In this document: piece after piece, positions 1 to 64,000 of the stretch
How positions within the stretch are numbered: the stretch's first letter is position 1
Layout of the letters: the number at the start of each line of letters is the position of its first letter
Program-made: the position numbers and the translations under genes
From: Candidatus Thorarchaeota archaeon
GTDB taxonomy: Archaea; Asgardarchaeota; Thorarchaeia; Thorarchaeales; Thorarchaeaceae
Length of the DNA: 64,000 bases
Direction of reading: 5' to 3'
Assembly (NCBI GenBank): GCA_016840855.1
Contig: JAEORO010000056.1
Location: 74-64,073 of the forward strand
Notes under the pieces: model-generated
What the model was told of the DNA's origin: nothing
Database searches by the model: none
The model's input: only the letters and a program-made list of their open reading frames with translations

Positions 1-420
<420 letters not shown>

Positions 421-598
421 ATCAAAAGTGTGCTTCGCACAGTACCTAGAGTTGTCTAGGAGTGTATTGTAGAGACAGCGACCTCCATCCTTTGTTAGTT
501 ATTTTTCAAAATATTCAACTAGTTTGATAATAAGCATAGTTTTTTGGGATCTTTTTTGACAATTATCCGTCGGATAAATCAAAACCGAGAATGCCATA

Positions 599-1435
599 AT
601 GTTTCGCAAGGTTCTGTTGTTCCGGAACTTAACGGACAACATACCAAAGAATATTGGTCTTTACTCAGTAGGTGTCATGCTTCTTTTTTTGTTTCGTCTA
701 CCAATTGATTTATTCCAAATCTTGTTAGGTTTGGCTGCCTTCCTTGTATCTTATTCTTCGATTTATGTGCTAAATGATTTCTATGATACTGAAGATGATA
801 AGACGGACATAGAGAAAGTTCTAAGAAAACCCTTGGCTCAGGGAGCTGTTAAAAGAAGCGAAGCATTGAAGATTTTCACCTTTTTTTTAATGACGGGTAT
901 TCTACTCTCTGTTCTTCTCAACCTGTTATTTCTTTGTGTTGTCTGCTTATTGATTCTAACTAATTCGATCTACTCAATCCCATTCACACGCAATAGAAAA
1001 CAGAATCTAGACGATACTGGCTTAGTAAGCTTGAAACAGTCGATTCTTGGCTTTCCCCTCGTTTTTCTTATGCAACTGCAGAAGATTTTCCTTCCTTGGA
1101 CAATCAGTGTAGAGGTATTGCAATTTCCTGTTCTTTTTGCTGTTGGATTTTCACTCATCTATATAGTAATCTTCAGAGGTTACAAAAAAGGCTGGACAAT
1201 TGGAGAATCTATCAAACATACTCTATTCCCTTTTGTCGTCGCAATAATTGTTTTCATTTTGTCGATTAGTGTGTACCCTGAACCAATAGCACAAGCATCA
1301 ATACTGCTCTATATTCTTGCAGGAGTCGCTTTCTTCAGGAATTCATACCTGACCGATAGAAGAGTCCTATTACAGAGTCCAGTCTATATATTTCTAGGAA
1401 TCGTCATTCTGTTCTACGTGATATCAAATCTATAG
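599..1435 (+). CDS. UbiA-family polyprenyltransferase (divergent)
   Basis: Polytopic membrane protein with the first UbiA Asp-rich motif NDFYDTEDD followed by RKPLAQG. I could not find the second Asp-rich motif by eye. Confidence 0.6.
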   Translation: MFRKVLLFRNLTDNIPKNIGLYSVGVMLLFLFRLPIDLFQILLGLAAFLVSYSSIYVLNDFYDTEDDKTDIEKVLRKPLAQGAVKRSEALKIFTFFLMTGILLSVLLNLLFLCVVCLLILTNSIYSIPFTRNRKQNLDDTGLVSLKQSILGFPLVFLMQLQKIFLPWTISVEVLQFPVLFAVGFSLIYIVIFRGYKKGWTIGESIKHTLFPFVVAIIVFILSISVYPEPIAQASILLYILAGVAFFRNSYLTDRRVLLQSPVYIFLGIVILFYVISNL

Positions 1436-1522
1436 GGAAATCGATTATTCTCAAATAAGATGGCTCACATTCGTCCTGCTCAATGTTTATTAAAATTCGG
1501 GATTTATTCAAGCTGTGGACCT

Positions 1523-1816
1523 ATGACAAACGAAGAGGAAACCAAGAAAACTTCGATGAAGCGACGGATTGGAAAGGTTGGACTAGTCTTAGGGCTACTT
1601 GTCATCGTCATTGTAATTGTCCTAGGGCTGCTTACATCATGGGTTTCTGCACATAATGGTTCAACTGAACTATCACATGCTTACGAAATCATCGCGGGTC
1701 CAGCTTTAATTTGTGGCATCCTACTCTTCTTAGCTGGACTAGTTGCCCTTCTATTACCTGAGGGTTTATCCAAAGATGGTCTCTGGAGTATGCAGACTGG
1801 ACCGTATCTTAGATGA
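1523..1816 (+). CDS. small two-TM membrane protein, hypothetical
   Basis: The ORF-track frame 1460..1816 has two long hydrophobic segments. The start at internal ATG (MTNEEE) is a guess. Confidence 0.4.
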   Translation: MTNEEETKKTSMKRRIGKVGLVLGLLVIVIVIVLGLLTSWVSAHNGSTELSHAYEIIAGPALICGILLFLAGLVALLLPEGLSKDGLWSMQTGPYLR

Positions 1817-1927
1817 TCAAAACATTATTTCTAAAGTCTTGATAATACTTCATTTGATGAGTGCCTCTCAAAATTGCTTACATGAGCAATTTAAAGGTCC
1901 AATTGCTTTGAAATCCGCACGTGTGGG

Positions 1928-2497
1928 ATGTTTATGTCCAAGATTAAAATTGATTCCGGAAGTTCCCCTTTTCCAAAACCAATAGTCCTGTTAGGATCAA
2001 TTGTTGATGGACGACCTAACTTCTTCACCGTTGCATGGTTCAACCGTATGAGTCGGACACCAAATATTTGGGGTGCATGTGTGGGAAAGGCGAAATATAC
2101 CCTCAAAGGAATTCAAGAGAACAAGACGTTCAGTGTTAATTTTCCAAATGCTGATTTAGTCACAGAAACGGACTATTGTGGGATTCGTTCGGGAAAAGAT
2201 GTTGACAAGTCAATTTTGTTCGACATCTTTTATGGTGAACTAGCAACAGCTCCAATGATTAGGGAATGTCCCGTCACCGCAGAATGCACACTTCGAGAAC
2301 TTGTTGATATATCAACACACTACCTTCTTCTCGGAGAGGTGAAACACTTGTATTCAGAAGAGAAATACATGACTGATGGTGTTTTGGACCAGAAAAAAAT
2401 GAACCTCCTTATTTTCACGAAACCTGCGCTACAATATTGGACACTTGGTGAGGTTGTTGCTGATGCATATTCCATTGGAAAAGAGCTAGAAAAATAG
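1928..2497 (+). CDS. flavin reductase-like (FMN-binding split-barrel) protein
   Basis: The layout and length are typical of flavin reductase-like domain proteins (by eye). It is a clear paralog of 60189..60764, sharing PNFF/PNFM, SGKDVDKS/SGRDVDKS and FYGE motifs. Confidence 0.65.
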   Translation: MFMSKIKIDSGSSPFPKPIVLLGSIVDGRPNFFTVAWFNRMSRTPNIWGACVGKAKYTLKGIQENKTFSVNFPNADLVTETDYCGIRSGKDVDKSILFDIFYGELATAPMIRECPVTAECTLRELVDISTHYLLLGEVKHLYSEEKYMTDGVLDQKKMNLLIFTKPALQYWTLGEVVADAYSIGKELEK

Positions 2498-2505
2498 ACT
2501 TTGAT

Positions 2506-2949
2506 TTATCCCAATCTCTTACTCAACTCCCATAGCGGTGGTACTAATTCCAAATCAGCGAGAATATCATAGAAACTGAATGCACCCCATCTATCTGTAA
2601 TCTTGCCTTTTGAGTTAATGTACAGAATTGTCGCTCCTTCAAATTCTACCCGTTTGCCAGTTGGCTCAAAACCCCATGCGTTACCTCTCTGTGTCCCTTT
2701 TCCTTTATATCTAATCCAGACCTTATCTTCTTGACCACTAATCTCTACGACATCATATTTCAAGTCTGGAAAGATTGATCGAAAATATCTGATTTCATGT
2801 TTAACTTGGGCTGGGCCAACTGCATCAATATGTACCCATTCTGGATCATAATCACTTGCAACTAACTTGTCTGCCATATCTAAATCTGGTTTACTCCACA
2901 TCTCTTCAAACCATCGTCTGCCAATGGCTTCGTTTCTCTTCTTGGACAT
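2506..2949 (-). CDS. SnoaL-like predicted ester cyclase
   Basis: N-terminal RRWFEEMWSKPDLDMADKLVASDY and an overall ~145 aa alpha+beta barrel pattern are typical of SnoaL-like ester cyclases (by eye). Confidence 0.5.
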   Translation of the reverse strand: MSKKRNEAIGRRWFEEMWSKPDLDMADKLVASDYDPEWVHIDAVGPAQVKHEIRYFRSIFPDLKYDVVEISGQEDKVWIRYKGKGTQRGNAWGFEPTGKRVEFEGATILYINSKGKITDRWGAFSFYDILADLELVPPLWELSKRLG

Positions 2950-2973
2950 CAGAGGTCATTCCAATATACTGCC

Positions 2974-3351
2974 TTACTCTTTGTTGAATTGAAGCAATTC
3001 AAGAACATTTCCGGATGGGTCTCTCATTGCCATCATGAAGCCCGCGACGAACGCCTGAGGTTTGTCATGGAGGAATTCTACTCCCTTCTCTCTGAGATCT
3101 TTTGAAGTCTGTTTGATATTATCAGTTTCAATACCAAGTACAACCTGTGAAACCTCTGGGTACTCACTACTCCCCATTTTCTCAACTTTCTCCAGAATAA
3201 CCGGAGGTCCCTGATTTTCCAGACGCACAATACATCCGTCAGCATATCTCTCAGCTTCTTTAAAGCCAAGCATGTCACAGTAGAACGCAACTGCTTTGTC
3301 TATATCATCTACGTATATTCCAATCACACAAAAGCTAGCCAATACAAACAC
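2974..3351 (-). CDS. glyoxalase/bleomycin-resistance (VOC) family protein
   Basis: 125 aa. IGIYVDDIDKAVAFY...LGF near the N-terminus and DPSGNVLEL near the C-terminus are typical VOC-fold signatures. Confidence 0.65.
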   Translation of the reverse strand: MFVLASFCVIGIYVDDIDKAVAFYCDMLGFKEAERYADGCIVRLENQGPPVILEKVEKMGSSEYPEVSQVVLGIETDNIKQTSKDLREKGVEFLHDKPQAFVAGFMMAMRDPSGNVLELLQFNKE

Positions 3352-3544
3352 CTCACAATCACAAAAACGCTCACTTTAAACAATAAATATTACTTATCAA
3401 GCATCAGAAAATGCCAGTTTCAATATATTTCATATTAGAGCTTCATTCTTTATGACTCTCTGAGGAGCTATATAGTGAATGTTATCAACCGGTCCAGCTT
3501 CGTGGTGCCAATAAACTTCAATCAGAATTGAAGGGGTTGGTTCA

Positions 3545-4237
3545 ATGAGCAAAGGAGTTCTTAGAATTTTTTCAGAAGTTGCTCGCTTCTATGAACTGGT
3601 GAACCATGTCCTTACGTTTGGTCTTGATATTCCTTGGAGAAAGAAGGCAGCTCAAGTTGCCGCATTGGGCGGAGGGATTCTTTGGTTAGAGGTCTGCAGC
3701 GGGACAGGTGAGCTGGCTGTGAATCTCATGAAATTCGCAACCGCAGACACTAAAATTGTTTTATCTGATTTCTCAATGCCTATGATTTCAAAAGCTACTG
3801 AAAAGAAGGAACTTCGTGGTGTAACTATCTCCCTTGCCGACTCACAACAACTTCCATTCCCGAACGACACCTTCGATCTCATAGCAATCTCCTTTGCAAC
3901 TCGAAATATCACACCAACACCTGAGAAACTAGTCAAGTATCTCAAAGAATTCCATCGCATTTTGAAACCTGGCGGGCGTTTTGTCAACCTTGAAACTAGC
4001 CAACCCTCATTAGTCCCAATCAGGCTTGCTTTTCGTCTTTATGCAAAGCAGGTGGTCAAATTGGTGGGAAGAATGATCTCTGGATCAAAGACAGGTTATG
4101 CATACCTTGCACATACTGTTCCCCGATTTTTCGATGCTGAAGGGCTATCCAATATCCTCTACGAAACTGGTTTTTCAAGGGTAAGCTATATCAAAATGAC
4201 ATTAGGAGCTGTAGCTATTCATCGTGCTGTGAAATGA
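3545..4237 (+). CDS. UbiE/MenG (COQ5) family class I SAM-dependent methyltransferase
   Basis: VARFYELVNHVLTFGLDIPWRKK resembles the UbiE N-terminal signature. SAM motif I is LEVCSGTGE, and LKPGGRF lies downstream. Confidence 0.7.
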   Translation: MSKGVLRIFSEVARFYELVNHVLTFGLDIPWRKKAAQVAALGGGILWLEVCSGTGELAVNLMKFATADTKIVLSDFSMPMISKATEKKELRGVTISLADSQQLPFPNDTFDLIAISFATRNITPTPEKLVKYLKEFHRILKPGGRFVNLETSQPSLVPIRLAFRLYAKQVVKLVGRMISGSKTGYAYLAHTVPRFFDAEGLSNILYETGFSRVSYIKMTLGAVAIHRAVK

Positions 4238-4238
4238 C

Positions 4239-5546
4239 CTATAGTCTGATTACCTTCCCTTCTCTTCTACTTCTCTCGGCTGCAAAAGTCATCAGGTGGG
4301 TTTCCAGAGTTTCATCAGGACCCGAGAGAATCAGACTTGAATCATTCTGCGAAACTGCAGATACGAAAGTATCAATTAGAGCATAATCACCGCCACCATG
4401 TTCCACAAGTGAGTTGGGAATACGAGGCGCATCGGTGGTTGTATCAATTATCTCTGTTTTACCATTAAGAAACTGATGCAATTGGATCTTCTCACTGTTT
4501 GCGTATATCTCACCGTAACTTCCAAAGATACGCGTTTCTCTTTGTCTGGCTTTAGTGAACCCAGTCATTGTGAATGATGCCGTTTCACCACCCTCGAATT
4601 CCATATTCACTACCTGGTGATCCACAACGTCATTATCGCATTCGTATACACAACGACCATACGGTCCATTTCGGAGCTCCCTGATGATGCCACCTTTTGT
4701 CATTTCTGTCGTTATTACACTCAAAGGCCATCCGGTTTTCCTACGTTCAAGAAGTTTGAGATAGAATCTCTTTGCAGAATATGGACACTCTGGCTCATAG
4801 TTGCACTCCAAGCAGTTACTACCTGCGTTTTCAGGTTTGTTCTCACCACGAAAATGTGTGAGCGAACCAAAAGAAGACACAGACGTGCATCTCTTTCCAA
4901 TGATGTATCTTATCCAGTCAAGATCATGACAAGACTTGGTAAGCAACATGAATGATGACTCTTTCTCATTTCTCCAGTTTCCTCTCACATATGAATGCGC
5001 CTGATGCCAATATCCCACAGGTTCAAGATGCTGAATACTTATGATATCTCCAATTAATCCTGACTCAAGAATCGACTTCAGCTTCTGAGTATATCTTGTA
5101 TACCGAAGCACATGACCTACAGCAAAGATGATATCCCTTGAGAGAATTTCCTTTGTTATATCCTTGCAGCTCTTCTCATCTGGTGCCATTGGTTTCTCCA
5201 AGAGAATATGATAATCCTTTTTCGCAAATGCAATCGTTGGATCTCGATGCATGTGGTCCCGTGTTGTGATTATAGCTGCATCAGCAAACTTCTTCTTCTT
5301 TGCCATGTCCTTCCAGTCAGTGAAAACATTCTCTTCAGGGATGTTGTGTTCCTCTACCATTTTTTCCCGGTAATAATCTCTAGGCTCCGCAACGCCAACG
5401 ATTTTAGCTCTGTTTGGATGAGCTTTGGCATAGGATGCGTAAACAAACCCCCGATCTCCGGCACCCGCTATTATCATCTCAACTGGAGTCACTTTGATTT
5501 CCCACCCATAAGGTGTACTAAGTTTTGGATACATGCTCCATTTCAA
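4239..5546 (-). CDS. Gfo/Idh/MocA family oxidoreductase
   Basis: N-terminal Rossmann IIAGAGDRG and an EKPMA motif, with a long C-terminal alpha/beta domain. The true start may be an internal ATG. Confidence 0.7.
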   Translation of the reverse strand: MKWSMYPKLSTPYGWEIKVTPVEMIIAGAGDRGFVYASYAKAHPNRAKIVGVAEPRDYYREKMVEEHNIPEENVFTDWKDMAKKKKFADAAIITTRDHMHRDPTIAFAKKDYHILLEKPMAPDEKSCKDITKEILSRDIIFAVGHVLRYTRYTQKLKSILESGLIGDIISIQHLEPVGYWHQAHSYVRGNWRNEKESSFMLLTKSCHDLDWIRYIIGKRCTSVSSFGSLTHFRGENKPENAGSNCLECNYEPECPYSAKRFYLKLLERRKTGWPLSVITTEMTKGGIIRELRNGPYGRCVYECDNDVVDHQVVNMEFEGGETASFTMTGFTKARQRETRIFGSYGEIYANSEKIQLHQFLNGKTEIIDTTTDAPRIPNSLVEHGGGDYALIDTFVSAVSQNDSSLILSGPDETLETHLMTFAAERSRREGKVIRL

Positions 5547-5921
5547 TCTATACCTCTATTATCGACAGACAGGAAATCTCATTAATCAAGGAACATAAGA
5601 CTCCCTTGGTAGAGAGAGTTGGAGCAGAAAGATTCAGAACTCATTTCCAATGCCAGTTACGCGAAGCTAGTGTATTAATCCTGGTTATTTTTACGATATT
5701 CTCGGGATTTGGTGTTTCAACGACATATTCGCAACAGGGCATTCCATTAATCATCGCTCTTGGTCTATCGGCGATCGCAATATCCATTCTCCATTTTGGA
5801 AAAATACTGAAAAGATAAGATGGGTGAGATATTATTAAAATCATCAACTAGGTGTTTCCTACACTGGCGGAAAGCATAGAGTTCATAATCCGTCACTGAC
5901 ATTCACTGCATTGTGGACTAA

Positions 5922-6485
5922 ATGGGAGATTTCAAGGAAAGTCAAGAATTAGGTTCAGTTGACGAAACTTACCGAAAGAGATCTCAACTCATAATAATCT
6001 TGATGATACTGATTGCGTTCTTTGCACCAGCTGCCATGGCTGGAGAACATTATTTTTCTTCATTCTATCTCAATATCACTGCAATGACTTGGCAGGTAAA
6101 TGTAAGTCAATTTGGTCTTACTATTCAGTTCCTTGAACCGTATATGTTACTGACCATGAGCCCGTTTCTTCTCTTCCGCGCTGGATTTGTATATCAGATT
6201 TCGAAATATTATAGAGGAAAAACAACTAGGGGCAGAACAGCCATAGCCGCAGTACTTAGTGAGGCGCCTTTTTTTGTTCTTTTTTTCTTTTGGGCAATAT
6301 CCACTGCACTCTATAGTGGGTTCGGACTTAATTCCCCGCTACCAATAATGATGGTTGTAGGACTGTTGATATTATGGAGATTTCCTATGCCAACGGTGAA
6401 AGTCCCATGGGAGGGTGCTGAAGAACCTACTCCTTGGTGGGAAGAGGAGTCCAAAGAAGATACTAAACCTGCTGTTGATAAGTAA
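5922..6485 (+). CDS. polytopic membrane protein, hypothetical
   Basis: Several hydrophobic helices and an acidic C-terminal tail. No recognisable motif. Confidence 0.45.
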   Translation: MGDFKESQELGSVDETYRKRSQLIIILMILIAFFAPAAMAGEHYFSSFYLNITAMTWQVNVSQFGLTIQFLEPYMLLTMSPFLLFRAGFVYQISKYYRGKTTRGRTAIAAVLSEAPFFVLFFFWAISTALYSGFGLNSPLPIMMVVGLLILWRFPMPTVKVPWEGAEEPTPWWEEESKEDTKPAVDK

Positions 6486-6510
6486 ATCAGCTAAACGGAT
6501 TTGAAACATA

Positions 6511-6936
6511 TCAATCTGACAGTCGTCTGCTCGCGTCTTCATTAGCCTCTGCCAGCAACTCAAAGGCGTAAGCCGCTTCACTTAGGAAGTCGATCTTCAC
6601 AGCGGCTTGCGTATAGAAGGCTTGCAGACTTTTTTCTATCTCTCTCGCAATCTTTCTCAAAGTTTGGTCATCATGGGTTTCAGGTATTGCTGTCTTTGGT
6701 TGGAACGCATCAGAGTAAAGCCCAGAGATGGGTTCTAATATCATCTCAGTGACGTTCTCTCTCCTGATACGTTCTATTGTCTTGATTCTTTTTTGTCCTC
6801 TAGTAGCAAGACTACTAAAAGTGCTTGCTAAATCTTGGTCCTTTACTTTCTGTCTTGTAGACTCGTAAAAACTAGTCACCTCATTCTCAACTTCCAATGC
6901 AAATGTCATTATTGCTCCAAAGGTTCCAAGTTCCAT
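6511..6936 (-). CDS. hypothetical helical protein
   Basis: 141 aa, predicted all-helical, immediately downstream of the aldehyde dehydrogenase gene on the same strand. No metal-binding ExxH motifs seen. Confidence 0.4.
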   Translation of the reverse strand: MELGTFGAIMTFALEVENEVTSFYESTRQKVKDQDLASTFSSLATRGQKRIKTIERIRRENVTEMILEPISGLYSDAFQPKTAIPETHDDQTLRKIAREIEKSLQAFYTQAAVKIDFLSEAAYAFELLAEANEDASRRLSD

Positions 6937-6954
6937 TATTAATACACACTCCGA

Positions 6955-8418
6955 CTAGAACCAGCGAGTTATGACAACCTTATTTTCTGTAAAGAAATCG
7001 ACAGCATCTTGGCCCTGTCCATGAAGGTCTCCTAAAAAGGAGTCTTTCATTCCTGAAAAGGGAAAGGTCGCAATTGGTGCAGCAACTCCAATGTTGATGC
7101 CAATGTTTCCTGCCTTTACTCTGTATTGATACTCTCGAGCAACTGCTCCGCTTGATGTGAACACAGATGATGCATTGCCATATGGGTTTGCGTGAATAAT
7201 CTCTATTGCCTCATTGAGGTCCTTTACTCGCATTATTGGGATGACAGGCCCAAAGATCTCTTCTTTTGCTATTGTCATTTCAGGAGTTACTTTATCAAAA
7301 ACAGTTGGTCCAACGAAATATCCACTTTCGTATCCAGGGACATTGACTTCGCGTCCATCGAGAAGTAATTCTGCACCTTCTTCAAGTCCCTTCTCTATAT
7401 ATCCAAGGACTTTCTCCATTCCTTTCTTAGATGCCAATGGACCCATTTGGACTCCCTCTTCCAATCCATTTCCTACACTCACATTTTTGGCAGCTTCAAC
7501 AACAGCTTTCTTGAGTGGTTCATATATGTCACCAACAGCCAGAAGTACACCACCTGCTAGACAGCGTTGTCCAGCACATCCATAGAATGATGTGATTAGC
7601 GCAGGGATTGTCCGCTCAATATCCGCGTCAGGCATAACAGTAAGGAAGTTCTTCGCGCCACCTTGAACCTGGGCTCGTTTCCCGTTCTCGCCTGCTTTCT
7701 TGTAGAGAAGCTTGCCAATCGTAGATGAACCAACAAATGACATGCCTATTGTGTCAGGGCTCTCCAGAAGTGTATTAACAGCCTCTGGGCCACCATGAAC
7801 CATGTTCAGCACACCTCTTGGGAGTCCAAGTTCATGAATTATCTCAAACTGCCTTACTTGACTCATAGGCACCTGCTCTGATGGTTTTACAATGTACGTG
7901 TTTCCTGCTCCCACAGCAAATGGCCAGAACCAAGTGGGGACCATTCCTGGAAAGTTGAATGGTGCTACGCAGAAGAAGACTCCAATTGGCTGCTTAATGA
8001 CCATCTCATCTATTCCTGCTGCCACATCCTCAGTGTTGTACCCCATCTGAAGTGATGGGATGCTTGTTGCACATTCAAGATTCTCAATTGTGCGGCGGTA
8101 CTCGCCTCGAGCCTCATCAATGGTCTTTCCTTGCTCCATAGTGAGAATCTTCGAGAGCTCCTCAAAATTCTCCTCAAAAGCGTCTCTGATTCGGTTAAGA
8201 TGTCGGACTCTTGTGAAAACAGGAGTCGCTCGCCATCGATCAAAAGCCGCCTTTGCAGCTGCGATAGCCTGAAGGGTTTCCTCTTTAGTGCTCATGGGTG
8301 TCCTAGCAATTAACTCACCGGTAGCAGGGTTGAATACATCTCGCGTTTCTTTTGCCTTAGACTCAACCCATCGCCCATTTATGTAGTTCTTCACCGTTTC
8401 TACAGTCAAGATGGTCAC
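6955..8418 (-). CDS. mmsA: CoA-acylating methylmalonate/malonate-semialdehyde dehydrogenase
   Basis: ALDH fold with catalytic CAGQRC. The C-terminal FPFSGMKDSFLGDLHGQGQDAVDFFTENKVV is characteristic of the MMSDH subfamily. Confidence 0.8.
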   Translation of the reverse strand: MTILTVETVKNYINGRWVESKAKETRDVFNPATGELIARTPMSTKEETLQAIAAAKAAFDRWRATPVFTRVRHLNRIRDAFEENFEELSKILTMEQGKTIDEARGEYRRTIENLECATSIPSLQMGYNTEDVAAGIDEMVIKQPIGVFFCVAPFNFPGMVPTWFWPFAVGAGNTYIVKPSEQVPMSQVRQFEIIHELGLPRGVLNMVHGGPEAVNTLLESPDTIGMSFVGSSTIGKLLYKKAGENGKRAQVQGGAKNFLTVMPDADIERTIPALITSFYGCAGQRCLAGGVLLAVGDIYEPLKKAVVEAAKNVSVGNGLEEGVQMGPLASKKGMEKVLGYIEKGLEEGAELLLDGREVNVPGYESGYFVGPTVFDKVTPEMTIAKEEIFGPVIPIMRVKDLNEAIEIIHANPYGNASSVFTSSGAVAREYQYRVKAGNIGINIGVAAPIATFPFSGMKDSFLGDLHGQGQDAVDFFTENKVVITRWF

Positions 8419-8472
8419 TTCCAGTTCGGAACTCTTTAGTCGACTTGATGTCTATTTGATTCTTGTGTACTG

Positions 8473-9687
8473 TCACTTTGTGTGAACGAACTTAATCGCA
8501 TTATCCTGACAAACAACATAGCAGAGACCGCATCCATCACACTTCTCGTTGTTGATGACCGCTACATTGTTTCTCATCTGAATAGATACATAACCACCAT
8601 CTGCGCAAGCTACAACGCAGTCTTTACACCCTGTACAATTATCCTCAATCACATGTGCCACCAATGGAGGGAGCTTTGTGAGGGCAGTCCATGTAGTGAT
8701 TTTGGGTAACGCTTTACCAACAATATCGGTGAGTGTGGTGTATCCTTTTCGCTCCATGAACTTTGCGAGTCCTTCTGTCAAGTCCTTAATAATTGAGAAC
8801 CCATGCCACATGACTGCTGTGCAAACCTGAAGAGTCTTAGCTCCAACCATTAGATATTCTGTTGCACCATTCCATTCTTCAATGCCTCCAATCCCCGAAA
8901 TTGGAATGTCAGGAAGTGCTTTTGCAATCTGCGATACAAAACGAAGACCAAGAGGTTTCACTGCAGGTCCACAGAACCCGCCATATGTACTGAGTTGTTC
9001 TTTCTTATCAACACCATAAGCAATAGGAAGAGGAGTAGCTGTTTCGATATCAACTCCGATCAGCGACTCTACTGTATTTATGGCGGATAATGCATCAGCA
9101 CCTCCTCTCACAGCGGCTTCTGCGATGGGGACAATGTCAGTCACGTTCGGAGTCAGTTTTACCATCACTGGCAAGTCGGTCCCTTTCTTGGCAGCTTTAG
9201 TCACTACTTCAACCAGCTTCGGGTTTTGGCCGATGAATGCACCCATGTGTTTCTCAGGTGATCCATGTGGGCAGGACACATTTAGCTCAATCGCATCAGC
9301 ACCCGAAGCAGAAATAGTTTCAGCAAGTGAAGTCCACCCCTCTGGTTCGGGACCACTCATCATGCTAGCAATGAATATGAAGTCCTCAGGAGCCTCTTGC
9401 TTTATTTTTGGGATCCACTCGTCTGTCCACTTCTTCAACGGCTCACGGGATAGTAGCTCAATATTATTCATCCCAATAGCTTTTCCGTCCCTACGTAGAA
9501 CCCCTAAGCGTGTTCTTGGATCAACAGTAGGTTCTTCTGTTACAGTTTTCATAACTGCACCTCCCCATCCCAGCCTTGCAGCTCGAAGAATGTGACGTGG
9601 ATCCATCGTAGGCGGCGCAGACGATAACAAGAACGGATTCTTGAAAATGATACCTGCGAACTCGATTTCTAATTGGTTTGAGGACAT
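8473..9687 (-). CDS. preA: dihydropyrimidine dehydrogenase PreA-like subunit (DHOD-family TIM barrel plus two 4Fe-4S motifs)
   Basis: ELNVSCPHG, KLTPNVTDI, GGADALSAINT, ISGIGGI and QVCTAVM motifs, plus C-terminal CTGCKDCVVAC and CDGCGLCYVVC clusters. Confidence 0.8.
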   Translation of the reverse strand: MSSNQLEIEFAGIIFKNPFLLSSAPPTMDPRHILRAARLGWGGAVMKTVTEEPTVDPRTRLGVLRRDGKAIGMNNIELLSREPLKKWTDEWIPKIKQEAPEDFIFIASMMSGPEPEGWTSLAETISASGADAIELNVSCPHGSPEKHMGAFIGQNPKLVEVVTKAAKKGTDLPVMVKLTPNVTDIVPIAEAAVRGGADALSAINTVESLIGVDIETATPLPIAYGVDKKEQLSTYGGFCGPAVKPLGLRFVSQIAKALPDIPISGIGGIEEWNGATEYLMVGAKTLQVCTAVMWHGFSIIKDLTEGLAKFMERKGYTTLTDIVGKALPKITTWTALTKLPPLVAHVIEDNCTGCKDCVVACADGGYVSIQMRNNVAVINNEKCDGCGLCYVVCQDNAIKFVHTK

Positions 9688-9779
9688 GGTTCAATCCGTC
9701 TCCAGCTTTATGGTGGTAATACTACGTCCCTAAAGGCCTTTAGGGAAGTGTTTCTTTGCGTTCCCCGGCTAAACTAAGC

Positions 9780-11129
9780 ATGGTGATTGTAATGAAAGAT
9801 GAACTAATTCCAAAGGACCTTGCAAAGAAATACACTCAGAAAGAAATACTTGAGATTGAAAAGAAATACTTAGCACCTGCTGTGGGTCATTATTATGAAC
9901 ATCCCGTCCTTTTTGTTGAAGGTAAAGGTGCTTTACTGAAGGACTCAACAGGCAAGGAATACATAGATCTATTCGCTGGCATTTGTACAACAATAACAGG
10001 TTACAATCATCCGAAATATGTAGCCACAATCCAATGGCAAGCAGAACGCTTGGTTTATACAAGCTCTCTGTACTCTACAATTCCTTATGCTGTGTTAGTC
10101 AAGCAACTAGCTGAAATCGCTCCCAGAGGACTTTCACATTCCTTTATTGTCAATAGTGGTTCTGAAGCGAACGAAGCCGCGCTCGCAATGGTACGCAAGT
10201 ATACAGAGAATCCATACATCATAGCATGCCAACGCGGGTACCACGGTAGGACAACTCTAGCAAGGGAGCTCTCAAGTGCAGGATGGCGTACCTTTCCAGA
10301 GGCGCATCCTCCTGGAGTACGATTTACACCGTATGGATACTGCTATCGGTGTCCTTTTGGCAAGGAGCATCCTGGTTGTGACTTGGAATGTGCACATTAT
10401 CTCAGGGAAGTCATACGAACACAGACCAACAAGGCAATTGCTGCATTCATAGCAGAACCAATCCAAGGAGTAGGTGGCATTATTCAGCCACCAGCAGAAT
10501 ACTTCAAGATCGTTCATGAAATCGTAAAGGAGTATGGTGGATTCTATATCTCGGACGAAGTACAGACTGGTTTTGGGCGAACTGGCAAAAAATGGTGGGG
10601 AATCCAACACACTGGTGTTGAACCTGATATCATCACAATGGCAAAGGGATTTGGTGGCGGAATCCCTATTGCTGGATTCATCTCTCGTCCTGAGATTGCT
10701 GTAAATTATACAGTCACTGATTCGTTCGCCACTTTTGGAGGAAATCCCCTGTCATGTGCGGCTGCCGTTGCTGTGATTGAAATCATTAGAGACGAAAACT
10801 ATCTAGAAAAAGCAGCCAAACTAGGTGGAATTCTAAAGAAGAAAATGGAGGAGCTTAAAGAAGATCATAAAATAGTTGGAGATGTTCGTGGTCAAGGAAT
10901 GATGTTGGGGGTTGAACTTGTTCGAGATCAGAAAACAAAAGAACCTGCTATCCAAGAAATGCTAATGATCATGGAGACCTGCAGAGAAAAAGGTCTCCTC
11001 ATTGGTAAAGGTGGTCTGGATGGTAATGTGATTCGACTTCAGCCTCCACTGGAATTAACTGAAATGCAGATTGATGAAGCGTGTACAATCCTTGATGATG
11101 CCTTCAAGAAAACCGAAAAAGGCCTCTAG
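9780..11129 (+). CDS. class III PLP aminotransferase (beta-alanine/omega-amino acid type by context)
   Basis: NSGSEANE, DEVQTGFGRTG and a TMAKG(F)GGG PLP-lysine region. The ORF-track frame begins at a TTG (9756); I used the first ATG, at 9780. Confidence 0.8.
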   Translation: MVIVMKDELIPKDLAKKYTQKEILEIEKKYLAPAVGHYYEHPVLFVEGKGALLKDSTGKEYIDLFAGICTTITGYNHPKYVATIQWQAERLVYTSSLYSTIPYAVLVKQLAEIAPRGLSHSFIVNSGSEANEAALAMVRKYTENPYIIACQRGYHGRTTLARELSSAGWRTFPEAHPPGVRFTPYGYCYRCPFGKEHPGCDLECAHYLREVIRTQTNKAIAAFIAEPIQGVGGIIQPPAEYFKIVHEIVKEYGGFYISDEVQTGFGRTGKKWWGIQHTGVEPDIITMAKGFGGGIPIAGFISRPEIAVNYTVTDSFATFGGNPLSCAAAVAVIEIIRDENYLEKAAKLGGILKKKMEELKEDHKIVGDVRGQGMMLGVELVRDQKTKEPAIQEMLMIMETCREKGLLIGKGGLDGNVIRLQPPLELTEMQIDEACTILDDAFKKTEKGL

Positions 11130-11137
11130 GACATCTG

Positions 11138-12073
11138 TCACTGTTTCGTTAGATCACCATAGCTATCAGGTCGCCGGTCTCTAAAGAACTGCCAAGTGTT
11201 TCGAACCTCTCTAATCATATCTAGGTCAACATCCGCAACAACAAGCTCTTCTTTGTCTCGAGAACCCTGAATGACTAATTGGCCACGTGGGTCTGCGATG
11301 TAGGAGCTTCCATAAAATGTTCCTGTCTTCCAAGGCTCCTCACCAACCCTGTTAATAGCTGCTATGAAGTATCCATTTGCCACTGCGTGCGCAGGTTGTT
11401 CAATGCTCCAGAGATGTTCCGAGAGACCTGCAACTGTTGCTGAAGGGTTAAAGACTATCTCCGCTCCATTAAGTCCGAGGGCACGAGCACCCTCTGGAAA
11501 ATGTCGATCATAGCAAATATAGACACCAATCTTTGCTACCGACGTGTTGAAAATAGGATATCCAAGATTGCCTGGCCGGAAATAGAATTTCTCCCAGAAT
11601 CCTGGGTCAAGCTGTGGAATGTGCATCTTTCTGAATTTCCCCAGGAGAGTGCCATCTGAGTCAATGACGATTGCCGTGTTGTAGTACACTCCCACTGATT
11701 CCTCTTCGTACATTGGGGCAATCAATATGAGCTTGTTGTCCTTTGCAAGTTTTTGCATCCGTTTGCTCAAGGGTCCTGGTATGGGCTCAGCATATTTGTA
11801 CCACTTTCTATTTTGTTCAGCACAAAAGTACGGACCAAAGAATAACTCCTGAAAACAAAGAATCTGCACCTCTTGCTGCTTTGCAATAGTGGCAAACCCT
11901 TCATGTTTTCGAATCATCTTCTCGATGTTTTTCTCAATGGCTGCTTCATCTGAAACATCGCCTTCCCATGTAGCTTGTACAAGACCAACTCGAACTTTTC
12001 TCAATGCTATCACTCCACTGACCTTAGAGAATGAACTCTTACTGTTGTATCTAATAGACGTTTCCCAAACCAA
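11138..12073 (-). CDS. beta-ureidopropionase / N-carbamoyl-beta-amino-acid amidohydrolase (nitrilase superfamily)
   Basis: Carbon-nitrogen hydrolase E-K-C triad context (FQELF, FRKMHIP, ICYDRHFPE). The specific call relies on its neighbours. Confidence 0.7.
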   Translation of the reverse strand: MVWETSIRYNSKSSFSKVSGVIALRKVRVGLVQATWEGDVSDEAAIEKNIEKMIRKHEGFATIAKQQEVQILCFQELFFGPYFCAEQNRKWYKYAEPIPGPLSKRMQKLAKDNKLILIAPMYEEESVGVYYNTAIVIDSDGTLLGKFRKMHIPQLDPGFWEKFYFRPGNLGYPIFNTSVAKIGVYICYDRHFPEGARALGLNGAEIVFNPSATVAGLSEHLWSIEQPAHAVANGYFIAAINRVGEEPWKTGTFYGSSYIADPRGQLVIQGSRDKEELVVADVDLDMIREVRNTWQFFRDRRPDSYGDLTKQ

Positions 12074-12112
12074 TTTATGGCAAGACTCTCACTATTCTGT
12101 GGAGAACTTCCG

Positions 12113-13504
12113 ATGGCAGAACTAGATCTAATTGTCAAGAATGGAACTGTTGTGACTGCAGTTGACACCTACAAGGCAGATGTTGGAGTTAGGGACGGAA
12201 AAATCGCAGCCTTGGGGCTTGATCTCGATTCAGAACCTGATACAAAAGTCGTCGATGCAATGGGCAAGTATGTCTTTCCTGGCGGTATCGATGTCCATGT
12301 TCATTTTCAACTGCCATTCTCTGGAACAGTTTCTGCTGATGATTTTGAAAATGGCACCAAAGCGGCAGCATGTGGAGGTGTAACTACAGTTCTTGACTTC
12401 GCTATCCAAAAGAAAGGACATTCAATAATGGAGGCTGTGGAAGCACGTAGAGCTGAGGCAGATTCGAATGTGTGCATAGATTATGGTCTACATGCAGCTA
12501 TTACTGATTGGAACTCTCAGACACAGGCCGAGATAAAGAGAATCATCGAATATGGAATACCTACTTTCAAGATGTTCATGATATACAAGAATGAAGGATG
12601 GATGGCAAACGATGGCATGCTCTTCAATGCACTAGAAGAAACTGCCAAGCTAGGCGGTCAAATTGGAGTGCACGCAGAGAGTGTAGACGTGCTAGACATG
12701 TTAATTGAAAGATACGCTCAGGAGAAAGAGAAATGGGGTGCTTATGGGCATACTCTATCCAGACCATGTTATGTTGAGGAAGAGGCAATCATTAGGGCGA
12801 TTAAATGGGCTGAAGCTACCGGAGGAAAACTATACATCGTTCACATGTCAACTGGTGAAGGTGCAGAGGCTGTTCATGCTGCTAAGAATAGAGGTGTGAA
12901 CGTTTATGCTGAAACCTGCCCCCAGTACTTGCTTTTAGATGACGAGGTATTCAAACAAAAAGACGGGCACCTCTATGCTACTTGTCCCCAGATTAAGAAA
13001 CCACATGATAGTGAACGATTGTGGGAAGGGCTTGCAAATGGAGATGTACAGATTGTTGCTACTGATACATGCACGTTTGACACAAAACAAAAAGCTGCAT
13101 GGAATGGTGACTTCAGAAAGATTCCCTTTGGTATGCCTGGTGTTGAAACCATGGTACCATTGATGCATACAGAGGGAGTCGGTAAACGAGGTTTCAGTGT
13201 GAACCATTTAGTGTCTCTCGTCAGTACTAATCCCGCCAAACTCTTTGGACTCTTCCCTGAAAAAGGGACAATAGTAATTGGTAGTGATGCTGATCTGGTC
13301 ATCTTCGACCCGAAAAAAGAGGTAACGCTTAAAGCTGAAAATCTTCAAACAAATTGTGATTGGAATCCGTTTGAGGGTTGGCAGCTTGCAGGATACCCGA
13401 CTACAACAATCTCGCGAGGTAAGATAGTTGCTGAGAGTGGTACCTTTGTGGGTGAAGTAGGTCACGGAAGATTTCTCAAAAGAAAGCCCTTTGGAAAGCT
13501 TTGA
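12113..13504 (+). CDS. dihydropyrimidinase / D-hydantoinase
   Basis: Cyclic amidohydrolase motifs GGIDVHVHF, the TFKMFM region with the carboxylated Lys, and IVHMS. Start taken at MAELDLIVKNG. Confidence 0.85.
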   Translation: MAELDLIVKNGTVVTAVDTYKADVGVRDGKIAALGLDLDSEPDTKVVDAMGKYVFPGGIDVHVHFQLPFSGTVSADDFENGTKAAACGGVTTVLDFAIQKKGHSIMEAVEARRAEADSNVCIDYGLHAAITDWNSQTQAEIKRIIEYGIPTFKMFMIYKNEGWMANDGMLFNALEETAKLGGQIGVHAESVDVLDMLIERYAQEKEKWGAYGHTLSRPCYVEEEAIIRAIKWAEATGGKLYIVHMSTGEGAEAVHAAKNRGVNVYAETCPQYLLLDDEVFKQKDGHLYATCPQIKKPHDSERLWEGLANGDVQIVATDTCTFDTKQKAAWNGDFRKIPFGMPGVETMVPLMHTEGVGKRGFSVNHLVSLVSTNPAKLFGLFPEKGTIVIGSDADLVIFDPKKEVTLKAENLQTNCDWNPFEGWQLAGYPTTTISRGKIVAESGTFVGEVGHGRFLKRKPFGKL

Positions 13505-13550
13505 AAAACATCTCGTCAACCTCATAAGTCATAACCAGTAACTAAATTCT

Positions 13551-14393
13551 ATGCGATTTCCAAACAACCGTGCGTATCATGTAATCTATGACGACTCGCT
13601 AATGGATGCAGTCAAGTATGCAGCAGAGAATGATTGGACCAGCATAGTACCAGACATTGGTGTTCCCGCGTTCTCACCTGAGCGAATCTTGACTGATGAA
13701 CGCACCCGTTTACGAGAACTGTCACGAAACCTATCTGTCGGCTGGGGTTTTCATGCAGCTGGTGATAATGTTAGCCTATTTTCGACATATCCTCCGATTA
13801 AGGCCGGAATTATTCAGTATTTCAAGCAAACAATCAATTTGGCTCGAGAGATAAGCACCGGACCAACAAATGTGGTGATTCATGCTGGAGTTCCTCCTGG
13901 GTTCAAGAAAGCCAGGGGTCAACCTGGAAATTTCAATGAGATTAACCATGATTTTTATGCTCAAACACTTCGAGAGAACATCACTGCACTGATTGAGCAT
14001 GCATTTCCCCATGTCAAAATTGCCATTGAAAACACTGGATGGACACCACTAATCAGGGATGTTGTAAGATCGCTCCTCCCTAAAGGACTTAGACTTTGTT
14101 TTGATATACCAAAGCTCTATGGTCCAGGATTCAAAATCATAGAGGAAGACTGGAACTTTATCAAAGAACACAAAGGATTCATTGAGGTTGTTCACATACA
14201 TGATATTGACCCAACTCTTGGCTCACATCAGGTAGTTGGAGAAGGGATTTTAGACTTCGAACGATATCTCCGTTTCTTGAGTGAACTTCCTACGAAACCT
14301 CAGTATGTTTTCGAAGTCCGACCCCGTGAAGATGCACATGAAAGTCTCTTGAAACTTGGTCGGCTTCTGGATATCTTGAATCTGACTCTCTAA
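13551..14393 (+). CDS. xylose isomerase-like TIM-barrel protein (sugar phosphate isomerase/epimerase family)
   Basis: VVIHAG, IAIEN and VHIHD are spaced as in AP-endonuclease-2/xylose-isomerase-like barrels (by eye). Confidence 0.5.
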   Translation: MRFPNNRAYHVIYDDSLMDAVKYAAENDWTSIVPDIGVPAFSPERILTDERTRLRELSRNLSVGWGFHAAGDNVSLFSTYPPIKAGIIQYFKQTINLAREISTGPTNVVIHAGVPPGFKKARGQPGNFNEINHDFYAQTLRENITALIEHAFPHVKIAIENTGWTPLIRDVVRSLLPKGLRLCFDIPKLYGPGFKIIEEDWNFIKEHKGFIEVVHIHDIDPTLGSHQVVGEGILDFERYLRFLSELPTKPQYVFEVRPREDAHESLLKLGRLLDILNLTL

Positions 14394-14399
14394 GTCTTT

Positions 14400-14492
14400 C
14401 TACAGTTGCATAGAAACTAGAATGTAGAAAAAGAGTGCAATAATGAACAAGATCACTCCAATTACTAACAAAATAGCAGTTCTCATTTCCAT
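14400..14492 (-). CDS. 30-aa single-TM micro-protein (not in the ORF track)
   Basis: My own translation is MEMRTAILLVIGVILFIIALFFYILVSMQL. The ATG lies 2 nt after the stop of the upstream PH-domain gene. It resembles the 32-aa ORF at 16990..17088. Confidence 0.35.
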   Translation of the reverse strand: MEMRTAILLVIGVILFIIALFFYILVSMQL

Positions 14493-14494
14493 GA

Positions 14495-15271
14495 TCATTC
14501 TCTCTCCTGTTGTTGAAGAATTAGTGCATCTCTAATTTCACGAAATGCTTCAAGTGTGTCACGATTCAATATTCTAATCTTTTTACTTGTCTTTCCAATT
14601 CCTGCAATTGGAAGTGGAGCTCGTCCAAATCCTCGAAGTTCACGGAGTATGAAGTCTCTTAGCTCTTCGTGAAACCGTACTCCTTCAATGTTCTCCTGGG
14701 CAGTACCTCCCCTTGTGAGCTTCTGAAGGATTATCGCAATTACTCCTCCACCTTGTACAGCAGAAGGCTTAGCGGCTGTTTCAATCTGAACGGTACCAAT
14801 CCCAAAGAGCCTATCAAAGATGCCTCTTCTCGTTCTCAAGTTTGTCACTGTTCGAAAGGGTACATGCCTTTGTGTGATGTTGATGATGCCCTTCCTCACG
14901 AATATCTCTGGACTGACTTCACCCTCCCAGCTAGCTAATGAATAATAGATGCGCCTAACATAGATGTAAGTATACACAATCCAGATTGCAAAAAGAGCGC
15001 CTGCTGCTAGCCAATAATATTGGGTTACTGTGCTCCACCCAAGTATAATGAAGACCTCTGTAAATTCAGCTAATGTCAGAATTACCTCTGTAATAATAGG
15101 ATTGCTGAAAAAGAGCACCCATATGGCGACCCAACTCAGGAACAGGATGATTAATACTCTCAACCATTTCTTGTAGAGAAAGGCATTGTCTGGATGGAAC
15201 ATTCTTCCACTGATTATCTGTTCCAGAGGAGGTTTGATGACCCGCCCCTCATTTTGAGTCATATGTCGCAT
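14495..15271 (-). CDS. bPH_2 (YdbS/YdbT-like) PH-domain membrane protein, paralog 1
   Basis: N-terminal VIKPPLEQ..GRMFHP, two TM helices, then GIINITQRHVPFRTVTNLRTRRGIFDRLFGIGTVQIETA, which matches the bacterial PH-domain consensus by eye. Confidence 0.7.
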   Translation of the reverse strand: MRHMTQNEGRVIKPPLEQIISGRMFHPDNAFLYKKWLRVLIILFLSWVAIWVLFFSNPIITEVILTLAEFTEVFIILGWSTVTQYYWLAAGALFAIWIVYTYIYVRRIYYSLASWEGEVSPEIFVRKGIINITQRHVPFRTVTNLRTRRGIFDRLFGIGTVQIETAAKPSAVQGGGVIAIILQKLTRGGTAQENIEGVRFHEELRDFILRELRGFGRAPLPIAGIGKTSKKIRILNRDTLEAFREIRDALILQQQERE

Positions 15272-15274
15272 TCC

Positions 15275-16003
15275 TCATTCTCTATCCTTTCTTAATAAAT
15301 CACGGATTTCGCGAAGGACCAATAGAATCTCTTCCTCAATACTGCCAGGCTCGAATAAAATAGCCTCCTCTTCTTCTGGCTGGACCACTTCTGTACCAGT
15401 AACATATGGGTCTTTGAACTTTCTAAGTTCTAGGAGGATGAAATCTCTCAATTCTTCATAGAATGTCAGACCTTCCAGCTTCTCTTCGGCAGACTGAAAT
15501 GAACCTGCGGACCCACTGGCTGTTTCAACCTCGATTGATCCAATTCCAAACAGACGGTCGAAGGGTCCTGCAACGCTTTGGATGTTCGTTATCGTGCGAA
15601 AAGGAACATGTTTCCTTGTAATGTTGATAATACCTTTTTTCACATAAATTTCTGGCATCGTCTTGCCAGTTTTAGCAATCACTGAATATTCGAAAGACCG
15701 AATGTATATTGGATAAATTATCAGGTAGGGTATCAAAATGGAACCTGTGATAATCCAATACCAGAAATTGAATGGGAACCATATGAGGTCAAAGGTGGAT
15801 GCAATGCCACCTGGATTTTCAGTTATTATACCAACAAGCCAAAAGACCAGTAACATTGAACCAATAATTGTTATCCATAGCATTACTACGCCAAAGACAC
15901 CAATGAACCAGTTCTTGTTGCGGAAATACTTTGATGGCTTGAAGACCTTTCCTCGAGCAATCTCTTCCATTGGCGGTTTGATTACTTTACCTCTACCTGA
16001 CAT
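15275..16003 (-). CDS. bPH_2 PH-domain membrane protein, paralog 2
   Basis: GIINITRKHVPFRTITNIQSVAGPFDRLFGIGSIEVETA. Start moved to the internal ATG at 16003, which is preceded by GAAGGAGAG. The longer ORF would overlap paralog 3. Confidence 0.7.
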   Translation of the reverse strand: MSGRGKVIKPPMEEIARGKVFKPSKYFRNKNWFIGVFGVVMLWITIIGSMLLVFWLVGIITENPGGIASTFDLIWFPFNFWYWIITGSILIPYLIIYPIYIRSFEYSVIAKTGKTMPEIYVKKGIINITRKHVPFRTITNIQSVAGPFDRLFGIGSIEVETASGSAGSFQSAEEKLEGLTFYEELRDFILLELRKFKDPYVTGTEVVQPEEEEAILFEPGSIEEEILLVLREIRDLLRKDRE

Positions 16004-16010
16004 GTTCACT

Positions 16011-16775
16011 TTATCTCTCCTTCTCGAGTCTCCTGTCAATTTTTTCTAGTACATTCCTAATCTCACGAAGTGTTATGAGTATCTCGTCATCTAGGCTGTC
16101 ACTCAAACGAGGAACTGGTTCATCTCTTGGATGTATATATTCAGTTCCTGTGACATAAGGGTCTCTGAACCGTCTAAGTTCATGAAGAATGAAGTCACGC
16201 ACCTCCTCGTAGAAAGTTATGCCCTCGAGCTTTTCCTCAGGACTTCTACCACCTTGAGCACCCCCAGAGTACCCAGCTGTTTCAATTTCAACAGTGCCAA
16301 TTCCGAAGAGTCGGTCTATTGGACCAGTTCTGCTCGCAATATTGGTGATAGTTCTAAATGGGACATGCTTCTTAGTCACATTAACCAATCCCTTCTTGAC
16401 ATAGATCTCTGGCATTGTGGTTCCAGTTTTCGATATCACGCTATACTCAAAGTTGCCAATGTAAAAGGGAATTGCAACCAGTATTGGGAGGAACCAAAAA
16501 GCTGACAATACCAGATACCAGAAGTTGACAGCAGGTAACCAGTCATAGAAGATAATCCAGAAGAGAGGTGTCCAGTTTGGAGTCCCGGAATCAGTCGCAC
16601 CAATCAAAGCTCCTATTGCAAGACAACCTAGTGTACATAACCATAGCAAAAACCAAACAAAGATTGCTCCAAACCACTCCTTGTAATAGAATCTACGATC
16701 TGGTTTGAATACTCGACCAGCTGTCACATCTTCCATTGGCGGTTTAATCACTACACTTCGGTTGTCATGATCCAA
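16011..16775 (-). CDS. bPH_2 PH-domain membrane protein, paralog 3
   Basis: GLVNVTKKHVPFRTITNIASRTGPIDRLFGIGTVEIETAG, with the shared C-terminal EEKLEGITFYEEVRDFILHELRRFRDPYVTGTE. Confidence 0.7.
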   Translation of the reverse strand: MDHDNRSVVIKPPMEDVTAGRVFKPDRRFYYKEWFGAIFVWFLLWLCTLGCLAIGALIGATDSGTPNWTPLFWIIFYDWLPAVNFWYLVLSAFWFLPILVAIPFYIGNFEYSVISKTGTTMPEIYVKKGLVNVTKKHVPFRTITNIASRTGPIDRLFGIGTVEIETAGYSGGAQGGRSPEEKLEGITFYEEVRDFILHELRRFRDPYVTGTEYIHPRDEPVPRLSDSLDDEILITLREIRNVLEKIDRRLEKER

Positions 16776-16988
16776 TTACATCATCTCCCATTTCTTGCGA
16801 TATTCATCGCTGATTGCTAACCCACCTAACACAAAGACCAGTCCTAACCCATCAAGAAGACCACCCAGAAAATAAAGAATCTCCGGTCCTCCAAGAGTGC
16901 CAGTTAGCATCCCTACAACTTCAATAAGCATAATGAATCCGCCAACTGACATAAGCACCGTACCAATTTCTTTTCTTTTCATTGACAT
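16776..16988 (-). CDS. 70-aa Gly-rich two-TM protein
   Basis: Abuts paralog 3, with its stop directly adjacent to the next start. Hydrophobic and Gly-rich. Confidence 0.5.
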   Translation of the reverse strand: MSMKRKEIGTVLMSVGGFIMLIEVVGMLTGTLGGPEILYFLGGLLDGLGLVFVLGGLAISDEYRKKWEMM

Positions 16989-16989
16989 T

Positions 16990-17088
16990 TCATATCAACC
17001 CCATAGACATTATTAGTAGTAGGAAGAAGAGAATGAGGGTTATGACAAAGATGACTACTTTAATCGCAAGTCGCGCTGCACTCACCAT
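16990..17088 (-). CDS. 32-aa single-TM micro-protein (not in the ORF track)
   Basis: My own translation is MVSAARLAIKVVIFVITLILFFLLLIMSMGLI. GGAGG lies just upstream, and the stop is 1 nt before the next start. Confidence 0.35.
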   Translation of the reverse strand: MVSAARLAIKVVIFVITLILFFLLLIMSMGLI

Positions 17089-17152
17089 AGTTGCTGCCTC
17101 CTTAGCTTTCCATATCTCATGTCTTCACACTTCATTCTCTTTGTTACTTCCT

Positions 17153-17884
17153 CTATAGCTTTGTCTTGAGAATCTCCCTAATATCTCGAAGTGCCAGCAA
17201 AATCTCGTCGTCGAGAGTACTATCACTTCTCTGAGCTGGTTCATCTCGAGGTGCAACCACTTCAGTTCCTAATGCATATGGGTCTCTGAACTTTCTCAGT
17301 TCACGTAGGACAAACCGTGTAAGCTCCTGATAGGCTTTTATGCCCTCAATTTTTTCTTCCGCGTTCCCGGGCTGTACGCCGCCAGAATAACCTGCAGTTT
17401 GAATCTCTACAGTTCCAATCCTAAAGAGTCTGTCAAATACACCAGCTCTACTTGCAATGTTGGTGACAGTTCTAAAAGGAACATGTTTTCGAGTGATGTT
17501 TATGATTCCTTTACGAACGTAAATCTCTGGAGATGCTTCACCTGACTCTGAAATTACAGCGTACTCAATGGACCTAACATATACTAGTATTCCTGCCAAC
17601 GCTGGAACTAGCCATACTATATGGACAATCCAAATCCATATGCTTATTGTTGGCAACCACTCAAGAATCCATAATCTCTCGTAGGCTGTCCAGCTTTCAA
17701 AGTATCCTATCAGCCAAGCAGTACTCCAGAGCGCAAGGATAGCAAGCGCCCATGTCACTGCTGCAAAACCGATGGACATGAACCACCATTTGTTCCTTAG
17801 TGCGCTCTCTGGCTTGAATGTTCTCCCAAAGGACACGTCCTGAGGGGATTCCAAAACTCCTTGTAATCCGTTTGCTACAGTCAA
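17153..17884 (-). CDS. bPH_2 PH-domain membrane protein, paralog 4
   Basis: GIINITRKHVPFRTVTNIASRAGVFDRLFRIGTVEIQTAG, with the shared C-terminal EEKIEGIKAYQEL..LRKFRDPYALGTE. Confidence 0.7.
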   Translation of the reverse strand: MTVANGLQGVLESPQDVSFGRTFKPESALRNKWWFMSIGFAAVTWALAILALWSTAWLIGYFESWTAYERLWILEWLPTISIWIWIVHIVWLVPALAGILVYVRSIEYAVISESGEASPEIYVRKGIINITRKHVPFRTVTNIASRAGVFDRLFRIGTVEIQTAGYSGGVQPGNAEEKIEGIKAYQELTRFVLRELRKFRDPYALGTEVVAPRDEPAQRSDSTLDDEILLALRDIREILKTKL

Positions 17885-17890
17885 TTATTA

Positions 17891-18391
17891 TCACGACTCC
17901 TTTCTTTTGTAACGCGGGATCTCCTTTGCTGCAAGTTTGTTGAAAATCGCAATTGATTGCTGAGTCATTGGAAGTTGTTCCTCATCAGGGCGGAGAGTAA
18001 TATTGTACTCATCCATGATTGTATCAAGTGTCTCCCTGCACTCAGCTTCCTTTGGACATTCAGGACAGAGTTTTCCCGCGTAGGAGTCATGTTTGTACCA
18101 TACTATGACACCAAGCTTCATTGTGAATACAATATACACTTGGGCATTTGCTTGATAGTCGAAACCGATGAGTATTCCCTTGTAGTCAAGCAAACTCTCT
18201 ACATCGAGCCGATGACTACTTGCCTGCTCATTCAACACTTTGGCGATCTTCTTGCGTGCTCTGTTGAGCACTCGCGACACATAGGCGGGGCTCCACTCCT
18301 CATCCACACCTTGTTCCGCAATCTCTGTGGTACTCAGTCCTTTTTGGAACTGTTCCCAGACCATTGCTTCGTGTGTTGAGAGTTGGGGCAT
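17891..18391 (-). CDS. Tfx-like / sigma-70 region-4-like HTH DNA-binding protein with a Cys-containing C-terminal domain
   Basis: LSTHEAMVWEQFQKGLSTTEIAEQG...YVSRVLNRARKKIAKVL resembles Tfx/LuxR-type HTH. Start taken at MPQLST, because the longer ORF would run through the divergent promoter. Confidence 0.5.
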   Translation of the reverse strand: MPQLSTHEAMVWEQFQKGLSTTEIAEQGVDEEWSPAYVSRVLNRARKKIAKVLNEQASSHRLDVESLLDYKGILIGFDYQANAQVYIVFTMKLGVIVWYKHDSYAGKLCPECPKEAECRETLDTIMDEYNITLRPDEEQLPMTQQSIAIFNKLAAKEIPRYKRKES

Positions 18392-18464
18392 TCTTGATTC
18401 ACCGCGTTGTTGGTCATACCACAATATGAACTTTTTGTGGTAATTCCTTGTTACATTCTTGGGA

Positions 18465-18523
18465 AAATTTATATATAAATTTGTTGAATGTTTACCTAGA
18501 TTTGGTAAACAATTATTGTTTAC
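18465..18523. promoter_or_regulatory. divergent promoter/operator: 18-bp AT palindrome plus three GTTTAC/GTAAAC half-sites
   Basis: AAATTTATATATAAATTT at 18465-18482. GTTTAC at 18490-18495, GTAAAC at 18505-18510 and GTTTAC at 18518-18523 form overlapping inverted repeats just upstream of the ABC ATPase start. Confidence 0.4.
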
Positions 18524-18537
18524 ATCAGGTGGAAAAG

Positions 18538-19308
18538 ATGGCAAATAACGGAATTGTTATTCAAACACACGGCCTGAACAAACGATTCGATACTGTTCAC
18601 GCCGTCAGAGATCTGAACCTAGAGGTTCGGTCTGGTAGTAGGTTTGGATTTCTTGGTCCAAACGGTGCAGGAAAAACAACCACAGTCCGGATTCTATCTG
18701 GTCTCATGAAACAGACAAGTGGTCAAGCCACTGTATGTGGTTTTGATGTCAGTACACAGCGTGATCAAATCAAGGCTGCAACTGGTCTGCTTCCTGAGTC
18801 TCCTGGACTTTACTCGAAGCTATCAGCAGTGGAATTTCTAGAGTTCATCGGAGCATTAAATGGACGAAACGGAGCAAGTCTGAACAGACGCATAGACATA
18901 ATGCTTGGCATGCTCGGATTAGAAGGTCGCCAGAACGACTTGTTAGAGTCCTACTCCTCAGGCATGAAACAGAAAGTGCTTGTAGCTTCAACATTATTGA
19001 GTGAGCCGAAGTTGGTGTTTCTAGACGAACCCACTTCTCGACTCGATCCCGCAGCAAGCGCGCTGGTGAAGGACTTGATACTTGTCTTGGCCGAAGAGAC
19101 TGAAACTAGTTTCTTCATCTGCTCACACCAGACATCGTTTGTTGAGGATGTCTGTGATGTTGTTGGTATCCTCAATGAAGGCTCTCTTGTTACTCATGGT
19201 TCTCCTCAGGAGATTATGGAAACAACTGGTGCAAAAGACCTCGAGGATGCATATCTGAAGATTGTTGGCGGTCATGTGGACAGAAAGACCTTGCTGGCTT
19301 GGAGGTAA
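18538..19308 (+). CDS. ABC transporter ATP-binding protein (ABC-2/CcmA-like)
   Basis: Walker A GPNGAGKTT, signature YSSGMKQK, Walker B LVFLDEPTSRLD. Confidence 0.9.
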   Translation: MANNGIVIQTHGLNKRFDTVHAVRDLNLEVRSGSRFGFLGPNGAGKTTTVRILSGLMKQTSGQATVCGFDVSTQRDQIKAATGLLPESPGLYSKLSAVEFLEFIGALNGRNGASLNRRIDIMLGMLGLEGRQNDLLESYSSGMKQKVLVASTLLSEPKLVFLDEPTSRLDPAASALVKDLILVLAEETETSFFICSHQTSFVEDVCDVVGILNEGSLVTHGSPQEIMETTGAKDLEDAYLKIVGGHVDRKTLLAWR

Positions 19309-20993
19309 TGCTAATGGTGCGGACCTGGTTGGCAATAGCGAAAGCAGAGTTCCAGGTGTTGTCCTCAAGTATGAGGGGTCATAGAAAGCTCTACACCAGT
19401 TTTCTTTATTCACTCGCCATTGTTTGGGCTGTAGTAATTACCCCAATGCTATACAATGCAATCCTTGGCGCATTATTCCCCATGGATGTGTTACGACCTA
19501 TGCTCATGGTGATATTTCCAGGGCTCATGCGTACTGTTGGACTATTCCTTTGGCTTGTTCTACTATTGTTTCCTCTATCGTATGCTCTGCAAGAGATTAA
19601 GATTGGACAGTGGGAGATCTTTTTGTCCAACAATGTGCGAACAAGAGACATAATGGCTGGAACATTTCTAGGGAAGCTTGGTCTTTATGGATTAATCATT
19701 GTTTTCTTGGCTCCATTGCTAGTGACTCCATTCATGTTGGCATTTGAGGTCAATGTTATTGGTCAGTTACTGGTTTATGGTGTTGTCATACTGTTAGCAA
19801 TGGGAACAATCTGGCTCTCGAACTTCCTAACAAGTGTTATTCAAGCAAGGCTAGGCGATTCATCACGAGGTAATGATATAGCAAAGGCATTGGCTATGGT
19901 TGTTGCTATAGTCGTCATCATCCCAATGTATGGCTTGATGTTCTTCCTCCCGACTCTGTCTGAGTTGATGGGTATGAATGCATTTCTTATCCTTCCCTCT
20001 ACATGGTTTGCTGACTTAATTAGCTGGCTCGCAATAACATTCAATGGCATTGGATTGACTAGTGCTCATATAGCAGCCTTCTCATCAATACTTCAGTTGG
20101 ACTTGTTGATTACTGGAGTCTTAACGATAGGTTTCACTCTTGGTATAGTTGGTCTCGCATTGGGGATGGCTGATAGAGTTTTCACGATTGAGGCTGGTAT
20201 TCGTACAGAGGTTGTAACAACAGTTGGGAGCGAGAATGTGCTCCTAAGAGGCCTCAGGAAAATGAATTCTGGACCATTTGGATCACTTGTAGTCACCAAC
20301 TTCAAGGACTTTCTACGAAAGGCGCAGAATCTATCAAAGATTGGCTATGGCGTAATCCTCGCGATAATCATGCCTGTCCTTATGATGTCTTTTGATATTG
20401 AATATATTCAATTCAAAGAGATGTTCTTGATGATGGTTGCTATGATGTCTTTAATCGGCGCTTTACCATTCGCTGGTTCAGGATTCCTTGAGAGCAAGGA
20501 CCAACTATGGATTATTCAAGGGGCACCATCAGGGGCATCAAGATTCGTCAAGAGTAGGATTGTAACTCAGGCGATTATAGGTATACCATTAATCGCCATA
20601 CCAACAGCAGTAATTTATCTGATGCTTGAGATGACTTTTGCAGAACTCCTCCTCTTTCTTGGACTTGGATATGCAGCAGTAATCGGTGGAATGCTTATGG
20701 CTACTGGTGTGACTGCAAGGAACCCAAACTACGAGGACACGAAATCACCTGCCCACCAGGCAAATGTGATGACCTCCTGTCTACTGGCTGAGTTCTCAAT
20801 TATAGGTGTCATGTTTGTGGACATATTCCTAACTTTAGGTACAGGCATAGACTTCTTCGGAATAATTGAGAGTATATTTGGGCCGGGTAACATGATGATT
20901 GGGGTTTCTGCAATCGGACTTGTTGTCCAATGGATTATTGCAGGCATTCTTCTGTCGTCAGGAATCAGATATCTCTCTAGGCCTGATCCCTAG
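19308..20993 (+). CDS. large polytopic ABC-associated permease-like membrane protein
   Basis: The ATG overlaps the ATPase stop (TAATG). About 560 aa with many TM helices. The family could not be assigned by eye. Confidence 0.55.
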   Translation: MLMVRTWLAIAKAEFQVLSSSMRGHRKLYTSFLYSLAIVWAVVITPMLYNAILGALFPMDVLRPMLMVIFPGLMRTVGLFLWLVLLLFPLSYALQEIKIGQWEIFLSNNVRTRDIMAGTFLGKLGLYGLIIVFLAPLLVTPFMLAFEVNVIGQLLVYGVVILLAMGTIWLSNFLTSVIQARLGDSSRGNDIAKALAMVVAIVVIIPMYGLMFFLPTLSELMGMNAFLILPSTWFADLISWLAITFNGIGLTSAHIAAFSSILQLDLLITGVLTIGFTLGIVGLALGMADRVFTIEAGIRTEVVTTVGSENVLLRGLRKMNSGPFGSLVVTNFKDFLRKAQNLSKIGYGVILAIIMPVLMMSFDIEYIQFKEMFLMMVAMMSLIGALPFAGSGFLESKDQLWIIQGAPSGASRFVKSRIVTQAIIGIPLIAIPTAVIYLMLEMTFAELLLFLGLGYAAVIGGMLMATGVTARNPNYEDTKSPAHQANVMTSCLLAEFSIIGVMFVDIFLTLGTGIDFFGIIESIFGPGNMMIGVSAIGLVVQWIIAGILLSSGIRYLSRPDP

Positions 20994-21077
20994 AGAGAGT
21001 GGTATAGGCGAAGTCTTTCGGTGTTGGTGTCTTCGCCTTACCACAACTCTACTCTACATAGAAACAAACATGTAATC

Positions 21078-21839
21078 TCATCTCCGGGAGTGAATGACCA
21101 AGTTTCGGTCATCACTCCCAACAAAGAGCGACTCTGAATAATCTGAATAGAATCTTGTCTCTCGAAATCCAGCTTGCGCTAGAAATCGCTTCATCAAATT
21201 CGAGTCAAGATTGAGCACTTTCTGTGTTGAAACCAATGAAGTCCATTCTCCTTTAACCTTCATTTGAGCCGACATCACTAGAGTGGATGAGTTTGGAGGA
21301 TTCGTGTGCTCATAAAATCTTGAAAACACCACCTCCTCTCCAGTATCCATTTTTCCACTCTTCTGTGGGAGAAACCTGAAGCCAGTCCTTTGAATCTCTT
21401 CAAAGTTAAGTACCTGCGCTATGAAAACACCATTCTCCTTTAGTGCATCGTAAACAGATGATAGAACTCCCTCTAATACAGATAGATCATCAAGGAGCGC
21501 CAAGGAATTACCAAGGCAGATTATCAAATCAAATTCGCCAAGGTCAATAGATTGGAATTTCTCTATTCCACTCAGAATAAACTTGGATGCTGCGCTGTTT
21601 GATGCTGCATGTTTCTTTGCTTGCGAAATCATGATCTCACTATTATCAATCCCAACTACTTCTGCCCCCTCAAGAGTTAGAGCCACAGCATGTCTTCCGG
21701 TTCCGCATGCCAAGTCCAAGACACGTTTGCCCTTGGGGTTGCCAAGGCGTGATTTCAGGAAAGGTATCTCTCTTGCAAGCCTCGCATTCCAATCTATTAC
21801 ATCGTCATATGCTAATGCAATATTATCAAACGAACTCAT
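21078..21839 (-). CDS. class I SAM-dependent methyltransferase
   Basis: Motif I VLDLACGTGRH, with D(N)S and LKENGVF downstream. Start taken at MSSFDNIALAYD. Confidence 0.75.
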   Translation of the reverse strand: MSSFDNIALAYDDVIDWNARLAREIPFLKSRLGNPKGKRVLDLACGTGRHAVALTLEGAEVVGIDNSEIMISQAKKHAASNSAASKFILSGIEKFQSIDLGEFDLIICLGNSLALLDDLSVLEGVLSSVYDALKENGVFIAQVLNFEEIQRTGFRFLPQKSGKMDTGEEVVFSRFYEHTNPPNSSTLVMSAQMKVKGEWTSLVSTQKVLNLDSNLMKRFLAQAGFRETRFYSDYSESLFVGSDDRNLVIHSRR

Positions 21840-21919
21840 TTGAAACTGGCTTACAGGGAAATCTAATGACTTCAATCTTATGTGCATAGGATTAAGAGGT
21901 TTGGAGAGATATCAGACAC

Positions 21920-22198
21920 ATGTTGGAGATTGTAATTCTTGCGGCGATTATCATTGCGGCTAGTATAATCCTGATGAGTAAATCAGGTAGGCGTCGGACT
22001 ACAGAATCAGGAAAGTATGATGGTCCTTCAGGGGTGTATGGCCATGGTTTGCAGGATCTTGAAACTCAAATCCACTTTCCTACGATTAAAGACACCGCAA
22101 TGCCCTTCCCAATGTCCAAAAGAGAAGAGCGTGAGAAGACAGAAACCTATAGTGGCAAAAAAAGAAGATCTATTCGTTCAAGAAATCAATCTCGCTAG
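21920..22198 (+). CDS. small N-terminally anchored basic protein, hypothetical
   Basis: One N-terminal TM helix and a Lys/Arg/Glu-rich tail. The 3' end overlaps the convergent SDR gene. Confidence 0.3.
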   Translation: MLEIVILAAIIIAASIILMSKSGRRRTTESGKYDGPSGVYGHGLQDLETQIHFPTIKDTAMPFPMSKREEREKTETYSGKKRRSIRSRNQSR

Positions 22199-22994
22199 AC
22201 GTAAAGAGTACGCGACCCTCCATACCTCCAGCCACCGTGATTGTTTGTCCACTTACATGACCTGCAAGCTTGTCTGAAGCCAGGTAGAGAATTGCTCCAG
22301 CGATATCTTCTGGAACTGCAGTTTTACGCATCGGGATTGTTTGTAATATTCTCCTCGTCATGTCATTGTCAGTTAATTCCTTCTCTGCCATCGGAGTCAT
22401 CGTCCATCCTGGATTGACAAGATTCACACGGCCTTTTGGTGCCAAATGGACTATCTCATTCTTCAGACTCATCATCATACCATGCATAGCTGACTTGGAT
22501 GTAGAATAATCAACATACCAAGCTTCACCAAAGAGCCCTGCAGTTGAGCCAACAAGAATGAGTGAAGCGCTTTCCTCTGGGAACTTCTCTAGGTTTGCAA
22601 AGAAATACTTTGAACAGAGGAATGTACCTGTGAGATTCACTCTGATAGTTCGCTCCCACTGCTCAAGAGTCATCTCTTGAACGGCTTTTCCCTCATGATT
22701 AGCAATGCCTGCATTCGCAATAAGCACATCAACACGACCAAATGCGCGGTTCGCCTTCTCAAACAAAGCCCGAACTTCATCTTCCGATGTCTGATCCATT
22801 TTCAAGACATTGAGCTCATCCCGCCAAGTCTTCTGAATATCGTCAAGTGATTTTGAAGAATGATTGTATGTTCCTGTAACTCGTGCACCTTCAACAAGTA
22901 GCATCTGCGTGACTTCAAGACCTATCCCCCCTGATGCTCCAGTAACCATCACATGTTTTCCAGAAAGCCCAGTATCCAATATGTATACCTCCAA
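22170..22994 (-). CDS. short-chain dehydrogenase/reductase (SDR)
   Basis: TGASGGIG cofactor motif, NAG, and catalytic YSTSK. Confidence 0.85.
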   Translation of the reverse strand: MEVYILDTGLSGKHVMVTGASGGIGLEVTQMLLVEGARVTGTYNHSSKSLDDIQKTWRDELNVLKMDQTSEDEVRALFEKANRAFGRVDVLIANAGIANHEGKAVQEMTLEQWERTIRVNLTGTFLCSKYFFANLEKFPEESASLILVGSTAGLFGEAWYVDYSTSKSAMHGMMMSLKNEIVHLAPKGRVNLVNPGWTMTPMAEKELTDNDMTRRILQTIPMRKTAVPEDIAGAILYLASDKLAGHVSGQTITVAGGMEGRVLFTSSEIDFLNE

Positions 22995-23050
22995 AGCACC
23001 GATGTATCTAAGGATTCAGATCCCTTTCAATGATATGATATACTGCAAAA

Positions 23051-23566
23051 TTAAGAGATTGAATCCGTTTTCCACAGGATGCGATGATATTGTTCAATAA
23101 GAACTTCTGGCCAACTGCCAACAGACCGAAGTAGGAGATCAGCTGTAAGTCCAACAACATCATCAATATCGAGTTCCTTTAGCTTTGGACATTGAAATAA
23201 AGGAGAAAGGTCTACTCGTTTTAGACGATTGTCTAATAGTGAAACCTCCTCAAGGTTAGGACAGGAGCCGAGAGGCTCCAAATCAATCTCTTGAAGCCTG
23301 TTATGACTTAGTCTTATAGACTTCAAGTTTTTTCCACATTTCTCTAGAGGAGAGAGATCAATTTCTGTTATACTATTATTTCGAAGACATAGTGTTTCGA
23401 GGCTCTCACACCAAATTAGCGGTAGTAAATCCACTTGTGCAATATTGCGAAGATCAAGATTGATTCCTGTTTCATCGGATTTGAATCTTGTAATCTTCTC
23501 TAGGCCATTGGTAGTAACATATCTGATGAAAATCTCGGATACCACTATCACCGACCTTCCTAGCAT
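23051..23566 (-). CDS. leucine-rich repeat (LRR) protein
   Basis: About six 22-23 aa repeats of the form L..L.L..N.I.EIDLSPL..C..L. Confidence 0.7.
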   Translation of the reverse strand: MLGRSVIVVSEIFIRYVTTNGLEKITRFKSDETGINLDLRNIAQVDLLPLIWCESLETLCLRNNSITEIDLSPLEKCGKNLKSIRLSHNRLQEIDLEPLGSCPNLEEVSLLDNRLKRVDLSPLFQCPKLKELDIDDVVGLTADLLLRSVGSWPEVLIEQYHRILWKTDSIS

Positions 23567-23655
23567 TTCGATTTAATTTCGTAAAGAAAAAGTTTCCCTA
23601 AAAATCATGACCTTTTAACCACTGACAATCATATTGTCTAAATATCAGAACATAC

Positions 23656-24603
23656 ATGAATTCTCCTAACAAATGGGAGTTTGCAATGATGTCTAACACC
23701 AGCTTTCCATCAACATTTTCCATTGTAGCTCGCGATCCAGTCAATGGAGACCTCGGAATTACTGTTCAATCGAAGTTTCCAGCAGTTGGTTCTGTTGTAC
23801 CGTGGGCAGGAGCCAATATTGGAGCTATCGCAACACAAGCTTGGGCAAATGTTGGTTATGGACCGAATGGACTCAGTCTTCTTGGAGATGGTCATAGTGC
23901 ATCGGAAACTTTGAAGATTCTTCTTGATAGTGATGAAGGCCGAGAACACCGTCAAATTGGAATTGTAGATGCATTTGGTAAAGCTGTTGCTCACACTGGG
24001 AAGGAGTGTATGGAATGGGCTGGTCATATAGTAGGTGATGGTTTTTCATGTCAAGGAAATATTCTGACAGGTGAAGATGTTGTTGCTGATATGGCTGACG
24101 CTTTTGAAAATACTGAGGGCGATTTGATAGACAAGTTGTTTGCAGGACTCATTGCTGGTCAGGCAGCAGGGGGCGACCGACGGGGTATGCAGTCAGCTGC
24201 GATACTAGTAGTCCGTGAGAAAGGTGGCTATGAGGGTGGAAATGACAGGTATGTTGATGTTCGAGTTGATGAACATCCAAGCCCAATTAATGAGCTTGTC
24301 AGAATATTCAACATATATGACATGACTTTACTCTCTCGTGAAGATCCAAACTTACTTGTGAAGATAGAAGGCGATCTTCTCACAATCATTCAAGAAGCTC
24401 TAATCACTCTAGGCTATCTTGAGGATGCTCGCGAGAACTCCTTCGGAAATAGGACAAAGTCAGCTCTAACAGAGTGGATAAACACCAACAACTTCGAGAA
24501 TAAGGCACGAGATGATGGAACAATATGGCCAAGTGTAGTGGATTACTTACTCGAAGATGCAGACTTAATGACGGAGTGGCTAAACCGTAAAAAGGGATGT
24601 TAG
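23656..24603 (+). CDS. DUF1028-family Ntn-hydrolase-like protein with a C-terminal peptidoglycan-binding-like domain
   Basis: TFSIVARDPVNGDLGITVQSKFPAVGSVVPWA is typical of DUF1028. The C-terminal IQEALITLGYL...SALTEW resembles a PG_binding_1-like helix bundle. The true start may be at 23686/23689. Confidence 0.65.
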   Translation: MNSPNKWEFAMMSNTSFPSTFSIVARDPVNGDLGITVQSKFPAVGSVVPWAGANIGAIATQAWANVGYGPNGLSLLGDGHSASETLKILLDSDEGREHRQIGIVDAFGKAVAHTGKECMEWAGHIVGDGFSCQGNILTGEDVVADMADAFENTEGDLIDKLFAGLIAGQAAGGDRRGMQSAAILVVREKGGYEGGNDRYVDVRVDEHPSPINELVRIFNIYDMTLLSREDPNLLVKIEGDLLTIIQEALITLGYLEDARENSFGNRTKSALTEWINTNNFENKARDDGTIWPSVVDYLLEDADLMTEWLNRKKGC

Positions 24604-24626
24604 GACTGAAGAACGTGACACTCAAC

Positions 24627-25382
24627 TTACGTTGTTTCTTCTAGCTTAGCTAGGTTTCTCTTCCACTCGCGTTCAATCCGTTTCTCACGATTGTAGTGTC
24701 CCATCTCACCTCTGTTGTGAGAAGGATTTCCGCTTAGGATAACTGAACCTTCAAATAGTAATAAGAGAACCGTCGGAATGAGTGCTGTATAATCCCAGGA
24801 AAGAAGCATCCCAAGAATCCAAAGCCATAGCGATGTAATTACAGTCCAAAACCCAGCAAAGAAGAAGAACCACTTTCGCTTTGATGCTGGGGCTTTCAGA
24901 AATGTCACATAATCAATTTTTACTGTTGGTTCATAGTACTGATCTCTACACATCCCATCGAGTTTGATACCAGCCCATTTTCCCGCGATGACTCGACCGA
25001 TGGGGTAGAGAAATGCGATAACTGCAAATACGAAGAGAAAACGTAGACCAAAGGAACTCCAACTTGATACACCCCAAATAAGGATCTCACTCCAGATTAA
25101 TGGCAAACCCAGTGCCCATATGTATCCCCATAGCGCTAGCAATCCCAAGATAGTTTCTAGTAATAGTACTGGAGCAAGAGGATATGTTCCACCTCGATCT
25201 GTTGCGAATAAGATGTTTCTAATCTCAGATGCTTTCAAGACCTCTTGTTCGACGGGTTTGGGTTCCCTTTTAATCTGACGTACAATCTTCCAAAACTGCT
25301 TTCGGGTTTCAGCAGGAACTTGTTTGGGATCATTATCGATGATGAACTTAATTTCTACTAGTTTCGACAATCTTTCAGTCAT
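24627..25382 (-). CDS. polytopic membrane protein, hypothetical
   Basis: Charged N-terminal region followed by ~6 TM segments. No motif recognised. Confidence 0.45.
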   Translation of the reverse strand: MTERLSKLVEIKFIIDNDPKQVPAETRKQFWKIVRQIKREPKPVEQEVLKASEIRNILFATDRGGTYPLAPVLLLETILGLLALWGYIWALGLPLIWSEILIWGVSSWSSFGLRFLFVFAVIAFLYPIGRVIAGKWAGIKLDGMCRDQYYEPTVKIDYVTFLKAPASKRKWFFFFAGFWTVITSLWLWILGMLLSWDYTALIPTVLLLLFEGSVILSGNPSHNRGEMGHYNREKRIEREWKRNLAKLEETT

Positions 25383-25507
25383 ATAATTTCATCTCCCAAT
25401 ATCTTAGTAAGTTGATTGGCTAACATTTAATCGCTTTGTAGACATAATGAAGAGTAGATAAGCATCCTTGTGAATTATATCCAGAGGCAACTCTACGGAG
25501 CTTCCAT

Positions 25508-26296
25508 ATGATTTCCAGTGAGATTAGGAGGAGCATTAAAGCTCTCTCTAAATTCGACCTAGTGGTGAACCACTATAATTTAGCTCTTACTAATAGTCTA
25601 GAGGGACCACCATCGATTGAATTTGATAGAACAAGCTATCCCGGATTTGAGGCTCATCTCTTCACAATTGCTGATGCATCTCAATGGATGCCTGAATTGG
25701 ACTCAGAAGATAATGTGATTCTCTATGGAATTGATAATCGGTCTGACCCATTTTTCTTGTGGATAAGGTTTCTAGAAATTGCAAATGAAGTAATGAGGTA
25801 TCTTGAAAATTATCGACATGAATTGAAACACGGAATCTACCCAAGCACTGACTGGGCATATAATGAAAACCGTTGGTACCGCAAGAACTGGGAAGGTCCA
25901 AATCATAGGTTTAAGCCTACAGAAGAGTTTCTCAATTCAGTTGATGAATCAATACGGGAACAAATCAAAGCATTAAATGACTTAGGTTTTTCAACAACAC
26001 AGAGCTGTTCAGGACTTGAAAAAGACCACCCCGACAGGGAACCATATTTGCCGTATGTGATGTTTGATGAGCGAGCCTACACAAGATCTAGCGCTCATTT
26101 GTTTACTCTTGCCGACATCACCGGGTGGGTACCTAGTTATGGTCCTCACAATTTTGACATCGAATTTAGGCTACATGACTCAAAACGTGCTGAAGAACTC
26201 TGGGATAAATTGGTTGTCGTAGCAAGACGACTAGCACAGTTGCTTGAAGATTATAGGCTCAATCTAAAACAAGAGCTTGTGGAGCAAATAGTTTAG
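25508..26296 (+). CDS. hypothetical protein with an internal duplication
   Basis: The two halves share IR(R/E).IKAL..., AHLFT(I/L)AD(A/I)..W(M/V)P and a C-terminal helix ending (L)E(N/D)YR..LK. Confidence 0.45.
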   Translation: MISSEIRRSIKALSKFDLVVNHYNLALTNSLEGPPSIEFDRTSYPGFEAHLFTIADASQWMPELDSEDNVILYGIDNRSDPFFLWIRFLEIANEVMRYLENYRHELKHGIYPSTDWAYNENRWYRKNWEGPNHRFKPTEEFLNSVDESIREQIKALNDLGFSTTQSCSGLEKDHPDREPYLPYVMFDERAYTRSSAHLFTLADITGWVPSYGPHNFDIEFRLHDSKRAEELWDKLVVVARRLAQLLEDYRLNLKQELVEQIV

Positions 26297-26338
26297 ATTT
26301 CCATATTCTCTAAAAGGAACGTTGTTCTCTGTTTTTTC

Positions 26339-26689
26339 GTGCCAATTGATAGGACATTTAGGGAAACATGGGCGATTGTCAAAGAACATCTTGGACATCC
26401 TGTTTGGCAATCCCCACAAAAGAAAACGGCTGATATTCATGGCCGTCTTGTAGGAGTAGACTTCTCGCTGTGTTATGGTTGTGAAAAGTGCATCCATGCA
26501 TGTCCAACTAATGTCTTTGTACTAATGCAGGATGATTCTGGACGCACTATTGTTGATCCTGTGAAAGACGACGAGTGCATCTTATGTCTTGTGTGCGAGA
26601 TTGTATGTCCTGTTGAGGCTATTAGTATTGAGCGAGCAGGTGGTTCAGACGACACCCTCGACTCCTTACTAGAGGGAAAGAGAGGATAG
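26339..26689 (+). CDS. 2x[4Fe-4S] ferredoxin-domain protein
   Basis: CYGCEKCIHACP and CILCLVCEIVCP motifs. Apparent GTG start. The stop is 3 nt before the acyl-CoA dehydrogenase start. Confidence 0.7.
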   Translation: MPIDRTFRETWAIVKEHLGHPVWQSPQKKTADIHGRLVGVDFSLCYGCEKCIHACPTNVFVLMQDDSGRTIVDPVKDDECILCLVCEIVCPVEAISIERAGGSDDTLDSLLEGKRG

Positions 26690-26692
26690 AAG

Positions 26693-27952
26693 ATGTTTGA
26701 TATTCTGTTAGATGAAAATGAACGAAAGATACGAGATGAGGTTCGCAGGTTTGTAAGGGAAAAAGTAGACCGGGAACTAATACTTGCTATGGACAGCAAG
26801 GACAAGGAGTATCCCTATGAATTCATCAAAGCTGCAGCCAAAGAGAACCTCCTTGGACTACGTTTTCCGAAAGAGTATGGAGGTCGTGGTCTTGGTTGGG
26901 TTTCCGAAATGCTTGCACTTGAGGAAATTGGTGTTCTTGGAATTGCTCTTGGTTGTGCATATTCGCTGCCAAGTATTGTAGGTGAGGCAATCAACAAATT
27001 TGGCAATGTCGAACAAAAGAAGGAGTATCTACTTCCAACTCTTCAGGGGAAGAAGATTTGTGGCGAAGGTTTGACGGAACCAAGGGGTGGCTCGGATTTC
27101 TTTGGTACAAATACCACTGCCATTAAACATGGCGACACGTTTGTGATTAATGGCGAGAAACGTTTTGTCGCAGGTGGTATTGGAGCTGATTACTTTTTGA
27201 TATATGCCAAGACTAACTTTGAAGCTCCGCCCCATGAATCACTAAGTGCATTTCTTGTAGACCGCGATATGGGCGTCAAGGTTGAGGAAGAGTACGAACT
27301 CCTAGGTTGTCGTGGTATGGGTGCGGCAAGAATAGTGATGCGCGATGTTGAAGTACCTGTGAAAAACCTAGTTGGAAAACTTAACGATGGGACTTCAATT
27401 TTCAATGCAATGATGGTCCCTGAGAGATTGACCTCTGCAGCAGGTCCAATTGGTATGGGCCGAGCTGCTATCGAGATTGCTGTGCGATATGCTGACAAAA
27501 GAGAAGCTTTCGGACGGGTTATCAAGAAATTTGAAGCTATAAGTTTCAAAGTGGCTGATTGTACTACATCCTTAGATGCTGCGAGAGGTCTTGTTTACCG
27601 TGCCGCTAAGAAGGCTGATACAGGAGAGTGGTGCCGAAAAGAGGTCTCTCAAGCAAAAGTGTTTGCGACAGAGGCTGGTTTTACATCTGTTCATGAAGCG
27701 ATGCAAATTCTTGGTGGAATAGGATATACAGATGTGTATCCTCTTGAGCGACTTTATCGTGATGCTAGACTTGCCACTATTTGGACTGGGAGCAATGAAG
27801 TTCAGAGACTGATCATCCAGAATGAGGTGTTCAGTGAAATTCTGTCTGAAGACCGATCCCTAAAGCGTGACGTAGAATTAGATACACCAGGCGCTCATAA
27901 GACAAAGGAGAAAGTATACTCTGAGGACCCAATGAAATACCATCCCTCCTGA
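26693..27952 (+). CDS. acyl-CoA dehydrogenase
   Basis: LTEPRGGSDF, QILGGIGYT and IWTGSNEVQR signatures of the ACAD family. Confidence 0.9.
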   Translation: MFDILLDENERKIRDEVRRFVREKVDRELILAMDSKDKEYPYEFIKAAAKENLLGLRFPKEYGGRGLGWVSEMLALEEIGVLGIALGCAYSLPSIVGEAINKFGNVEQKKEYLLPTLQGKKICGEGLTEPRGGSDFFGTNTTAIKHGDTFVINGEKRFVAGGIGADYFLIYAKTNFEAPPHESLSAFLVDRDMGVKVEEEYELLGCRGMGAARIVMRDVEVPVKNLVGKLNDGTSIFNAMMVPERLTSAAGPIGMGRAAIEIAVRYADKREAFGRVIKKFEAISFKVADCTTSLDAARGLVYRAAKKADTGEWCRKEVSQAKVFATEAGFTSVHEAMQILGGIGYTDVYPLERLYRDARLATIWTGSNEVQRLIIQNEVFSEILSEDRSLKRDVELDTPGAHKTKEKVYSEDPMKYHPS

Positions 27953-28094
27953 AGTATTTCGCTTTCGGTCAACGAGGGTAGTTTTCAGAATATAGTCGAA
28001 AATGACTTTCTCTTCTCTCCTTCCAATTCCGATTACAAAAACTTCATATGCTTAACTATAATTAAGGACTATTAAAGCATAAAGAGGATTAGAA

Positions 28095-28259
28095 ATGGGA
28101 AAACTCGTCTGTGCAAAATGTGGGGCAGAGGTTTCTGTACCAGTTCACTGTGGAAAAGAGATGCATATGGAAGGCGATCAGCTAGTCTGTTGGATGGGCC
28201 CTGTCTGTGGCCATCAAGACATTCCTCAACACTGTGGCACCGCCATGACACTCAAATAG
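28095..28259 (+). CDS. 54-aa Cys/His-rich metal-binding micro-protein (not in the ORF track)
   Basis: My own translation is MGKLVCAKCGAEVSVPVHCGKEMHMEGDQLVCWMGPVCGHQDIPQHCGTAMTLK. It has a duplicated C..C....HCG..M motif, with AGAGGA upstream of the ATG. Confidence 0.5.
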   Translation: MGKLVCAKCGAEVSVPVHCGKEMHMEGDQLVCWMGPVCGHQDIPQHCGTAMTLK

Positions 28260-28289
28260 TGATGAAGGAAAGAAGATTTTGGGGATTTA

Positions 28290-28832
28290 ATGATTTTAGA
28301 GGAAATCATGAAGCGACGTAGTGGTAGAGCATTTTCTGATAAACCAGTGTCTGATGAGATGATCAATTCCATTTTAGAAGCAGGCCGTTGGGCTCCATCC
28401 TGTTCGAATACCCAAGCATGGAATTTCATTGTCTTGAAAGACACTCAGTTGCTATCAAAGGCTCATGAAGCACTAAGTAGAGGGAATGCATACGCTAAAG
28501 CCGCACCAGTCATGATCATTGTTGCTGCAAAGGAAGATGGGGGATGTTCGTCTCATGGACTCCCCTATTTCATGATGGACGTTGGTCTCACAGTTGAAAA
28601 TATGCTTCTCCAGACTGTTCATCTTGGGCTCTTGGGACATCCAACAGTAGGATGGAATGAAGAGATGCTCAAAGAGGTAACAGGAATCCCTATAGCGTAT
28701 CGCATCGTGACAGTTGTCTTCATTGGTTACGAAGGAGATCCTGAGATGCTTGATGAGCGATCCAGAGAGAAGGAGAAGGCTCCAAGGATAAGAAAAGACC
28801 TCTCAGAAATTGTACACTGGAATGGCTGGTAA
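28290..28832 (+). CDS. nitroreductase family protein
   Basis: IMKRRSGRAFSDKPV, APS.SNTQAW.F and a C-terminal R.R.D pattern are typical of NADH oxidase/nitroreductase folds. Confidence 0.8.
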   Translation: MILEEIMKRRSGRAFSDKPVSDEMINSILEAGRWAPSCSNTQAWNFIVLKDTQLLSKAHEALSRGNAYAKAAPVMIIVAAKEDGGCSSHGLPYFMMDVGLTVENMLLQTVHLGLLGHPTVGWNEEMLKEVTGIPIAYRIVTVVFIGYEGDPEMLDERSREKEKAPRIRKDLSEIVHWNGW

Positions 28833-28920
28833 CTTCACGGCACCGTTCAATCCATTACTGTTCATGAAAAAGAATTAATGCATACTCTTCCCTATTGATT
28901 CTTGCCGCGGAGATGAGTCT

Positions 28921-29301
28921 ATGCAATTTTGGGATGTAGCTATTATAGGAGCTCCCGGACTCCTAATAGGAATGGTCTTTGGATATTGGATTGGAGATAT
29001 GGATGACCTTAGCTTCAACTTTCGTATTGGTCTAGGGGTTATCGTCAGTTTCTTTGGTGGTATGATTACATCACTAATTTTCATTTATTCAATTTATGAC
29101 CTTATTTCAATAGACACGTATGAAGTGCTTTTCATAATTCTTTCATACTTTGGTGGTTATGCTTTAGGAGTCATTTCGAATTGGTCTCCCCTACCTGAGA
29201 AACCACCAAAAAGTCATGTTATTTTCGAACCTGATGATGACGAGTTTGACAAAGAGCTTGAAGAGGCAATGGGTGGAGACTTCAAAGCCAACAACAGTTA
29301 A
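28921..29301 (+). CDS. small membrane protein with an acidic tail, hypothetical
   Basis: Three to four TM helices, then a DDDEFDKELEE tail. Confidence 0.4.
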   Translation: MQFWDVAIIGAPGLLIGMVFGYWIGDMDDLSFNFRIGLGVIVSFFGGMITSLIFIYSIYDLISIDTYEVLFIILSYFGGYALGVISNWSPLPEKPPKSHVIFEPDDDEFDKELEEAMGGDFKANNS

Positions 29302-29354
29302 AGGCAAAGCTCCTATCGTTTCTTCTTACTTGAGCCTTGAAGAGGTAAGATAGA

Positions 29355-30593
29355 ATGCGAAAAATGCTGCCACATTTTCTCTTTATGTTCACAATTACCT
29401 GCCTATGGGTATCTACTGTGCTTATGCCTGTTCAAGCAGCACCCCCTGCTGGTTGGAGTGGCGATAACAATCTTGGCTTCTTACTAGAAGTGAACGGAAT
29501 AAATGCAGCTACTTCCGATGCTGCGAATCCAATCCCACTTGATGTATTTGATCCGATAACAATCAATGTAACTATACTCACAGAAACCAATCTAACAATT
29601 CAAGAAGCAAAATTCCAGATGTCCTACTTGTCCATACCTATCATAAATCCACCACCATTTGATATGAGTGGATTTGGCGAAATTCCTGATAGTACAACTG
29701 CAAATTTCTCTTTAGGACCAATATCACTTGCTCCACTTTTTACCTTTAGCAACATAACACTGATTTCAGGTACTGTTACAGGCTTGTTCTCATTTACATA
29801 CTCTAATTCAACCTCACCTGGTGTCAACACAACCATTAGCGAGGACTTCGTTCTTCGCATTGGACCAACCGGTTTTGGCGTGCTCTTCTCAGTCACTGGA
29901 CTTGTTACAGCTGGTTTTGCAGTGATGGCCATCTTTTCATTGATTATTTCTCTAGATGAGTTCCAACGAGGGATTCTTGCAGCCCGGAAAATGAAAGGCG
30001 CAAAAAGAGGATCAGATGTGGGTATATTCCCAGCAGCTGTTGTTCTTCGTAGAAAACCAAAGAAAGGCGGAGAATCGATTGACAAAGATGAACTTGTAAG
30101 ACGAGTCAGTCAAGCTGCAAGTAGTGCTTGGGATGGAAAGCGTTGTCCGCAATGCGGAAAGAAATGGAGGAAAGATGCTCCAACATGCGAAAAATGTGGA
30201 ATTGACACAAATGCAGCAATACAACACTTCTCCCATGATATTGCAGAATATGCACCTAAAGCTCTACGAGTTATCCAACCAAAATCAAAAGTAACTGTTG
30301 GACAACTTGGGAAGAAGCTCAGACTAAAACCAGACAAAGCTGGTGCTCTTGCCGCAGCGCTAGTTGATATGGGAGCTTTACAGACAAAAACGGTTAAAGT
30401 CCCGCTGAAGAAGGTCGCATTTGCAGGCATGAGCATAGCTGGTATCTACTGGTCAATCATGCAGATGTTCTACGGTGCAACTCCTGATTGGGTTACTGTG
30501 CTTCTCACAACAACTGCAGGTCTTGTAGTATCAGTCTTCATAGGCTATCTCATGAACTTTCTAGCCAGAATCAATCCTTTGGGATATGACTAG
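29355..30593 (+). CDS. secreted/membrane protein with sequon-rich ectodomain, cytoplasmic zinc ribbon and C-terminal TM pair
   Basis: Signal-like N-terminus. Multiple N-x-S/T sequons (NVT, NLT, NFS, NIT, NST, NTT). A TM helix, then CPQCGKKW...CEKCG, then two more TM helices. Confidence 0.5.
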   Translation: MRKMLPHFLFMFTITCLWVSTVLMPVQAAPPAGWSGDNNLGFLLEVNGINAATSDAANPIPLDVFDPITINVTILTETNLTIQEAKFQMSYLSIPIINPPPFDMSGFGEIPDSTTANFSLGPISLAPLFTFSNITLISGTVTGLFSFTYSNSTSPGVNTTISEDFVLRIGPTGFGVLFSVTGLVTAGFAVMAIFSLIISLDEFQRGILAARKMKGAKRGSDVGIFPAAVVLRRKPKKGGESIDKDELVRRVSQAASSAWDGKRCPQCGKKWRKDAPTCEKCGIDTNAAIQHFSHDIAEYAPKALRVIQPKSKVTVGQLGKKLRLKPDKAGALAAALVDMGALQTKTVKVPLKKVAFAGMSIAGIYWSIMQMFYGATPDWVTVLLTTTAGLVVSVFIGYLMNFLARINPLGYD

Positions 30594-30719
30594 GTACCAG
30601 AATGGAGCGGGTCATTCCCGTTCCATTCCAGTTTCTTTTATGTCTTAGTTAAAACATATAACATTATTATCAATCATCATTGGGAAAGAATGCTATTCAA
30701 AGCCGGGATTGTGTAACAA

Positions 30720-31460
30720 ATGTCTAGTGGTGTATTTGATAGTCACAAATCGGAATGGGAAAATGATGAAGTTCGAGTGTTAATCCCTTTCAGTGCAGCA
30801 GGAGTTAGTACTACAATATTGCTTACTTCAAAGTTCACAGGCAAGATGATGCTACTTGATGTTGGAGACGGCATTCTCAGAGATTTGTTAGCTACTGGCA
30901 CCACTGATTTTGTCCATGATATTGATCCAATAGCAATCTCGCATGGCCATTTTGACCACATGGGTGGTCTTCACTCACTCTTTGGATTCATGCGTATGAT
31001 GGGACGAAAAAATCCTCTCAACATACTGATTCCCACTGGCTGTGAAGAGGTTATTACTTTAATCAAAGGCTATCGAAACCTCTATAGTAAGACCTTGCCG
31101 TACAAGATTTGGTATCATGAGATTGCTCAGGGCTCGGGTTTTGACACTGATTTCTTCAAGTTAAAGTCCTTCGAAGTTGAACACTTCTCGCTTGAGTTTG
31201 ATTCAGGTTCTGGAAACTTGGAACCCTCCTTGGGATTCCGAGTGCAAGTTGGTGAAACTATTATTGGTTACACTGGCGATACACGTCTATGCTCTGGCGT
31301 CGAGGCAGTCGTACGCGATGCTGACTTGGCAATTATAGAAGCAACGCAAAAGGTAGCCCCGGAATCAGGTCATCGTGTTCATCTCTCACTGGAAGAAGCT
31401 GAAGATCTTGGACAACTGGCAAAGGAATTTATTCTAATCCATAAGATACCGCAGATTTAG
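30720..31460 (+). CDS. MBL-fold metallo-hydrolase
   Basis: ISHGHFDHMGG (HxHxDH motif). Confidence 0.7.
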   Translation: MSSGVFDSHKSEWENDEVRVLIPFSAAGVSTTILLTSKFTGKMMLLDVGDGILRDLLATGTTDFVHDIDPIAISHGHFDHMGGLHSLFGFMRMMGRKNPLNILIPTGCEEVITLIKGYRNLYSKTLPYKIWYHEIAQGSGFDTDFFKLKSFEVEHFSLEFDSGSGNLEPSLGFRVQVGETIIGYTGDTRLCSGVEAVVRDADLAIIEATQKVAPESGHRVHLSLEEAEDLGQLAKEFILIHKIPQI

Positions 31461-31506
31461 AGCATTTACTATCTTATAATTCTACAATCACTATCGAAAG
31501 AATGGC

Positions 31507-32553
31507 CTAGAAGAAAGGTGTTATGACTGCGAATATTATGACTCCAAAGATTGCAGATATTGGGACTGTAATCACCCACGATATCAAGATTTCCTTTACT
31601 TGATTCGTCTGAACTGGGGTCTGAGCAACCCAACCTACCGCAATCAAAGCGGCTACCAATACATGAGTGCCACTTAGTGGGAACCCCATATATGTTCCGA
31701 CAAGCATCACTAGAGCAACTGATACGGAAGCAGCCAGCGCTGATGTGGGTGTCAAGGTTACTACTTCAGTAGCAAGCACCTTGATGACCCTTCGACCCAC
31801 AACAATCAGACCAACAGCCATACCTAACCCTCCAACAAATAATGGGATGAGAATCCCAGGGAGAAGAAAAGGACCAAAACTAATTGCTGTTTCAAAATCA
31901 GGAAGTGAAACCAGAGGAGCAACTGCGTTAGCAACATCATTCCCTCCTCTGCTCAAACTTGTTATAATTAGGAAAAGCGCTAGTCCGTATGAGGCAATCT
32001 GTTCTTGTCTTTCACGTCCAGCTAGACCAGTCACTCGAGCTTGGAACTTTCTGACCACCCAGAATACACCTCCTGCAATTAAAAATCCTAACAAAGGAGA
32101 CACAATCCAACCAACAAAAATCTCAATTACAACTGGCCACGATACTACTTCAACTCCCCATCCTGGTTCTCCAAGAAATGGGGCTGAAATAGCAACGCCG
32201 ATTACAGATCCTACGATACATTGAGTTGTACTAATTGGAAGTCCTTTGGAAATGGATGCTATCAATAACCAAATCGTCATAGCAACAAGAACTGCGAAGA
32301 CCATTGCAGGAGTCATACTCTGTTGTGACACTAAGTCTGAACCCACTTTCTCTGATACACCACCGCCAAGTGTCATTGCTCCTATAACACTCAATAAGCC
32401 TCCTAGTAAAACTGCCACGTTCAAAGAAAAGATTCTAGCTCCCACTGCAGGACTCATTGCTTCGTCATTGCCACCAATAGCAAATGCAACGACGAAACCA
32501 AGGACGAGTACAGCAAGTAATAGTAAAGGATCCAATGAACAAGGTCCTCCCAT
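31507..32553 (-). CDS. inorganic phosphate transporter, PiT/PHO4 family
   Basis: GGNDEAMSP and GGNDVANAV paired signatures in a polytopic protein. Confidence 0.85.
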   Translation of the reverse strand: MGGPCSLDPLLLLAVLVLGFVVAFAIGGNDEAMSPAVGARIFSLNVAVLLGGLLSVIGAMTLGGGVSEKVGSDLVSQQSMTPAMVFAVLVAMTIWLLIASISKGLPISTTQCIVGSVIGVAISAPFLGEPGWGVEVVSWPVVIEIFVGWIVSPLLGFLIAGGVFWVVRKFQARVTGLAGRERQEQIASYGLALFLIITSLSRGGNDVANAVAPLVSLPDFETAISFGPFLLPGILIPLFVGGLGMAVGLIVVGRRVIKVLATEVVTLTPTSALAASVSVALVMLVGTYMGFPLSGTHVLVAALIAVGWVAQTPVQTNQVKEILISWVITVPISAIFGVIIFAVITPFF

Positions 32554-33227
32554 CAGGAGGATTTCACAGCGAGCTCACGAAGGAAGTCTCCTGTATCCTC
32601 TGCTTGGACAGCTACTTTGACTATCCAATGCACAGCTTCAATAAATAGATGAACTTCAGAAACTGGACGTTTAGAGCCTGTGTATAAATCCTCAAGTATC
32701 TTGAATTGGAGGTCCCTAGCTTCTTCTCTTACTTTGTCTAGTTTTCTTGTATACTCAACACACTTCTCAAAATCACTGTACAGATATTTGACAGCATCTT
32801 GGAGTAGGTCAGTGCAAGTCCATGTCAGTTTTCCTAATTTTCTAAAATCCTCAGGTGGTTTCATCTTCCTTCCTAACCACATGATACGTACTGCATGTTC
32901 ACTTGTATCAACAACACTATCCATTAATCTAACAAGTTTGTGACGTTCTTGTGTATGCTGGGGAAGGTATGCATGCTTTGCCAAGACATTTTCTATCAAT
33001 TCTTCTTTTCGTGCATCCGTTTCCCGTTCTAATTGGATAATCTCATCCTTGATCTCTTCTAGAACTTCGATGTTCCCTTCAACCCACATCTTAGTTCCAA
33101 CACACAATTTTGCACTAGCTGATTGGAGTCCCTTACTAATCTCAAGAAGCAGTTCATCTGCTCGTTCCTGTAATTTCTTGTCGCCTGAACCGAAGAATTT
33201 GGTAAATGTACCCATGTCTTTCACCAT
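32553..33227 (-). CDS. DUF47/PhoU-like phosphate-transport regulator
   Basis: All-helical ~220 aa protein whose stop overlaps the PiT start. This is the usual PiT partner arrangement. Confidence 0.7.
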   Translation of the reverse strand: MVKDMGTFTKFFGSGDKKLQERADELLLEISKGLQSASAKLCVGTKMWVEGNIEVLEEIKDEIIQLERETDARKEELIENVLAKHAYLPQHTQERHKLVRLMDSVVDTSEHAVRIMWLGRKMKPPEDFRKLGKLTWTCTDLLQDAVKYLYSDFEKCVEYTRKLDKVREEARDLQFKILEDLYTGSKRPVSEVHLFIEAVHWIVKVAVQAEDTGDFLRELAVKSS

Positions 33228-33320
33228 ATGGTATTCTAACTTATACTAGCTCACCACTATTCAATTAGCCATGAAGGTTATTTTTTTGATGGTTAAACCC
33301 ACATAAGAACCCTCGGCAAT

Positions 33321-35096
33321 CTAGTCTTCTATTACAGCTCGTATCCGCATAAGCCCTGCGCCAATGCTCTTCTGCTGGGTTATTCTGAACTTCTTCAGAA
33401 CACCGGTTTTTTCAACATGAGGCCCTCCACAAAGTTCCATGCTAAAATCACCAACAGAGTAAACAGAAACGGTTTCACCGTAGTTTTCCTTGAAGAAAGC
33501 AAGAGCGCCTCTTTTAATTGCTTCATCATATGGCAAGAATTGTTGTGTGACGTCTAGGTCTTGGTCGATGATATCATTAACCAGTTTTTCAACCTCCTCA
33601 ATCTCTTCTGGAGTCAGTTTCCTTGAGAATGTGAAATCAAATCTTAATCGGTCTTCAGTTATATTGCTCCCATTTTGGGTCACTTCATCACCAAGAACTT
33701 TTCTCAGAGCGGCCTGTAGTAAGTGAGTTGCTGTATGCAGCCTTACGATTCGCTCAGTATGTTCAGCTAGACCACCTTTGAACTTACCCTGCGTCGCAGT
33801 TCTTGATATCTCTCGATGTTCCTCAAACTGCTTTGTGAACTCTTCCATATTGATTTTGATTCCTTTCTCTTCCGCAAGCTCTCTCGTCATCTCTAATGGC
33901 AATCCAAAACTTGTGAAGAGGAGGAAAGCATCTTTACCAGTGATGCTTCCTGTTTCCTCGTAGATTCTCTCAAATTTCCGAAGGGCTTTTTTTAGAGTCT
34001 TTCTAAATTTGACCTCTTCCGCAGTAAGATTGGTCAAGACGAATTCCTTGTTTCGCTCCACCTCACCATAGATGTTCTTGAACATATCAATGACAATCTC
34101 TGCAAGACTATTCATGAAACCTTGACCTATATCGAGTCTGTCTGCACTATGAATCGCCTTTCTGAGTAGACGTCTTACAATATATCCCTGTTCAACGTTT
34201 GAAGGTCCGATTTTTCTGTCATCTGCCATAATCATGACTGCTGACCTAACATGATCGACGATTATCCGAATGAGCCGATTGTCTTCCTCAGTGAACACCT
34301 CTCTGCTTGATAGTTCCTTGATATGTTCAATTAGAGGAATGAAAAACTCAGTATCGAACACTGTCGGGACTCTCTGAATCATAGCAAGAGTTCTCTCGAC
34401 ACCCATTCCAGTATCAATACTATTCATTTTCAGAGGTTCGTAAGATCCATCATCGAGTTTTCGCTAGCTCATGAAAACGTCATTCCATACTTCAACAAAG
34501 TGACCACAGTTACATCCCGGTCGACAATCTGGACCACACTTAGCTATCTCGTCCACTTCAATAAACATCTCTGTGCAAGGACCACACGGACCAGCGTTCC
34601 CTGCAATCCACCAGTTTTCCTCCTTACTTAGGAAGTAAATTCTCTCGTCTGGTATTCCGACGCTGCGCCAAGCGCTTGCGGCTTCGTCATCTCTTGGAGA
34701 GTCCCGATCGCCTGCGAAGACAGTAACTGACAACTTGTTTGGGTTGAAACCAAGCCATTTCTTTGATGTCAGAAACTCATAGCTCCATGTGATTGCTTCT
34801 TTCTTCCAATAGTCTCCAAAACTCCAATTACCTAGCATCTCAAAGAATGTGAGATGTGTGGTGTCGCCAACTTCATCGATGTCAGTTGTACGAACACATT
34901 TCTGAACATTAGTCAAGCGTTTTCCTTCAGGATGCGGTTGACCCAATAGATATGGGACTAACGGATGCATTCCTGCTGATGTGAACAGAACAGTAGGATC
35001 ATCCTCTGGAAATAGTGATGCAGATGCAATCACTGAGTGCCCTCTCTCTTTGAAAAATTTCAGGTAAATATCTCTCAGTTCTTGAGCTTGCATCAT
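33321..35096 (-). pseudogene. alaS: bacterial-type alanyl-tRNA synthetase interrupted by one in-frame TAG (34464..34466); alternatively a split or read-through gene
   Basis: ORFs 34464..35096 and 33321..34427 are in the same frame. The joined sequence reads ...EVWNDVFMS[TAG]RKLDDGSYEPLKMNSIDTGMGVERT..., continuous with conserved AlaRS sequence. The editing-domain motifs HTATHLL and CGGPHV are present. Confidence 0.6.
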
Positions 35097-35331
35097 ACAT
35101 CACCTTATCGCATTCATAAGATTGTATTATGAGCCAAATCATGATTGATTTTAATCGTTTCGAAGAATACCATGGTCTAATCGATAATGATGAATCTCAA
35201 ACCCGAACTGCTTGCTTCGGTTTTCTACTTTTAACTACCTAGATTTATAGATTTCACACCCCACGAGTTCACGTAATATAATATGCAATCCAGATAGGCC
35301 ATGCATGAACGTGTTACGAGGTTCTTAAAAA

Positions 35332-36645
35332 TTGAACAATTTTGTCAAAAAAAAGCATGTCCAGTATATTACTTTAGTATTCATGTTAGTATTATTTCTT
35401 ATGACGCCGAACAATCTTGTTTCTGCTCAGGATGAGTCGGTTTTCGTATCTGAAGCAGTCGAAAATCAGTTGGAGCAGTTCATACAGGATGGAGAGATTC
35501 CATCAATGCAGGATGCTATCATTGAGAACAATGAGATCAAGTACGTGAAAGGGTTTGGAGACCAAACAGATCTTGACACTGTGTTCATGATTGGTTCCAT
35601 GCAGAAGATATTCACAGCTTGCTGTATCATGCAACTCGTCGAAGATGGAAAGATTGCATTGGATGATGATGTAGATAATTACCTACCATACAATATTACT
35701 CATCCTGATTATCCAGATATCCCTATCACACTGAGGATGCTCCTCACCCATCGTTCGGGTCTAGATAGGGAGATTTACTATCTCTTCTGTTGGGACACAC
35801 AGGGTCTTTTATACCCGGAATACAAATCAATCTATAATTCAGAAATCATAGAAATGACAATTGGAGAGTTCATGGAGAATACCTTTTCTCCTGGTGGTAT
35901 TGGATACAGAAGTGACATTTGGCAATTCAAACCTGGAACCGAATTTGGTTATTCTGGAGTTGGGTATTCTGTATTGAAACACCTTATTGAAGTCCTATCA
36001 GGTACAACCTATCCGGATTATGTTCAAGAGAACATTCTCACACCAATGGGGATGACCAACACGGGCTTTACAGCATCTGAATTCAATCATCATTCGATTC
36101 CATACATTCGTTATCAATCTACTAACCATGAATTTGTTCCATGGGATGGCAATCTCGTTTTGCGTTCTACTGCGACTGATATGGCTAAGATGCTCCTAAT
36201 GCATATCAATAGAGGGACATATAATGGAGTTCAGATTCTTGAGCCCGACACCGTTGATCAGATGCAAGAGATTGGGTCTCCTCTTGGATATCATGCTTAT
36301 GGACTTGAGGATCTAGGATATGGTTTTGGTCTACATTGCTATGAAGGCGGACTGTTTGGACATTCTGGTTCTAGTGTTGGGGGAATTGGCGTTGTATTCT
36401 ATAATCCTGCTACCCAGAGAGGAATTGTTCACCTTCAGAATCTCAATCACGTTGGATCTTATAACATGACTGATGTCGATTTTGTCAATGAATATTATTA
36501 CGCCATAACGAATTACTTGTTGAGCACAACATCGCTGAGACCTATTCTAACTGAGCGGACTGTACTAATCGCTTCCATTATTTGTGGTGTTGCGATTATT
36601 ATCACAGCTCAGATATACAATCGCAGGAAGTCCATTTCAGTATAA
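35332..36645 (+). CDS. beta-lactamase-family serine hydrolase (secreted, C-terminal TM anchor)
   Basis: N-terminal signal/anchor, SMQK (SxxK) motif, LLTHRSGL, HSGS..G and a C-terminal hydrophobic helix. Confidence 0.75.
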   Translation: MNNFVKKKHVQYITLVFMLVLFLMTPNNLVSAQDESVFVSEAVENQLEQFIQDGEIPSMQDAIIENNEIKYVKGFGDQTDLDTVFMIGSMQKIFTACCIMQLVEDGKIALDDDVDNYLPYNITHPDYPDIPITLRMLLTHRSGLDREIYYLFCWDTQGLLYPEYKSIYNSEIIEMTIGEFMENTFSPGGIGYRSDIWQFKPGTEFGYSGVGYSVLKHLIEVLSGTTYPDYVQENILTPMGMTNTGFTASEFNHHSIPYIRYQSTNHEFVPWDGNLVLRSTATDMAKMLLMHINRGTYNGVQILEPDTVDQMQEIGSPLGYHAYGLEDLGYGFGLHCYEGGLFGHSGSSVGGIGVVFYNPATQRGIVHLQNLNHVGSYNMTDVDFVNEYYYAITNYLLSTTSLRPILTERTVLIASIICGVAIIITAQIYNRRKSISV

Positions 36646-36666
36646 CATTTTTAATTCTAGATGGAA

Positions 36667-36693
36667 TCAGACACAGCCTTATGTTGTGTCTGA
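36667..36693. terminator. 9-bp stem hairpin between convergent genes
   Basis: TCAGACACA-gccttatgt-TGTGTCTGA. Confidence 0.4.
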
Positions 36694-36750
36694 CTCTTCC
36701 TCAAATCCATGAGGGATAATTACTAATTATCAGAGCCTAGGTACTTATAC

Positions 36751-37269
36751 TTACGAATCTAACAAAATTAGTCCAGACGGTGTCATTCGATATCTTCTGA
36801 GTCGATTTGAAATCCACGGATACTTGTCTATCCAATCTAGAAATCTGTCATTTGATACAATTTCTGCATTGAATCTTTTTGCTAATTGGACTATCTTCAA
36901 ATCATCATTAGTTCCTGGAGATGCTTTGACAACCTCCGCACTTGTCATAAATGAATCAAGCAGACTTGGATTATTGATATTGTGGATTAATGCTGCTGAC
37001 ACAACAAATACAGGTTCAAATCCTGCATTTCTAAGACTGTGGTAAGCTAAAGCAAGATTTTGCACCCGTGGTTCTCCCTTTGGTGATAGATGATATGCAA
37101 TATTGTTTCCATCAACCACAACTCTCCGATTCCGTGAGCGCGCTGCTGATATATTATTGGTCTGGTATTGAGCCCTACATTTCGTGACATGCGCATCCAG
37201 AGTATCCCGACTGAATAGTCTGTCGCAGTGGGGACATCTGACTCGTTTTGGCAATGTTTGTTTCCTCAA
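36751..37269 (-). CDS. Zc3h12a-like NYN-domain ribonuclease with an N-terminal zinc knuckle
   Basis: CPHCDRLFSRDTLDAHVTKC, then RRVVVDGNNIAYH...VFVVSA...IVSNDRFLDW, which matches the Zc3h12a/NYN RNase pattern by eye. Confidence 0.6.
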   Translation of the reverse strand: MRKQTLPKRVRCPHCDRLFSRDTLDAHVTKCRAQYQTNNISAARSRNRRVVVDGNNIAYHLSPKGEPRVQNLALAYHSLRNAGFEPVFVVSAALIHNINNPSLLDSFMTSAEVVKASPGTNDDLKIVQLAKRFNAEIVSNDRFLDWIDKYPWISNRLRRYRMTPSGLILLDS

Positions 37270-37385
37270 TAGATCCTGAATTACCAGTCCTGTCTATGCG
37301 GCCTCTATAAAGATGAGTATACACCCTTGATGGGTCGAATTGACAATAACTAAACCTATTTAATCAAATGATGTATAGATAGTTT

Positions 37386-37443
37386 GGCGTCCTGTTTCCG
37401 CGGTGTCGTCCTCCCGGCGGCCCGAATAACGGGGGCAGACGCC
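37386..37443. ncRNA. candidate small structured RNA or RNA element (class and strand unknown)
   Basis: A 58-nt island, 42/58 G+C, in an AT-rich spacer. Closing helix GGCGTC...GACGCC, with internal hairpin CCCG-aataa-CGGG and CCGCGG-type pairings. The TATA-like TATTTAAT lies ~26 nt upstream on the + strand. Confidence 0.3.
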
Positions 37444-37477
37444 ACCTCTGTATTGAGCACCCTCATTCAAGTTACGT

Positions 37478-38800
37478 CTAAATCATTAATGACATTAAAA
37501 ATAACCAACCAGTACCGATGAGTAAGTGAATTAGTGCCAAAGGAGTTGCGATTTTCAAGAAATCCTTGAAGCTGATTCTATCATGTTCTTCTTCAGACAA
37601 TGCCATAGCTAGTATATTGGCTGGAGCACCAATAGGTAAAATGTATCCACCCACATTTACAGCAAATACTAAGATTGCTGGGAAGACTGGTGATGTTGCA
37701 GCAAGGGTTGCGGCAATGGGTGCAAGAACAACTGATACGGGTATGTTATCAATAATAGATGAGAGAAGAGCTGGAACCCAAACGAGAAACGCTACTGCTG
37801 TTCCAGTATTGTCTGATACAATCGTATTCACAGCCACACCGATATCATCAATGAATCCAACTATACCCAAAGCTCCGACGAGTCCGAAAATTCCAATTAA
37901 GAAAAATACTGTGTTCCAATTGATTTTTGATAATATGTCCTCTACTCTTTCTCGAGTCATCAACAGAACAAAGAACGCTACAACAATTGAAACTAGAGAT
38001 GGTTCAAGACCAGAACCTTGGCCCCATGTGAATGCTAAAACAAGAATTCCAATAGCAATCAGAGAGAGGTAGAAATCATTTCTCGACCTAATCATGTGTA
38101 CAGGTGAAACCACAAAGACTTCATCAATTATCTCCTCATCAGAATCTGGAAGTTTGTCTTTGAACATCCTATAAAATAAAGGCAATGAGATTAGCAGCAG
38201 CATAATAGACAGAGGCATCATTGTCACAAACAAAATGGATGCATCAAAACCAGTCACGCCTTCTTCCACTATCTTGTTCGCAATCACAAGGTTTGGTACT
38301 GCGCCTACTATTGATGGAATCGATGCAAAATTAGCAACAATAGCTTCTGCTATTAGAAACGGTTTGAAATCAATCTCGAGTGCATTACAGACCTCTATTG
38401 TTAGTGGGCCCATAATCAATATTGTAGAAGTGGTATCAAAAACCAGAGATATCACAAACACGAATACGATGAATACTGTGAATAGACGCTTTGTATTCCC
38501 ACCAGAAGGCTTGACAAGTGTCAGGGCAATATATTGGAACATTCCTGAGTTGCGTGCCACAGAAACGATACCCATCATTGCAATCAGGAAGAGTATAGTA
38601 CCCCACTCGATGTGTTCAACAAGAGTGGAAAATGCAGCTCCCATTGTTCCTGCAGAGCTCGCAAAAGCCAACCAAAGGACCAGTCCTACGAGTCCCATGC
38701 CTACCATGGACATTGCGGCTCGATTCACTCTCTCACTTGAGATCATGAGGTATGTTCCAATGAAGACTAGTAACACAAGTGTACCAACTGGTTCCTGCAT
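37478..38800 (-). CDS. ArsB/NhaD-superfamily (CitMHS-type) anion permease, copy 1
   Basis: About 12 TM helices. Strong similarity to the adjacent gene (e.g. EIDFKPFL..EAIV.NF.SIPS.VGAVPNLVIA). Confidence 0.7.
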   Translation of the reverse strand: MQEPVGTLVLLVFIGTYLMISSERVNRAAMSMVGMGLVGLVLWLAFASSAGTMGAAFSTLVEHIEWGTILFLIAMMGIVSVARNSGMFQYIALTLVKPSGGNTKRLFTVFIVFVFVISLVFDTTSTILIMGPLTIEVCNALEIDFKPFLIAEAIVANFASIPSIVGAVPNLVIANKIVEEGVTGFDASILFVTMMPLSIMLLLISLPLFYRMFKDKLPDSDEEIIDEVFVVSPVHMIRSRNDFYLSLIAIGILVLAFTWGQGSGLEPSLVSIVVAFFVLLMTRERVEDILSKINWNTVFFLIGIFGLVGALGIVGFIDDIGVAVNTIVSDNTGTAVAFLVWVPALLSSIIDNIPVSVVLAPIAATLAATSPVFPAILVFAVNVGGYILPIGAPANILAMALSEEEHDRISFKDFLKIATPLALIHLLIGTGWLFLMSLMI

Positions 38801-38915
38801 TGTCTATTTCTCTATCATTTACTTATGGCCATCTTTGTTTCTATAATACGGGTACATTACTTTATTCCTACTAGACCAAGTTGGAAAAAATGAAACGACC
38901 TTGGTATCTACAGTT

Positions 38916-40301
38916 TCAGATGCCAAATAGAAACTGAAGGAGAACGAGATAACCACTACCTATGGCCAAATGAATCACCCCAAGAATTGTACCAATCTTT
39001 ACGAACTCCATGAACGGAATGGGGTCATGCTGTTGCTCTGAAAGACCAATAGCCACCATATTAGCTGGTGATCCTAAAGGTGTAAAGATGTATCCTCCTA
39101 TGTTCACTGCAAAAACCAAAGCTAATGGATTCCCAAATCGAACCGCAATAGGAGCAAGAACCAACGATACTGGCAGATTGTCAAGGAATGCTGATAGCAT
39201 AGCAGGAATCCAAACAAGAAAGACTGTAGCGAAAACTGTGCCTTCTGTGATTACTCCTGCAACCGCATTTCCTAAGGCATCAATCAATTGTGTTATATCC
39301 AATGCACCTACAAGTCCAAAAAGACCTACTAAGAAGAAAACAGTGGGCCATCCAATTCTATTCAGGAATTCGTTCGCTCTTTCGTGAGCCAGTAGAAGCA
39401 GGAATCCTGCGATGAGGAGAGCAACCATTGCAGGTGTAAGTCCAAAAGCTGGACCAAGGGCAAAACCAATTACAAGAAACACTATTGCCCCAACTGAGAT
39501 ATTAAAGTCCCATCTATCCTTTATCATAGTTGATGGATCAATTGAGAAGACTGCATCTACGCGATGTTCATCTGTGGTTCCAAATGATGACCCATACCAT
39601 CTGAGAAAGATAGGTAGGCTGACTAAGAACAGGATTATTGAAAGGGGCATGAATGTCACAAATAAGAATCCAACATTCAGTCCTGTCTTACCAGCAATTA
39701 CAAGATTGGGGACAGCACCTACAACTGATGGAATTGAAGAAAAATTACACACTATTGCTTCTGACACGAGAAACGGTTTGAAATCTATCTCCAATGCTTT
39801 ACAAATCTCTATTGTGAGAGGCGCTGCAATTAGCATTGTTGATACTGTATCGAAAAATAGACTTATTCCTGATATGAAAACCATGAAGACTATGAAGAGC
39901 TGTTTGGGATCCCCCTCACTTCGAGCTGCTATTCTTAGTGCTATATATTGGAAGATGCCTGATGCTGCAGCAACTGAAACAATAATACTCATAGCAATAA
40001 TGAAAATGATTGTATCCCACTCAACATGATCTATGAGTTCAACAAAACCGACCCCAAGAGGGTTTCCTATTCTTTGACCTACATACAAAACAAACCCAAC
40101 TAAGGCCACTCCTAGAAGTGACATGGCTGTTCGATTTATTTTCTCAGTAGAGATTAGGACATAGCTCCCAATGAATATAACAAGGACTGCCATTGGTAAG
40201 TTCTGAAAGATAACCACAAGGATGAGTGAAGTTGCTACCATAATTGATATGAAAATTGTAGCAATGATTTCCCATCCAATCTTTCTCATGTCACCTGTCA
40301 C
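38916..40301 (-). CDS. ArsB/NhaD-superfamily (CitMHS-type) anion permease, copy 2
   Basis: Tandem paralog of 37478..38800. Confidence 0.7.
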   Translation of the reverse strand: MTGDMRKIGWEIIATIFISIMVATSLILVVIFQNLPMAVLVIFIGSYVLISTEKINRTAMSLLGVALVGFVLYVGQRIGNPLGVGFVELIDHVEWDTIIFIIAMSIIVSVAAASGIFQYIALRIAARSEGDPKQLFIVFMVFISGISLFFDTVSTMLIAAPLTIEICKALEIDFKPFLVSEAIVCNFSSIPSVVGAVPNLVIAGKTGLNVGFLFVTFMPLSIILFLVSLPIFLRWYGSSFGTTDEHRVDAVFSIDPSTMIKDRWDFNISVGAIVFLVIGFALGPAFGLTPAMVALLIAGFLLLLAHERANEFLNRIGWPTVFFLVGLFGLVGALDITQLIDALGNAVAGVITEGTVFATVFLVWIPAMLSAFLDNLPVSLVLAPIAVRFGNPLALVFAVNIGGYIFTPLGSPANMVAIGLSEQQHDPIPFMEFVKIGTILGVIHLAIGSGYLVLLQFLFGI

Positions 40302-40364
40302 TTCAGACTCGTAGTTTGGCCTGCCATTAAGACCATTTGTTCAGCCGGTTGTTTCTCTTACTCA

Positions 40365-41285
40365 TTAATGTGTCGAGTCTCTCTCGTGATGATAGATGGG
40401 GAGTCCAGCTGACAAATCGCCACTCACAAAATCATGAACTTGTGCATCAGATCCATCTAGGTCAATTACTGCTACTATATCTCTTACAAACGCATTCAAT
40501 TGCTTGGGATCTGGGCGTCCATACCCTAGTGGAACTGTGATAGCTGTAAGGTTATCCTTTGAAATCATGCTACGGATATGACTATGTCCTGATAATGAAA
40601 GCAGTACTCTCCCATCCTCTGTTATGATTCGTCCAGTACTTGCAGCTCCCATGAATGCACTATAGAAATCCCAAGGTAGTCTGTTCTTGTAGACTGTTAG
40701 TTCTGAGAATGGGAGATGATGAGAAACAAAAATCACATGTTTGCAATCTTCTGACAAGGAATTCAAATCATACTCGATTTTCTTATTGCACAACTCTGTG
40801 ACTTCTACATCATTGAATCCCCAGTCAAGTCGAAGAAGATCATACCATATTGCACCTCGATACTCTTTTTGTTCATAGTTCTTTAGTGGAATATCTAAAT
40901 CTGCACGTCTAAATGAATAATCATACCAACCAATACTTCCTACAAACGCATAGCTTTCCGAAGTAACTGGAGCATCAGGAAGATGTGAGAATCCGTTCTT
41001 CATGCACACCTCTCCGATAACTTTGGAATACTTCTCAAGAGAACTTGGTCCTCCCCCGTCTTCAAACCATATGTCATGATTGCCTGCAACAAATAGGTTG
41101 ATGCAGCCTTCAGTGTAAAGCTGAGCAAGAGTGTTTGAAAGAACATCCAGTCGATCACTGATATCGCCAGCAATAACAAAAACATCTGGATCAAGTTCTT
41201 CAACACGTTCCCTGACCCTTGTCAGAAGTAGTTCATCACTCCCGTCAGGTAATATGTGAAGGTCTGAAACTGCGGCAATTCTCAA
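40365..41285 (-). CDS. calcineurin-like metallophosphoesterase
   Basis: AAVSDLHI, GDISD, GNHD, SHH and GHSH motifs in canonical order. Confidence 0.8.
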   Translation of the reverse strand: MRIAAVSDLHILPDGSDELLLTRVRERVEELDPDVFVIAGDISDRLDVLSNTLAQLYTEGCINLFVAGNHDIWFEDGGGPSSLEKYSKVIGEVCMKNGFSHLPDAPVTSESYAFVGSIGWYDYSFRRADLDIPLKNYEQKEYRGAIWYDLLRLDWGFNDVEVTELCNKKIEYDLNSLSEDCKHVIFVSHHLPFSELTVYKNRLPWDFYSAFMGAASTGRIITEDGRVLLSLSGHSHIRSMISKDNLTAITVPLGYGRPDPKQLNAFVRDIVAVIDLDGSDAQVHDFVSGDLSAGLPIYHHERDSTH

Positions 41286-41412
41286 GCTCTCTCACGCACT
41301 TTGTGTGCGGAAGATTATCTCCCTTAAAAGAAATTAGTTGAACTACCAGACCAAATCCTTGATATTGTTATGTCATTGTACTCTCGAAAACTAGTCTATA
41401 GGACGTTTGCTA

Positions 41413-43062
41413 ATGACAAACCGTATTGTTGCTCAAGCATCAGAAGTTGTAGATCTCTCTCAGACTAAGACTATAGTTGATCAATCGGAGATTACTGATA
41501 CATATGCACTTTATCTTGATGATGAAAGTCACTCCTTCGATGGGTTGGCCGAAAAAATCATTTTTCCCTCAACAGAAGCAGAGATTGCCACAATCATAAA
41601 GAGTGCATATGAAAGTGGCACACCAGTCACAATTCAAGGTGGCAGAACAGGTCTAACTGGCGCAGCGGTTCCATTAGGTGGCATCGCATTAAATCTTGAG
41701 AAAATGAATCAGATATTATACATGAACTATGATGAATCAGAAGATATGTACTCGATAGCGGCACAAAGTGGTCTTACTCTTGAAGATCTTGTAGAAGCTA
41801 TTCAATCTAAAAGGCTCTCTAAACTCGAAGGGAACGGCACTACTGAACAGCAGAAGGCTCTAGAACGTTTCCTTGGAGAAGCTGACATGTTCACATTTCC
41901 AGTAGATCCTACCGAGATGAGTGCATGGCTAGGCGGTATTGTTGCTTGCAATGCTTCCGGAGCGAGAACATTCAAGTATGGTGCTGTGAGACCCTGGGTT
42001 CGTCATATCCGAGTTGTTCTGTCCAATGGAGATATTTTGGATATTGAGCGCGGAAAAGTAAAAGCTGACAATGGGAAATTTGTAATTGTGCACAGTGATG
42101 GGAATACAGCTGAAGTAACCGTCCCTACCTATACAATGCCAAAAACAAAGAATGCTGCAGGTCTGTTTGCAAAACCTGACATGGATTTAATCGATCTTTT
42201 TGTTGGGTCTGAAGGTATACTTGGTGTGATAACAGAAGTCGAGCTTGGTCTAGTCAAACTCGAAGAGAATATCATGACGGTAATGGCCTTTTTCCCCAGT
42301 ATAGATGATGCAGTCAATTTTGTATATGATGTTCGTGCTCCTGATTCTCCCATAAAAATGGACTTTTTGGAATATTTCGGACCACATGCTATTGAAATGA
42401 TAAAAGAAAAAGCTGGTTCAGCTGGCATTAAGGTACCTGCCATGAAAGACGATACAAGAGCAATCGTCTTCTTTGAATTCTCATTTACACCTGAAAACAT
42501 GGAAGAACTTGTCATGGGTCTTGAAGAGATTCTCATGAAAAACAATACTTCTTCTGAATCAAGCTGGGCTGGGATGGACCGTTCCGAACTTGCGAAGATG
42601 AAAACTGTTCGACACTTTGTTCCAGAAACAGTCAACGGGATAATTGCTCAGAGAAAGGCCCAGTACCCTGATGTTCACAAGATTGGCACTGACATGGCTG
42701 TGCCCAACGAAGCGATTAGAGATTATCTACACTACTACATTTCAACTCTTGATGCACAAGGAATGGAATATGTCATGTGGGGTCACATTGGTGATAACCA
42801 CATTCATGTCAATATGCTTCCTCGCAACAATGAAGAAGTGAAACAAGGCATGGATAACTACATGACCTTTGCCAAGAAAGCTATTGAATTGGGAGGGACA
42901 GTTGCTGCAGAACATGGTATTGGGAAACTTAAACGTGCATTCCTAGAAGTAATGTATGGCGAAAAGGGTATCGCAGAAATGCAAGCAGTGAAGAGATCCT
43001 TGGATTCAAAATGGCTGATCAACAGAGGTAACATGATTCCAGTACCTGTTGACATAGGCTAG
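41413..43062 (+). CDS. FAD-linked oxidase (GlcD/D-lactate dehydrogenase family)
   Basis: PCMH-type FAD-binding region (VTIQGGRTGLTGAAVP) and a C-terminal FAD-oxidase domain (GTVAAEHGIGKLK). Start taken at the first ATG after the TTG of the ORF track. Confidence 0.8.
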   Translation: MTNRIVAQASEVVDLSQTKTIVDQSEITDTYALYLDDESHSFDGLAEKIIFPSTEAEIATIIKSAYESGTPVTIQGGRTGLTGAAVPLGGIALNLEKMNQILYMNYDESEDMYSIAAQSGLTLEDLVEAIQSKRLSKLEGNGTTEQQKALERFLGEADMFTFPVDPTEMSAWLGGIVACNASGARTFKYGAVRPWVRHIRVVLSNGDILDIERGKVKADNGKFVIVHSDGNTAEVTVPTYTMPKTKNAAGLFAKPDMDLIDLFVGSEGILGVITEVELGLVKLEENIMTVMAFFPSIDDAVNFVYDVRAPDSPIKMDFLEYFGPHAIEMIKEKAGSAGIKVPAMKDDTRAIVFFEFSFTPENMEELVMGLEEILMKNNTSSESSWAGMDRSELAKMKTVRHFVPETVNGIIAQRKAQYPDVHKIGTDMAVPNEAIRDYLHYYISTLDAQGMEYVMWGHIGDNHIHVNMLPRNNEEVKQGMDNYMTFAKKAIELGGTVAAEHGIGKLKRAFLEVMYGEKGIAEMQAVKRSLDSKWLINRGNMIPVPVDIG

Positions 43063-43068
43063 TATTGC

Positions 43069-43344
43069 TTAGGTTTGAGCTCGGACCTCTGCTGCTGTCA
43101 TTTTTGCACAGAGGTCGGGCTCCTCCTCACACAGTTTCTTTAGGTCACGAACTCCAATTTGATACCAATATTCATGAAGTGCATCTTCAAGAGTCATCGA
43201 TTCATCTTTATGGCATCTTATGACCACATCTCTTATTCCTGATGTGAGTTCCTCGATTGAAGCCTTCCTAATTTTCACTCTACTCCAAAAGTCACAATTT
43301 TTCCCCCGGCATGGACCCTTGACCATCACGCAATATGACGCCAT
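43069..43344 (-). CDS. small Cys-containing protein, hypothetical
   Basis: 91 aa with N-terminal C..VKGPCRGKNC. No family recognised. Confidence 0.35.
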   Translation of the reverse strand: MASYCVMVKGPCRGKNCDFWSRVKIRKASIEELTSGIRDVVIRCHKDESMTLEDALHEYWYQIGVRDLKKLCEEEPDLCAKMTAAEVRAQT

Positions 43345-43473
43345 AAATTGACCTCGAACGAATTGGAGTGTGCGAAGTTATCCCTATCTTAAGGGTTGCC
43401 ATACAGACGTCCTTACCCTACACTTGAAAAAGGCTTGTCCATTTCAAACTCAAAACCGGCTGTGACAATAGAC

Positions 43474-43821
43474 ATGAACAACAAATCAAGCTCATCTGAT
43501 ATTGGCCCCAAAATAAAGAAGGAAAAAGAAACAGTTGAGAGAATGATTCGATTGTATTGTGAGAAGAAACATCGTAGCCAAGTTGGAGTTCTATGCCTTG
43601 AATGTCAGAATCTTTTGGAATACTCTCACCAAAGATTAGAACAATGCAGTTTCCAAGAGGACAAGCCAACCTGTCGGAAGTGCCCTGTCCATTGCTATAG
43701 ACCAACAATGCGTGATGAAATTCGACGTGTTATGCGGTTTTCAGGGCCACGACTTGCTTTGGTAGCGCCATTGGATTGGATTAGACATATAATTCACGAT
43801 AGGACTGACATTGAATCTTAA
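43474..43821 (+). CDS. nitrous-oxide-stimulated-promoter (YgbA-like) family Cys-rich protein
   Basis: ERMIRLYCEKKH...LCLECQNLLEYSHQRLEQCSFQEDKPTCRKCPVHCY matches the family by eye. Start taken at the internal ATG. Confidence 0.6.
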   Translation: MNNKSSSSDIGPKIKKEKETVERMIRLYCEKKHRSQVGVLCLECQNLLEYSHQRLEQCSFQEDKPTCRKCPVHCYRPTMRDEIRRVMRFSGPRLALVAPLDWIRHIIHDRTDIES

Positions 43822-43835
43822 TGAAAAATAGTGTG

Positions 43836-43866
43836 ACTGTGAGTGAAAACACTATGCACTCACAGT
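43836..43866. terminator. 10-bp stem hairpin between convergent genes
   Basis: ACTGTGAGTG-aaaacactatg-CACTCACAGT followed by TTT. A second pairing, ATAGTGT/ACACTAT, interleaves with it. Confidence 0.4.
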
Positions 43867-43882
43867 TTGAGAACCACCGATT

Positions 43883-45175
43883 CTATATGTATACAACCTC
43901 AACGAGATGTGCACTACAACTGATACACGGGTCATAGGCGCGAGCAATCATCTCAAATTGAAGTTCGATATTATCGCGCTTGCTCTTTGCGAGTAAATGT
44001 TCGCCCCCACAGCGTATGAAAGCCTCGATATCGTCAAGGAACATAGCTGTTGGAGTAATAAAGTCCGCCGCTTTGATTTTACCATCCTTGACTTCGTAAT
44101 GGTGGATTAATGTACCACGAGGTGCTTCCACCGCTCCAGTACCAATCCCTGTTTCCTGTGTTGGTTGTGCTATTGTTGCATTATCACTAATGAGAAGTTG
44201 ATTTACAGTTTCGATGATGCCCTCGAGAGAATATATTTGTTCAATTGCCTGCGCATGATTGTTGAATAGTGGATTACGGTACCATCGATCTGTGACTAAC
44301 TTGTCGTAAGCTTGTTTGGCCTTGCCCTTGAGTCGTTCGCCAAGAAGAAGAATGCGTGCAAGAGCACCGACTGTGAATGGTTTGTTATTATACTGGCTGC
44401 GTTTGGCGAAACTATGACTCACCACTCGCTCTTTGATAACCCTCTTGTAATTCTCAATAGGATGTTCCTCACCATCAGAGGTCACTAAAATATCGCCATA
44501 ATAACCATACTCATCACCTAGAGGTTTACAACATAGGAATTGGGTTTCTCGCTCCATATGGTCTGGGATTTTTAGACCTCCAAGAAGGTCAATAGTCGCT
44601 ACCGCAAAGTCTAGGAGCTTGATCGCCTCTTCTTTAATTTCTGTGAGGGTTTCTTTTGAAGGAAGCCTACTGAATCCTCCAATAATTGGATTTTCACCAT
44701 GAATCATCCGGCCTCCCATAATTCGCATTACCTTGTTTCCAAACTTCTTGAGCTGCAAAGCTTTTGTCACAGCATCACCATATTTGTCGGCCATTGCAAC
44801 AGCATTGTCATAACCCAGAAAGTCAGGTAATGCTAAGAAGTAGATATGCAGACTATGACTCTCAATCATCTCACCATGATGCATCAACTCTCTATACAAT
44901 AGGGTGGTTGGATCAATATTCACACCAATTGCTTTTTCCAAGCCCCTGAGTGCCGCATACTTATGAGAGAGATTACAGATGGCGCATATTCGAGGAACAA
45001 TGCTTAGATCTTCTTGCGGCGTTTTTCCTACAACTAATTCTTCGAAGAGGCGAGGTCCCTCTAGGATGCGAACTTCGACATTACTGATCTTGTTGTCTTT
45101 GATTTCTACTTTAATACCACCATGGCCTTCTACTCTGGCTAGGGGTTCAATGGAGATCTTCTTCTTGTTAGACAT
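43883..45175 (-). CDS. hydA: [NiFe] hydrogenase large (alpha) subunit, group 3b sulfhydrogenase type
   Basis: N-terminal RICAICNLSH and C-terminal DPCISCSAH Ni-Fe ligand motifs. About 430 aa. Last gene of a beta-gamma-delta-alpha operon. Confidence 0.85.
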   Translation of the reverse strand: MSNKKKISIEPLARVEGHGGIKVEIKDNKISNVEVRILEGPRLFEELVVGKTPQEDLSIVPRICAICNLSHKYAALRGLEKAIGVNIDPTTLLYRELMHHGEMIESHSLHIYFLALPDFLGYDNAVAMADKYGDAVTKALQLKKFGNKVMRIMGGRMIHGENPIIGGFSRLPSKETLTEIKEEAIKLLDFAVATIDLLGGLKIPDHMERETQFLCCKPLGDEYGYYGDILVTSDGEEHPIENYKRVIKERVVSHSFAKRSQYNNKPFTVGALARILLLGERLKGKAKQAYDKLVTDRWYRNPLFNNHAQAIEQIYSLEGIIETVNQLLISDNATIAQPTQETGIGTGAVEAPRGTLIHHYEVKDGKIKAADFITPTAMFLDDIEAFIRCGGEHLLAKSKRDNIELQFEMIARAYDPCISCSAHLVEVVYI

Positions 45176-45176
45176 T

Positions 45177-45953
45177 TCATTTACCTCCGTCTTCGATGAA
45201 TTTTATTATCTTGGAACCTCCGAATCCTCTGATTCGACGTACAATTTCCTCTTTGGTCATTCCAAAGCTCTCCAAAAGCTTGATGTGCTGACTGAAATTG
45301 CCATCTTCATTTGGACCCCAGCAACCCACACATGGAAGCCCATGATTAGGACAAGCTGATCCACATCCTCCCAGAGTGAGGGGTCCAATACAGAATTTAT
45401 CATCAAGAAGCAAGCATCGATTTTCATTAAGCTTGCACTCATGACATACTGGGTGTGGATAAGGTTCAGGAGCTGCTTCGTGGATTAATCTAGATATTAA
45501 TGCAAAAGTCTGAGGTTGACTTATTGGACACCCTGGAAGATAGTAGTCGACATCAACATATGCATCAATGGGTTTTGCTTCCAGAGGTTTAGATACGAAC
45601 TCAACACCTTCTCCATATACTTTCTTCAATCGTTTCTCGTACCCACCATCACCTGTGTACATAGCTTGAGGACCACCATTGACTGCACAGTTGCCAATCG
45701 CTACGAGTATCTTCGCTCGCTCTCTGATTTCATGGAGATGCTCTTTTTCTTCATCTGTGCTAATACTGCCCTCAACAAATGCGACGTCTAAGGCCTCCTC
45801 AATCGGATTGCTTGAAGCCATGACAAAAGATTGAATGGTTGTAGCTCCGAATAGATTGAGAATTTCATCTTCTGTGTGGATGATTAAGAGCTGGTCTCCT
45901 GCACAACCTGTAAATCCATAGATACCAATCCTTGGTTTGTCTGCTGCTGTCAT
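45177..45953 (-). CDS. hydD: [NiFe] hydrogenase small (delta) subunit
   Basis: GFTGCAGD at the N-terminus and multiple Cys clusters (GCGSACP, LPCVGCWGP). Confidence 0.8.
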   Translation of the reverse strand: MTAADKPRIGIYGFTGCAGDQLLIIHTEDEILNLFGATTIQSFVMASSNPIEEALDVAFVEGSISTDEEKEHLHEIRERAKILVAIGNCAVNGGPQAMYTGDGGYEKRLKKVYGEGVEFVSKPLEAKPIDAYVDVDYYLPGCPISQPQTFALISRLIHEAAPEPYPHPVCHECKLNENRCLLLDDKFCIGPLTLGGCGSACPNHGLPCVGCWGPNEDGNFSQHIKLLESFGMTKEEIVRRIRGFGGSKIIKFIEDGGK

Positions 45954-45954
45954 C

Positions 45955-46803
45955 TTAGATCAACTCCCTGAAATGCAGTGTATCCCAGTATGTGAATACT
46001 GGTCCATCCATACATGTATAGAGATGCTCAATAGCACAATGTCCGCACTTACCAATTCCACACTTCATTCGTCTCTCAAGGGAGAGCTGAATCTGATTCT
46101 TTGGTATCTTGAGTTTCAGAAACTCATCGATGACAAATTTGTACATGACTGGTGGGCCAACAACAACAGCATTGGTTTCCTTTGGGTCTATCTCTGGAAG
46201 ATTCTTGAAGAGTTTTGTCACAAGACCAACATTTTCAGTCCAATCTTTATCTGGCTTGTCGACCGTATAGAAACACTCAACGTCCTCGCGTTTTTTAATC
46301 TGGAAGAATTCAGTCTTAAACAGAAACTCATCGGGATTTTTGGATCCGTACAAGAAGAAGATACGGTTGAACATGTCACGATTATCTAGGGCATAGTAAA
46401 GAATGGACCGCAAAGGTATGACTCCCAAGCCACCCGCAACAATGATGAGATCTTTGTTAAACATCTGGTCCAATTTGAATCCGTTTCCATAAGGTCCGCG
46501 TATATAGATGACATCATTGTCACTTTTCTGGAACAGGGCTCTGGTTAGTTTTCCCACATTCCTAATACCAAACTCAAGGATGCCTGGACGGCTAGGAGTA
46601 GATGAAATAGAAAATGGAGCTTCCCCGATACCCGGGATTGACATCATTATAAACTGACCAGGGCTATAGGTAAATGACATAGCTTTTTTCATGTCAATAT
46701 GTCTAACCTGAAAGAATCTATGACCTTTAATCAGATCGTAATGCCTTACGATTCTAGCAGCTTTTGGTTTGAATGGGTTCTCAATTGTTTCAATCAAATT
46801 CAT
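45955..46803 (-). CDS. hydG: sulfhydrogenase gamma subunit (FAD/NAD(P)-binding, 2Fe-2S; AsrB-like)
   Basis: Ferredoxin-reductase-type fold with C-terminal CGIGKCGHC. Start set at MNLIETIE, giving an ATGA overlap with the upstream stop. Confidence 0.8.
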   Translation of the reverse strand: MNLIETIENPFKPKAARIVRHYDLIKGHRFFQVRHIDMKKAMSFTYSPGQFIMMSIPGIGEAPFSISSTPSRPGILEFGIRNVGKLTRALFQKSDNDVIYIRGPYGNGFKLDQMFNKDLIIVAGGLGVIPLRSILYYALDNRDMFNRIFFLYGSKNPDEFLFKTEFFQIKKREDVECFYTVDKPDKDWTENVGLVTKLFKNLPEIDPKETNAVVVGPPVMYKFVIDEFLKLKIPKNQIQLSLERRMKCGIGKCGHCAIEHLYTCMDGPVFTYWDTLHFRELI

Positions 46804-47849
46804 TGCTTTGGCACCTCCTTTGTTGTCAAAGCTTCTGAAACAGTTAATACATTGATATCCACTGGGCACGAGTCCACGCATCGGCCACAGCCAATACATC
46901 CAGGGCGTCCATAATCAACACCGAAAGTCTTCAGTTTGTGACCGTACCATAACCTTAGACGTTCTGCACGCGAAGCACGGAAATTATGTCCTCCCGCAAC
47001 AAGGCTGTAATCCACAAACATGCAACTATCCCATCTCCTATCGCGACGCCCAGTGGTTTCATTTGTCACATCAAAAACATCTACAACATTGTAGCAATTG
47101 CATGTGGGACAAACCATAGAACACTGACCACATGAGAGACATTTCTCGCCAAAGTTCTCCCAAACTTCACTATCGTGGCTTAGTTCCATTATATCTGGCA
47201 TACTATCGAACTCGAAGCTCTTCTTGAACATCTTATTCCGTTTCTGACGCCACTCCACATACATCTGGATGTCTTCATGTGTTACATTATCATCGAAGAA
47301 CTCCTCTCTCTCATATATCATGTCATACCCAAGACTTGACCCTACCCAAACTAGATAGAAATCTCCTAAATCCACGAAGAACAGATCAAACCCCTCTTCC
47401 ACTATATCAGTATCAGTAGAGTGACAGAGGTGATTCTCTAACGGTAGACATGAAAATCCTATAATGGCTGTGTTCTTTCTAAGACCAGTGTAATATGGGT
47501 CTGCGGGTTCTCTCATGAAAACATCATCTAGCCTGAGAAGACTATGTATCTCACAAGGATGAACTCCCAGCACCACTCTCTTCTCAATTACAGAATAGTC
47601 TGGATTGAAACCTGTCCCATCAAAATGCATCATAGTGAACTGCATTGGATGAAAGAGTTTCTTGATCGGAATCATGGGGTGCTTGTCTGTTATGATCAAT
47701 TCTGAAATATTCTCGAGACGATCATAGGACAGCACACCATTCTTCTGTTTGGGTCCATATAGGCTACCAAACTTGTCCAGACTCTCGAGAAAAACCTCGA
47801 GAAACTTCGACTGCATTTTCAATATGCGCATTTGCGGCACCCTGTCCAT
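46800..47849 (-). CDS. hydB: sulfhydrogenase beta subunit (4Fe-4S; AsrA-like)
   Basis: CLSCGQCSMVCPTCNC and CIGCGRCVDSCP clusters. First gene of the operon. Confidence 0.75.
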   Translation of the reverse strand: MDRVPQMRILKMQSKFLEVFLESLDKFGSLYGPKQKNGVLSYDRLENISELIITDKHPMIPIKKLFHPMQFTMMHFDGTGFNPDYSVIEKRVVLGVHPCEIHSLLRLDDVFMREPADPYYTGLRKNTAIIGFSCLPLENHLCHSTDTDIVEEGFDLFFVDLGDFYLVWVGSSLGYDMIYEREEFFDDNVTHEDIQMYVEWRQKRNKMFKKSFEFDSMPDIMELSHDSEVWENFGEKCLSCGQCSMVCPTCNCYNVVDVFDVTNETTGRRDRRWDSCMFVDYSLVAGGHNFRASRAERLRLWYGHKLKTFGVDYGRPGCIGCGRCVDSCPVDINVLTVSEALTTKEVPKQ

Positions 47850-48095
47850 AGAGGACTTTTTGAAACGTCGAGCAGCCTGTTAATCTTAGATATGACTGTT
47901 TGCATAGGTAACTGAGGTTTTTCCTAAATTACATATTTGACTAATTCTTGTTTTACACATGAATGCAGAAAATATTGCTCATTTTCAATAGTTTGTAGCG
48001 AATGTTAAGCCAAACTTATTCAGCTTTTCTTTTTTTATAATAGGCGCGTGATTTTTCCTCCTTTTTCCTATACCACGGAATTTATATTATGAATG

Positions 48096-48112
48096 ACGTA
48101 ATACTATTACGT
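48096..48112. promoter_or_regulatory. 7-3-7 perfect palindrome just downstream of a TATA-like box, upstream of the RHH gene
   Basis: ACGTAAT-act-ATTACGT at 48096-48112, with TTTATATTAT at 48081-48090. The RHH gene starts at 48172. Confidence 0.35.
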
Positions 48113-48171
48113 GAAAAACAAATATAAGCATCTATGCTGTATGTTTACATGAAAAGTTTGAGGTTAAAGAG

Positions 48172-48504
48172 ATGTCAGATAATAAGAAATCAACTAGCCT
48201 TGATAGCGTACAATTAAGTCTTAGAGAACAACTTCTTGGTCGATTGTCAGATGACGACCTCAGTTCCAAGAAAAGAGAAGTTTCAGTCATGACCAGGATG
48301 AGTGGTGATATCGTCGAAATCCTTGATGCATTAGTAGAGCTTGAAATTTTTAAGAGCCGATCCGAGGCTGTTTCTGCATTCGTTGAACAAGCTATATCCG
48401 CACGTATCGAACTTTTTGAAGAGATTAAGACTCAAGCCACTGATATTCGGAAACTGCGTGACTCTGCCAAGAGACATGCATTTGAAGCATTTCAAGAAAA
48501 ATAA
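48172..48504 (+). CDS. ribbon-helix-helix (CopG/Arc/MetJ-like) DNA-binding protein
   Basis: REVSVMTRMSGDIVEILDALVELEIFKSRSEAVSAFVEQAI fits a beta-strand plus two-helix RHH pattern. Confidence 0.6.
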   Translation: MSDNKKSTSLDSVQLSLREQLLGRLSDDDLSSKKREVSVMTRMSGDIVEILDALVELEIFKSRSEAVSAFVEQAISARIELFEEIKTQATDIRKLRDSAKRHAFEAFQEK

Positions 48505-48604
48505 ATCAGAGTTCTCCTTCTTTCGTTATTTTTCTGGGGTGAGTCTAACTCGTAGACCATGATGTCACTCTATTAGTTCATTCAATAAATCTCCGCAATG
48601 AATC

Positions 48605-49093
48605 TCAATGTATCGCATATGCTACATTTTTGAAGTCAATGTGTGCGACAGCATCTTTGTAATCTAGACTTCTCACGGTACCGGGGTCAAGACGGAAGTC
48701 AATGTGTGCGACAGCATCTTTGTAATCTGGGCTTCTCACAGTACCGGGATCAAGACGGAAGTCGATCATTGCAACAGCATCTTTGTAATCTGGGCTTCTC
48801 ACAGTACCGGGGTCAAGACGGAAGTCGATCCTTGCCACAGTTTCCCTGTAGTCAACTCGTGCAACCGTATCTCTGTGATTGATTATTCGGACTTCGCCAG
48901 GATCAAGCCGCCAAGCTATAACGAAAGCAGTCTGCGCGGTGTTCCCCTCATTGAAGTAACTATCTGATGTTACGTCCATTGTATTGTTCATACTCATCCA
49001 AGCAACTGCAATCATCGATCCAAAAGCAGCCAGTGATAAGACGAACAAGACTCCACAAGCAAATACAACCCTATGGGCTTTTTGGTTAAACAT
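48605..49093 (-). CDS. N-terminally membrane-anchored protein made of 21-aa tandem repeats
   Basis: One N-terminal TM helix, then ~5 repeats of the form RLDPGTVRSPDYKDAVAHIDF. Three are nearly identical and two are degenerate. Confidence 0.6.
   Translation of the reverse strand: MFNQKAHRVVFACGVLFVLSLAAFGSMIAVAWMSMNNTMDVTSDSYFNEGNTAQTAFVIAWRLDPGEVRIINHRDTVARVDYRETVARIDFRLDPGTVRSPDYKDAVAMIDFRLDPGTVRSPDYKDAVAHIDFRLDPGTVRSLDYKDAVAHIDFKNVAYAIH
48632..48883. repeat. 63-bp tandem repeat: three near-identical units plus at least one degenerate unit (coding)
   Basis: Units start at 48632, 48695, 48758 and 48821, each beginning GAAGTC(A/G)AT. The period is exactly 63 nt. Confidence 0.9.
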
Positions 49094-49280
49094 TCTCTAT
49101 CTCCTCTTTCTTTTTTTTCAGTGTTGAGATTCAAGGAAGTGTCATCACGAAGTTGGCTCATACCGCAAATTGCTGATCAGAGACCATTATTGACTTCTTG
49201 AATCCTTGAAACACTTGAAATAGTAATACATGTAACATGTAATATACTTTTTGGTATTAGTATACACAATCGAAAGATAT

Positions 49281-49290
49281 ATTACGTAAT
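49281..49290. promoter_or_regulatory. ATTACGTAAT perfect palindrome upstream of the repeat-protein gene
   Basis: It has the same ATTACGT half-site as the palindrome at 48096-48112. TACATGTA-type palindromes lie nearby at ~49227-49245. Confidence 0.3.
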
Positions 49291-49397
49291 AATGTTACAA
49301 TAAGAGAGAAGTCCCCCGAACATGAAGATCGGATTAGTTCTCCTTCTTTCTGTTCTCAACGGGGTGGTCGGGGGATTTCGAAATTATTTTTAACAAA

Positions 49398-51203
49398 TTA
49401 ATTAGAAAGCCTGCGTAGTTTGACAAGGTCATCAGTCAACTCAGAATATCCAATACTCTGAGCTTTTTTATCCCAGTAGATACAGATTGTTCTTTGTCTT
49501 TTGTCGAGTTGTTTCAAATCAAAGTCAAGTCCTATGATTTTTCTCATGAGATGCAATGGGTGATACCATACTTCAATGAATTCCGAGTAATCCGGTTTGT
49601 TTCTCACGACCTCAACATTCGCCAACTCTGCTTTGACAATCGATTCGTATTGAAGCTTTGAATCATCATCCTCGAACAGCTTGATGATAATCTTTTGAAT
49701 TGACTTCATAGTTTCTCTGTAATCCATTTTTGGCCAACTTGCCTGAGGGAGTTCAATCTCGTCGATACTCTCAATCAAAGTTCTTGGTATTTCGTTACCG
49801 AGTATAGAATATGCGAATTGCATACTTGATTTTGAAAAATCATTAACAGCTTGTCCCAAGAAAACTTGTTTCAATATGCTTTGCCGCGGAAGAGTTTGGT
49901 TATTGATATAATAGTAGGTAGGAAAAATCTGTGGATGATTCTTGATCATGTCACGAAGCTCTCTCCAATGAATAGGAGGAAAGTCTGAATGACCTGGTCC
50001 ACCATAGTTATCGTAAACTAGGTTGTTCTTCATTTTATTGAAAAGCTTTGACCCAGGTTCCGGTACTAGTGAATGAATCTGTGTCTTGACCCTTAGCAGA
50101 TGGATTGATTTTATTCTAAAAATATAATCCCAAAGTGCAATTAGGTCATCATCTGTTTCCTCAGGGAATCCAATAATGAAAGACAGTATTAATGTATAAC
50201 CAAGTTCAACTGCGGCTTTTACGGTTTCATCGAGTTTTGTTAGGTCGAGTCGTTTGTTGATTATCTCTTGCATTCTCTCTGTTACAGTTTCTATTCCAAG
50301 GTAAATCCTGTCGCATCCAGCTTCTTTCATTCTACTCAGTATTTCATTATCCAATGAGTCTAATCGTGCACTACAACCCCATTTGATTGGAGTGCCTAGC
50401 TCCGGCAAGGCATCGCATAGTGAAATAATGTATTTCCTGTTGAACGTCAACAGGTCATGATTCATTTTTATTCTTCTTTTATCTCCAAATTTCTCTTTGA
50501 CCAGCTTGATTTCAGAAAGAATACGGTCTACTGATTTCACTCTAAATTTTCTCTTGAAGTAACTTGATGTGGAACAAAAAGTACAAGCAAATGGACATCC
50601 TCTCCCCATCTCAATTGACACCGACTCTTCAAAATCAACATCCTCACTACAAATCCTGTAGTCAGGAATAGGAAGACTATCCAAGTCATCAATTGGATCT
50701 GACCATCCATTATCACGAATCTGATTACCCTCTCTGCAAACAACTCCCTTGATTTGGCTTATCGATTCATTGCTCTGAATCTGTACAATCAGCTTGGGAA
50801 ATGATACATCAGCTTCGCCACGTATAATGATATCAATCTGCTTGAAGGACTTCAAAATCTCCCTAGCACTGAAAGAAGCTCCAGGTCCTCCGAGGATTGT
50901 AACGACATCAGGCTGCAACTCCTTTATTCTACGGCATATCTCCAACGCGACTACAATATTGTTGGACATTGTTGATAGACCCACAATCTTTGGATTTGTG
51001 GATATGATTGCATCAGTCATTTTATCCAAGGCATCATTGTAATCCTGATTTTCTCCAACATTTAGATTTGATAGATCTAACACTTCGACATCTATTGACT
51101 TTAGACCAAGTGCAGATGATAATGCAAGAATGCCTAGACATCTGAAAAGCGGAATTTTAGTTTCCATTGACAATTGGTGTATAGCAATCAATGTTACTTT
51201 CAA
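49398..51203 (-). CDS. B12-binding-domain (class B) radical SAM enzyme with an ~200-aa C-terminal extension
   Basis: N-terminal cobalamin-binding-like region (IVGLSTMSNN...ILGGPGAS). Radical SAM cluster motif CPFACTFC. No Cys-rich SPASM-like tail. Apparent TTG start (MKVTLIA). Confidence 0.85.
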   Translation of the reverse strand: MKVTLIAIHQLSMETKIPLFRCLGILALSSALGLKSIDVEVLDLSNLNVGENQDYNDALDKMTDAIISTNPKIVGLSTMSNNIVVALEICRRIKELQPDVVTILGGPGASFSAREILKSFKQIDIIIRGEADVSFPKLIVQIQSNESISQIKGVVCREGNQIRDNGWSDPIDDLDSLPIPDYRICSEDVDFEESVSIEMGRGCPFACTFCSTSSYFKRKFRVKSVDRILSEIKLVKEKFGDKRRIKMNHDLLTFNRKYIISLCDALPELGTPIKWGCSARLDSLDNEILSRMKEAGCDRIYLGIETVTERMQEIINKRLDLTKLDETVKAAVELGYTLILSFIIGFPEETDDDLIALWDYIFRIKSIHLLRVKTQIHSLVPEPGSKLFNKMKNNLVYDNYGGPGHSDFPPIHWRELRDMIKNHPQIFPTYYYINNQTLPRQSILKQVFLGQAVNDFSKSSMQFAYSILGNEIPRTLIESIDEIELPQASWPKMDYRETMKSIQKIIIKLFEDDDSKLQYESIVKAELANVEVVRNKPDYSEFIEVWYHPLHLMRKIIGLDFDLKQLDKRQRTICIYWDKKAQSIGYSELTDDLVKLRRLSN

Positions 51204-51291
51204 CGAAATCGACTCACTTCCTGTCTGTTTACACTCAAAATAAATGCAAACAGTGATGTCCTAATTGTTTCCATTGTAACTCAAATGATTA

Positions 51292-51543
51292 TCAATCGGT
51301 TATGAAGAACTGAGATGATGAGTAAGGTAAAAGTTCTGCATCCAAACTGTCCTGGCTGTCTATTATTGCTTGATAATTTAAACCCAGAAAATATTGTTGT
51401 TCTTCAGGAGTAAGATCAAGCCACGCGTCAACATAGAATTCATCATCTATTGCAGCAGCAGGTCCTTTGTCTCTCATTGACTCTAGGAAGGAGCGATCCT
51501 TCAACATCCTTGCTATAATTTTATCCGCATCTATTCTCACCAT
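51292..51543 (-). CDS. 83-aa peptide, candidate RiPP precursor B (NHLP/Nif11-like leader)
   Basis: KIIARMLKDRSFLESMRDKGPAAAI resembles the NHLP leader consensus by eye. It is a paralog of the upstream small ORF, with AAGGAG upstream. Confidence 0.5.
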   Translation of the reverse strand: MVRIDADKIIARMLKDRSFLESMRDKGPAAAIDDEFYVDAWLDLTPEEQQYFLGLNYQAIIDSQDSLDAELLPYSSSQFFITD

Positions 51544-51563
51544 AATATCAACTCAACTCCTTT

Positions 51564-51815
51564 CTATATCCAAGCTGGTGGCTTTCGTGGTTTTTCTTCA
51601 GACTCAATCAAGTCCTTCAAATCTTTGAATTTGATCTTCACATCGGTCTTTCCTATGTTTTTGAGAAAATTCAGTTCATCAGCAGTCATAAATTTGGCAT
51701 CGTACCCGATTGTACCTTTTGCATTTTTTATCAAGTCTGCATAGAACATATCGTCTTTCAACAATCTTCTCATGATTTTTTTAAAGGTTGGAGTCATTCT
51801 TGGGAACGATAGCAT
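51564..51815 (-). CDS. 83-aa peptide, candidate RiPP precursor A (NHLP/Nif11-like leader)
   Basis: KIMRRLLKDDMFYADLIKNAKGT...TADELNFL aligns with precursor B. Start set at the ATG preceded by GAGGGG; the ORF-track start at 51821 is a GTG. Confidence 0.5.
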   Translation of the reverse strand: MLSFPRMTPTFKKIMRRLLKDDMFYADLIKNAKGTIGYDAKFMTADELNFLKNIGKTDVKIKFKDLKDLIESEEKPRKPPAWI

Positions 51816-51903
51816 AAGCACCCCTCATTTTGCCATTCGAAACTAGCATTTTCCATTGTATAGCTTCAATATATGTTGTTTTAATGAGTACATAAGCTCA
51901 AAA

Positions 51904-53469
51904 ATGGATTCGAAAGACTCATCTCTAGGGTATGTCTTTAGCTTACGTTACACGCCACCCATGAGGGGTGCAAACTTGCAGCCATTGGGAACAATCACAA
52001 TGTGTCATAAGTTCATCAATAGTGAAGATAAGGACATCATTGATGAAATTGCATCTTCGTCAGAAACTTATCATGAATTTGTAATTTGTCTTGGAGAGCA
52101 TGTCTGCGTTAATGATATTTCATCTGAATTGGCTCACATCGCAATTATTCATGCATGGGAGCTCAGAGAAACTAAGGTGATTGACAAAATCGCAAGTCAA
52201 TATGGCGAAGAACCCTTTGTGAAACCCTGGACCTATCCTATTCGGACTCGTAGTGATAGGCTATCATGCTCGCATCATATCCAAGATGCTGTGGAACTAG
52301 CAATGTATGATAATCCATCAGATTGGATAAAGATGAATCTCCTATTACTCAAATCATATGCTCTATTGCACACTCCTCAAGGACCTGCTGCGTTGGATGA
52401 GGCTAAGGCATTACTAGCAACATCTTCAGACCTCTCATGCTATAGTCCGTATATCCATCATATTGAATGTCGTTTAATTTACGAGCAGGAAGGGAATCTA
52501 CCTGAAGTAATAAGAATCTGCCAAGAAGGTCTTGAATTAGCTTTAAAGTATGACAACCTCTACCAAGCAGTCTGGTTGTATCGATGGCTTGGTATGTTCA
52601 CTATGAATACAAATCCACATCTAGCCTCACAACATCTTGAAGAAGCATATAATATCGCTAATCAATTAGGAACTCCATTTCACACCGCCCAAGCACTTAC
52701 TGAAATGGGTTGGGTTTCGGTCATACTGGGAGAGTACGACCTTGCAATAGCATTCTATGATGAAGCCCGAACACTCTCAACATCTTTAGATGAGGTCAGT
52801 GATCGTCACGCAGTGACCCTCTCGCATATCTGCTCCGACCTAAACGACGCTCAACAAGCACTTGATTGGGCGCAGTGGGCTCTTGAATGGCATATGAATC
52901 AGGGGTCAGAAGGTGATACTTGGACTCACTCAGCAATGGCACGAGCCCTTACATTGCTTGGTCGATTAGATGAAGCTGCACTACACCTTGACACATCGAG
53001 AGAAATGGCGTTCAGAAGTGGCCAAGAGCGGGAAATTGCCTTCTTCTATCTTGTATCAGGTCTTCATGAAATATTTTCAGGGCAACCCGCAAGCGCGATC
53101 GAAACTCTCAGAAGCGCTTTGGAAATTTGCGAACGTACGAAAACTCAAGAATACATGAATAGAGTATTGCTAGCTCTGGTACGTGGAGAGATTGAATTAT
53201 TCAAACAAAGTGGTGGCGATGAAACCAGCGATACATCTGGCCAATGGATGACATACCTAGAAGACATCGCACGCTCCAAAAAACTTCCGGGAATTCTTAT
53301 TCAACATGCACTTTTAAAAGCCGAATTCCTATTGGCACAAGGAAAAACCAGTGAATCTCGAAAAACTCTGATTGTTGCTCTCGATATACACGATTCACCT
53401 GGAGTTAGATCATTACAAAAGCAAGTATTAACAAAAATCAGAGAGATTGATACAGGAGCAAACACCTAG
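51904..53469 (+). CDS. TPR-repeat protein
   Basis: The C-terminal ~350 aa form repeated helix-pair units (e.g. EEAYNIANQLG..., LAIAFYDEARTL..., ALDWAQWALEW...). Divergent from the peptide/rSAM operon. No HTH seen. Confidence 0.6.
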   Translation: MDSKDSSLGYVFSLRYTPPMRGANLQPLGTITMCHKFINSEDKDIIDEIASSSETYHEFVICLGEHVCVNDISSELAHIAIIHAWELRETKVIDKIASQYGEEPFVKPWTYPIRTRSDRLSCSHHIQDAVELAMYDNPSDWIKMNLLLLKSYALLHTPQGPAALDEAKALLATSSDLSCYSPYIHHIECRLIYEQEGNLPEVIRICQEGLELALKYDNLYQAVWLYRWLGMFTMNTNPHLASQHLEEAYNIANQLGTPFHTAQALTEMGWVSVILGEYDLAIAFYDEARTLSTSLDEVSDRHAVTLSHICSDLNDAQQALDWAQWALEWHMNQGSEGDTWTHSAMARALTLLGRLDEAALHLDTSREMAFRSGQEREIAFFYLVSGLHEIFSGQPASAIETLRSALEICERTKTQEYMNRVLLALVRGEIELFKQSGGDETSDTSGQWMTYLEDIARSKKLPGILIQHALLKAEFLLAQGKTSESRKTLIVALDIHDSPGVRSLQKQVLTKIREIDTGANT

Positions 53470-53614
53470 GAGTTCTCAAGGCCAGAACATTGGTTTTTTT
53501 GAGTAATTTCAGGCAAGTCTTGCCTGCGTCACACAATATTGGGAAGAACTCTCCTCTTTCATTGCGGTCTTATATATTCACACCAACAATAACATGACAT
53601 GGAGGCTTGAATGA

Positions 53615-53953
53615 TTGAGTAAAGTAAAGAGCACGCTTGCGTTTGGAAAAGATTGGAGAGAGATGTTGAACTACTTAGCTGAATCTGAGTGTTTCGTTGA
53701 TGTATACCTTTGTGCCAGCGCTTATGGACACGCAGATGATAGGGATAATATGGTTGGTGAAACTCACGGGGTGAGAATCATCTATGTCGGTGAAGATTAC
53801 TTCATTGTAGGTCCCAGACGTCCGGTTCACTCTTCTGTGATTCCAATGGGATGGATATCGATGATTCGAGTCCGTGATGACGAAGATACCAACCTGATCA
53901 GTCTAGTGGGCGACGATGATGACTCATTAGAAACTCTGAATGATTTTGAATAG
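53615..53953 (+). CDS. hypothetical acidic protein
   Basis: ORF only, with an apparent TTG start. No motif recognised. Confidence 0.3.
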   Translation: MSKVKSTLAFGKDWREMLNYLAESECFVDVYLCASAYGHADDRDNMVGETHGVRIIYVGEDYFIVGPRRPVHSSVIPMGWISMIRVRDDEDTNLISLVGDDDDSLETLNDFE

Positions 53954-53960
53954 TTTCTAA

Positions 53961-54404
53961 CTAATGAAATATGAAGTCGCTTGAGAGGTGTCGCTTCAAT
54001 TGTAATATTCTTTCAAACAGCTTGTGGAAATGTGTCATGGTCGGTTCTTCCAAAATCTCTTCAATTGATGCCCATTTTAACTGACTATGTTCGACGCTCA
54101 GTTTGATATCACCGCTAATGTATCTGCACCAATATGAGATGTATGCCATTGGAAATTCTTTCCCTCCTCTATAGAAGAAGCCTGTTTCGATCGGCATAAT
54201 GATTTCTGTTTCAAGACCTGTTTCTTCGAATATCTCTCGAAGAATCCCGTCGTCAGGACTTTCTTCTTCCTCAAGTCTCCCTGTGATAATTTCCCATGCA
54301 TTAGGAGCGAAATCTTTCGAACCACTCCTCTTAAGAATCAGGAATCTTCCATCCTTCTCAACTGCAGCACCCATTCCTAAGTACATCTTCTTCATTGTTT
54401 CCAC
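53961..54404 (-). CDS. NUDIX hydrolase
   Basis: Nudix box GRLEEEESPDDGILREIFEETGL. Confidence 0.85.
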   Translation of the reverse strand: METMKKMYLGMGAAVEKDGRFLILKRSGSKDFAPNAWEIITGRLEEEESPDDGILREIFEETGLETEIIMPIETGFFYRGGKEFPMAYISYWCRYISGDIKLSVEHSQLKWASIEEILEEPTMTHFHKLFERILQLKRHLSSDFIFH

Positions 54405-54475
54405 ATCTGGTAAGACAATTCATTACACTACTCACTTATATGATTCAACCGATTGCATTAGGGTCGGAATGTAGA

Positions 54476-54994
54476 ATGCCATTCACACCATACCATTTTG
54501 GTCCTGCATTATTAATTGGAGTTCTTCTGTTTCCATTCATCGACTTTTCAACGATGATGATTGCTAGTGTAATTTTAGATTTTGAACCTCTTTCAGTAAT
54601 AATCTTTGATCTACAACTACCACTACATGCTTTCTTCCATACATATGTAGGAGCAACAATTGTGGCTATTATACTCTCAATCGGGATATACCCTTTCAGG
54701 AAATATCTCAATAGGTTTGTATCCCTCTTTGGACTGAAGCAAGAGTCTTCGTTTCAGCATATTATGGCTGCTAGTTTTATAGGTACTTTCTCACATGTAT
54801 TCCTCGACTCATTCCTCTATGTAGAGATGAATCCCCTCTTTCCTATTCTTGGAAACCAATTCTTTGGCCTACTGTCAAGTGGTCTTGTTTATGGTTTCTG
54901 TTTTTCCATGGGATTCATTGGTCTGTTTATCTATCTATTCCGAGTCCTGCTTGGTTTCCGAGTCGCGAAAATTGAAGGTGACACATTTGACTAA
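54476..54994 (+). CDS. membrane-embedded metal-dependent hydrolase-like protein (YdjM-like)
   Basis: Starts MPFTPYHFGPAL, has several TM helices and a conserved HxxLD (SHVFLDSF). It resembles 63528..63998. Confidence 0.45.
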   Translation: MPFTPYHFGPALLIGVLLFPFIDFSTMMIASVILDFEPLSVIIFDLQLPLHAFFHTYVGATIVAIILSIGIYPFRKYLNRFVSLFGLKQESSFQHIMAASFIGTFSHVFLDSFLYVEMNPLFPILGNQFFGLLSSGLVYGFCFSMGFIGLFIYLFRVLLGFRVAKIEGDTFD

Positions 54995-54995
54995 T

Positions 54996-55427
54996 CTATG
55001 GAATGGGGCTTCTTGGTGAACTTTCTCCTCTTCCATGTTCTGGCGGTGGTTTCCAGTCCTCTGAAATCTTTAGATATTCAGCTCTCTCAGCGGCATCATG
55101 TAGTTCCATTACAGTTGCCATATGGTTTCCAACCCCATCTCGAATTGCGTATATATACTCATAGAAGATTCTGCCAATGAAATGCACCCAGCCCTCGTAT
55201 TTTTCTAATTTTCCACTTTTCAACTCACCAATCATTTTAAGCACGCCTGGTTCCGCGCGTTCAGGATGGCATCGCAAGATAGATGAATTGACTCTGTCTT
55301 TGTCTTGCTGTAGTTGTTCAGCTACTTTTCTGTTGAATATTACAATCCTATCATTTTTATCTAACACACAGATTCCAACATTGAGGTTTTCTACAAGTAA
55401 TCTTAATACATCGAGGTTGAATGGCAT
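54996..55427 (-). CDS. PAS-domain protein
   Basis: VGICVLDKNDRIVIFN...RCHPERA...IYAIRDGVGNHMATVMELHD resembles the PAS type found with DUF438/hemerythrin proteins. Confidence 0.55.
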   Translation of the reverse strand: MPFNLDVLRLLVENLNVGICVLDKNDRIVIFNRKVAEQLQQDKDRVNSSILRCHPERAEPGVLKMIGELKSGKLEKYEGWVHFIGRIFYEYIYAIRDGVGNHMATVMELHDAAERAEYLKISEDWKPPPEHGRGESSPRSPIP

Positions 55428-55512
55428 ATGAAAAACTAGCTACAAACGGAATGAAAACCTTACCCATATTGGATACATCTTATTTATTTTTGAGAACAAT
55501 CCTATCGAAAGC

Positions 55513-56226
55513 ATGAACGATTTCTATTCGAGGCTCGCGAGATACTATGACCAGATGTATGCGCATATTGACTATAGAGGAGCTGCTGACCGGCTTCATG
55601 AAATCATTCAGAAGCACAAGCAGTCTTTAGGAAATAAATTGCTAGATGTTGCTTGTGGAACTGGAACTCACATAATGTACCTCAAAGATAGGTATCAAGC
55701 AATGGGCTTTGATATCAGCGAAGAAATGCTAGCAATCGCACGAAACAAGTGTCCTAGTATCACCTTTATGCAAGGTAATATGATTTCCATGGAACTCAAT
55801 CAGACCTTCGATGTGATAACTTGTCTATTTGGATCGATTACGTATCTTACAACGGAAGACGAGCTTCGACTTGCACTCCAAAGTTTTTCGAAACATATTG
55901 CTACTGGTGGAGTTGTTATAATCGAACCACTATTCACAGAAGAAACATATCGTGAAAAGGGAATGGGGCTTAATTGCCTAAACCTACCTGATATCAAAAT
56001 TGCTCGGAGTAATGTCAGTCGAAGAGAAGGAAATATTGTTTATCTCGATTTTCACTTTCTAATATCAACGCGAGAACATGGTACGGCGCACTTTATCGAT
56101 CCAAGTCCCATGGGCGTATTCTCCTTGGATACCTTCAAGAACTTCATGGAAGAGAATGGTTTCTTAGTCAAGATAATTGAACCGGGTTTCGACAAGGAAT
56201 TTCTAATCTTGGGCATAAAAGAATAG
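55513..56226 (+). CDS. class I SAM-dependent methyltransferase
   Basis: Motif I LLDVACGTGTH, with GFDISEEML and GGVVIIE downstream. Confidence 0.8.
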   Translation: MNDFYSRLARYYDQMYAHIDYRGAADRLHEIIQKHKQSLGNKLLDVACGTGTHIMYLKDRYQAMGFDISEEMLAIARNKCPSITFMQGNMISMELNQTFDVITCLFGSITYLTTEDELRLALQSFSKHIATGGVVIIEPLFTEETYREKGMGLNCLNLPDIKIARSNVSRREGNIVYLDFHFLISTREHGTAHFIDPSPMGVFSLDTFKNFMEENGFLVKIIEPGFDKEFLILGIKE

Positions 56227-56277
56227 ATGACATCCTATCCTTTCCTCTTTCCACTAATTGATTAATGTTAAAGTGAA

Positions 56278-56817
56278 ATGCAATCTATGGAAACTGCAAC
56301 ATTAGGTTCGGGATGCTTCTGGTGTACAGAAGCTGTATTTCAACAACTGAAAGGTGTTTCATCCGTCGTATCTGGATACTCCGGTGGTCATGTCGATGAT
56401 CCATCATATGAACAGGTATCCACTGGTCGAACTGGGCATGCTGAAGTATGTCAGATTCAATTTGATCCCGATCAGATTTCGTATGAGGACCTGCTTGAAG
56501 TCTTTTTTGACACTCATGATCCAACTACCTTGAACCGTCAAGGCAATGATATTGGTACTCAATATAGGTCCGTAATCTTTTATCATTCAGAGAAGCAAAG
56601 GGAAACTGCTGATAGAGTGAAATTGGGACTAGACAAGAGTGGGACTTGGAAGACTCCCATTGTGACAGAGATTGCTCCGTTTAAGAAATTCTATCCAGCA
56701 GAAGACTACCATCAGAACTATTACCGAAACAATCCCAATCAAGGATACTGCCGCGTTGTAATTGCACCAAAATTGTCCAAGTTCCAGAAGGTCTTCAAGT
56801 TGAAACTCAAAAGTTAG
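56278..56817 (+). CDS. msrA: peptide-methionine (S)-S-oxide reductase
   Basis: [12 protein letters not shown] active-site motif, with GHAEV and YHQNYY. Confidence 0.9.
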
Positions 56818-56920
56818 TTAAATGCATATTTGAAGATAATATTCCCACTAAAATAATACAAGAATCGTTGATAACATACAAACTCTCTTTAGTATTAGGA
56901 ACTAGTCAGGTTGAAAAACT

Positions 56921-57727
56921 ATGTCTGAAGGTGAGCCTTCTGAGGTATATGTTTTCTGCAATGTCTGCAAGGAGAACGTCCCTCTAGAGATAACAGAGGC
57001 TGATATCGAGAAGGCTAAGACTGGTCTCATCTCAGTCATCTCAGTTCATGGCTCACCTCAGCATGCAATACTTGTCTATCTAGATATGAACCTTAAAGCG
57101 AGAGGAGTTGAGTATCCCTCCCTAGTCCAAGTTGATGAAGGGGGATCATTGGAAAGTGAACAAGCTACAACCATCAAAGAGGATTTCACCGATTTGAACA
57201 CCATAATCAGCTCCTTTGGTGAAAAAAAGGAGTTAGCAATCAAAAGGTTTGCACACATATCCGCACAGCTCATCGCTGGAAATACACTTTATCTCATTCA
57301 TAATAACAAAAGCATAGGACGAGTTGTGAAAGATCAGATTGACTCCTTATTCATTGATGAAAAACCCTCATCCTTTGTCATCACTTTTGACGATATTGAC
57401 TATGTCACCGGCATGCGACCTACAATTTATGATCTTCAATATGGATCCTTCATCTCAGAGGGGATTGACATTGATACGTCTTATTTTGAGAAAATAATCA
57501 AGGATGCGCTTGATAATCCCAATGGATTTAGCATTTTGAAGAATGACTATCACAAACTGAAATATTCATACAGACGGCTTTGGGAATTACTAACTGCTGG
57601 TCAAAGAGTGTATTCTCCGAAGAAATTAGCATACCTTATTTCCATCGATTTATCACTCATTCCATTGCTTCTCAGAATTGCTGAAAATGATGGAATTGAT
57701 GTCTCTTCTCGTGTGAAAGAATCTTGA
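56921..57727 (+). CDS. hypothetical protein
   Basis: 268 aa with N-terminal VFCNVCKENVPLEI...ISVHGSPQHAILVYLD. No family recognised. Confidence 0.45.
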   Translation: MSEGEPSEVYVFCNVCKENVPLEITEADIEKAKTGLISVISVHGSPQHAILVYLDMNLKARGVEYPSLVQVDEGGSLESEQATTIKEDFTDLNTIISSFGEKKELAIKRFAHISAQLIAGNTLYLIHNNKSIGRVVKDQIDSLFIDEKPSSFVITFDDIDYVTGMRPTIYDLQYGSFISEGIDIDTSYFEKIIKDALDNPNGFSILKNDYHKLKYSYRRLWELLTAGQRVYSPKKLAYLISIDLSLIPLLLRIAENDGIDVSSRVKES

Positions 57728-57747
57728 TAACATACAATACTAGGGAA

Positions 57748-58218
57748 TCATTCTTTGTATAATCCGATTGTATAGAGGAAATAGCCAAGCAAATTTGTTT
57801 CCATCTCAGTTAGGTATGTATACACAATCCGCACAAGGATTGGGCCATCAGAGAGGACTTCAATGATATTTGTTGAGTGCTCTGCATTGAAATTGTACCT
57901 GGCGATTGTTGATCTAAATGAAGCCAACAGAACGTTATTTGTTGATATCCACACACCATTTTGGTACATGAACCGTATCTCGGCAGTTCTGTTACATATC
58001 ACCGTGACCCACGTGACTTTTGGACCCCCAAAACCAGCTTCTACGTGGTACTTACCATTGGATGTGTATTCTGAAGCATCAGCAACCTCAATCACTTGTC
58101 TGATAGGAACTGAACTAAATATAGTTGCGAGAATAATCCCAATCACGAGATAATGTCCTATCGAAAGATGTTTCATCTTAGCTTGTCTCCAGAAAGACAC
58201 GATTTCTTGTGTACTCAT
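57748..58218 (-). CDS. N-terminally anchored hypothetical protein
   Basis: One TM helix near the N-terminus, then a beta-rich ~110 aa domain. Confidence 0.4.
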   Translation of the reverse strand: MSTQEIVSFWRQAKMKHLSIGHYLVIGIILATIFSSVPIRQVIEVADASEYTSNGKYHVEAGFGGPKVTWVTVICNRTAEIRFMYQNGVWISTNNVLLASFRSTIARYNFNAEHSTNIIEVLSDGPILVRIVYTYLTEMETNLLGYFLYTIGLYKE

Positions 58219-58395
58219 TACGATTCATTGTTATATCAAATCTTTGGAGATTGCATATGATGGGTGCTAAGTAACACAATGGGTAGATATTGAAGTTGAT
58301 TTAGGTCACTCGATTTGCTCTGAAGATTATCGTAGGAAAGATAGATAGGGTAAGTGTAACCAAGTATTCCTAAATTTAGTTGGATGTGACAAATA

Positions 58396-59286
58396 GTGGA
58401 TGAGATACCATATAGTGGGGAAAAAACTGCAAGGGTCGGTGACATCGAGATTGCCTATGACACATTTGGGAACCCCTCAAATCAGCCCATGTTACTCATC
58501 ATGGGACTAGGTGAGCAGATGATTCGATGGGATGAAGCATTCTGTCAAGTGCTCGCTGCACAAGGTCGTTTTGTGATTCGCTTTGATAATCGCGACGTAG
58601 GTCTGTCAACGAAGTTTGACGAGGCTGGTGTTCCTGATGTCAGGGCACTTATGTTTGGAAAAACAGTTCATGTACCCTATACTTTGAAAGAAATGGCTGA
58701 TGATGCTATGGGTTTACTTGATTCACTCAATATTGAAACAGCTGATGTGGTGGGTGTATCAATGGGTGGCATGATTGCTCAGACCATAGCCATTCATTAT
58801 CCCAATCGGGTACGTACTCTCACATCTATTATGTCTTCAACAGGTAATCCTAATCTACCGCAACCAACTCCTGAGGGAATCTCAGTTCTTCTGGCACCGC
58901 CTGTATCTAATAAAAAAGACTACATCAATGATTATCTAAAAGCTGCGAAAGTGCTCCATGGACCCAGATATCCATTGGATGAAGAGTATATACGCAACTA
59001 TTCAGAACGTGCCTATGATAGATGCTATCATCCCGCAGGATTTGCACGTCAGCTAGGAGCCATTCTTACATCTGGGAGTCGAAATGAAGCATTGGGTAAT
59101 GTGAAGACATCAACTCTTGTAATTCATGGTGACACAGATCCATTAGTACCTGTTGAAGCAGGAAAGGATACCGCCAAAAGCATACCGGACGCAAAGCTCC
59201 TCATTATCGAAGGAATGGGACACAGCTTCCCGACTGAGGTGGTGCCACAGATAATCAAAGCAATTTTACAACACACTTCTCAGTAG
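58396..59286 (+). CDS. alpha/beta-fold hydrolase
   Basis: Nucleophile elbow GVSMGG, distal HGDTDP and GMGH. Apparent GTG start. Confidence 0.8.
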   Translation: MDEIPYSGEKTARVGDIEIAYDTFGNPSNQPMLLIMGLGEQMIRWDEAFCQVLAAQGRFVIRFDNRDVGLSTKFDEAGVPDVRALMFGKTVHVPYTLKEMADDAMGLLDSLNIETADVVGVSMGGMIAQTIAIHYPNRVRTLTSIMSSTGNPNLPQPTPEGISVLLAPPVSNKKDYINDYLKAAKVLHGPRYPLDEEYIRNYSERAYDRCYHPAGFARQLGAILTSGSRNEALGNVKTSTLVIHGDTDPLVPVEAGKDTAKSIPDAKLLIIEGMGHSFPTEVVPQIIKAILQHTSQ

Positions 59287-59351
59287 ACAGCTTGCGTTCT
59301 ACGCAGATGCAAATTATGATTACTAGCTTTGCCATACTCCGGCAGCAATAG

Positions 59352-60149
59352 GTGACTCTTGAGTTGATTACAAACTTGCCTGAAGAGCTCAGAGAATCTG
59401 GTGCAATCGAAGTAAGAAAGAAACTTGGTACAATCACCGGTGGCAATGTTCTTGATGTTGGAACAGACAATGGTGACTTCATCAAGGTTTTAATGAAGAC
59501 TCTGAAAGGATACAACTCATTCACTGGAATTGATGTTTCAGAGGATGACATTAAGAAAGCAAAAGAGCAGTTCCAAGACGCTCCTGTGAATTTTATTGTT
59601 ATGAACGCAGAATCAATGACATTCCAAGATAATCAATTTGATACTGTATGCATATCCTATTCAATTCATCATCTAGAAAATATTGATGCAGTTCTCTCTG
59701 AGATGTATCGCGTGTTGAAACCCGGTGGATATTTCATTATACAGGAAATGTATTCTGATGGAGAACAGACTAAAGCCCAGATTGTTGACATGGATATGCA
59801 TCATTTTAATGTGAAGATAGATACTCTCCTCGGTATTCCTCATTTTGCATCTTTAACTCGACAACAACTGAGAAATTTCATTACCAAGGTCGGTTTGAAC
59901 GATATTGAAGCCTATGAATCCTCCTGGTCAATCAAATGTTTGTTCTGTGATGATGCTAACAAGTGTCAATATCCAATGAGGACGGAAAATATCGAGTTTT
60001 TACTCAAACAGATTGATGATGACTTGGATAGAATACGTGAACATCCATCATATGGGGAATTAATAGAGGAAGCAAATTTGCTCAAAGAACGAGTGAAAAC
60101 TTACGGATCCTCAGGAGCTTCAGTGGTGTACTTCTTTGGCAAGAAATAG
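59352..60149 (+). CDS. class I SAM-dependent methyltransferase with a C-terminal extension
   Basis: VLDVGTDNG motif I and LKPGGYFII. Apparent GTG start. Confidence 0.7.
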   Translation: MTLELITNLPEELRESGAIEVRKKLGTITGGNVLDVGTDNGDFIKVLMKTLKGYNSFTGIDVSEDDIKKAKEQFQDAPVNFIVMNAESMTFQDNQFDTVCISYSIHHLENIDAVLSEMYRVLKPGGYFIIQEMYSDGEQTKAQIVDMDMHHFNVKIDTLLGIPHFASLTRQQLRNFITKVGLNDIEAYESSWSIKCLFCDDANKCQYPMRTENIEFLLKQIDDDLDRIREHPSYGELIEEANLLKERVKTYGSSGASVVYFFGKK

Positions 60150-60188
60150 AAAGATGAAAAGAAAGTAGACGAAATAATCTTCCTGATT

Positions 60189-60764
60189 TTAGACCTCTTG
60201 TCTATCCAATTCTTTTCCTATTTGAAATGCATCTCCAAGCTTTTCACCTAGCATCCAATATGTCGGTCGTTTCTCAGCTCCTGTGTATATGATGGGATTC
60301 ATCAGCTTCATGTCGGGCTTGTTATCAGTCATGTTCTCTTCGTCAATATAAGAAGTCGCAGCCTCGCCCAGCACTATGAAGTGATCCTGCAGTTCAATTA
60401 TCTCTGTCACTGTAAGTTCCATGTTGAAAATGCATTCCTTGATCATTGGAGCTTTTGTTTCACCATAGAATATACTAAACAATGTGGACTTGTCCACATC
60501 TCGTCCTGAGTTAGTTCCTATGTAGTCAGCCACGCGAACAAGTTCAGTTGGAGGAAAATTCATGCTGAAGACGTTATTTTCTCTGACACCTCTCATTGTG
60601 TAGTGTTTTCTATTGATTGAAGCCATCCAAGTAGGAGGGTTCCGATTCACTCGACTGACCCAAGTGCACAACATGAAGTTTGGTTTCTCATCAACTATAG
60701 TTCCGATGATAACACTTGGCATCTGGTAAGGTGAGTACTTTTGGTCAACCTTAATCTTTGTCAT
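60189..60764 (-). CDS. flavin reductase-like protein (paralog of 1928..2497)
   Basis: Collinear similarity to 1928..2497 over the full length. Confidence 0.65.
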   Translation of the reverse strand: MTKIKVDQKYSPYQMPSVIIGTIVDEKPNFMLCTWVSRVNRNPPTWMASINRKHYTMRGVRENNVFSMNFPPTELVRVADYIGTNSGRDVDKSTLFSIFYGETKAPMIKECIFNMELTVTEIIELQDHFIVLGEAATSYIDEENMTDNKPDMKLMNPIIYTGAEKRPTYWMLGEKLGDAFQIGKELDRQEV

Positions 60765-61218
60765 ATCAATTATCGTGCATCATTGCTAGATAGTAATATG
60801 TAATGAAGTAAGCAAGAATAGTAAGAAATCAATGCACAGCGGATTGATTGAAGTTTGTACTCATCAAAACAGTCAATGTAGATTCTCTAATGATTTTCGT
60901 GAACAACCAATTCTGGTCGACCCAGCAAGGTAGTACCCACTATCTAGGATCCCAAAGATATCACTTTCATAGAATCAATCAAAGATTATCTATCTTATCC
61001 TCAAGTTGTTAGTAACATCAATCCGCTTTTTCAAAATCTGGAAGAGATACTGATTGAAGCCAACTTACTATTCAAATCTGACATAATTAGAAGAAGTTCC
61101 AAACATCTTGATAAGAAACCTCAAAGCTCAGAAGAATAGAATGTTTGATACTCACTCCTTGGATTTCCTCGATTAGTGATTATTTATTCTTAGATCAATC
61201 ACTATTTCAAAAAATGAT

Positions 61219-61241
61219 GAAGAGGCAAACGAAGCCTCTTC
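61219..61241 (-). terminator. hairpin plus T-run downstream of ahcY
   Basis: On the minus strand, GAAGAGGC-ttcgttt-GCCTCTTC is followed by ATCATTTTTT. It lies 10 nt after the ahcY stop. Confidence 0.5.
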
Positions 61242-61251
61242 AAAACCTAAC

Positions 61252-62508
61252 CTATGTGCCTTCTGCATAGGCGCGAGCATAGCGCTCCTGTTCCTCAGTC
61301 CACTTGTCGATGGTGATGCCCATTGTTTCAAGCTTTGCGAGCGCTGTTTCTCTGTCAAGTTCTTTTGGGAATTCGTATACAGCTGGTGTGAGAGCCTTTC
61401 CATTCTTCGTCATCCAGATCATCGCATTTAGTTGACTACTGAAACTGAGATCCATGACTTCCGACGGATGCCCTTCAGCTGCCGCAAGGTTTGCCAGTCT
61501 ACCTTCTCCAAGCAAATAGAGGAATCGACCGTCTTTGGTCTCATATTCATCAAGAGCATTTCTCACCCTCTTCTTGCTCTTACTTAGAGCCATCAAGTCT
61601 GGTTCATTTACTTCGACGTTATAATGACCAAGATTGCCCATGATTGCCCCGCTCTTCATCATCTTCATATGCCTGCCACCAACAACATCCTTCATCCCTG
61701 TGGCAGTGAAGAAGACATCACCCAGTGGAGCAGCATCATCCATCTTCATGACTTGGTAGCCGTCCATTCTTGCTTGTAATGCCTTGACAGGGTTGACCTC
61801 GGTGACAATGACATCTGCGCCAAGTCCTCGTGCTCGAAGAGCCATTCCACGACCGCAATAACCGTAACCAGCAATGACAACAGTCTTCCCAGCAACTAGA
61901 ATAGCAGTGGCTCTTAGGAGAGCATCGAAAGCGCTCTGCCCGGTGCCATAGACATTATCAAATAGGTGCTTTGTGTCTGCGTCGTTGACTGCCATAATGG
62001 GATACTTTAGAGCTCCATCTTCAGCCATTGCTCTTATCCTGATGACCCCGGTCGTTGTTTCTTCCGAACCCCCGTAGAGGTTTGGTATCAGTTCTTTGTG
62101 TTTGTTGTGCAGAGTGAATATCAAATCCGCACCATCATCGAGTGTGAGGGTTGGCTTGATCTTCAAAGTCTGTTCAATACACCAATAGTATTCCTCAGTA
62201 CTCAGACCATGCCATGCAAAGACAGGCACGTCGTTAGCTGCAAGGGCTGCTGCTACCTGGTCATTTGTTGAGAGTGGATTACATCCTGACCAAGCAACCT
62301 CGGCACCAGCTGCTCTTAGAGTTTCTACGAGTACTGCTGTTTCCTTTGTCACATGTAGACAACCTGCAATCCTCATTCCCTTGAGGGGTTTTGTCTTGGA
62401 GTACTTCTCTCGCAAATGCATGAGAACTGGCATATGCTTCTCTGCATAATCGATGAGTTTCCTGCCTTCTTCAGCAAGACCAATATCTTTGACCTTATAA
62501 TTAGTCAT
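61252..62508 (-). CDS. ahcY: adenosylhomocysteinase
   Basis: YKVKDIGLAEEGRKLIDYAEKHMPVL at the N-terminus, NAD-binding GYGYCGRG and HPSEVMD. Start set at MTNYKV rather than at the longer ORF. Confidence 0.9.
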   Translation of the reverse strand: MTNYKVKDIGLAEEGRKLIDYAEKHMPVLMHLREKYSKTKPLKGMRIAGCLHVTKETAVLVETLRAAGAEVAWSGCNPLSTNDQVAAALAANDVPVFAWHGLSTEEYYWCIEQTLKIKPTLTLDDGADLIFTLHNKHKELIPNLYGGSEETTTGVIRIRAMAEDGALKYPIMAVNDADTKHLFDNVYGTGQSAFDALLRATAILVAGKTVVIAGYGYCGRGMALRARGLGADVIVTEVNPVKALQARMDGYQVMKMDDAAPLGDVFFTATGMKDVVGGRHMKMMKSGAIMGNLGHYNVEVNEPDLMALSKSKKRVRNALDEYETKDGRFLYLLGEGRLANLAAAEGHPSEVMDLSFSSQLNAMIWMTKNGKALTPAVYEFPKELDRETALAKLETMGITIDKWTEEQERYARAYAEGT

Positions 62509-62595
62509 TTGAATCACAAGCCTCCTTGAAACCACAATGTATATGAATGCTACATAGTAATTTTGAATAAAATGCGTAAAAAATGAGGGAAAAAT

Positions 62596-63534
62596 ATGCA
62601 ATTAACACTATCAGAAGCAGAACGGATGCTTCTAGAGGTTCTTGTACAGAATTCTCGATACACTCCCTCTGTCATCGGACAAGTACTCGGAAAGAGTCGA
62701 AACTGGGTTTCACGTACCATCAAAGGTCTTGTGAAAAACGGAGTGATACGAAGCTACACAACTATTGTTGACCCCTCGCAGGTTAAGGCGGCAAGAGATA
62801 CTATCCTCTTTATGAAAAGCAATCCCAGAGAACAAGATGTGAGTGAGCGAGTTTTACAACTGGACGAACTTGAGTCACTGGATGGTATAGCTGGCGAGTT
62901 TTCACTTGTTGGGTTCTTCAGGTTTGATAGTCCTGGTGCTTTTGAAGACCTGCTTGATAGAGTTGATAATGTAGTGGCTAAATCTGGAACAGGAAAATAC
63001 AATCTGGTTCAGATTCTCACCACGTACAAGAAAAACCGATTCAAAATTGGACCCAGAAGACCTACTGAGTCATACCTCTCTCCAAAGGAATTGGAACTTC
63101 TCAAAACCATGCATCGTCAAAAACCAACATCTGAAAAACCATTCCCTCTATCACAAGAAGCAATTGGCAAGCTGATGAAACCTCCTATGAGTCAACCTGC
63201 AGTTTCGAAAGCGATAGAAAAGCTTCTGATTAAAAGAGCAATAGTTGGATATTCTATTGATATTGACTTCAGTTATATCGGTCTCCCTGCGAAATTTTTT
63301 GTTCGCGTGAAGGTATCACCAGGTACTGCAAGTGAGACCGCGCAGGAACTCACAGGTATGGATGAGGTATGGGACCTCTACCGCACAAGTGAAGACTATT
63401 CACTATTTGCAACGGTTCGAACAGAAAGTATTGAATCATTCAATAGATTCCTTCGAAATCTCTACAAAAACGAGTGCGTTTTGGATACACAATCGTATGT
63501 TTCTCTGGAGGAATGGTTTATCCCTGTTCATTGA
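62596..63534 (+). CDS. fused tandem Lrp/AsnC-type transcription regulator (two HTH plus ligand-domain modules)
   Basis: Module 1 is ERMLLEVLVQNSRYTPSVIGQVLGKSRNWVSRTIKGLVKNGVIRSYTTIVDP. Module 2 is ELELLKTM...EAIGKLMKPPMSQPAVSKAIEKLLIKRAIVGYSIDIDF. Confidence 0.6.
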   Translation: MQLTLSEAERMLLEVLVQNSRYTPSVIGQVLGKSRNWVSRTIKGLVKNGVIRSYTTIVDPSQVKAARDTILFMKSNPREQDVSERVLQLDELESLDGIAGEFSLVGFFRFDSPGAFEDLLDRVDNVVAKSGTGKYNLVQILTTYKKNRFKIGPRRPTESYLSPKELELLKTMHRQKPTSEKPFPLSQEAIGKLMKPPMSQPAVSKAIEKLLIKRAIVGYSIDIDFSYIGLPAKFFVRVKVSPGTASETAQELTGMDEVWDLYRTSEDYSLFATVRTESIESFNRFLRNLYKNECVLDTQSYVSLEEWFIPVH

Positions 63535-63998
63535 GCTGATTCAGAAGAAGATTTTCCAAGCCAGTGGTTTCTCCAGAGATTTCTCTTTCGGTAATAAACA
63601 AGAATTGCAATCCATGCAACAACCATGATTACACTTGTAAAAGCATTAGCCAGCCTGAATGCAGTTCCATTGATGGGTCCGTATGGTGCAAAGAAAAGAA
63701 CAAGTGGTCCAACAACATCATAGGGATTTACCCAAGGCCATAAAATCGGATTGAACCAATGCATGGGATAGTCTAATAGGAGATGCGAGAGCACACCGAT
63801 GAGACAAGAGAGAACAAGCATATACGAGAGGCTACATGAGTCTTTCAGATCTTGCTTATTCACTTGGAATAGCGCAGATATGATTGGAGGGTAAAAAAAC
63901 CATGTGGCGAGAACAGCGAGCAGTGTGCCTGCTAGAACAGCTCCTACTAGACTATGGAGGAAGAGATGGTCTGGTAAATCACTGAAGAAAATCCACAT
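63528..63998 (-). CDS. membrane-embedded hydrolase-like protein (YdjM-like)
   Basis: Polytopic, with LSHLLLDYPMH. Similar in design to 54476..54994. The start is 2 nt from the window edge. Confidence 0.4.
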   Translation of the reverse strand: MWIFFSDLPDHLFLHSLVGAVLAGTLLAVLATWFFYPPIISALFQVNKQDLKDSCSLSYMLVLSCLIGVLSHLLLDYPMHWFNPILWPWVNPYDVVGPLVLFFAPYGPINGTAFRLANAFTSVIMVVAWIAILVYYRKRNLWRNHWLGKSSSESAQ

Positions 63999-64000
63999 GA

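Follow-up and report, generated by a model that had tools for sequence, protein, structure and literature searches.

Bacillus subtilis YdbS and YdbT (COG3402 and COG3428; Pfam family bPH_2, PF03703) are encoded in a tandem operon and carry two transmembrane (TM) helices for each cytoplasmic bPH_2 domain. The two proteins have one and three PH domains, and two and six TM helices, respectively (PMC8657885). The ydbST genes belong to the sigma-W regulon (PMC3498285) and selection with antimicrobial peptides leads to mutations in YdbT-like genes (PMC12167497); the envelope-stress and antimicrobial-peptide links drawn in an earlier note on the DNA studied here therefore hold. The closest experimentally studied analogue of the present locus is the pair DdE and DdF, YdbS/YdbT-like proteins that are each needed for export of a leaderless bacteriocin and whose genes an ABC transporter adjoins (PMC8657885). 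YdbS/YdbT-like PH proteins are encoded beside ABC genes in the clusters for enterocin DD14 (DdE/DdF), lacticin Q (LnqC/LnqD) and aureocin A53 (Orf7/Orf8). These bacterial analogues are only ~20% identical to each other and are poorly understood themselves. The PH fold consists of seven strands and a C-terminal helix; the proteins PHb1 and PHb2 (PF08000; PDB 3dcx, 3hsa, 3b77) form rings that an added helical element enlarges, and a pore or transporter role has been proposed for membrane bPH proteins (PMC2817789).

The window, by which we mean the whole 64-kb stretch of Thorarchaeota DNA that was analysed, contains an anciently conserved operon whose control region is common with a divergent ABC exporter. 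Its features are as follows.

17891..18391, minus strand: HTH regulator, first operon gene, 166 aa
17153..17884, minus strand: PH_A, 243 aa; bPH_2 38.9 bits; cluster 15, array position 1
16990..17088, minus strand: mic1, 32-aa single-pass protein, MVSAARLAIKVV...SMGLI; own AGGAGG ribosome-binding site
16776..16988, minus strand: G70, 70-aa, 2-TM glycine-zipper protein
16011..16775, minus strand: PH_B, 254 aa; bPH_2 38.5 bits; cluster 16, position 2
15275..16003, minus strand: PH_C, 242 aa from ATG; bPH_2 40.6 bits; cluster 18, penultimate position
14495..15271, minus strand: PH_D, 258 aa; bPH_2 40.0 bits; last array position
14400..14498, minus strand: mic2, single-pass protein, 32 aa if started at the first ATG, 30 aa if at the conserved Met
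18538..19308, plus strand: divergent ABC ATPase; ABC_tran 91.5 bits
19299..20993, plus strand: polytopic ABC permease, 564 aa; conserved beside the ATPase across loci
18489..18523, no strand: candidate operator, three GTAAAC/GTTTAC half-sites
18465..18482, no strand: 18-nt perfect palindrome AAATTTATATATAAATTT, candidate bidirectional TATA box
18417..18442, minus strand: 8-bp inverted repeat TACCACAA-N10-TTGTGGTA, between the TATA box and the HTH start

The HTH, PH and micro-protein genes form one tightly packed operon, led by the HTH gene and with the ABC genes divergent, as the earlier note had described. That note gave gaps of 0–7 nt, and every junction fits this or overlaps except the 64 nt between PH_A and mic1. 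The TTG start of PH_B directly abuts the G70 stop codon, the mic2 ATG overlaps the PH_D stop codon (ATGA), and the likely start of the ABC permease, ATG 19308, overlaps the ATPase stop codon. Across most of the related loci (79 were compared, mostly from Thorarchaeota) the operon genes are likewise spaced by 0–12 nt or overlap.

The four PH genes have the same totals as YdbS plus YdbT, four PH domains and eight TM helices, but distribute them over four separate single-PH genes; no fused multi-PH ORF, including a three-PH fusion, was found among 210 PH genes. Each protein is also ~90 aa longer and carries a conserved N-box, the DPYVTGTE motif and a helix at its end. The locus further differs from ydbST in its dedicated HTH regulator, where Bacillus uses an ECF sigma factor, in its interleaved microprotein genes and in its archaeal host. 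IMG labels the homologues YdbS or YdbT.

PH_A to PH_D all exceed the Pfam bPH_2 threshold (38.5–40.6 bits; cutoff, 22), which bears out the domain proposed before. The match spans only profile positions 12–61 of 78, and deleting the Gly loop in silico made it no longer. Pairwise identity among the four is 36–54%. PH_D diverges most; its Gly loop is longer and its tail altered. The motifs quoted in the earlier note for the N-box, the PH core and the C-terminus are indeed all present and are kept across 211 homologues. The architecture is YdbS-type: a cytoplasmic N-box, two TM helices, a cytoplasmic bPH_2 domain and a C-terminal tail. Lysine and arginine residues number nine before TM1, none in the inter-TM loop and five after TM2, so that the positive-inside rule makes both the N-box and the PH domain cytoplasmic. 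The C-terminal module had been read as additional. Its EEKLEG..FYEELRDFIL.ELR.F segment equals the PH core in conservation and lack of indels, and only a variable Gly loop separates the two, so this first half most likely represents the final strand and the C-terminal helix of the PH fold itself (PMC2817789); the N-box, the DPYVTGTE motif, the variable linker and the terminal helix are the true additions. An AF2 model of the PH protein had a low pLDDT of 54. Sequence similarity to the DdE/DdF type is confined to the shared Pfam domain, and PHb1 and PHb2, which unlike the Thorarchaeota proteins are soluble and belong to a different Pfam family, gave no sequence match.

Across the 79 loci, PH paralogues from the same array position group together, and the D-type orthogroup, with 40 members, is last in every case. 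A private recent duplication without conserved neighbours, named in the earlier note as a possible outcome, was rejected because the copies group by position with the D type always last; the loci are also syntenic. In Thorarchaeota, then, the PH gene underwent an ancient expansion to four types, A–D, each with a fixed position. The HTH-PH pair is found in single copy too, in Bathyarchaeota and other Asgard bins, and in one complete 1.28-Mb Bathyarchaeota genome it sits amid housekeeping genes. The core module is a two-gene operon, HTH plus YdbS-type PH, of Thorarchaeota, other Asgard bins and Bathyarchaeota. A bPH_2 protein is by itself nothing unusual for an archaeon, given this distribution and a family of at least 1,658 PH_C homologues at 90% clustering (236–250 aa; IMG name, membrane protein YdbS with pleckstrin-like domain).

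The explanation we favour, with about an even chance of being right, is an autoregulated, YdbS/YdbT-like hetero-oligomeric membrane complex that works with an ABC-2-like exporter. PH_A to PH_D would most likely assemble into this one complex, their PH domains forming a cytoplasmic ring below the eight TM helices of each A–D set.

In 70 of the 79 loci the HTH gene immediately precedes the PH genes. Its product (AF2 model, pLDDT 82) has an N-terminal three-helix HTH resembling sigma70 region 4 and LuxR and a C-terminal alpha/beta domain with invariant H101, C109, C112 and C118. Tfx (TIGR00721), LuxR/GerE and sigma70 region 4 proteins share this plan of a small DNA-binding protein with an N-terminal three-helix HTH and a C-terminal domain, but the window protein matched none of their models, nor any other in Pfam and NCBIfam, and it is an undescribed family. 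Foldseek returned GerE, RcsB and VpsT over ~55 residues (probability, 0.8–0.94; E ~1), and the His-Cys3 alpha/beta domain had no match in the PDB. Of the Tfx-like label given earlier, a weak N-terminal resemblance survives, seen via distant relatives that score 19–26 bits against Tfx (cutoff, 60) in the N-terminal HTH only; beyond this the label fails. The recorded 129-aa product in the window, P0224, is without the N-terminal 37 residues of the HTH regulator.

The Thorarchaeota and Bathyarchaeota HTH proteins share 67 invariant alignment columns and conservation between the phyla is ~75%, which a simple local repressor role does not explain. Constraint so far above that of a typical local regulator would suit a membrane-to-DNA signalling pair, in which the PH proteins would serve as sensors or anti-regulators, holding the HTH protein at the membrane or modifying it there, much as an anti-sigma factor does a sigma factor. 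Membrane state, redox or metal would be sensed via the His-Cys3 site, and the operon itself and the ABC pump would be the regulated outputs. The HTH-PH pair is the sole one that is universally co-conserved, adjacent or overlapping in every locus, and the sigma70-r4/LuxR-like nature of the HTH fits as well. The H-x7-C-x2-C-x5-C motif is kept in distant HTH relatives, one of which (locus L082) is followed by an overlapping gene whose product has two TM helices and belongs to another bacterial PH family, bPH_5. Other distant relatives, however, precede an MFS transporter or a PQQ beta-propeller protein and no PH protein. Moreover, in certain close relatives a divergent HTH allele (45–46% identity) coincides with a different operator layout, while PH_A is 82–84% and the ABC ATPase 91–93% identical; regulator and site thus travel as one cassette, which speaks for the autoregulated complex, and such a swap with PH_A unchanged argues against tight physical co-evolution of a signalling pair. 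We consider the signalling pair rather unlikely.

The autoregulated membrane complex that we prefer draws on the control region. The operator consists of two overlapping perfect palindromes, TGTTTACC-N7-GGTAAACA and GTAAACAAT-T-ATTGTTTAC, each unique in the window (0.02–0.04 expected by chance). Of 64 loci, 53 have a GTAAA/TTTAC palindrome in the 200 nt upstream of the HTH gene, where the background rate would give no more than 0.004 per 200 nt, and the same footprint is present in the complete Bathyarchaeota genome. The HTH regulator most likely binds these sites (GTAAAYGTTTAC-type) upstream of its own gene, in which case the operon would be autoregulated. Neither this shared operator nor the DdE/DdF analogue appears in the earlier note. 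The 18-nt palindrome, whose distance is ~86 nt from the HTH ATG and ~64 nt from the ABC ATG, both downstream of it, is a candidate shared bidirectional archaeal TATA box. An alignment of 40 intergenic regions shows it to be conserved; sequence blocks are kept there, and the intergenic length is nearly constant (129–170 nt in 40 of 42 loci). In the window the operator is placed between this palindrome and the ABC gene, where bound regulator would block ABC transcription. The 8-bp repeat may form a hairpin in the 5' UTR or else be a second operator in degenerate form (TTACC..GGTAA). When sequences were folded singly, most of the 42 loci showed a hairpin at the corresponding site, its stem varying in sequence; RNAalifold gave no consensus structure.

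The micro-ORFs are real genes, as judged from their conserved position and from in-frame pN/pS values of 0.32–0.46, compared with 0.57–3.0 in shifted frames. The conservation asked of them in the earlier note is thus seen as purifying selection at a kept position. For mic1, found at the same position in 11 loci, pN/pS is 0.34 with pS above pN in 66 of 66 pairs; the values are 0.46 and 105 of 105 for mic2, and 0.32 and 21 of 21 for G70. By tblastn G70 is present in 10 loci (L002–L010, L013), all among those closest to the window. Of 48 multi-copy arrays, 30 have a mic2-like ORF after the last PH gene; none of 22 single-copy loci has one. A collection of 15 billion proteins includes mic2 and G70; mic1 was not found in it. 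The ending SM(Q/G)L suggested for both small ORFs fails for mic1, which continues to SMGLI. These data also bear on a reading with nothing joint at all, in which the four PH genes would be redundant duplicates and the micro-ORFs and intergenic motifs products of chance. It can appeal only to how common short ORFs generally are where DNA is AT-rich, and the comparative data contradict it: the orthogroups are position-fixed across dozens of genomes, selection is specific to the reading frame, and the palindromes, unique in 64 kb, recur in most loci. We find it scarcely credible.

The mic peptides are almost wholly one TM segment (17-residue hydropathy, 3.0–3.8) with a net charge of 0 to +2. Leaderless bacteriocins are cationic amphipathic peptides, a general description that sets the mic peptides apart. 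The distinction matters for a third alternative, an archaeocin-like locus for production, export and immunity of leaderless peptides, in which mic1, mic2 and perhaps G70 would be exported or toxic peptides and the PH proteins and ABC transporter their exporter, on the pattern of the clusters for enterocin DD14, lacticin Q and aureocin A53. Those clusters do combine small leaderless peptides with an ABC transporter and YdbS/YdbT-like PH proteins (PMC8657885). The Thorarchaeota mic peptides, however, are plain TM anchors of 30–32 aa, translationally coupled to PH genes and under steady purifying selection. The locus is a syntenic chromosomal core across Thorarchaeota where the bacteriocin clusters are accessory, its ABC genes are divergent with a control region common to the operon, and in the streamlined Bathyarchaeota genome no peptide gene occurs at the core pair. 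We leave this alternative only a slim chance.

In the hetero-oligomeric complex that we favour, the 30–32-aa single-pass microproteins would join the PH proteins, as would, in one subclade, the 70-aa 2-TM protein, and the complex would be controlled together with the divergent ABC-2-like exporter. By analogy with YdbS/YdbT and DdE/DdF, the system may handle membrane-active peptides or amphiphiles, through export or membrane protection. The ABC ATPase scores 206.8 bits against the DrrA-like model TIGR01188, below its cutoff of 312, and the permease matched no Pfam family. Among multi-copy loci 35 of 39 have a divergent ABC ATPase, among single-copy loci 5 of 17; as the remaining 12 single-copy HTH-PH loci are without an ABC neighbour and the pair can stand in a housekeeping setting, the ABC link may be secondary. 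The operon probably acts at the cell envelope, and the role of its HTH-PH core may be more basic than resistance.

Positions 14400-18391 hold an operon of eight tightly packed minus-strand genes, in which four paralogous membrane proteins with a bacterial PH domain (PH_A to PH_D) and three small membrane proteins follow a helix-turn-helix (HTH) regulator. The nearest homologues bear the name Thorarchaeota, in agreement with the Asgard source of the window. The genes, with the divergent ABC pair and the one rRNA feature, are as follows.

17891-18391, minus strand, HTH regulator, 166 aa
17153-17884, minus strand, PH_A
16990-17088, minus strand, mic1, single-TM microprotein
16776-16988, minus strand, G70, 70-aa Gly-rich protein with two TM helices
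16011-16775, minus strand, PH_B
15275-16003, minus strand, PH_C
14495-15271, minus strand, PH_D
14400-14498, minus strand, mic2, single-TM microprotein
18538-19308, divergent from the operon, ABC ATPase
19299-20993, divergent from the operon, ABC permease, 564 aa
1-423, 3′ end of archaeal 23S rRNA

As the earlier note had it, the HTH gene comes first and the ATPase and permease are transcribed divergently. Its head-to-tail gaps of 0-7 nt describe most spacers, the others being overlaps (e.g. the ATGA shared by the PH_D stop and the mic2 start), but fail ahead of mic1, which is preceded by 64 nt and has its own AGGAGG. A Shine-Dalgarno-like motif can be read ahead of each start. Window positions 9756-14393 encode a class-III aminotransferase, a CN-hydrolase (beta-ureidopropionase-like), a hydantoinase/dihydropyrimidinase-like amidohydrolase and a xylose-isomerase-like TIM barrel, which look like a pyrimidine or hydantoin breakdown set and in many Thorarchaeota loci keep their synteny with the PH array. 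A tandem repeat at 48632-48826 (period, 63 nt; copies, 3.1; identity, 92%) lies between two large ORFs on the minus strand and may represent a coding unit that is repeated.

PH_A, PH_B, PH_C and PH_D match Pfam bPH_2 (PF03703) once each, at 38.9, 38.5, 40.6 and 40.0 bits (gathering threshold, 22), bearing out the domain proposed from the sequence; each match is partial, covering profile positions 12-61 of 78. The paralogues are 36-54% identical in pairs. Judged by the distribution of charge, the N-terminal box and PH domain are cytoplasmic and flank two TM helices, and the proteins have the YdbS-type layout (COG3402; two N-terminal TM helices, then one cytoplasmic bPH_2); IMG labels their homologues YdbS or YdbT. 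The YdbT type (COG3428; three bPH_2 domains and six TM helices in one polypeptide) does not occur among 210 PH ORFs, the longest of which has 301 aa and each of which has one PH domain, nor were Rosetta-stone fusions found among these genes. AlphaFold2 (AF2) predicts two long helices in PH_C (residues 25-61 and 64-103, pLDDT 62-89), although the model as a whole (pLDDT 54, from a 26-sequence alignment) is too poor for any fold search. A PDB sequence search with the PH profile gave no meaningful match.

An extra C-terminal module had also been claimed, and about this the alignment of 211 PH homologues (PH_C numbering) gives a divided answer. The PH core (residues 100-161) is constant in length with a mean top-residue frequency of 0.78, the Gly-rich loop after it has 10 to 27 residues, and the segment EEKLEG..FYEELRDFIL.ELR.F (173-197) is free of indels with a frequency of 0.77. 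Since the PH fold requires a last strand and a C-terminal helix (PMC2817789), this segment is more likely part of the PH domain than an addition to it. We only infer this, because the AF2 model is poor, because deleting the Gly loop in silico brings the bPH_2 match to position 61-66 and not to the profile end, and because the DUF7642 alignments that do extend across the helix, reaching positions 97-99 of 100, are sub-threshold. Genuine additions specific to this family are four: the N-box (vi.pp.e....G..F.P), the DPYVTGTE motif, a variable acidic linker and a terminal helix.

Scanning one genome per species gave 79 loci, mostly from Thorarchaeota or Promethearchaeota, with some in Hermod-, Heimdall- and Odinarchaeota bins. 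Several others are labelled Bathyarchaeia, and a complete 1.28-Mb chromosome (CP070709.1) backs the Bathyarchaeota assignment; one HTH-PH locus in a bin labelled Patescibacteria (L057) is probably a binning error. Fetched loci had one (25 loci), two (8), three (19), four (22) or five (5) PH genes, some low counts coming from contigs that end within the array. The PH copies group by array place rather than by genome, with type A first, type B second, type C penultimate and type D last (40/40 proteins), and the duplications are therefore older than the split of the sampled Thorarchaeota lineages. Synteny extends to the flanks, with the ABC pair and a methyltransferase to one side and a TIM-barrel protein, a hydantoinase-like gene and a nitrilase-like gene to the other. 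A private recent duplication without conserved neighbours, one of the doubts attached to the original observation, is thereby ruled out. That the operon parts have no joint function at all, the position these conserved arrangements bear on, we regard as extremely improbable.

At single-copy loci only the HTH and PH genes are co-conserved, and the remaining neighbours vary. On the complete Bathyarchaeota chromosome (L080) the pair lies amid SMC/ScpAB, SRP54 and ribosomal protein genes, and the locus has neither an ABC gene nor a micro-ORF. The divergent ABC genes are found at 35/39 multi-copy loci vs 5/17 single-copy loci. The HTH gene lies directly upstream of PH genes in 70 of the 79 loci, and is about 75% identical between Thorarchaeota and Bathyarchaeota (67 invariant columns), the PH partners being about 50% identical over the same span. 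One could read the HTH-PH pair as a membrane-tethered sensor and its regulator; as an account of the whole we find it rather unlikely.

The regulator itself has no Pfam or NCBIfam family, and a PDB sequence search found no relative of solved structure. Its AF2 model is confident (pLDDT 82). Foldseek matched the N-terminal three-helix HTH alone, to GerE, RcsB and VpsT (probability 0.8-0.94, yet E 0.7-1.5); the four-stranded sheet and helices that follow had no PDB match. Pfam GerE (PF00196) does not match the window protein and stays below cutoff in relatives. The earlier description of the regulator as Tfx-like has to be weakened to a resemblance: the window protein has no match to Tfx (NCBIfam TIGR00721; cutoff, 60.25 bits), and distant relatives reach 18.8-26.5 bits over the N-terminal HTH only, leaving the C-terminal domain uncovered, so membership is rejected. 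H101, C109, C112 and C118 are invariant in the alignment, and the persistence of the motif WY.H..C..C..C in distant relatives suggests a metal or redox site. Among 1.84 billion representatives, a profile search returned just 93 relatives, and a homologue search with one distant relative just two short contigs. Genes downstream of the distant relatives vary (bPH_5-family 2-TM protein, other 2-TM protein, MFS transporter, PQQ beta-propeller). At L082 (1449-2479) the HTH relative is followed, with an overlap, by a 2-TM protein from a different bacterial PH family, bPH_5; the MFS transporter follows at L083 and the PQQ beta-propeller protein at L084. The product on record (P0224, 129 aa) begins at V38, which costs the HTH its first two helices; it is the 166-aa form that is conserved.

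Between the ABC and HTH genes lie 129-170 nt in 40/42 loci, and this intergenic region aligns into conserved blocks. In the window it contains the following elements.

18417-18442, 8-bp inverted repeat TACCACAA-N10-TTGTGGTA, between the TATA box and the HTH start
18465-18482, perfect 18-nt palindrome AAATTTATATATAAATTT, candidate bidirectional TATA box
18489-18523, two overlapping perfect palindromes with GTAAAC/GTTTAC half-sites, candidate operator

Neither half-site palindrome recurs in the 64 kb (0.02-0.04 expected by chance for each). In 53/64 loci the HTH gene has a GTAAA/TTTAC palindrome at most 200 nt upstream; these include the complete Bathyarchaeota genome, where the palindrome comes right after a TATA-like element. 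The 12-mer GTAAA(T/A)NTTTAC is present in 38 of those 53 loci and only three times elsewhere in 824 kb. The HTH protein would bind within window 18465-18523 and at GTAAATGTTTAC. Seen from the ABC genes, the candidate operator falls after the TATA box and before the ABC start, and a protein bound to it would block ABC transcription; seen from the HTH-PH operon, it is upstream of the TATA box. One transcript is predicted to run from HTH to mic2 and another to cover the divergent ABC genes, each beginning about 25 nt from the common TATA box. The repeat at 18417-18442 could be a 5′-UTR hairpin or a second, degenerate operator (TTACC..GGTAA). Single-sequence folds give a hairpin at the equivalent site in most of the 42 loci, with differing stems, and RNAalifold found no consensus structure in the HTH 5′ region.

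A second HTH allele occurs in close relatives (loci compared: L001, L003, L006, L013-L020, L023), about 212 aa long vs 166 aa, with an insertion after helix 2 and 45-46% identity. Operator layout differs along with this allele while PH_A and the ABC genes stay 82-93% identical to the window, so that regulator and site move together, in what looks like cassette replacement of the regulator plus its promoter.

Purifying selection on the small proteins was assessed from Nei-Gojobori counts in the annotated frame, with shifted frames as controls. The pN/pS ratios of 0.34 for mic1 (pS > pN in 66/66 pairs), 0.46 for mic2 (105/105) and 0.32 for G70 (21/21), against 0.57-3.0 in the shifted frames, show all three to be under purifying selection in that frame. 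Position is conserved as well: in 11 loci a mic1-like ORF (MVSAARLAVKVV...YMGLI) separates PH_A from G70 or PH_B, and mic2-like ORFs directly follow the last PH gene in many more, distant clades included. Spurious micro-ORFs are thus ruled out, and the interleaved genes first noticed from the sequence hold up. After the last PH gene there is a single-TM ORF (25-45 aa) in 30/48 multi-copy arrays and in 0/22 single-copy loci, so the microprotein accompanies the expanded array. In a 15-billion-protein collection mic2 and G70 were found and mic1 was not.

Leaderless bacteriocins are cationic, amphipathic peptides. Their clusters share with the window a combination of YdbS/YdbT-like PH proteins and an ABC transporter in one locus (PMC8657885), from which the operon might be taken for a leaderless-peptide production locus. 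In place of a cationic amphipathic peptide gene, however, it has mic1 and mic2, each 32 aa with one continuous, plain hydrophobic segment and net charges of +2 and 0. Essentially single hydrophobic helices with net charge 0 to +2, the mic peptides fit small membrane subunits better than secreted bacteriocins, and we hold a production locus to be very unlikely.

The studied systems closest to this one are bacterial. B. subtilis ydbST is sigma-W dependent (PMC3498285), and a YdbT-like gene is repeatedly mutated in S. aureus under pexiganan selection (PMC12167497). DdE and DdF, YdbS/YdbT-like proteins that adjoin an ABC transporter and small membrane proteins, are each needed to export the leaderless bacteriocin EntDD14 (PMC8657885). 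YdbS has one PH domain and two TM helices and YdbT three and six, so that together they total the four PH domains and eight TM helices of the four Thorarchaeota genes (PMC8657885). The Thorarchaeota proteins are longer (242-258 aa vs 159 aa for YdbS; PMC8657885). Rings are formed by soluble bacterial PH domains, and for the membrane-bound families a role as pore or transporter has been put forward (PMC2817789).

The ABC ATPase scores 91.5 bits against ABC_tran, placing it in that broad family and in no narrower class, since its 206.8 bits against DrrA-like TIGR01188 falls short of the 312 set for that subfamily. No Pfam family matches the permease, which is thus not recognised as an ABC-2 permease. 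A defence system was considered and rejected: PADLOC gave no match to its defence models for the PH, HTH, mic, G70 or permease proteins, and generic ATPase matches only for the ABC ATPase. Ten loci have a second ABC ATPase upstream of the divergent pair (L025, L031, L035, L042, L046, L047, L050, L054, L055, L067), the complete arrays among them having four or five PH genes; L042 and L050 also have a second permease match.

On the YdbST, DdE/DdF and PH-ring precedents we favour, at about an even chance of being right, an autoregulated hetero-oligomeric PH-domain membrane complex with microprotein subunits, which would work with the ABC exporter on membrane-active peptides or amphiphiles. More speculatively, and in our judgement distinctly unlikely, the HTH-PH pair would be a previously unrecognised archaeal signal-transduction unit, in which a membrane-anchored PH ring senses membrane state and directly controls the His-Cys3 HTH protein at predicted GTAAAYGTTTAC operators, the Thorarchaeota sensor having grown into a four-subunit ring with microprotein subunits that gates the ABC exporter.

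The bPH_2 family, the YdbS-type layout and the annotation of these proteins as PH domain-containing were known already, and a search of the literature on Thorarchaeota and PH domains found nothing on this system. New are the ordered, unfused four-gene array with its conserved microproteins, an unclassified regulator family whose conservation is very strong and whose predicted operator is clear, and a control region common to the PH operon and the ABC exporter. Membrane proteins with bPH_2 are very widespread, and their function is treated in few bacterial genetics papers; the operon offers a well-delimited archaeal version, and its separate subunits make it more tractable than the fused YdbT. 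Also gained are three conserved small membrane proteins, one of which public gene calls lack, and a candidate for a novel family of transcription regulators in archaea. Should the complex work together with the ABC pump, Asgard archaea, a group whose membrane biology attracts wide interest, would have in it a system for envelope protection or export.

Follow-up and report, generated by a model that had tools for sequence, protein, structure and literature searches.

The stretch of DNA analysed here (the window, 64,000 nucleotides) belongs to a metagenome-assembled genome of an Asgard archaeon (Thorarchaeota; 3.36 Mb, 259 contigs, 92% complete, 6.3% contamination), and carries at positions 33321-35096 of its minus strand an alaS gene for a short, bacterial-type alanyl-tRNA synthetase (AlaRS), recognised from its translation, its matches to PF01411 and PF07973, its homologues and an alignment to 1RIQ. 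The reading frame of this gene is interrupted once, by an in-frame TAG at codon 211 (34464-34466, minus strand), which translation and alignments place where a conserved tyrosine should stand. Read through this position, the gene comprises 591 codons, the internal TAG counted among them; it has no other internal stop and no frameshifts, and it closes at a natural terminator that is also TAG (33321-33323, minus strand) and that marks the same end point in all homologues. A preliminary description of this DNA had singled out the lone TAG at 34464-34466 between two AlaRS open reading frames in the same frame; translation of the minus strand bears this out and reproduces exactly the peptide that was quoted there for the joined frames.

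On either side of the stop lies a long open frame. The N-terminal one (34467-35096, minus strand; 210 codons) contains class II motifs 1 and 2, as judged by translation, Pfam and the 1RIQ alignment, and has neither motif 3 nor the DTGMG alanine-binding segment, while the C-terminal one (33324-34427, minus strand; translation and Pfam) runs for 368 codons from its first ATG at codon 224. Since matches to the Pfam family tRNA-synt_2c (PF01411) continue across the stop, covering profile positions 1-204 before it (E = 1.2e-66) and 210-453 after it (E = 9e-59), the two open reading frames are a single gene cut by one codon. The encoded protein has catalytic, tRNA-recognition and editing domains; the last of these is matched by tRNA_SAD (PF07973, E = 9.7e-16) and retains the metal site (HxxxH...CxxxH) as HTATHLL and CGGPHV. 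The C-terminal C-Ala domain is absent, the protein stopping at residue 591 directly past the editing domain, with no more Pfam matches.

The translation aligns with AlaRS of Aquifex aeolicus (1RIQ) over residues 2-433, and also with 3HXU, and on the former structure the stop maps to the part of the catalytic core that links class II motif 2 to the segment holding DTGMG and motif 3. The column of codon 211 is tyrosine in 31/31 aligned Thorarchaeota homologues, and tyrosine or phenylalanine among more distant ones, so that the TAG does occupy a conserved aromatic position, as the preliminary description had said. That description had also placed the stop one substitution away from TAT or TAC, and the two nearest relatives do have TAT at codon 211, with the surrounding bases unchanged (AGC TAT CGA AAA CTC). 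On this comparison of sequences, a single T-to-G substitution in the coding strand, turning TAT into TAG and Tyr211 into a stop, explains the lesion; the changed base is position 34464 of the plus strand, where C is read and A is expected. The change creates a perfect palindrome, GCTAGC, and the loop that contains it is bounded by the arms of a 6-bp inverted repeat, GTTTTC...GAAAAC (window 34455-34482); this feature may be due to chance, or it may have a bearing on a templated mutation or on a sequencing error that depends on the sequence.

The proteins closest to this AlaRS are labelled Candidatus Thorarchaeota, the best match being that of SMTZ1-45 (92% amino acid and 87% nucleotide identity), and the gene order around alaS is shared with that genome. 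Between alaS and a gene for a Zc3h12a-type NYN RNase, the window has a 437-aa gene of the beta-lactamase family (PF00144; 35332-36645, plus strand). Since this gene is missing from the equivalent place in SMTZ1-45 and on contig C70 of the same assembly (described below), it appears to be a lineage-specific insertion.

How much depends on the interrupted gene follows from the AlaRS complement of the genome. PF01411 matches in the assembly are confined to alaS, an AlaX and a 118-aa fragment on the 2.8-kb contig C70; the second, archaeal-type alaS that had been suggested as something to look for was not found in the genome. On these matches, alaS is the sole AlaRS of the organism and should be essential, so that a true knockout that had become fixed should be lethal. 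The short gene is also the form that recurs among relatives, whose Thorarchaeota AlaRS proteins are of the same length. When the proteins of 87 species of the class were scanned, 79 species matched it (~72 of them at near full length), representing 16 of the 17 genera; the present genome was the only one with an internal alaS stop, and no second alaS copy was detected, all double matches being non-overlapping pieces of one gene. A scan of 19 genomes of the genus with AlaRS profiles identified no archaeal-type AlaRS, but only the short form and free-standing AlaX. Other Asgard lineages have an archaeal-type AlaRS gene with an open frame of ~860-1,000 aa, and the nearest non-Asgard relatives of the short enzyme (50-57% identity) are from Woesearchaeota, Spirochaetes, Clostridia, candidate-phyla-radiation bacteria and Methanomethylophilaceae. 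Throughout this Thorarchaeota family, in 16 genera, the AlaRS that was seen is bacterial-type, ~590 aa long and devoid of C-Ala; our literature search returned no paper on a short bacterial-type AlaRS across this family.

Selection on the gene was assessed separately for the two sides of the stop. Measured against SMTZ1-45, the nearest relative, dN/dS is 0.056 before the stop and 0.063 after it, as compared with 0.048 between two intact relatives. Of the 305 alignment columns that are invariant in 31 relatives, the window gene deviates in no more than two, the stop itself and D160E, a conservative replacement, and one changed invariant column lies within the range of intact sequences. Low dN/dS on both sides, the intact invariant residues and the lack of frameshifts together rule out a long-standing pseudogene. 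With strong purifying selection acting on both halves, the gene could be a pseudogene, one of the options raised at the outset, only by virtue of a very recent lesion, and older decay is not in keeping with the data.

A freshly inactivated copy would be tolerable if a second alaS in the same cell supplied the enzyme, and the assembly does hold a candidate for such a gene. Contig C70 (2,808 bp, outside the window) carries an NYN RNase gene, a transporter gene and, at its end, the first 118 codons of an alaS, whose product is 92% identical to that of the window gene (83% at the nucleotide level) and which stands in the same gene order. It is this similarity and the matching order that speak for the TAG copy being a duplicate. 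However, nucleotide identity between C70 and the window locus amounts to 71-84%, and to any sampled congener to no more than 79%; together with the 6.3% contamination of the assembly, these values fit a congeneric population better than a paralogue. The gene order on C70 is the standard arrangement of the genus, the double matches in other species of the class proved to be pieces of one gene, and the window copy shows no relaxed selection. We consider inactivation of a duplicate very unlikely, and from its sequence C70 probably stems from a related, congeneric population and was co-binned with this genome. Pairs of identical tRNA genes occur on different contigs of the assembly as well (Cys-GCA on C60 and C225, Leu-TAA on C36 and C128), and these may have the same cause.

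The arrangement of the two open frames could alternatively be taken to mean that the enzyme is made in two parts, as it is in Nanoarchaeum equitans, with an N-terminal piece of 210 aa and a C-terminal piece of 368 aa, the latter begun anew at Met224, assembling into an active enzyme. An in-frame ATG is indeed available for this, and it is the 13th codon after the TAG (34425-34427), just as had been pointed out. Yet the break separates motif 2 from the DTGMG-motif 3 segment within the catalytic core, so that neither piece has a complete core, and a restart at Met224 would drop 13 residues; in this stretch, 5 of the 12 residues that follow the stop (Lys213, Gly217, Tyr219, Pro221 and Leu222) are invariant or nearly so. 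The ATG is preceded by no Shine-Dalgarno-like sequence, the scan of 87 species contained no split relative, and the two pieces share one frame exactly and run collinear with intact relatives, which is what a point change predicts. These observations speak against the split enzyme that the preliminary description had listed among its options, and we regard it as extremely unlikely. An archaeal BHB mini-intron was rejected as well, given that the TAG replaces the tyrosine codon one for one, with no extra bases in the alignment.

A further option that had been raised was that the TAG is read by design, as pyrrolysine or another residue, or as part of a genome-wide sense code for TAG. There is a phylogenetic context for such a reading: Pyl machinery is present in the Asgard class Sifarchaeia (PMC9723677), and some Thorarchaeia carry orphan tRNA-Pyl-like genes, although Thorarchaeia are stated to lack the Pyl cluster (Sun et al. 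2021, PMC9723677). In the present assembly, which is 92% complete, a search with the PylS model (TIGR02367) gave no match at E <= 0.001, and the best score for PylB (TIGR03910) was 23 bits against a cut-off of 348. No tRNA with a CUA anticodon was present among the ARAGORN hits or the 39 Rfam tRNA hits, from a tRNA set that is incomplete in this assembly. The one candidate 'tRNA-Pyl' that ARAGORN proposed at a relaxed threshold is a false positive, lying inside a 329-aa open reading frame and forming a poor cloverleaf. A tRNA-Sec (UCA) gene was seen on contig C72 (35,074-35,164, outside the window), in line with the selenocysteine decoding reported in Thorarchaeia (PMC9723677).

The use of TAG in the rest of the genome was examined within the assembly itself and by comparison with ~1.57 Mb of contigs from six related Thorarchaeota genomes. 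TAG terminates 690 of the 2,088 long open reading frames of the genome, and pairs of long open reading frames joined by a single stop are about as frequent for TAG (37) as for TGA (42) and TAA (39). A first, unfiltered tblastn screen had returned 281 apparent in-frame stops, which proved to be shadow frames running opposite real genes, that of ribosomal protein uL14 for one, or to lie upstream of true starts. When support for an internal stop was defined as high flanking identity together with agreement among several references, the TAG in alaS was the only supported internal stop in the 936 congener open reading frames with good matches, which cover ~646 kb of the genome. The reverse comparison, with 2,192 alignments onto the contigs of the six relatives (1.57 Mb), likewise gave no excess of in-frame TAG. 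Genome-wide reassignment of TAG is thereby excluded: the codon is a common terminator, occurs in frame once among the 936 conserved open reading frames and is not in excess in congeners. Programmed recoding at this one site fares little better, as TAG is the normal terminator of a third of the genes and of alaS itself, the position needs a tyrosine and no relative has TAG there. With neither PylS, nor PylB, nor a CUA tRNA in the assembly, recoding is already largely refuted, and we assign it next to no probability.

What is left for a stop that is real and fixed is low-level natural read-through, in which a near-cognate tRNA-Tyr or tRNA-Gln would sustain the cell; insertion of tyrosine would restore the wild-type enzyme, and the yield of AlaRS could be enough for a slow-growing sediment archaeon. 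Because this is the sole AlaRS and both of its halves are constrained, a real stop would require that the part downstream of it is still produced. Termination in archaea relies on aRF1, which is similar to eRF1, and UAG-C is known in eukaryotes as a leaky context in which near-cognate read-through inserts tyrosine or glutamine. The base that follows the TAG in alaS is C, the rarest context at the natural TAG terminators of this genome (14%, against a genomic C content of 21%), and since it is the least used terminator context, some leakiness would be favoured if the stop is real. Against this, the TAG is common to no relative, no other conserved gene has an in-frame TAG, no suppressor tRNA was found in the assembly and the RNA past the stop has no unusual structure (z = 0.16); the dN/dS constraint, moreover, is equally explained by a very new stop or by an error. 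We therefore judge it unlikely that a fixed stop is tolerated through read-through. The more specific proposal, that an Asgard archaeon makes its only AlaRS by natural amber read-through, with near-cognate tRNA-Tyr restoring Tyr211 at a weak UAG-C, is more doubtful still; if true, it would mean that an essential gene is sustained by leaky termination in an eRF1-like system.

The explanation that we favour is an isolated TAT-to-TAG change that is probably an error of sequencing or assembly, or else a nonsense allele that is rare or arose very recently. Under this explanation alaS would be an intact, essential, single-copy gene whose assembled sequence is one base off every relative, with no mechanism that decodes or bypasses the stop; the base would have entered the metagenome-assembled consensus as an error or as such an allele, and in the living population codon 211 would be expected to encode tyrosine, yielding a normal 591-aa AlaRS. 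We thus infer that the base at 34464 is wrong or is unrepresentative of the population. An error or a rare allele is likelier than a fixed knockout because the sole AlaRS cannot be dispensable.

The comparison of conserved genes also gives an impression of how often the assembly is disrupted at single bases. Among the 936 open reading frames there were one or two frameshift candidates, of which one is clear: it falls at a run of nine A in a conserved gene of 898 aa on contig C32 (~26,489-26,525, minus strand, outside the window), which is uninterrupted in a congener, and reflects either an assembly error at the homopolymer or a site prone to slippage. Sporadic single-base disruptions of an error-prone type therefore do occur in this assembly, and because they are otherwise rare in the 936 open reading frames its error rate is not high. 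An independent assembly of the same population was sought in two ways. Exact-protein look-ups of the N-terminal fragment of alaS and of the neighbouring PhoU-like gene returned nothing, and a metagenome scan with the 21-mer that spans the site, in which the changed base was left as N, gave no hits beyond SMTZ1-45, with TAT, and one unrelated chance match; no such assembly was found by either route.

The finding itself is of little weight, and serves as a warning: annotation of this record would present alaS as a pseudogene or break it into two fragments, when the organism almost certainly has a working AlaRS despite the assembled TAG. Its weight would grow only if the TAG were real and fixed, in which case an essential archaeal gene would be shown to depend on stop-codon read-through. 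The more interesting by-product is that the only AlaRS seen across the Thorarchaeota family is a short bacterial-type enzyme without C-Ala.

Set beside known systems, the encoded enzyme shares with the bacterial-type AlaRS of Aquifex aeolicus (1RIQ/1YFR) and E. coli (3HXU) the class II core, a domain for tRNA recognition and an editing domain that includes the metal site. The difference from the E. coli enzyme lies in its length (591 aa, as compared with ~875), in having no C-Ala and in being found in an archaeon. Shorter still is the mini-AlaRS of Tupanvirus, which is also without the editing domain (PMC10036535).

With regard to the stop, the window shares with the split AlaRS of Nanoarchaeum equitans the distribution of the AlaRS sequence over two open frames. 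In Nanoarchaeum equitans, however, the pieces are separate genes at different loci with their own starts, whereas those in the window are contiguous, in frame and one codon apart, and the cut runs through the catalytic core. Pyl decoding by pylTSBCD likewise involves archaeal genes with a UAG in frame, including that of Asgard Sifarchaeia (PMC9723677), but the window genome is without pylS, pylB and tRNA(CUA), its TAG is not conserved in relatives, and the site is a conserved tyrosine of a housekeeping enzyme as opposed to the active site of a methylamine methyltransferase. The closest likeness is to the ordinary premature stops of metagenome-assembled genomes, which have in common with the present case a single substitution in a constrained gene that is not shared with relatives and is accompanied by no decoding machinery. 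The genome-wide and cross-genome screens lend no support to a systematic phenomenon; what sets the window case apart from ordinary premature stops is that it strikes the sole, indispensable AlaRS.

What the first reader, a model, noticed from the sequence alone, without database searches (positions are those of the whole stretch)
48605..49093. Membrane-anchored protein built from near-identical 21-aa repeats, immediately downstream of the radical SAM gene
After one N-terminal TM helix the protein is essentially (RLDPGTVRSPDYKDAVAHIDF)n. Three units are almost identical at the DNA level (63-bp period, starts at 48632, 48695 and 48758) and two more are diverged. Such high DNA identity implies recent expansion or ongoing homogenisation. 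The gene is co-oriented with the peptide/rSAM operon ~300 nt upstream. It could be a multi-core substrate, an immunity or scaffold component, or an unrelated surface protein. I could not assign the repeat to any named family.
Basis: seen in the sequence. Interest (0 to 1): 0.6.

Follow-up and report, generated by a model that had tools for sequence, protein, structure and literature searches.

The report
Genus-specific membrane-anchored tandem-repeat protein
This is a real small membrane-anchored protein found in only one genus of Thorarchaeota (Asgard archaea), with a strictly conserved anchor helix and a fast-changing repeat tail; it is its own gene unit paired with a small DNA-binding regulator and is not part of the neighbouring radical-SAM peptide operon.

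Summary
ORF 48605..49093(-) encodes 162 aa: an N-terminal TM helix, a 24-aa linker, one diverged 21-aa unit, a 9-aa half unit, three near-identical 21-aa units (63-bp period, 48632-48820) and 8 terminal residues.

The link to the rSAM does not generalise. The family occurs in 22 of 28 genomes of one Thorarchaeota genus and almost nowhere else. An rSAM orthologue sits upstream in only four of them. The ~300 nt upstream of the gene is conserved with or without the rSAM cassette. The constant partner is a convergent RHH-like gene (48172..48504).

Residues 1-61 are conserved (dN/dS 0.13-0.22 across the N-terminus and helix). The tail changes repeat type and number between species but stays acidic. 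AlphaFold2 gives a confident helix and no confident tail fold. No named family matches.

The spacer holds back-to-back promoter-like motifs and a conserved, covarying stem-loop on the opposite strand, a candidate small RNA.

Best reading: an N-in/C-out surface-anchored protein with a slippage-prone tail, transcribed separately. Function is unknown and interest is modest.

The parts
48605..49093 (-). Gene for the 162-aa membrane-anchored repeat protein
   Evidence: ORF. Orthologues. dN/dS below 1.
48983..49093 (-). Codons 1-37: short basic N-terminus (MFNQKAHR) plus TM helix. G25, A31 and S34 are invariant across the divergent set A5; a G25xxxA29 motif is present.
   Evidence: AlphaFold2 helix 4-48 with pLDDT 75-90 over residues 1-30. 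Hydropathy peak 2.28. Invariant columns.
48911..48982 (-). Codons 38-61: conserved acidic juxtamembrane linker, with an NNT sequon in most orthologues
   Evidence: Alignments.
48821..48910 (-). Diverged 21-aa unit (aa 62-82) plus 9-aa half unit RETVARIDF (aa 83-91)
   Evidence: The 9-aa module is the unit type expanded in G026.
48632..48820 (-). Three near-identical 63-bp / 21-aa units, RLDPGTVRS(P/L)DYKDAVA(M/H)IDF
   Evidence: Unit dN/dS 0.09-0.23.
49101..49104 (-). Shine-Dalgarno GGAG, 7 nt before the ATG, inside the purine tract GAAAGAGGAGA
   Evidence: Sequence. Conserved GGAGGAGA in orthologues.
49219..49247 (-). Promoter-like region of the repeat gene: TATA-like GTATATTA (49240-49247) followed by GTATTACTATT (49219-49229), which resembles the RHH operator half
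   Evidence: Conserved in genomes with and without the rSAM. Motif scan. The promoter role is inferred.
49281..49290 (.). Palindrome ATTACGTAAT between the two divergent promoter-like elements
49308..49379 (+). Conserved stem-loop element, a candidate small RNA antisense to the repeat gene: 12-bp outer stem, variable hairpin GAAG..CUUC, invariant hairpin CUGUU-CUC-AACGG. A T-tract follows at 49384-49391.
   Evidence: Conserved in 13 genomes, single copy per genome. The + strand folds better in 11 of 11 orthologues. 96.8% of outer-stem cells pair, 3 pairs show compensatory changes, and many G-U pairs work only on this strand. No Rfam family.
48511..48558 (.). Convergent spacer between the repeat-gene stop and the RHH stop: second copy of the motif CACCCC-N-GAAAGAAGGAGAAC (48511-48541) plus a covarying hairpin (48541-48558)
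   Evidence: The motif occurs only at these two places in the 3.36-Mb genome.
48172..48504 (+). Convergent 110-aa RHH-like gene, the constant partner of the repeat gene
   Evidence: Adjacent in all loci examined. Co-occurrence. The best PDB profile hit is the NikR RHH domain, but it is not significant (E 0.27).
48081..48112 (+). RHH promoter-like region: TATA TTTATATT (48081-48088) plus the perfect 17-bp palindrome ACGTAAT-ACT-ATTACGT (48096-48112), unique in the genome
49398..53469 (.). Facultative cassette, not part of the repeat-gene unit: ApyD-like B12-rSAM (49398..51203 -), two NHLP-like peptides (51292..51543 -, 51564..51821 -) and a TPR protein (51856..53469 +)
   Evidence: Present in G026, G004 and G002; absent from G005, G014, G013, G006 and G003 at the same locus.

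Best explanation
The gene encodes a lineage-specific single-pass membrane protein, with the N-terminus inside and the C-terminus outside, found in one Thorarchaeota genus. The constrained part is the first ~61 residues: a basic N-terminus, a ~29-residue helix with an invariant Gly and a GxxxA-type small-residue face, and an acidic linker. I infer that this part holds the protein in the membrane and contacts itself or a membrane partner. The rest is an acidic, aromatic-containing tail built from short 'turn + V-R-x-I-D-[YF]' modules of 9 or 12 aa (12 + 9 = the 21-aa unit). These modules expand, contract and are replaced by unequal recombination or slippage. Different species therefore display different repeat types and numbers on the cell surface. 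The gene is a transcription unit of its own, with its own TATA-like box, operator-like motifs shared with the promoter of the convergent RHH-like gene, and a strong SD. I infer that the RHH protein regulates both genes. The rSAM/peptide/TPR cassette is a facultative neighbour present in a minority of species, and the repeat protein is not its substrate. Shown here: the anatomy, the phyletic distribution, the synteny, purifying selection, the conserved non-coding elements and the lack of a confident tail fold. Inferred: the topology, surface exposure, RHH regulation, and the role of the tail as a variable surface-exposed module.
For: Distribution: a single protein query finds the family in 16 of 61 relatives, all in one genus. 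An N-terminal profile finds 22 of 28 genomes in the genus and one strong plus two marginal hits in 58 other genomes of the family. An exhaustive profile search of 1.84 billion representatives returns 27 hits; about 20 are small TM proteins and the rest are repeat noise.

Conserved N-terminus, variable tail. dN/dS is 0.13-0.22 for codons 1-38. Tails are acidic in 12 of 14 members (pI 4.0-5.2) despite unrelated sequences.

Copy-number differences between near-identical proteins: P0002/P0010 differ by one 21-aa unit and P0005/P0006 by one 12-aa unit.

Independence from the rSAM: rSAM orthologues occur in only 4 genomes, plus one fragment. The same ~300-nt upstream DNA is present with or without the rSAM. 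A conserved structured element on the opposite strand lies between the rSAM and the repeat gene.

RHH partnership: the two genes are convergently adjacent in every locus inspected, including G003 where the hydrogenase is elsewhere. All 21 genomes with an RHH orthologue (73% identity or more) have the TM gene, and the six genomes without the TM gene have only RHH paralogues or none. Related operator-like motifs sit at both promoters.

Topology: three basic residues (K5, R8, plus H7) precede the helix, and three acidic and no basic residues occupy the 15 residues after it (sequence).
Against: There is no experimental or structural evidence for any function. AlphaFold2 gives pLDDT ~25-38 for the tail in two family members, so 'beta-strand/turn modules' rests on sequence pattern and low-confidence strands only.

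An invariant Ala at -1 and a mostly small residue at -3 (AVA|W) could be a signal-peptidase site. In that case the tail would be released rather than anchored.

The rSAM, where it is present with enough contig, is always the immediate upstream neighbour (4 of 4), and no T5 terminator separates them on the coding strand. Read-through and a functional link therefore remain possible.

RHH regulation is inferred from shared motifs only. Adjacent genes are also lost or left unassembled together, which weakens the co-occurrence argument.

Unit-level dN/dS of 0.09-0.23 shows that the repeat sequence is under selection, which sits uneasily with a purely 'free' tail.
Confidence: 0.55

Rival explanations
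1. The protein is an accessory of the ApyD-like rSAM/NHLP-peptide cassette. It could be an immunity, export or scaffold component, or a membrane-tethered multi-core substrate whose Tyr/Phe-containing units are modified by the rSAM.
For: The rSAM orthologue lies directly upstream and co-oriented, with a gap of 280-315 nt, in all four genomes where it can be placed (G000, G026, G004, G002). The rSAM's closest named model is ApyD (E 5e-98, below cut-off). ApyD makes beta-methyl-tyrosine in a RiPP (PMC10635010), and every repeat unit carries Tyr or Phe. A conserved N-terminus with a hypervariable C-terminus is also the leader/core pattern of RiPP precursors. No T5 terminator lies between the genes on the coding strand.
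Against: About 18 of the 22 genomes with the gene lack the rSAM. Tails with the same Tyr/Phe pattern occur without the rSAM (G005, G014, G013). In rSAM-positive G002 the tail has no repeats. The upstream region is the same with or without the cassette and contains promoter-like motifs and an opposite-strand structured element. Better substrates, two NHLP-like peptides, sit directly upstream of the rSAM. No NHLP/Nif11 leader or any RiPP family matches the repeat protein. The four linked loci can be explained by a single ancestral arrangement.
Confidence: 0.12
2. The function lies entirely in the transmembrane helix, as in small membrane proteins that bind and modulate a transporter, sensor or respiratory complex. 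The tail is an evolutionarily labile appendage with little sequence-specific role.
For: Only residues 1-61 are conserved across the genus. The helix has an invariant Gly and small-residue spacing. Some members (G002, G006) have short non-repeat tails. AlphaFold2 sees no tail fold.
Against: Every complete member read here keeps a tail of 68 aa or more with conserved acidic composition. Repeat units are under purifying selection (dN/dS 0.09-0.23). No candidate partner gene is syntenic apart from the cytoplasmic RHH.
Confidence: 0.15
3. The N-terminal hydrophobic segment is a cleaved Sec signal peptide, and the repeat region is released as a secreted, possibly self-assembling (beta-solenoid or amyloid-like) protein.
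For: The n-region, h-region and AxA-like AVA|W motif, with Ala invariant at -1, are visible. A 21-aa strand-turn-strand repeat recalls curli CsgA and HET-s rungs (from memory). AlphaFold2 places one short strand per unit in P0005.
Against: The hydrophobic stretch is ~23-29 residues, long for a signal peptide, and far better conserved than signal peptides usually are. One member has Tyr at -3 (G003). AlphaFold2 extends the helix to residue 48 and gives no solenoid. The tail is acidic and charged rather than Gln/Asn/Gly-rich.
Confidence: 0.1
4. The gene is real, but the count of three near-identical units is an assembly approximation, with copies collapsed or expanded in a short-read MAG.
For: Repeat arrays in relatives do break assemblies. 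G004's gene contains an N gap inside its repeats. G027's gene is split across two contig ends. The window's protein is known from a single contig.
Against: Each unit carries private substitutions and the longest exact repeat is 38 bp, so ordinary 100-150-nt reads can bridge it. The units are in frame and under purifying selection.
Confidence: 0.08

Closest known systems
Size-variable membrane-anchored repeat surface proteins such as Mycoplasma Vlp/Vsa lipoproteins (comparison from memory)
   Same: Both have a conserved N-terminal membrane anchor followed by in-frame tandem repeats. Repeat number differs between close strains, and the tail is charged, low in complexity and has no globular fold.
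   Different: There is no homology, and no lipobox (the Cys at position 13 is not conserved). The gene is single-copy rather than a phase-variable multigene locus, the host is an archaeon, and repeat type as well as number changes between species. Surface exposure and any shielding role are untested.
Tandem repeats that create intrinsically disordered regions in Borg elements of Methanoperedens (bioRxiv 10.1101/2022.05.18.492195, found; abstract only read)
   Same: Both are archaeal coding tandem repeats that evolve fast, arise independently, and yield regions without a predicted fold.
   Different: Borg repeats are described as recently formed. Here the units are 87-94% identical with mostly synonymous differences, and the gene is chromosomal and confined to one genus.
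Multi-core RiPP precursors and the ApyD (aminopyruvatide) pathway (PMC10635010)
   Same: The N-terminal part is conserved and the repeated C-terminal part is hypervariable. In four species an ApyD-like B12-rSAM lies immediately upstream.
   Different: No leader family matches. The 'leader' would be a TM helix. Most genomes with the gene lack the rSAM. The rSAM scores 329 bits against an ApyD cut-off of 750. NHLP-like peptides are the more likely substrates.
Strand-turn repeats of about 21 aa in beta-solenoid or amyloid proteins (CsgA, HET-s) and 9-aa RTX beta-roll repeats (from memory)
   Same: The unit lengths are the same (21 aa; 9-aa sub-module), with Asp-containing turns alternating with short hydrophobic strands.
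   Different: There is no Pfam match to curlin or RTX repeats, no GGxGxD motif, and AlphaFold2 predicts no solenoid.

Membership tests
RiPP precursor of the adjacent rSAM (multi-core substrate) | Obligate co-occurrence with its modifying enzyme | tested here: not met
   The rSAM orthologue is adjacent in 4 of 22 genomes that carry the gene.
RiPP precursor of the adjacent rSAM (multi-core substrate) | Recognisable leader (NHLP/Nif11-type, as in the neighbouring peptides) | tested here: not met
   No NCBIfam or Pfam leader hit for the repeat protein. The two upstream peptides give weak NHLP-clan hits (E ~0.005).
RiPP precursor of the adjacent rSAM (multi-core substrate) | Post-translational modification of the core by the rSAM | not testable with these tools
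   Needs co-expression and mass spectrometry.
Archaeal type IV pilin-like proteins (class III signal peptide) | [KR]-[GA] cleavage motif immediately before the hydrophobic stretch | tested here: not met
   The N-termini read KRAHR-VV, KRTHR-VV and KRSAR-LG. No conserved G/A at -1 is followed directly by the hydrophobic segment.
MnhE subunit of the Na+/H+ antiporter (JGI label on homologue P0002) | Match to the MnhE family model | tested here: not met
   No MnhE hit in Pfam or NCBIfam for the window protein. There are no Mnh genes in the neighbourhoods.
HycI hydrogenase maturation protease | Score above the Pfam gathering threshold over the domain | tested here: not met
   17.3 bits against a cut-off of 23, covering 22 residues of one repeat unit only.
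RTX / beta-roll calcium-binding repeats | GGxGxDxUx nonapeptide and a family-model match | tested here: not met
   No such motif in the sequence and no Pfam hit.
Membrane-anchored variable-number tandem-repeat surface proteins (functional class, not a homology family) | Conserved N-terminal anchor with an in-frame tandem-repeat tail | tested here: met
Membrane-anchored variable-number tandem-repeat surface proteins (functional class, not a homology family) | Repeat number varies between close relatives | tested here: met
   P0002 (144 aa) vs P0010 (123 aa), and P0005 (172 aa) vs P0006 (160 aa), each differ by one unit. Assembly collapse cannot be fully excluded.
Membrane-anchored variable-number tandem-repeat surface proteins (functional class, not a homology family) | Tail exposed on the cell surface | not testable with these tools
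   Supported only by the positive-inside charge distribution.

The most novel reading that the evidence does not exclude
The conserved N-terminus (TM helix plus linker) acts as a membrane-tethered leader, and the hypervariable repeat tail is a multi-core precursor. Its Tyr/Phe-containing units would be tailored by the ApyD-like B12-rSAM in the species that carry it, and processed or displayed unmodified elsewhere. This would be a membrane-anchored, repeat-encoded RiPP in an Asgard archaeon.
Probability: 0.06. Interest if true: 0.8.

Novelty: new member of a known kind. Interest (0 to 1): 0.3.

Why it matters
The practical result is a correction. The repeat protein should not be annotated as part of the Thorarchaeota rSAM/RiPP cluster, and the cluster's boundary lies at about 49398.

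The protein defines a small, genus-restricted orphan family with an unusually conserved transmembrane helix and a tail that is rebuilt from short modules in each species. It is a compact example of repeat-driven protein evolution in Asgard archaea. It may also mark cell-surface diversification in this lineage, for example through virus or cell-cell interactions.

The conserved non-coding elements around it could give a testable small regulatory circuit in organisms for which almost no regulation is known. These elements are a unique palindrome at the RHH promoter, a covarying opposite-strand stem-loop, and a motif that occurs only at the two flanks of the gene.

Tried and rejected
Copy number and co-transcription could not be tested.
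- Structure: two AlphaFold2 runs (window protein and P0005, 10-sequence alignment) gave a confident helix only, with tail pLDDT 25-38. I therefore ran no fold search, because matches would be meaningless.
- Sequence families: Pfam, NCBIfam, PADLOC and PHROGs gave nothing above noise for the repeat protein. A PDB sequence search of the tail gave no hit at E up to 10.
- Long hits in the exhaustive search (WD40, LRR and FAZ1 repeat proteins of 735-2087 aa) are repeat-versus-repeat matches and not homologues.
- The 48-aa ORF called 18 nt upstream in relatives is rejected. Its start is not conserved in the window, and it lies in the less conserved part of the 5' region.
- The JGI label 'MnhE' and the sub-threshold HycI hit are both rejected (see membership tests).
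- The idea that the flanking motif is a dispersed repeat or MITE is rejected. It occurs only twice in the genome, both times at this locus.
- A wider regulon for the operator-like motif: the short motif occurs about as often as chance expects, and the other sites are unremarkable. The full 17-bp palindrome is unique.
- Rfam: no family for the spacer element.
- Literature: no paper on this family was found.

Full report
**1. Observation.** ORF 48605..49093 on the minus strand encodes 162 aa. Tandem Repeats Finder reports a 63-bp period, 3.1 copies and 92% matches at 48632-48826.

The protein has these parts:
- aa 1-8: basic N-terminus, MFNQKAHR.
- aa 9-37: hydrophobic helix.
- aa 38-61: acidic linker.
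- aa 62-82: one diverged 21-aa unit.
- aa 83-91: a 9-aa half unit, RETVARIDF.
- aa 92-154: three units RLDPGTVRS(P/L)DYKDAVA(M/H)IDF, differing at 4-8 of 63 nt.
- aa 155-162: eight terminal residues.

The longest exact repeat is 38 bp, so ordinary short reads could resolve the array. The gene lies 304 nt downstream of, and co-oriented with, the B12-rSAM gene 49398..51203.

**2. It is a real, selected gene of narrow distribution.** The genome is a Thorarchaeota MAG; named homologues come from Candidatus Thorarchaeota SMTZ-45 and SMTZ1-45.
- A single-protein search of 61 relatives finds the gene in 16 genomes, all of one GTDB genus.
- A profile of the N-terminal 62 positions finds it once per genome in 22 of 28 genomes of that genus. 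In 58 other genomes of the family it finds only one strong hit (at a contig edge) and two marginal ones.
- An exhaustive profile search of 1.84 billion representatives gives 27 hits. About 20 are TM proteins of 42-217 aa. The long ones are WD40, LRR or FAZ1 repeat proteins matched through periodicity only.
- dN/dS against two sister species is 0.13-0.22 for codons 1-38 and 0.40-0.47 for the linker.

**3. Conserved head, rebuilt tail.** Residues 1-61 align across all members, with M1, R8, G25, A31 and S34 invariant. The tail differs by species:

| Member | Tail |
|---|---|
| Window, P0002, P0003, P0007-P0010 | 21-aa units |
| G005, G013, P0011 | 12-aa units such as R(V/L)DPxxVRILD(Y/F) |
| G026, P0013 | 27-aa units made of three 9-aa modules |
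| G004 | 10-aa units VDRLVYFENA |
| G003 | YNPxWGIPRGPI-type repeats |
| P0022, P0023 | GPGENP-type repeats |
| G002, G006 | No repeats |

- The 21-aa unit is a 12-aa module plus a 9-aa module. The window's proximal units are of the 9-aa type that G026 has expanded.
- Tails are acidic in 12 of 14 members (pI 4.0-5.2) and contain 5-13% aromatic residues.
- Near-identical proteins differ by exactly one unit: P0002 vs P0010, and P0005 vs P0006.
- The window's three units share derived residues (SPDY, AVA[HM]IDF) and are each other's closest relatives, at 95% against 90% to any foreign unit.
- Their differences are mostly synonymous (dS 0.24-0.37, dN/dS 0.09-0.23). The expansion is therefore lineage-specific but not very recent, and the peptide sequence is under selection.
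- AlphaFold2 gives a confident helix (residues 4-48 helical; pLDDT 75-90 over residues 1-30) and pLDDT ~25 for the window's tail. For P0005 it places one short strand per unit at pLDDT 34-38.
- Pfam, NCBIfam, PADLOC, PHROGs and PDB sequences give nothing meaningful.

**4. Relation to the rSAM cassette.** The rSAM is ApyD-like but below the model's cut-off (E 5e-98; 329 bits against 750). The two upstream peptides give weak NHLP-clan hits. ApyD makes beta-methyl-tyrosine in a RiPP (PMC10635010).

Within the genus, rSAM orthologues exist only in G000, G026 (90% identity), G004 (57%) and G002 (46%), plus a contig-edge fragment in G011. In all four placeable cases the repeat-family gene follows after 280-315 nt. 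G004 shows the same order as the window: hydrogenase, RHH, repeat gene, rSAM, peptide, TPR.

In G005, G014, G013, G006, G003 and the source genome of L005, the repeat-family gene is present without the rSAM, the peptides or the TPR gene. In G006 the neighbours NUDIX and the 112-aa gene (window 53961..54404 and 53615..53953) directly adjoin the repeat gene's upstream region. The cassette at about 49398-53469 is therefore a presence/absence block.

The ~300 nt upstream of the repeat gene is conserved DNA in both kinds of genome. This argues that the gene is not simply the last cistron of the rSAM operon. The four linked loci can derive from one ancestral arrangement, so they count as roughly one observation in favour of a functional link.

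**5. The constant partner and the cis elements.** A convergent 110-aa gene (48172..48504) is adjacent in every locus examined, including G003, where the hydrogenase operon is not nearby.
- Its orthologue (73% identity or more) occurs in 21 genus genomes, all of which have the TM gene. The six genomes without the TM gene have only paralogues or none.
- Its central segment has a ribbon-helix-helix pattern. The best PDB profile hit is the NikR RHH domain over exactly that segment, but it is not significant (E 0.27).
- Its promoter region has a TATA box followed by a perfect 17-bp palindrome, ACGTAAT-ACT-ATTACGT. This palindrome is conserved in relatives and unique in the genome.
- Related half-sites (ATTACGTAAT at 49281-49290; GTATTACTATT at 49219-49229) lie in the repeat gene's upstream region, next to TATA-like boxes on both strands.

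A 72-nt block at 49308-49379 has these properties:
- It is conserved in 13 genomes, always ~215-285 nt upstream of the repeat-gene ATG, and single-copy per genome.
- It folds better on the + strand in 11 of 11 orthologues.
- On an alignment of 13 sequences, 96.8% of outer-stem cells pair. Three pairs show compensatory changes, and many G-U pairs would be A-C mismatches on the other strand. Slid controls drop to 36-65% paired.
- On the + strand it is preceded by a TATA-like box plus the palindrome, and followed by a T-tract.

It is therefore a candidate small RNA divergent from the repeat gene and convergent with the rSAM. Part of its sequence (AGTTCTCCTTCTTTC-N-GGGGTG) recurs just after the RHH stop at 48510-48541. 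That copy is also conserved in relatives, and the motif occurs nowhere else in the genome. The CU-rich tract is complementary to the repeat gene's RBS, GAAAGAGGAGA. This is noted as a lead only. No Rfam family matches.

**6. Mechanism I commit to.** The protein is a signal-anchored, N-in/C-out membrane protein. Its conserved helix and linker do the specific work: membrane insertion, and self- or partner-association through the small-residue face. Its acidic repeat tail is displayed outside the cell and is remodelled by unequal recombination. The gene is transcribed from its own promoter, probably under the neighbouring RHH protein. My confidence is 0.55 for this package. The anatomy, distribution and independence from the rSAM are well supported. 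Topology, regulation and the role of the tail are inferred.

The rivals, with evidence and refuting tests in their own sections, are:
- an rSAM-linked accessory or substrate (0.12);
- function in the helix only (0.15);
- a cleaved, secreted repeat protein (0.10);
- a mis-assembled copy number (0.08).

**7. Comparison and novelty.** By function, it most resembles membrane-anchored, size-variable repeat surface proteins such as Mycoplasma Vlp/Vsa (from memory), and the repeat-generated disordered regions of archaeal Borg elements. It is not homologous to either. It fails the tested defining features of RiPP precursors, class III signal peptides, MnhE, HycI and RTX repeats. I rate it a new member, an orphan family, of a known kind of protein. 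Interest is 0.3: the striking repeats are real but the attractive RiPP link is mostly not supported. The conserved regulatory elements are the most promising follow-up.

Noticed in passing
window 49308-49379 (+ strand), T-tract 49384-49391: A conserved, covarying stem-loop lies antisense to the repeat gene and convergent with the rSAM gene. It has a 12-bp outer stem, a variable GAAG..CUUC hairpin and an invariant CUGUU-CUC-AACGG hairpin. It is present once per genome in at least 13 genomes of the genus and has no Rfam match. It is a candidate small RNA whose own TATA-like box and palindrome lie upstream.
   Followed up: partly
window 48511-48558: A second copy of the motif CACCCC-N-GAAAGAAGGAGAAC, plus a hairpin with compensatory changes, lies in the 100-nt convergent spacer between the repeat-gene stop and the RHH stop. 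It is conserved in relatives, and the motif occurs only at these two places in the 3.36-Mb genome. Its purpose is unexplained.
   Followed up: partly
window 48081-48112: The RHH-like gene's promoter region carries a TATA box and a perfect 17-bp palindrome, ACGTAAT-ACT-ATTACGT. The palindrome is conserved across species and unique in the genome, which suggests autoregulation.
   Followed up: partly
own genome contigs C78:1317-3259, C64:3223-5083, C162:9673-9987: Paralogues of the RHH-like gene sit next to paralogues of the TPR protein (N-terminus KPLGTITM...) on C78 and C64. All three paralogues are adjacent to genes for proteins with N-terminal signal or anchor sequences. RHH plus TPR may be a recurring regulatory pair in this genome.
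   Followed up: no
window 49398-53469: The rSAM/peptide/TPR block is a presence/absence cassette within the genus. It lies between the 112-aa gene (53615..53953) and the conserved spacer element in G000, G026, G004 and G002, and is missing from the same site in G005, G014, G013 and G006.
   Followed up: partly
L012/L023 (G004:C15) and G027:C231/C234: The orthologous repeat arrays break assemblies in relatives. G004's gene contains a run of N inside its 10-aa repeats, and G027's gene is split over two contig ends.
   Followed up: no
G018:C74:9050-9166 and G011:C173:2846-2899: The orthologues in two genomes carry an in-frame TGA or are truncated. They may be pseudogenes or sequencing errors.
   Followed up: no
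window 43883-47849: A four-gene group-3b-type [NiFe]-hydrogenase operon lies next to the RHH/repeat-gene pair in most genomes of the genus, but not in G003. The hydrogenase is therefore a frequent neighbour but not an obligate one.
   Followed up: partly

Follow-up and report, generated by a model that had tools for sequence, protein, structure and literature searches.

The locus described here lies in a 64,000-nucleotide stretch of DNA (the window), which can be assigned to the archaea since it carries the 3′ end of an archaeal 23S rRNA and the named proteins among the closest homologues belong to Candidatus Thorarchaeota. Two short genes, pepA and pepB, are located directly upstream of a gene for a radical SAM enzyme (rSAM), all three on the same strand and separated by spacers of 20 bp (pepA-pepB) and 88 bp (pepB-rSAM), and a gene for a TPR protein is oriented divergently from them (Table 1). 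An earlier note on this DNA had described two ORFs of about 83 aa upstream of, and co-oriented with, a 601-aa radical SAM protein, and an ORF check recovered them at exactly these positions. Both peptide genes have been called in public records and are conserved in related contigs, and dN/dS values against the L001 orthologues (0.34 for pepB, 0.44 for pepA, and 0.10 for rSAM) show that purifying selection acts on all three genes; pepA and pepB are therefore regarded as real genes. pepA may also be read as an 85-aa ORF starting with GTG (51564..51821, minus strand); the ATG at 51815 (83 aa) is favoured because of P0124 (83 aa), the orthologues P0128 and P0131, and a GAGG Shine-Dalgarno-like box found for this start.

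Table 1. Features of the locus and its surroundings, in window coordinates.
Feature	Position	Strand	Description
Archaeal 23S rRNA 3′ end	1-423		
rSAM enzyme gene	49398..51203	(-)	601 aa; predicted class B (cobalamin-dependent) radical SAM, ApyD-like
Clade-specific C-terminal domain of rSAM	49401..50018	(-)	residues 396-601; helices, then alpha-beta-alpha-alpha-beta-beta unit (AF2 model)
Radical SAM core	50133..50615	(-)	residues 197-357; PF04055 1.2e-24, 87.8 bits (cut-off 29.5)
CxxxCxxC	50574-50597	(-)	C203/C207/C210; cluster sequence GRGCPFACTFCS
B12-binding Rossmann-like domain	50790..51137	(-)	residues 23-138; PF02310 2.8e-16, 59.9 bits (cut-off 32.1)
pepB	51292..51543	(-)	83-aa precursor-like peptide, B-type; C-terminus PYSSSQFFITD
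Putative pepB core	51295..51348	(-)	residues ~66-83, SLDAELLPYSSSQFFITD; boundary predicted (alignment A5)
pepA	51564..51815	(-)	83-aa precursor-like peptide, A-type; C-terminus KPRKPPAWI
Putative pepA core	51567..51614	(-)	residues ~68-83, DLIESEEKPRKPPAWI; boundary predicted
TPR (MalT-like) protein gene	51856..53469	(+)	537 aa as ORF; divergent from pepA-pepB-rSAM
Class I methyltransferase gene	55513-56226		3.7 kb off; belongs to conserved archaeal flank

The N-terminal cobalamin-binding-like domain and the Cys cluster that the earlier note had read in rSAM were both confirmed: Pfam assigns B12-binding and Radical_SAM domains, and the cluster is present, its three cysteines being invariant across 33 homologues. 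The AF2 model of the enzyme has a pLDDT of 91.2, and its top Foldseek matches are CysS (6.7e-22), TokK (1.6e-21), and MgmA (7.2e-21), followed by OxsB and TsrM. By domains and modelled fold, rSAM is assigned to the class B (cobalamin-dependent) radical SAM enzymes, with cofactor binding predicted. Its best family match is the ApyD model NF050148 (5e-98, 329.2 bits, residues 21-465), with more than twice the score of any non-RiPP family; this is far under the ApyD equivalog cut-off of 750 bits, and the chemistry may thus differ from that of ApyD. The next-best model, TIGR03975 (PoyB/C-type RiPP C-methyltransferase), reaches 141 bits against a cut-off of 281.85, so that the kinship with PoyB/C-type enzymes implied by the earlier note gives way to a closer one with ApyD. 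Weaker matches were obtained with the BchE, HpnJ, HpnR, and BzaD models. The ApyD match lies well ahead of BchE, HpnJ, HpnR, and the MCR methylases, which places rSAM outside the lipid and cofactor clades, and a role as a lipid or cofactor methylase was rejected on the strength of this lead.

Pfam searches returned nothing in rSAM past about residue 465, and a profile of the C-terminal domain likewise found no match in Pfam and nothing meaningful among PDB sequences. The description of this region as an unassigned extension of about 200 aa thus stands with respect to Pfam, but an extension of this length is usual among class B enzymes, of which TokK and CysS align with the model of the whole protein. 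Among 1.84 billion representatives, the same profile had 34 matches (clusters at 50 % identity), nearly all of which terminate proteins of about 600 aa; by this search, the domain is confined to a small rSAM clade. A single-sequence AlphaFold prediction of the domain alone (pLDDT 44.8) was too poor for a fold search; in the full AF2 model, the alpha-beta-alpha-alpha-beta-beta unit occupies residues 513-588. A PqqD-like RiPP recognition element (RRE) did not emerge from the Pfam and PDB sequence comparisons of the domain, which counts among the points against a RiPP-type module.

The N-terminal pattern KI(I/M)xR(M/L)LKDxxF is common to pepA and pepB, as had been described. A later T.(D/E)E...FL element also recurs in both (TADELNFL in pepA, TPEEQQYFL in pepB), but with a spacing that differs between them by one residue, and the two peptides are paralogous at the profile level but not by pairwise BLASTP, which gave no alignment between them and in this respect weighs against a RiPP-type module. 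The same holds for the Gly-Gly motif, which was sought in pepA and pepB and found in neither. Cys-free cores had also been claimed, and indeed there is not a single Cys in the whole of either peptide. Leader homology stops near residue 67 (hhalign), on which basis the putative pepA core was delimited. A terminal P-x-W-I is kept in all four A-type (pepA) orthologues, and PYSSSxFFITD terminates the pepB orthologues P0121, P0123, and P0129. The putative pepB core holds a hydrophobic-T-D motif that recurs across the archaeal peptide family, with related ends such as FVTDH, SSITDW, YYFTDW, and EFLTD(H/W)PHWVPPG, and in many family peptides Trp is the terminal residue or stands next to the C-terminus (W, WI, or KWG). 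Orthologous peptides are alike over their full length, with cores that are not hypervariable, another point against a RiPP-type module; their best-kept part is the extreme C-terminal motif (PYSSSxFFITD or PxWI).

With regard to the leader, pepA and pepB match NF038399, an NHLP-clan model, in the same N-terminal region, but weakly (16.9 and 17.0 bits, respectively, against a cut-off of 40), and such scores again speak against a RiPP-type module. No match to TIGR03793 (NHLP leader, cut-off 50.9 bits) was found for either peptide at E<=1. Across the clade, NF038399 matches occur in 8 of 11 peptides and weak TIGR03793 matches in two of the same number; bacterial peptides adjoining orthologous enzymes pass the NF038399 cut-off (75.6 bits in L048, 43.4 in L004, and 40.7 in L007). 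The archaeal peptide set (A5) aligns with the bacterial set (A6) in hhalign with a probability of 91.7 % and E 7.8e-7 over 56 columns, and an HMM built only from the peptides of other loci, with A and B types left out, detects pepA (E 2.2e-5) and pepB (E 4.1e-7). These profile comparisons point to remote homology between the leader domain of pepA and pepB and bacterial NF038399-type leaders, which upholds the earlier note's NHLP/Nif11-like leader through the archaeal-bacterial link and the bacterial members, but not through the scores of the window peptides themselves. Frankia_peptide, Nif11, and NHase_alpha have been grouped as one leader-domain group (PMC12353581).

Peptide and enzyme also co-occur in relatives, a check that the earlier note had suggested. 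In 18/18 clade loci examined, from archaea and bacteria with unrelated flanks, the enzyme gene is preceded by one for a leader-motif peptide; the clade loci with a peptide are the window, L001-L009, L048, L090-L093, and L095-L098, and a metagenome scan with an 8-sequence alignment of the C-terminal domain yielded five loci. Distant B12-rSAM loci served as a negative control (a full-length enzyme alignment scan of genome contigs; relatives of 22-37 % identity), and here such a peptide was found upstream in one of 80 among the matches listed. A precursor gene next to that of a tailoring enzyme, in an arrangement that persists between lineages, is the generic mark of a RiPP cluster, and the loci of this clade bear it, the leader-motif peptide being the putative precursor. 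It is very improbable that rSAM acts on a lipid, cofactor, or tRNA beside small ORFs that are unrelated neighbours or regulators: many archaeal B12-rSAMs do serve lipids and cofactors, the weaker family matches point that way, and the window peptides score under curated family cut-offs, but the RiPP family ApyD outscores every non-RiPP family more than twofold, the peptide-enzyme pair recurs throughout the clade in two domains of life, and the peptides of the bacterial loci are genuine precursors of the NHLP clan.

Judged by their gene content, the bacterial loci hold unmistakable RiPP parts, including an additional SPASM-type rSAM in L048 (Anaerolineae), S53, S8, or C1 peptidases in L009, L097, and L098, two or three tandem B12-rSAMs in L007 and L098, and an O-methyltransferase in L098; a giant Pkinase-AAA_16-(TPR)-GAF-SpoIIE signalling gene is also found in bacterial loci. 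In the archaea, the TPR gene is, by the neighbourhoods compared, the most consistently linked partner and is present in all archaeal loci: orthologues (25-75 % identity) adjoin peptide and rSAM in L001, L003, L005, L006, L008, L090, and L091, TPR genes occur likewise in L095 and L096, and the peptide-rSAM-TPR trio persists in L005, L006, and L008 despite different outer flanks. The window protein matches TPR_12 (8e-15) and TPR_MalT (1.7e-9), and its true start is possibly M36 at 51961. This divergent gene is absent from the earlier note's description. PADLOC returned only generic B12-rSAM and TPR matches and assigned no defence system, and the window locus contains no second rSAM or epimerase.

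The window locus has no protease or transporter gene in the surrounding 5 kb or so, a further point against a RiPP-type module, and no protease or exporter was found near the other archaeal loci. Together with the end-to-end conservation of the peptides, their best-kept C-terminal motif, and the ever-adjoining TPR gene, this would fit peptides of about 80 aa that are modified but kept intact, or that free only a tiny C-terminal fragment as PQQ and mycofactocin precursors do, the product acting inside the cell, possibly with the TPR protein. We regard this as unlikely, in that S8, S53, or C1 peptidases beside the peptide in bacterial relatives suggest proteolytic maturation and an archaeal protease could sit elsewhere in the genome.

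We consider it probable that the locus encodes a RiPP-type modification module, with pepA and pepB as precursors and rSAM as an enzyme that C-methylates the core near the C-terminus under the guidance of the leader, a reading drawn from homology, gene content, the modelled fold, the conserved linkage, and analogy with known enzymes. The earlier note's RiPP interpretation is thereby supported, with the qualifications given above and below. pepA and pepB would be two-part precursors, each made of a helical N-terminal leader (about 60 residues; ‘LigA-like’, as in NHLP, Nif11, and Frankia_peptide), presumably removed after modification, and a short C-terminal core that closes with PPAWI (pepA) or FFITD (pepB). 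The [4Fe-4S] cluster on C203/C207/C210 would reductively cleave SAM to a 5′-deoxyadenosyl radical, which would take a hydrogen from the core at an unactivated carbon of a side chain, and methylcobalamin on the N-terminal domain would then methylate the resulting substrate radical, giving one or more C-methylated residues close to the peptide C-terminus. By analogy with ApyD, methylation would most likely fall on Cβ of a residue with an aromatic or branched side chain. Binding of the leader is probably the task of the C-terminal domain peculiar to this clade, of the TPR protein, or of the two together.

The peptides might instead be modified without methylation, through a radical cross-link or cyclisation at an aromatic residue such as the recurrent C-terminal Trp, or through some other B12-dependent rearrangement. 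Class B enzymes are diverse in their reactions, which also include cyclisation, ring contraction, and C-S or C-P bond formation (PMC10635010), and the distance from the ApyD cut-off (329 against 750 bits), the unique C-terminal domain, and the Trp at or beside the C-terminus of many family members would all suit such chemistry. The closest characterised families and top structures (ApyD, TIGR03975, TokK, CysS, and MgmA) are nevertheless all methyltransferases, and B-type cores such as FFITD have no Trp, which makes this variant rather doubtful. Quite speculative, and less probable still, is a signalling role in which a C-terminal peptide modified by the B12-rSAM, in many cases with Trp at or near its end and derived from a precursor with a ComX/NHLP-like leader, would be a pheromone and the TPR protein its receptor in Thorarchaeota, with the adjoining giant Pkinase-AAA_16-(TPR)-GAF-SpoIIE protein as the sensor in bacteria. 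Such a pairing of modified-peptide pheromone and TPR receptor would have its analogues in the RRNPP and ComX systems, and the locus would then serve peptide signalling in Asgard archaea instead of being an antibiotic pathway.

Asgard archaea are the closest prokaryotic relatives of eukaryotes, and to our knowledge no radical-SAM RiPP has been characterised from any archaeon. The RiPP potential of archaea was surveyed in 2025 (PMC12144867); this survey covers YcaO-related, sacti-/ranthipeptide, lanthipeptide, and lasso classes, and its text has no match for NHLP, proteusin, or cobalamin. In the literature on Franean1_4349, on Asgard/Thorarchaeota RiPPs, and on NHLP with cobalamin, no description of such a system was found. 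The rSAM clade is small and rare, and none of its members is known to have been studied; the locus looks like a rare and so far uncharacterised system for modifying ribosomal peptides, to which loci in a few bacteria are related. Its candidate substrate is clear, and in Asgard archaea it has a conserved TPR partner. With just two peptides and one enzyme, the system is directly testable, and it could bring to light a B12-dependent modification of peptides that is new in its site or type and give a first handle on Asgard archaeal peptide natural products or signals.

Solved class B methylases act mostly on small-molecule or carrier-bound substrates, while that of MgmA is a protein (MCR). TokK (7kdy), CysS (9n1c), MgmA (9ccb), and TsrM (6wte) have the same three-domain fold as the rSAM model (Foldseek E about 1e-21, TM 0.5-0.7), with only 12-17 % sequence identity. 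Proteusins of the polytheonamide type combine the NHLP-leader precursor PoyA with the B12-rSAM C-methyltransferases PoyB/C and the epimerase PoyD; a long helical NHLP-clan leader and a class B rSAM predicted to C-methylate unactivated carbons are common to both systems, whereas the putative window cores are very short (about 16-18 aa), the window peptides have neither a TIGR03793 match nor a Gly-Gly site, and the window locus has no radical SAM epimerase. Membership was rejected on the missing TIGR03793 match, the TIGR03975 score (141 against 281.85 bits), and the lack of an epimerase. In classical NHLP/Nif11 systems (Haft 2010, PMC2887384), the leader is cleaved at a Gly-Gly motif and a linked ABC transporter carries a C39 peptidase domain, whereas the window peptides lack GG and the surrounding 5 kb or so contain neither a transporter nor a peptidase. 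Having no epimerase, Gly-Gly site, or C39 transporter, the locus is accordingly neither a proteusin nor a classical NHLP system, which corrects the earlier note's comparison with proteusins.

Relatives are also found among uncharacterised bacterial loci with NF038399 peptides (‘Os1348 family NHLP clan’; for example L048 from Anaerolineae, L004 from Lernaella, and L007), whose orthologous enzyme (34-41 % identity over the full length), rare C-terminal domain, peptide position, and homologous leader are common to the window. They differ in carrying peptidases, extra rSAMs, and a Pkinase-AAA_16-GAF-SpoIIE gene, whereas the archaeal loci have the TPR protein and no protease, and their peptides pass the model cut-off, for which the archaeal ones are too diverged. 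In the aminopyruvatide pathway of Burkholderia thailandensis, ApyD places a β-methyl group on the penultimate Tyr of GYLYD, the C-terminal sequence of its substrate (PMC10635010). Membership in that pathway was rejected on the score (329 against 750 bits) and the missing ApyHI, ApyO, and ApyS: the domains of the ApyD partners MNIO/RRE (ApyHI), P450 (ApyO), and methyltransferase (ApyS) do not occur in the window neighbours. The C-terminal ~140 residues of rSAM do not align with ApyD, ApyA has no NHLP-clan leader, unlike the window precursors, and the window host is archaeal, with a TPR partner. ApyD is nonetheless, like the window enzyme, a B12-binding radical SAM protein, and its substrate is a ribosomal peptide with the target at the C-terminus (GYLYD); the end of pepB (FFITD) likewise has aromatic residues ahead of an Asp.

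The locus is best read as a probable RiPP-type module with leader-guided C-methylation, in which two small peptides, pepA and pepB, accompany a B12-binding radical SAM (rSAM) enzyme. The ORF map bears out the layout described in the earlier note, two ~83-aa ORFs upstream of a 601-aa radical SAM gene on the same strand, and the archaeal (Asgard) origin of the window is confirmed by an archaeal 23S rRNA 3′ end and by the named homologues among the closest, which are Candidatus Thorarchaeota. For pepA, we favour the ATG start, which agrees with public gene calls and orthologues (P0124, P0128, P0131) and has a GAGG box 7-8 nt before it. A gap of 20 bp separates pepA from pepB, and one of 88 bp separates pepB from the rSAM; ahead of the rSAM start, ~50 nt past the pepB stop codon, lies an oligo-T tract that may serve as a partial archaeal terminator, so that precursor transcript would exceed enzyme transcript. 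Relative to their orthologues in L001, a related Thorarchaeota-type locus, both peptide ORFs are under purifying selection (dN/dS 0.34 for pepB and 0.44 for pepA; 0.10 for the enzyme).

Features of the window locus and of comparison loci
Locus	Feature	Coordinates	Strand	Description
Window	23S rRNA 3′ end	1-423		archaeal, at window start
Window	[NiFe]-hydrogenase-like operon	43883-47849		four genes: Fer4_22, FAD/NAD, small and large subunits; just downstream of the module; syntenic with L001
Window	downstream protein	48172-48504	plus	110 aa
Window	anchored repeat protein	48605-49093	minus	162 aa
Window	rSAM enzyme	49398-51203	minus	601-aa ORF
Window	oligo-T tract	~51240-51250	minus	TTTATTTT
Window	pepB	51292-51543	minus	83-aa ORF
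Window	pepA	51564-51821	minus	85 aa as GTG-initiated ORF; 83 aa from favoured ATG at 51815
Window	possible divergent promoter region	51816-51960		145 bp, AT-rich
Window	TPR protein	51856-53469	plus	MalT-like; alternative start M36 at 51961
L003	single long peptide	4634-4957
L091	single long peptide	2439-2774
L010	repeat ORF	4264-4707		147 aa
L010	B12-rSAM	4911-7001		696 aa

All obtainable loci of enzymes sharing the C-terminal domain of the window rSAM (the clade) were compared, and in each of the 18 distinct loci, the window included, an ORF of 77-139 aa bearing the leader motif lies upstream of the enzyme on the same strand. Among the Thorarchaeota-type loci, the enzyme is 79 % identical to that of the window in L001/L002, which carry two upstream peptides (84 and 83 aa), and 73 % (L090), 57 % (L008), 51 % (L093), 47 % (L091), 46 % (L003, peptide of 107 aa), 45 % (L006), 44 % (L005, L095), and 40 % (L096) identical in loci with one. 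The bacterial loci combine a peptide with an rSAM (L092), a 363-aa rSAM and a B12-rSAM (L004, Lernaella), three tandem B12-rSAMs (L007), a preceding SPASM-type rSAM and a following B12-rSAM (L048, Anaerolineae), or a peptidase of varying class, namely S53 with an rSAM (L009), S8 with an rSAM (L097), and C1 with two B12-rSAMs and an O-methyltransferase (L098). As a control, the peptide HMM was run against 5,737 small ORFs; in the 80 more distant B12-rSAM loci among the matches listed, with enzymes of 22-37 % identity and no match to the C-terminal domain, the single significant match was L048, itself a clade member. The pairing of peptide and rSAM proposed from the window therefore recurs in relatives, and the contrast between 18/18 clade loci and 1/80 distant ones indicates a specific link across two domains of life. 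pepA and pepB are probably substrates of the enzyme.

Both peptides lack Cys and share the N-terminal helix pattern KI(I/M)xR(M/L)LKDxxF, as had been noticed by eye; the later shared element is likewise present in both (TADELNFL in pepA, TPEEQQYFL in pepB), but its spacing is off by one residue. Their description as paralogues holds at profile level only: pairwise BLASTP between pepA and pepB found nothing, yet they are joined by a leave-out HMM and by NF038399 ('Os1348 family NHLP clan protein'), the sole relevant curated model that each matches. The leave-out HMM, trained on peptides of other loci alone, without any A- or B-type (pepA- or pepB-like) sequence, finds pepB (E 4.1e-7) and pepA (E 2.2e-5) through their N-terminal 25-40 residues. 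The NHLP-like leader suggested in the earlier note falls short of the NF038399 cut-off of 40 bits in the window (pepA 16.9, pepB 17.0), but bacterial counterparts exceed it (L048 75.6, L004 43.4, L007 40.7 bits). The model matches 8 of the 11 peptides adjoining orthologous enzymes, of which two also match TIGR03793 (NHLP), one TIGR04509, and three Pfam Frankia_peptide. A profile-profile comparison of 12 archaeal with five bacterial peptides gave a probability of 91.7 % (E 7.8e-7) across 56 columns, corresponding to pepA residues 7-67. Model sharing, the leave-out HMM, and profile-profile comparison are three independent lines that connect pepA and pepB, as putative precursors, to a leader family. 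ECOD curators assign the Frankia_peptide, Nif11, NHase_alpha, and ComX leaders to a single domain group of three-helix type, termed 'LigA-like' (PMC12353581).

In the enzyme, the cobalamin-binding-like N-terminal domain anticipated earlier corresponds to a Pfam B12-binding domain (residues 23-138), a Radical_SAM core occupies residues 197-357, and the cluster cysteines C203, C207, and C210 are unchanged in 33/33 full-length homologues. By far the top NCBIfam model is NF050148 ('RiPP biosynthesis radical SAM protein ApyD'; 5e-98, 329 bits, residues 21-465), followed by TIGR03975 RiPP C-methyltransferase (141 bits), BchE (131 bits), and HpnJ (122 bits). Every score lies below its curated cut-off, which places the enzyme outside all named equivalogs. 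Other cofactor, lipid, and MCR methylases rank under HpnJ; beside the peptide found at every clade locus, a non-peptide substrate is highly improbable. An AlphaFold model built from a 33-sequence alignment is confident (pLDDT 91.2), and its best structural matches are the solved class B enzymes CysS, TokK, MgmA, OxsB, AprD4, and TsrM (E ~1e-19 to 1e-22). Methylation as the chemistry is about evenly poised, and a different reaction of the enzyme is unlikely. The C-terminal extension, called unassigned in the earlier note, has neither a Pfam nor a PDB sequence match, but its presence is not unusual: TokK and CysS align with the model along essentially the entire length, so a large C-terminal domain is normal for class B. 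Its sequence is nonetheless specific to the clade: in a search of 1.84 billion clusters (50 % identity), a profile of residues 396-601 retrieved only 34 representatives at E<=1e-3, almost all of them ~600-aa proteins with the domain at the C-terminus and the remainder shorter fragments.

The best conserved part of the peptides in the window lineage is the C-terminus. The A-type C-terminus reads P-x-W-I (PPAWI, PQWI, PNWI) and the B-type one PYSSSxFFITD. HFVTDH, SSITDW, and YYFTDW occur at this end in other archaeal members, and many bacterial members have a terminal Trp (GLDPQW, GIEPSW, DAGTW, FVQCW). The single peptides of L003 and L091 (102-107 aa) carry EFLTD(H/W)-PHWVPPG, combining in one chain a B-type motif (EFLTD) and an A-like motif (PHWVPPG) that are on separate peptides in the window lineage. 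Since L090 and L008 have a B-like peptide only, the B type is apparently the ancestral one and the A type apparently a gain in one lineage. The target is likely a short C-terminal motif of aromatic or hydrophobic character, in many cases including a Trp or with an Asp after it. The helical NHLP-clan leader would dock the precursor on the enzyme, with the clade-specific C-terminal domain, the TPR protein, or both mediating the contact, whereupon the class B enzyme would C-methylate at least one side-chain carbon in the short C-terminal core.

The TPR (MalT-like) gene, divergently transcribed, adjoins peptide and enzyme in every archaeal locus with enough sequence, with products 25-75 % identical to the window protein; L095 and L096 have TPR genes as well. 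The trio is kept in L006, L008, and L005 although other genes occupy the outer flanks there, a pattern that favours a functional link over simple synteny. On a more speculative and doubtful functional reading, the TPR protein would sense the modified peptide as a signal. The TPR ORF as called begins just 40 bp from the pepA ATG; a start at M36, near the beginning of the L006 orthologue, would leave a divergent promoter region. The TPR protein (75 % identical in L091, 59 % in L003) and the downstream 110-aa protein (80-84 % in L003/L091, 78-84 % across Thorarchaeota loci) surpass the rSAM (46-47 % in L003/L091) and the peptides in conservation, so the peptide/enzyme cassette seems to diverge more quickly than the genes flanking it or to have been exchanged between them. 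A gene 305 bp downstream on the rSAM strand contains 3.1 copies of a 63-bp tandem unit (21-aa repeats DFRLDPGTVRSPDYKDAVAHI), and its product has a membrane anchor at the N-terminus; the L001 orthologue has ~14 copies of the 11-aa unit RLDPGETVSID(F/Y) instead, and in L003, L090, and L091 the anchor alone is conserved. Neither peptidase nor transporter occurs within ~5 kb of the window locus, and PADLOC gave generic matches only. Peptidases adjoin the peptide in some bacterial relatives, and five of the seven bacterial loci (L007, L009, L092, L097, L098) have a divergently transcribed ~1,750-aa Pkinase-AAA_16-GAF-SpoIIE signalling gene beside it. That the peptides are modified without processing or export, yielding an intracellular modified small protein or cofactor-like product, is rather improbable.

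Archaeal RiPP potential has been described as YcaO, sacti-/ranthipeptide, lanthipeptide, and lasso classes, and the characterised archaeal RiPPs are haloarchaeal lanthipeptides only (PMC12144867). A description of this peptide/B12-rSAM system was not found in the literature searched, and the locus offers an Asgard-archaeal RiPP candidate that is small, clean, and accessible to experiment, within an enzyme clade that is rare. Separately, in L010 (Methanosarcina sp. UBA5), a B12-rSAM that aligns with query residues 23-566 at 33 % identity follows an ORF with ~four repeats of EETRVQTPKAIN....IQIPRTIE, which could encode a precursor with several cores belonging to another archaeal system. Cobalamin-dependent ApyD acts on the C-terminal GYLYD motif of ApyA, where it turns the penultimate residue into (2S,3R)-β-methyltyrosine (PMC10635010); the likely target motif of the clade peptides is reminiscent of this end. 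The locus would work like proteusin or ApyD-type C-methylating pathways, yet it belongs to neither. ApyD-type membership was rejected on both equivalog score and partner genes. The parallel with bacterial proteusins drawn in the earlier note does not hold as a class assignment: neither the TIGR03793 nor the TIGR03975 cut-off is reached, neither a radical SAM epimerase nor a C39 transporter is encoded, and the peptides have no Gly-Gly site. The true relatives of the locus, its own peptides scoring below the NF038399 cut-off, are bacterial clusters, as yet uncharacterised, whose precursors belong to NF038399.
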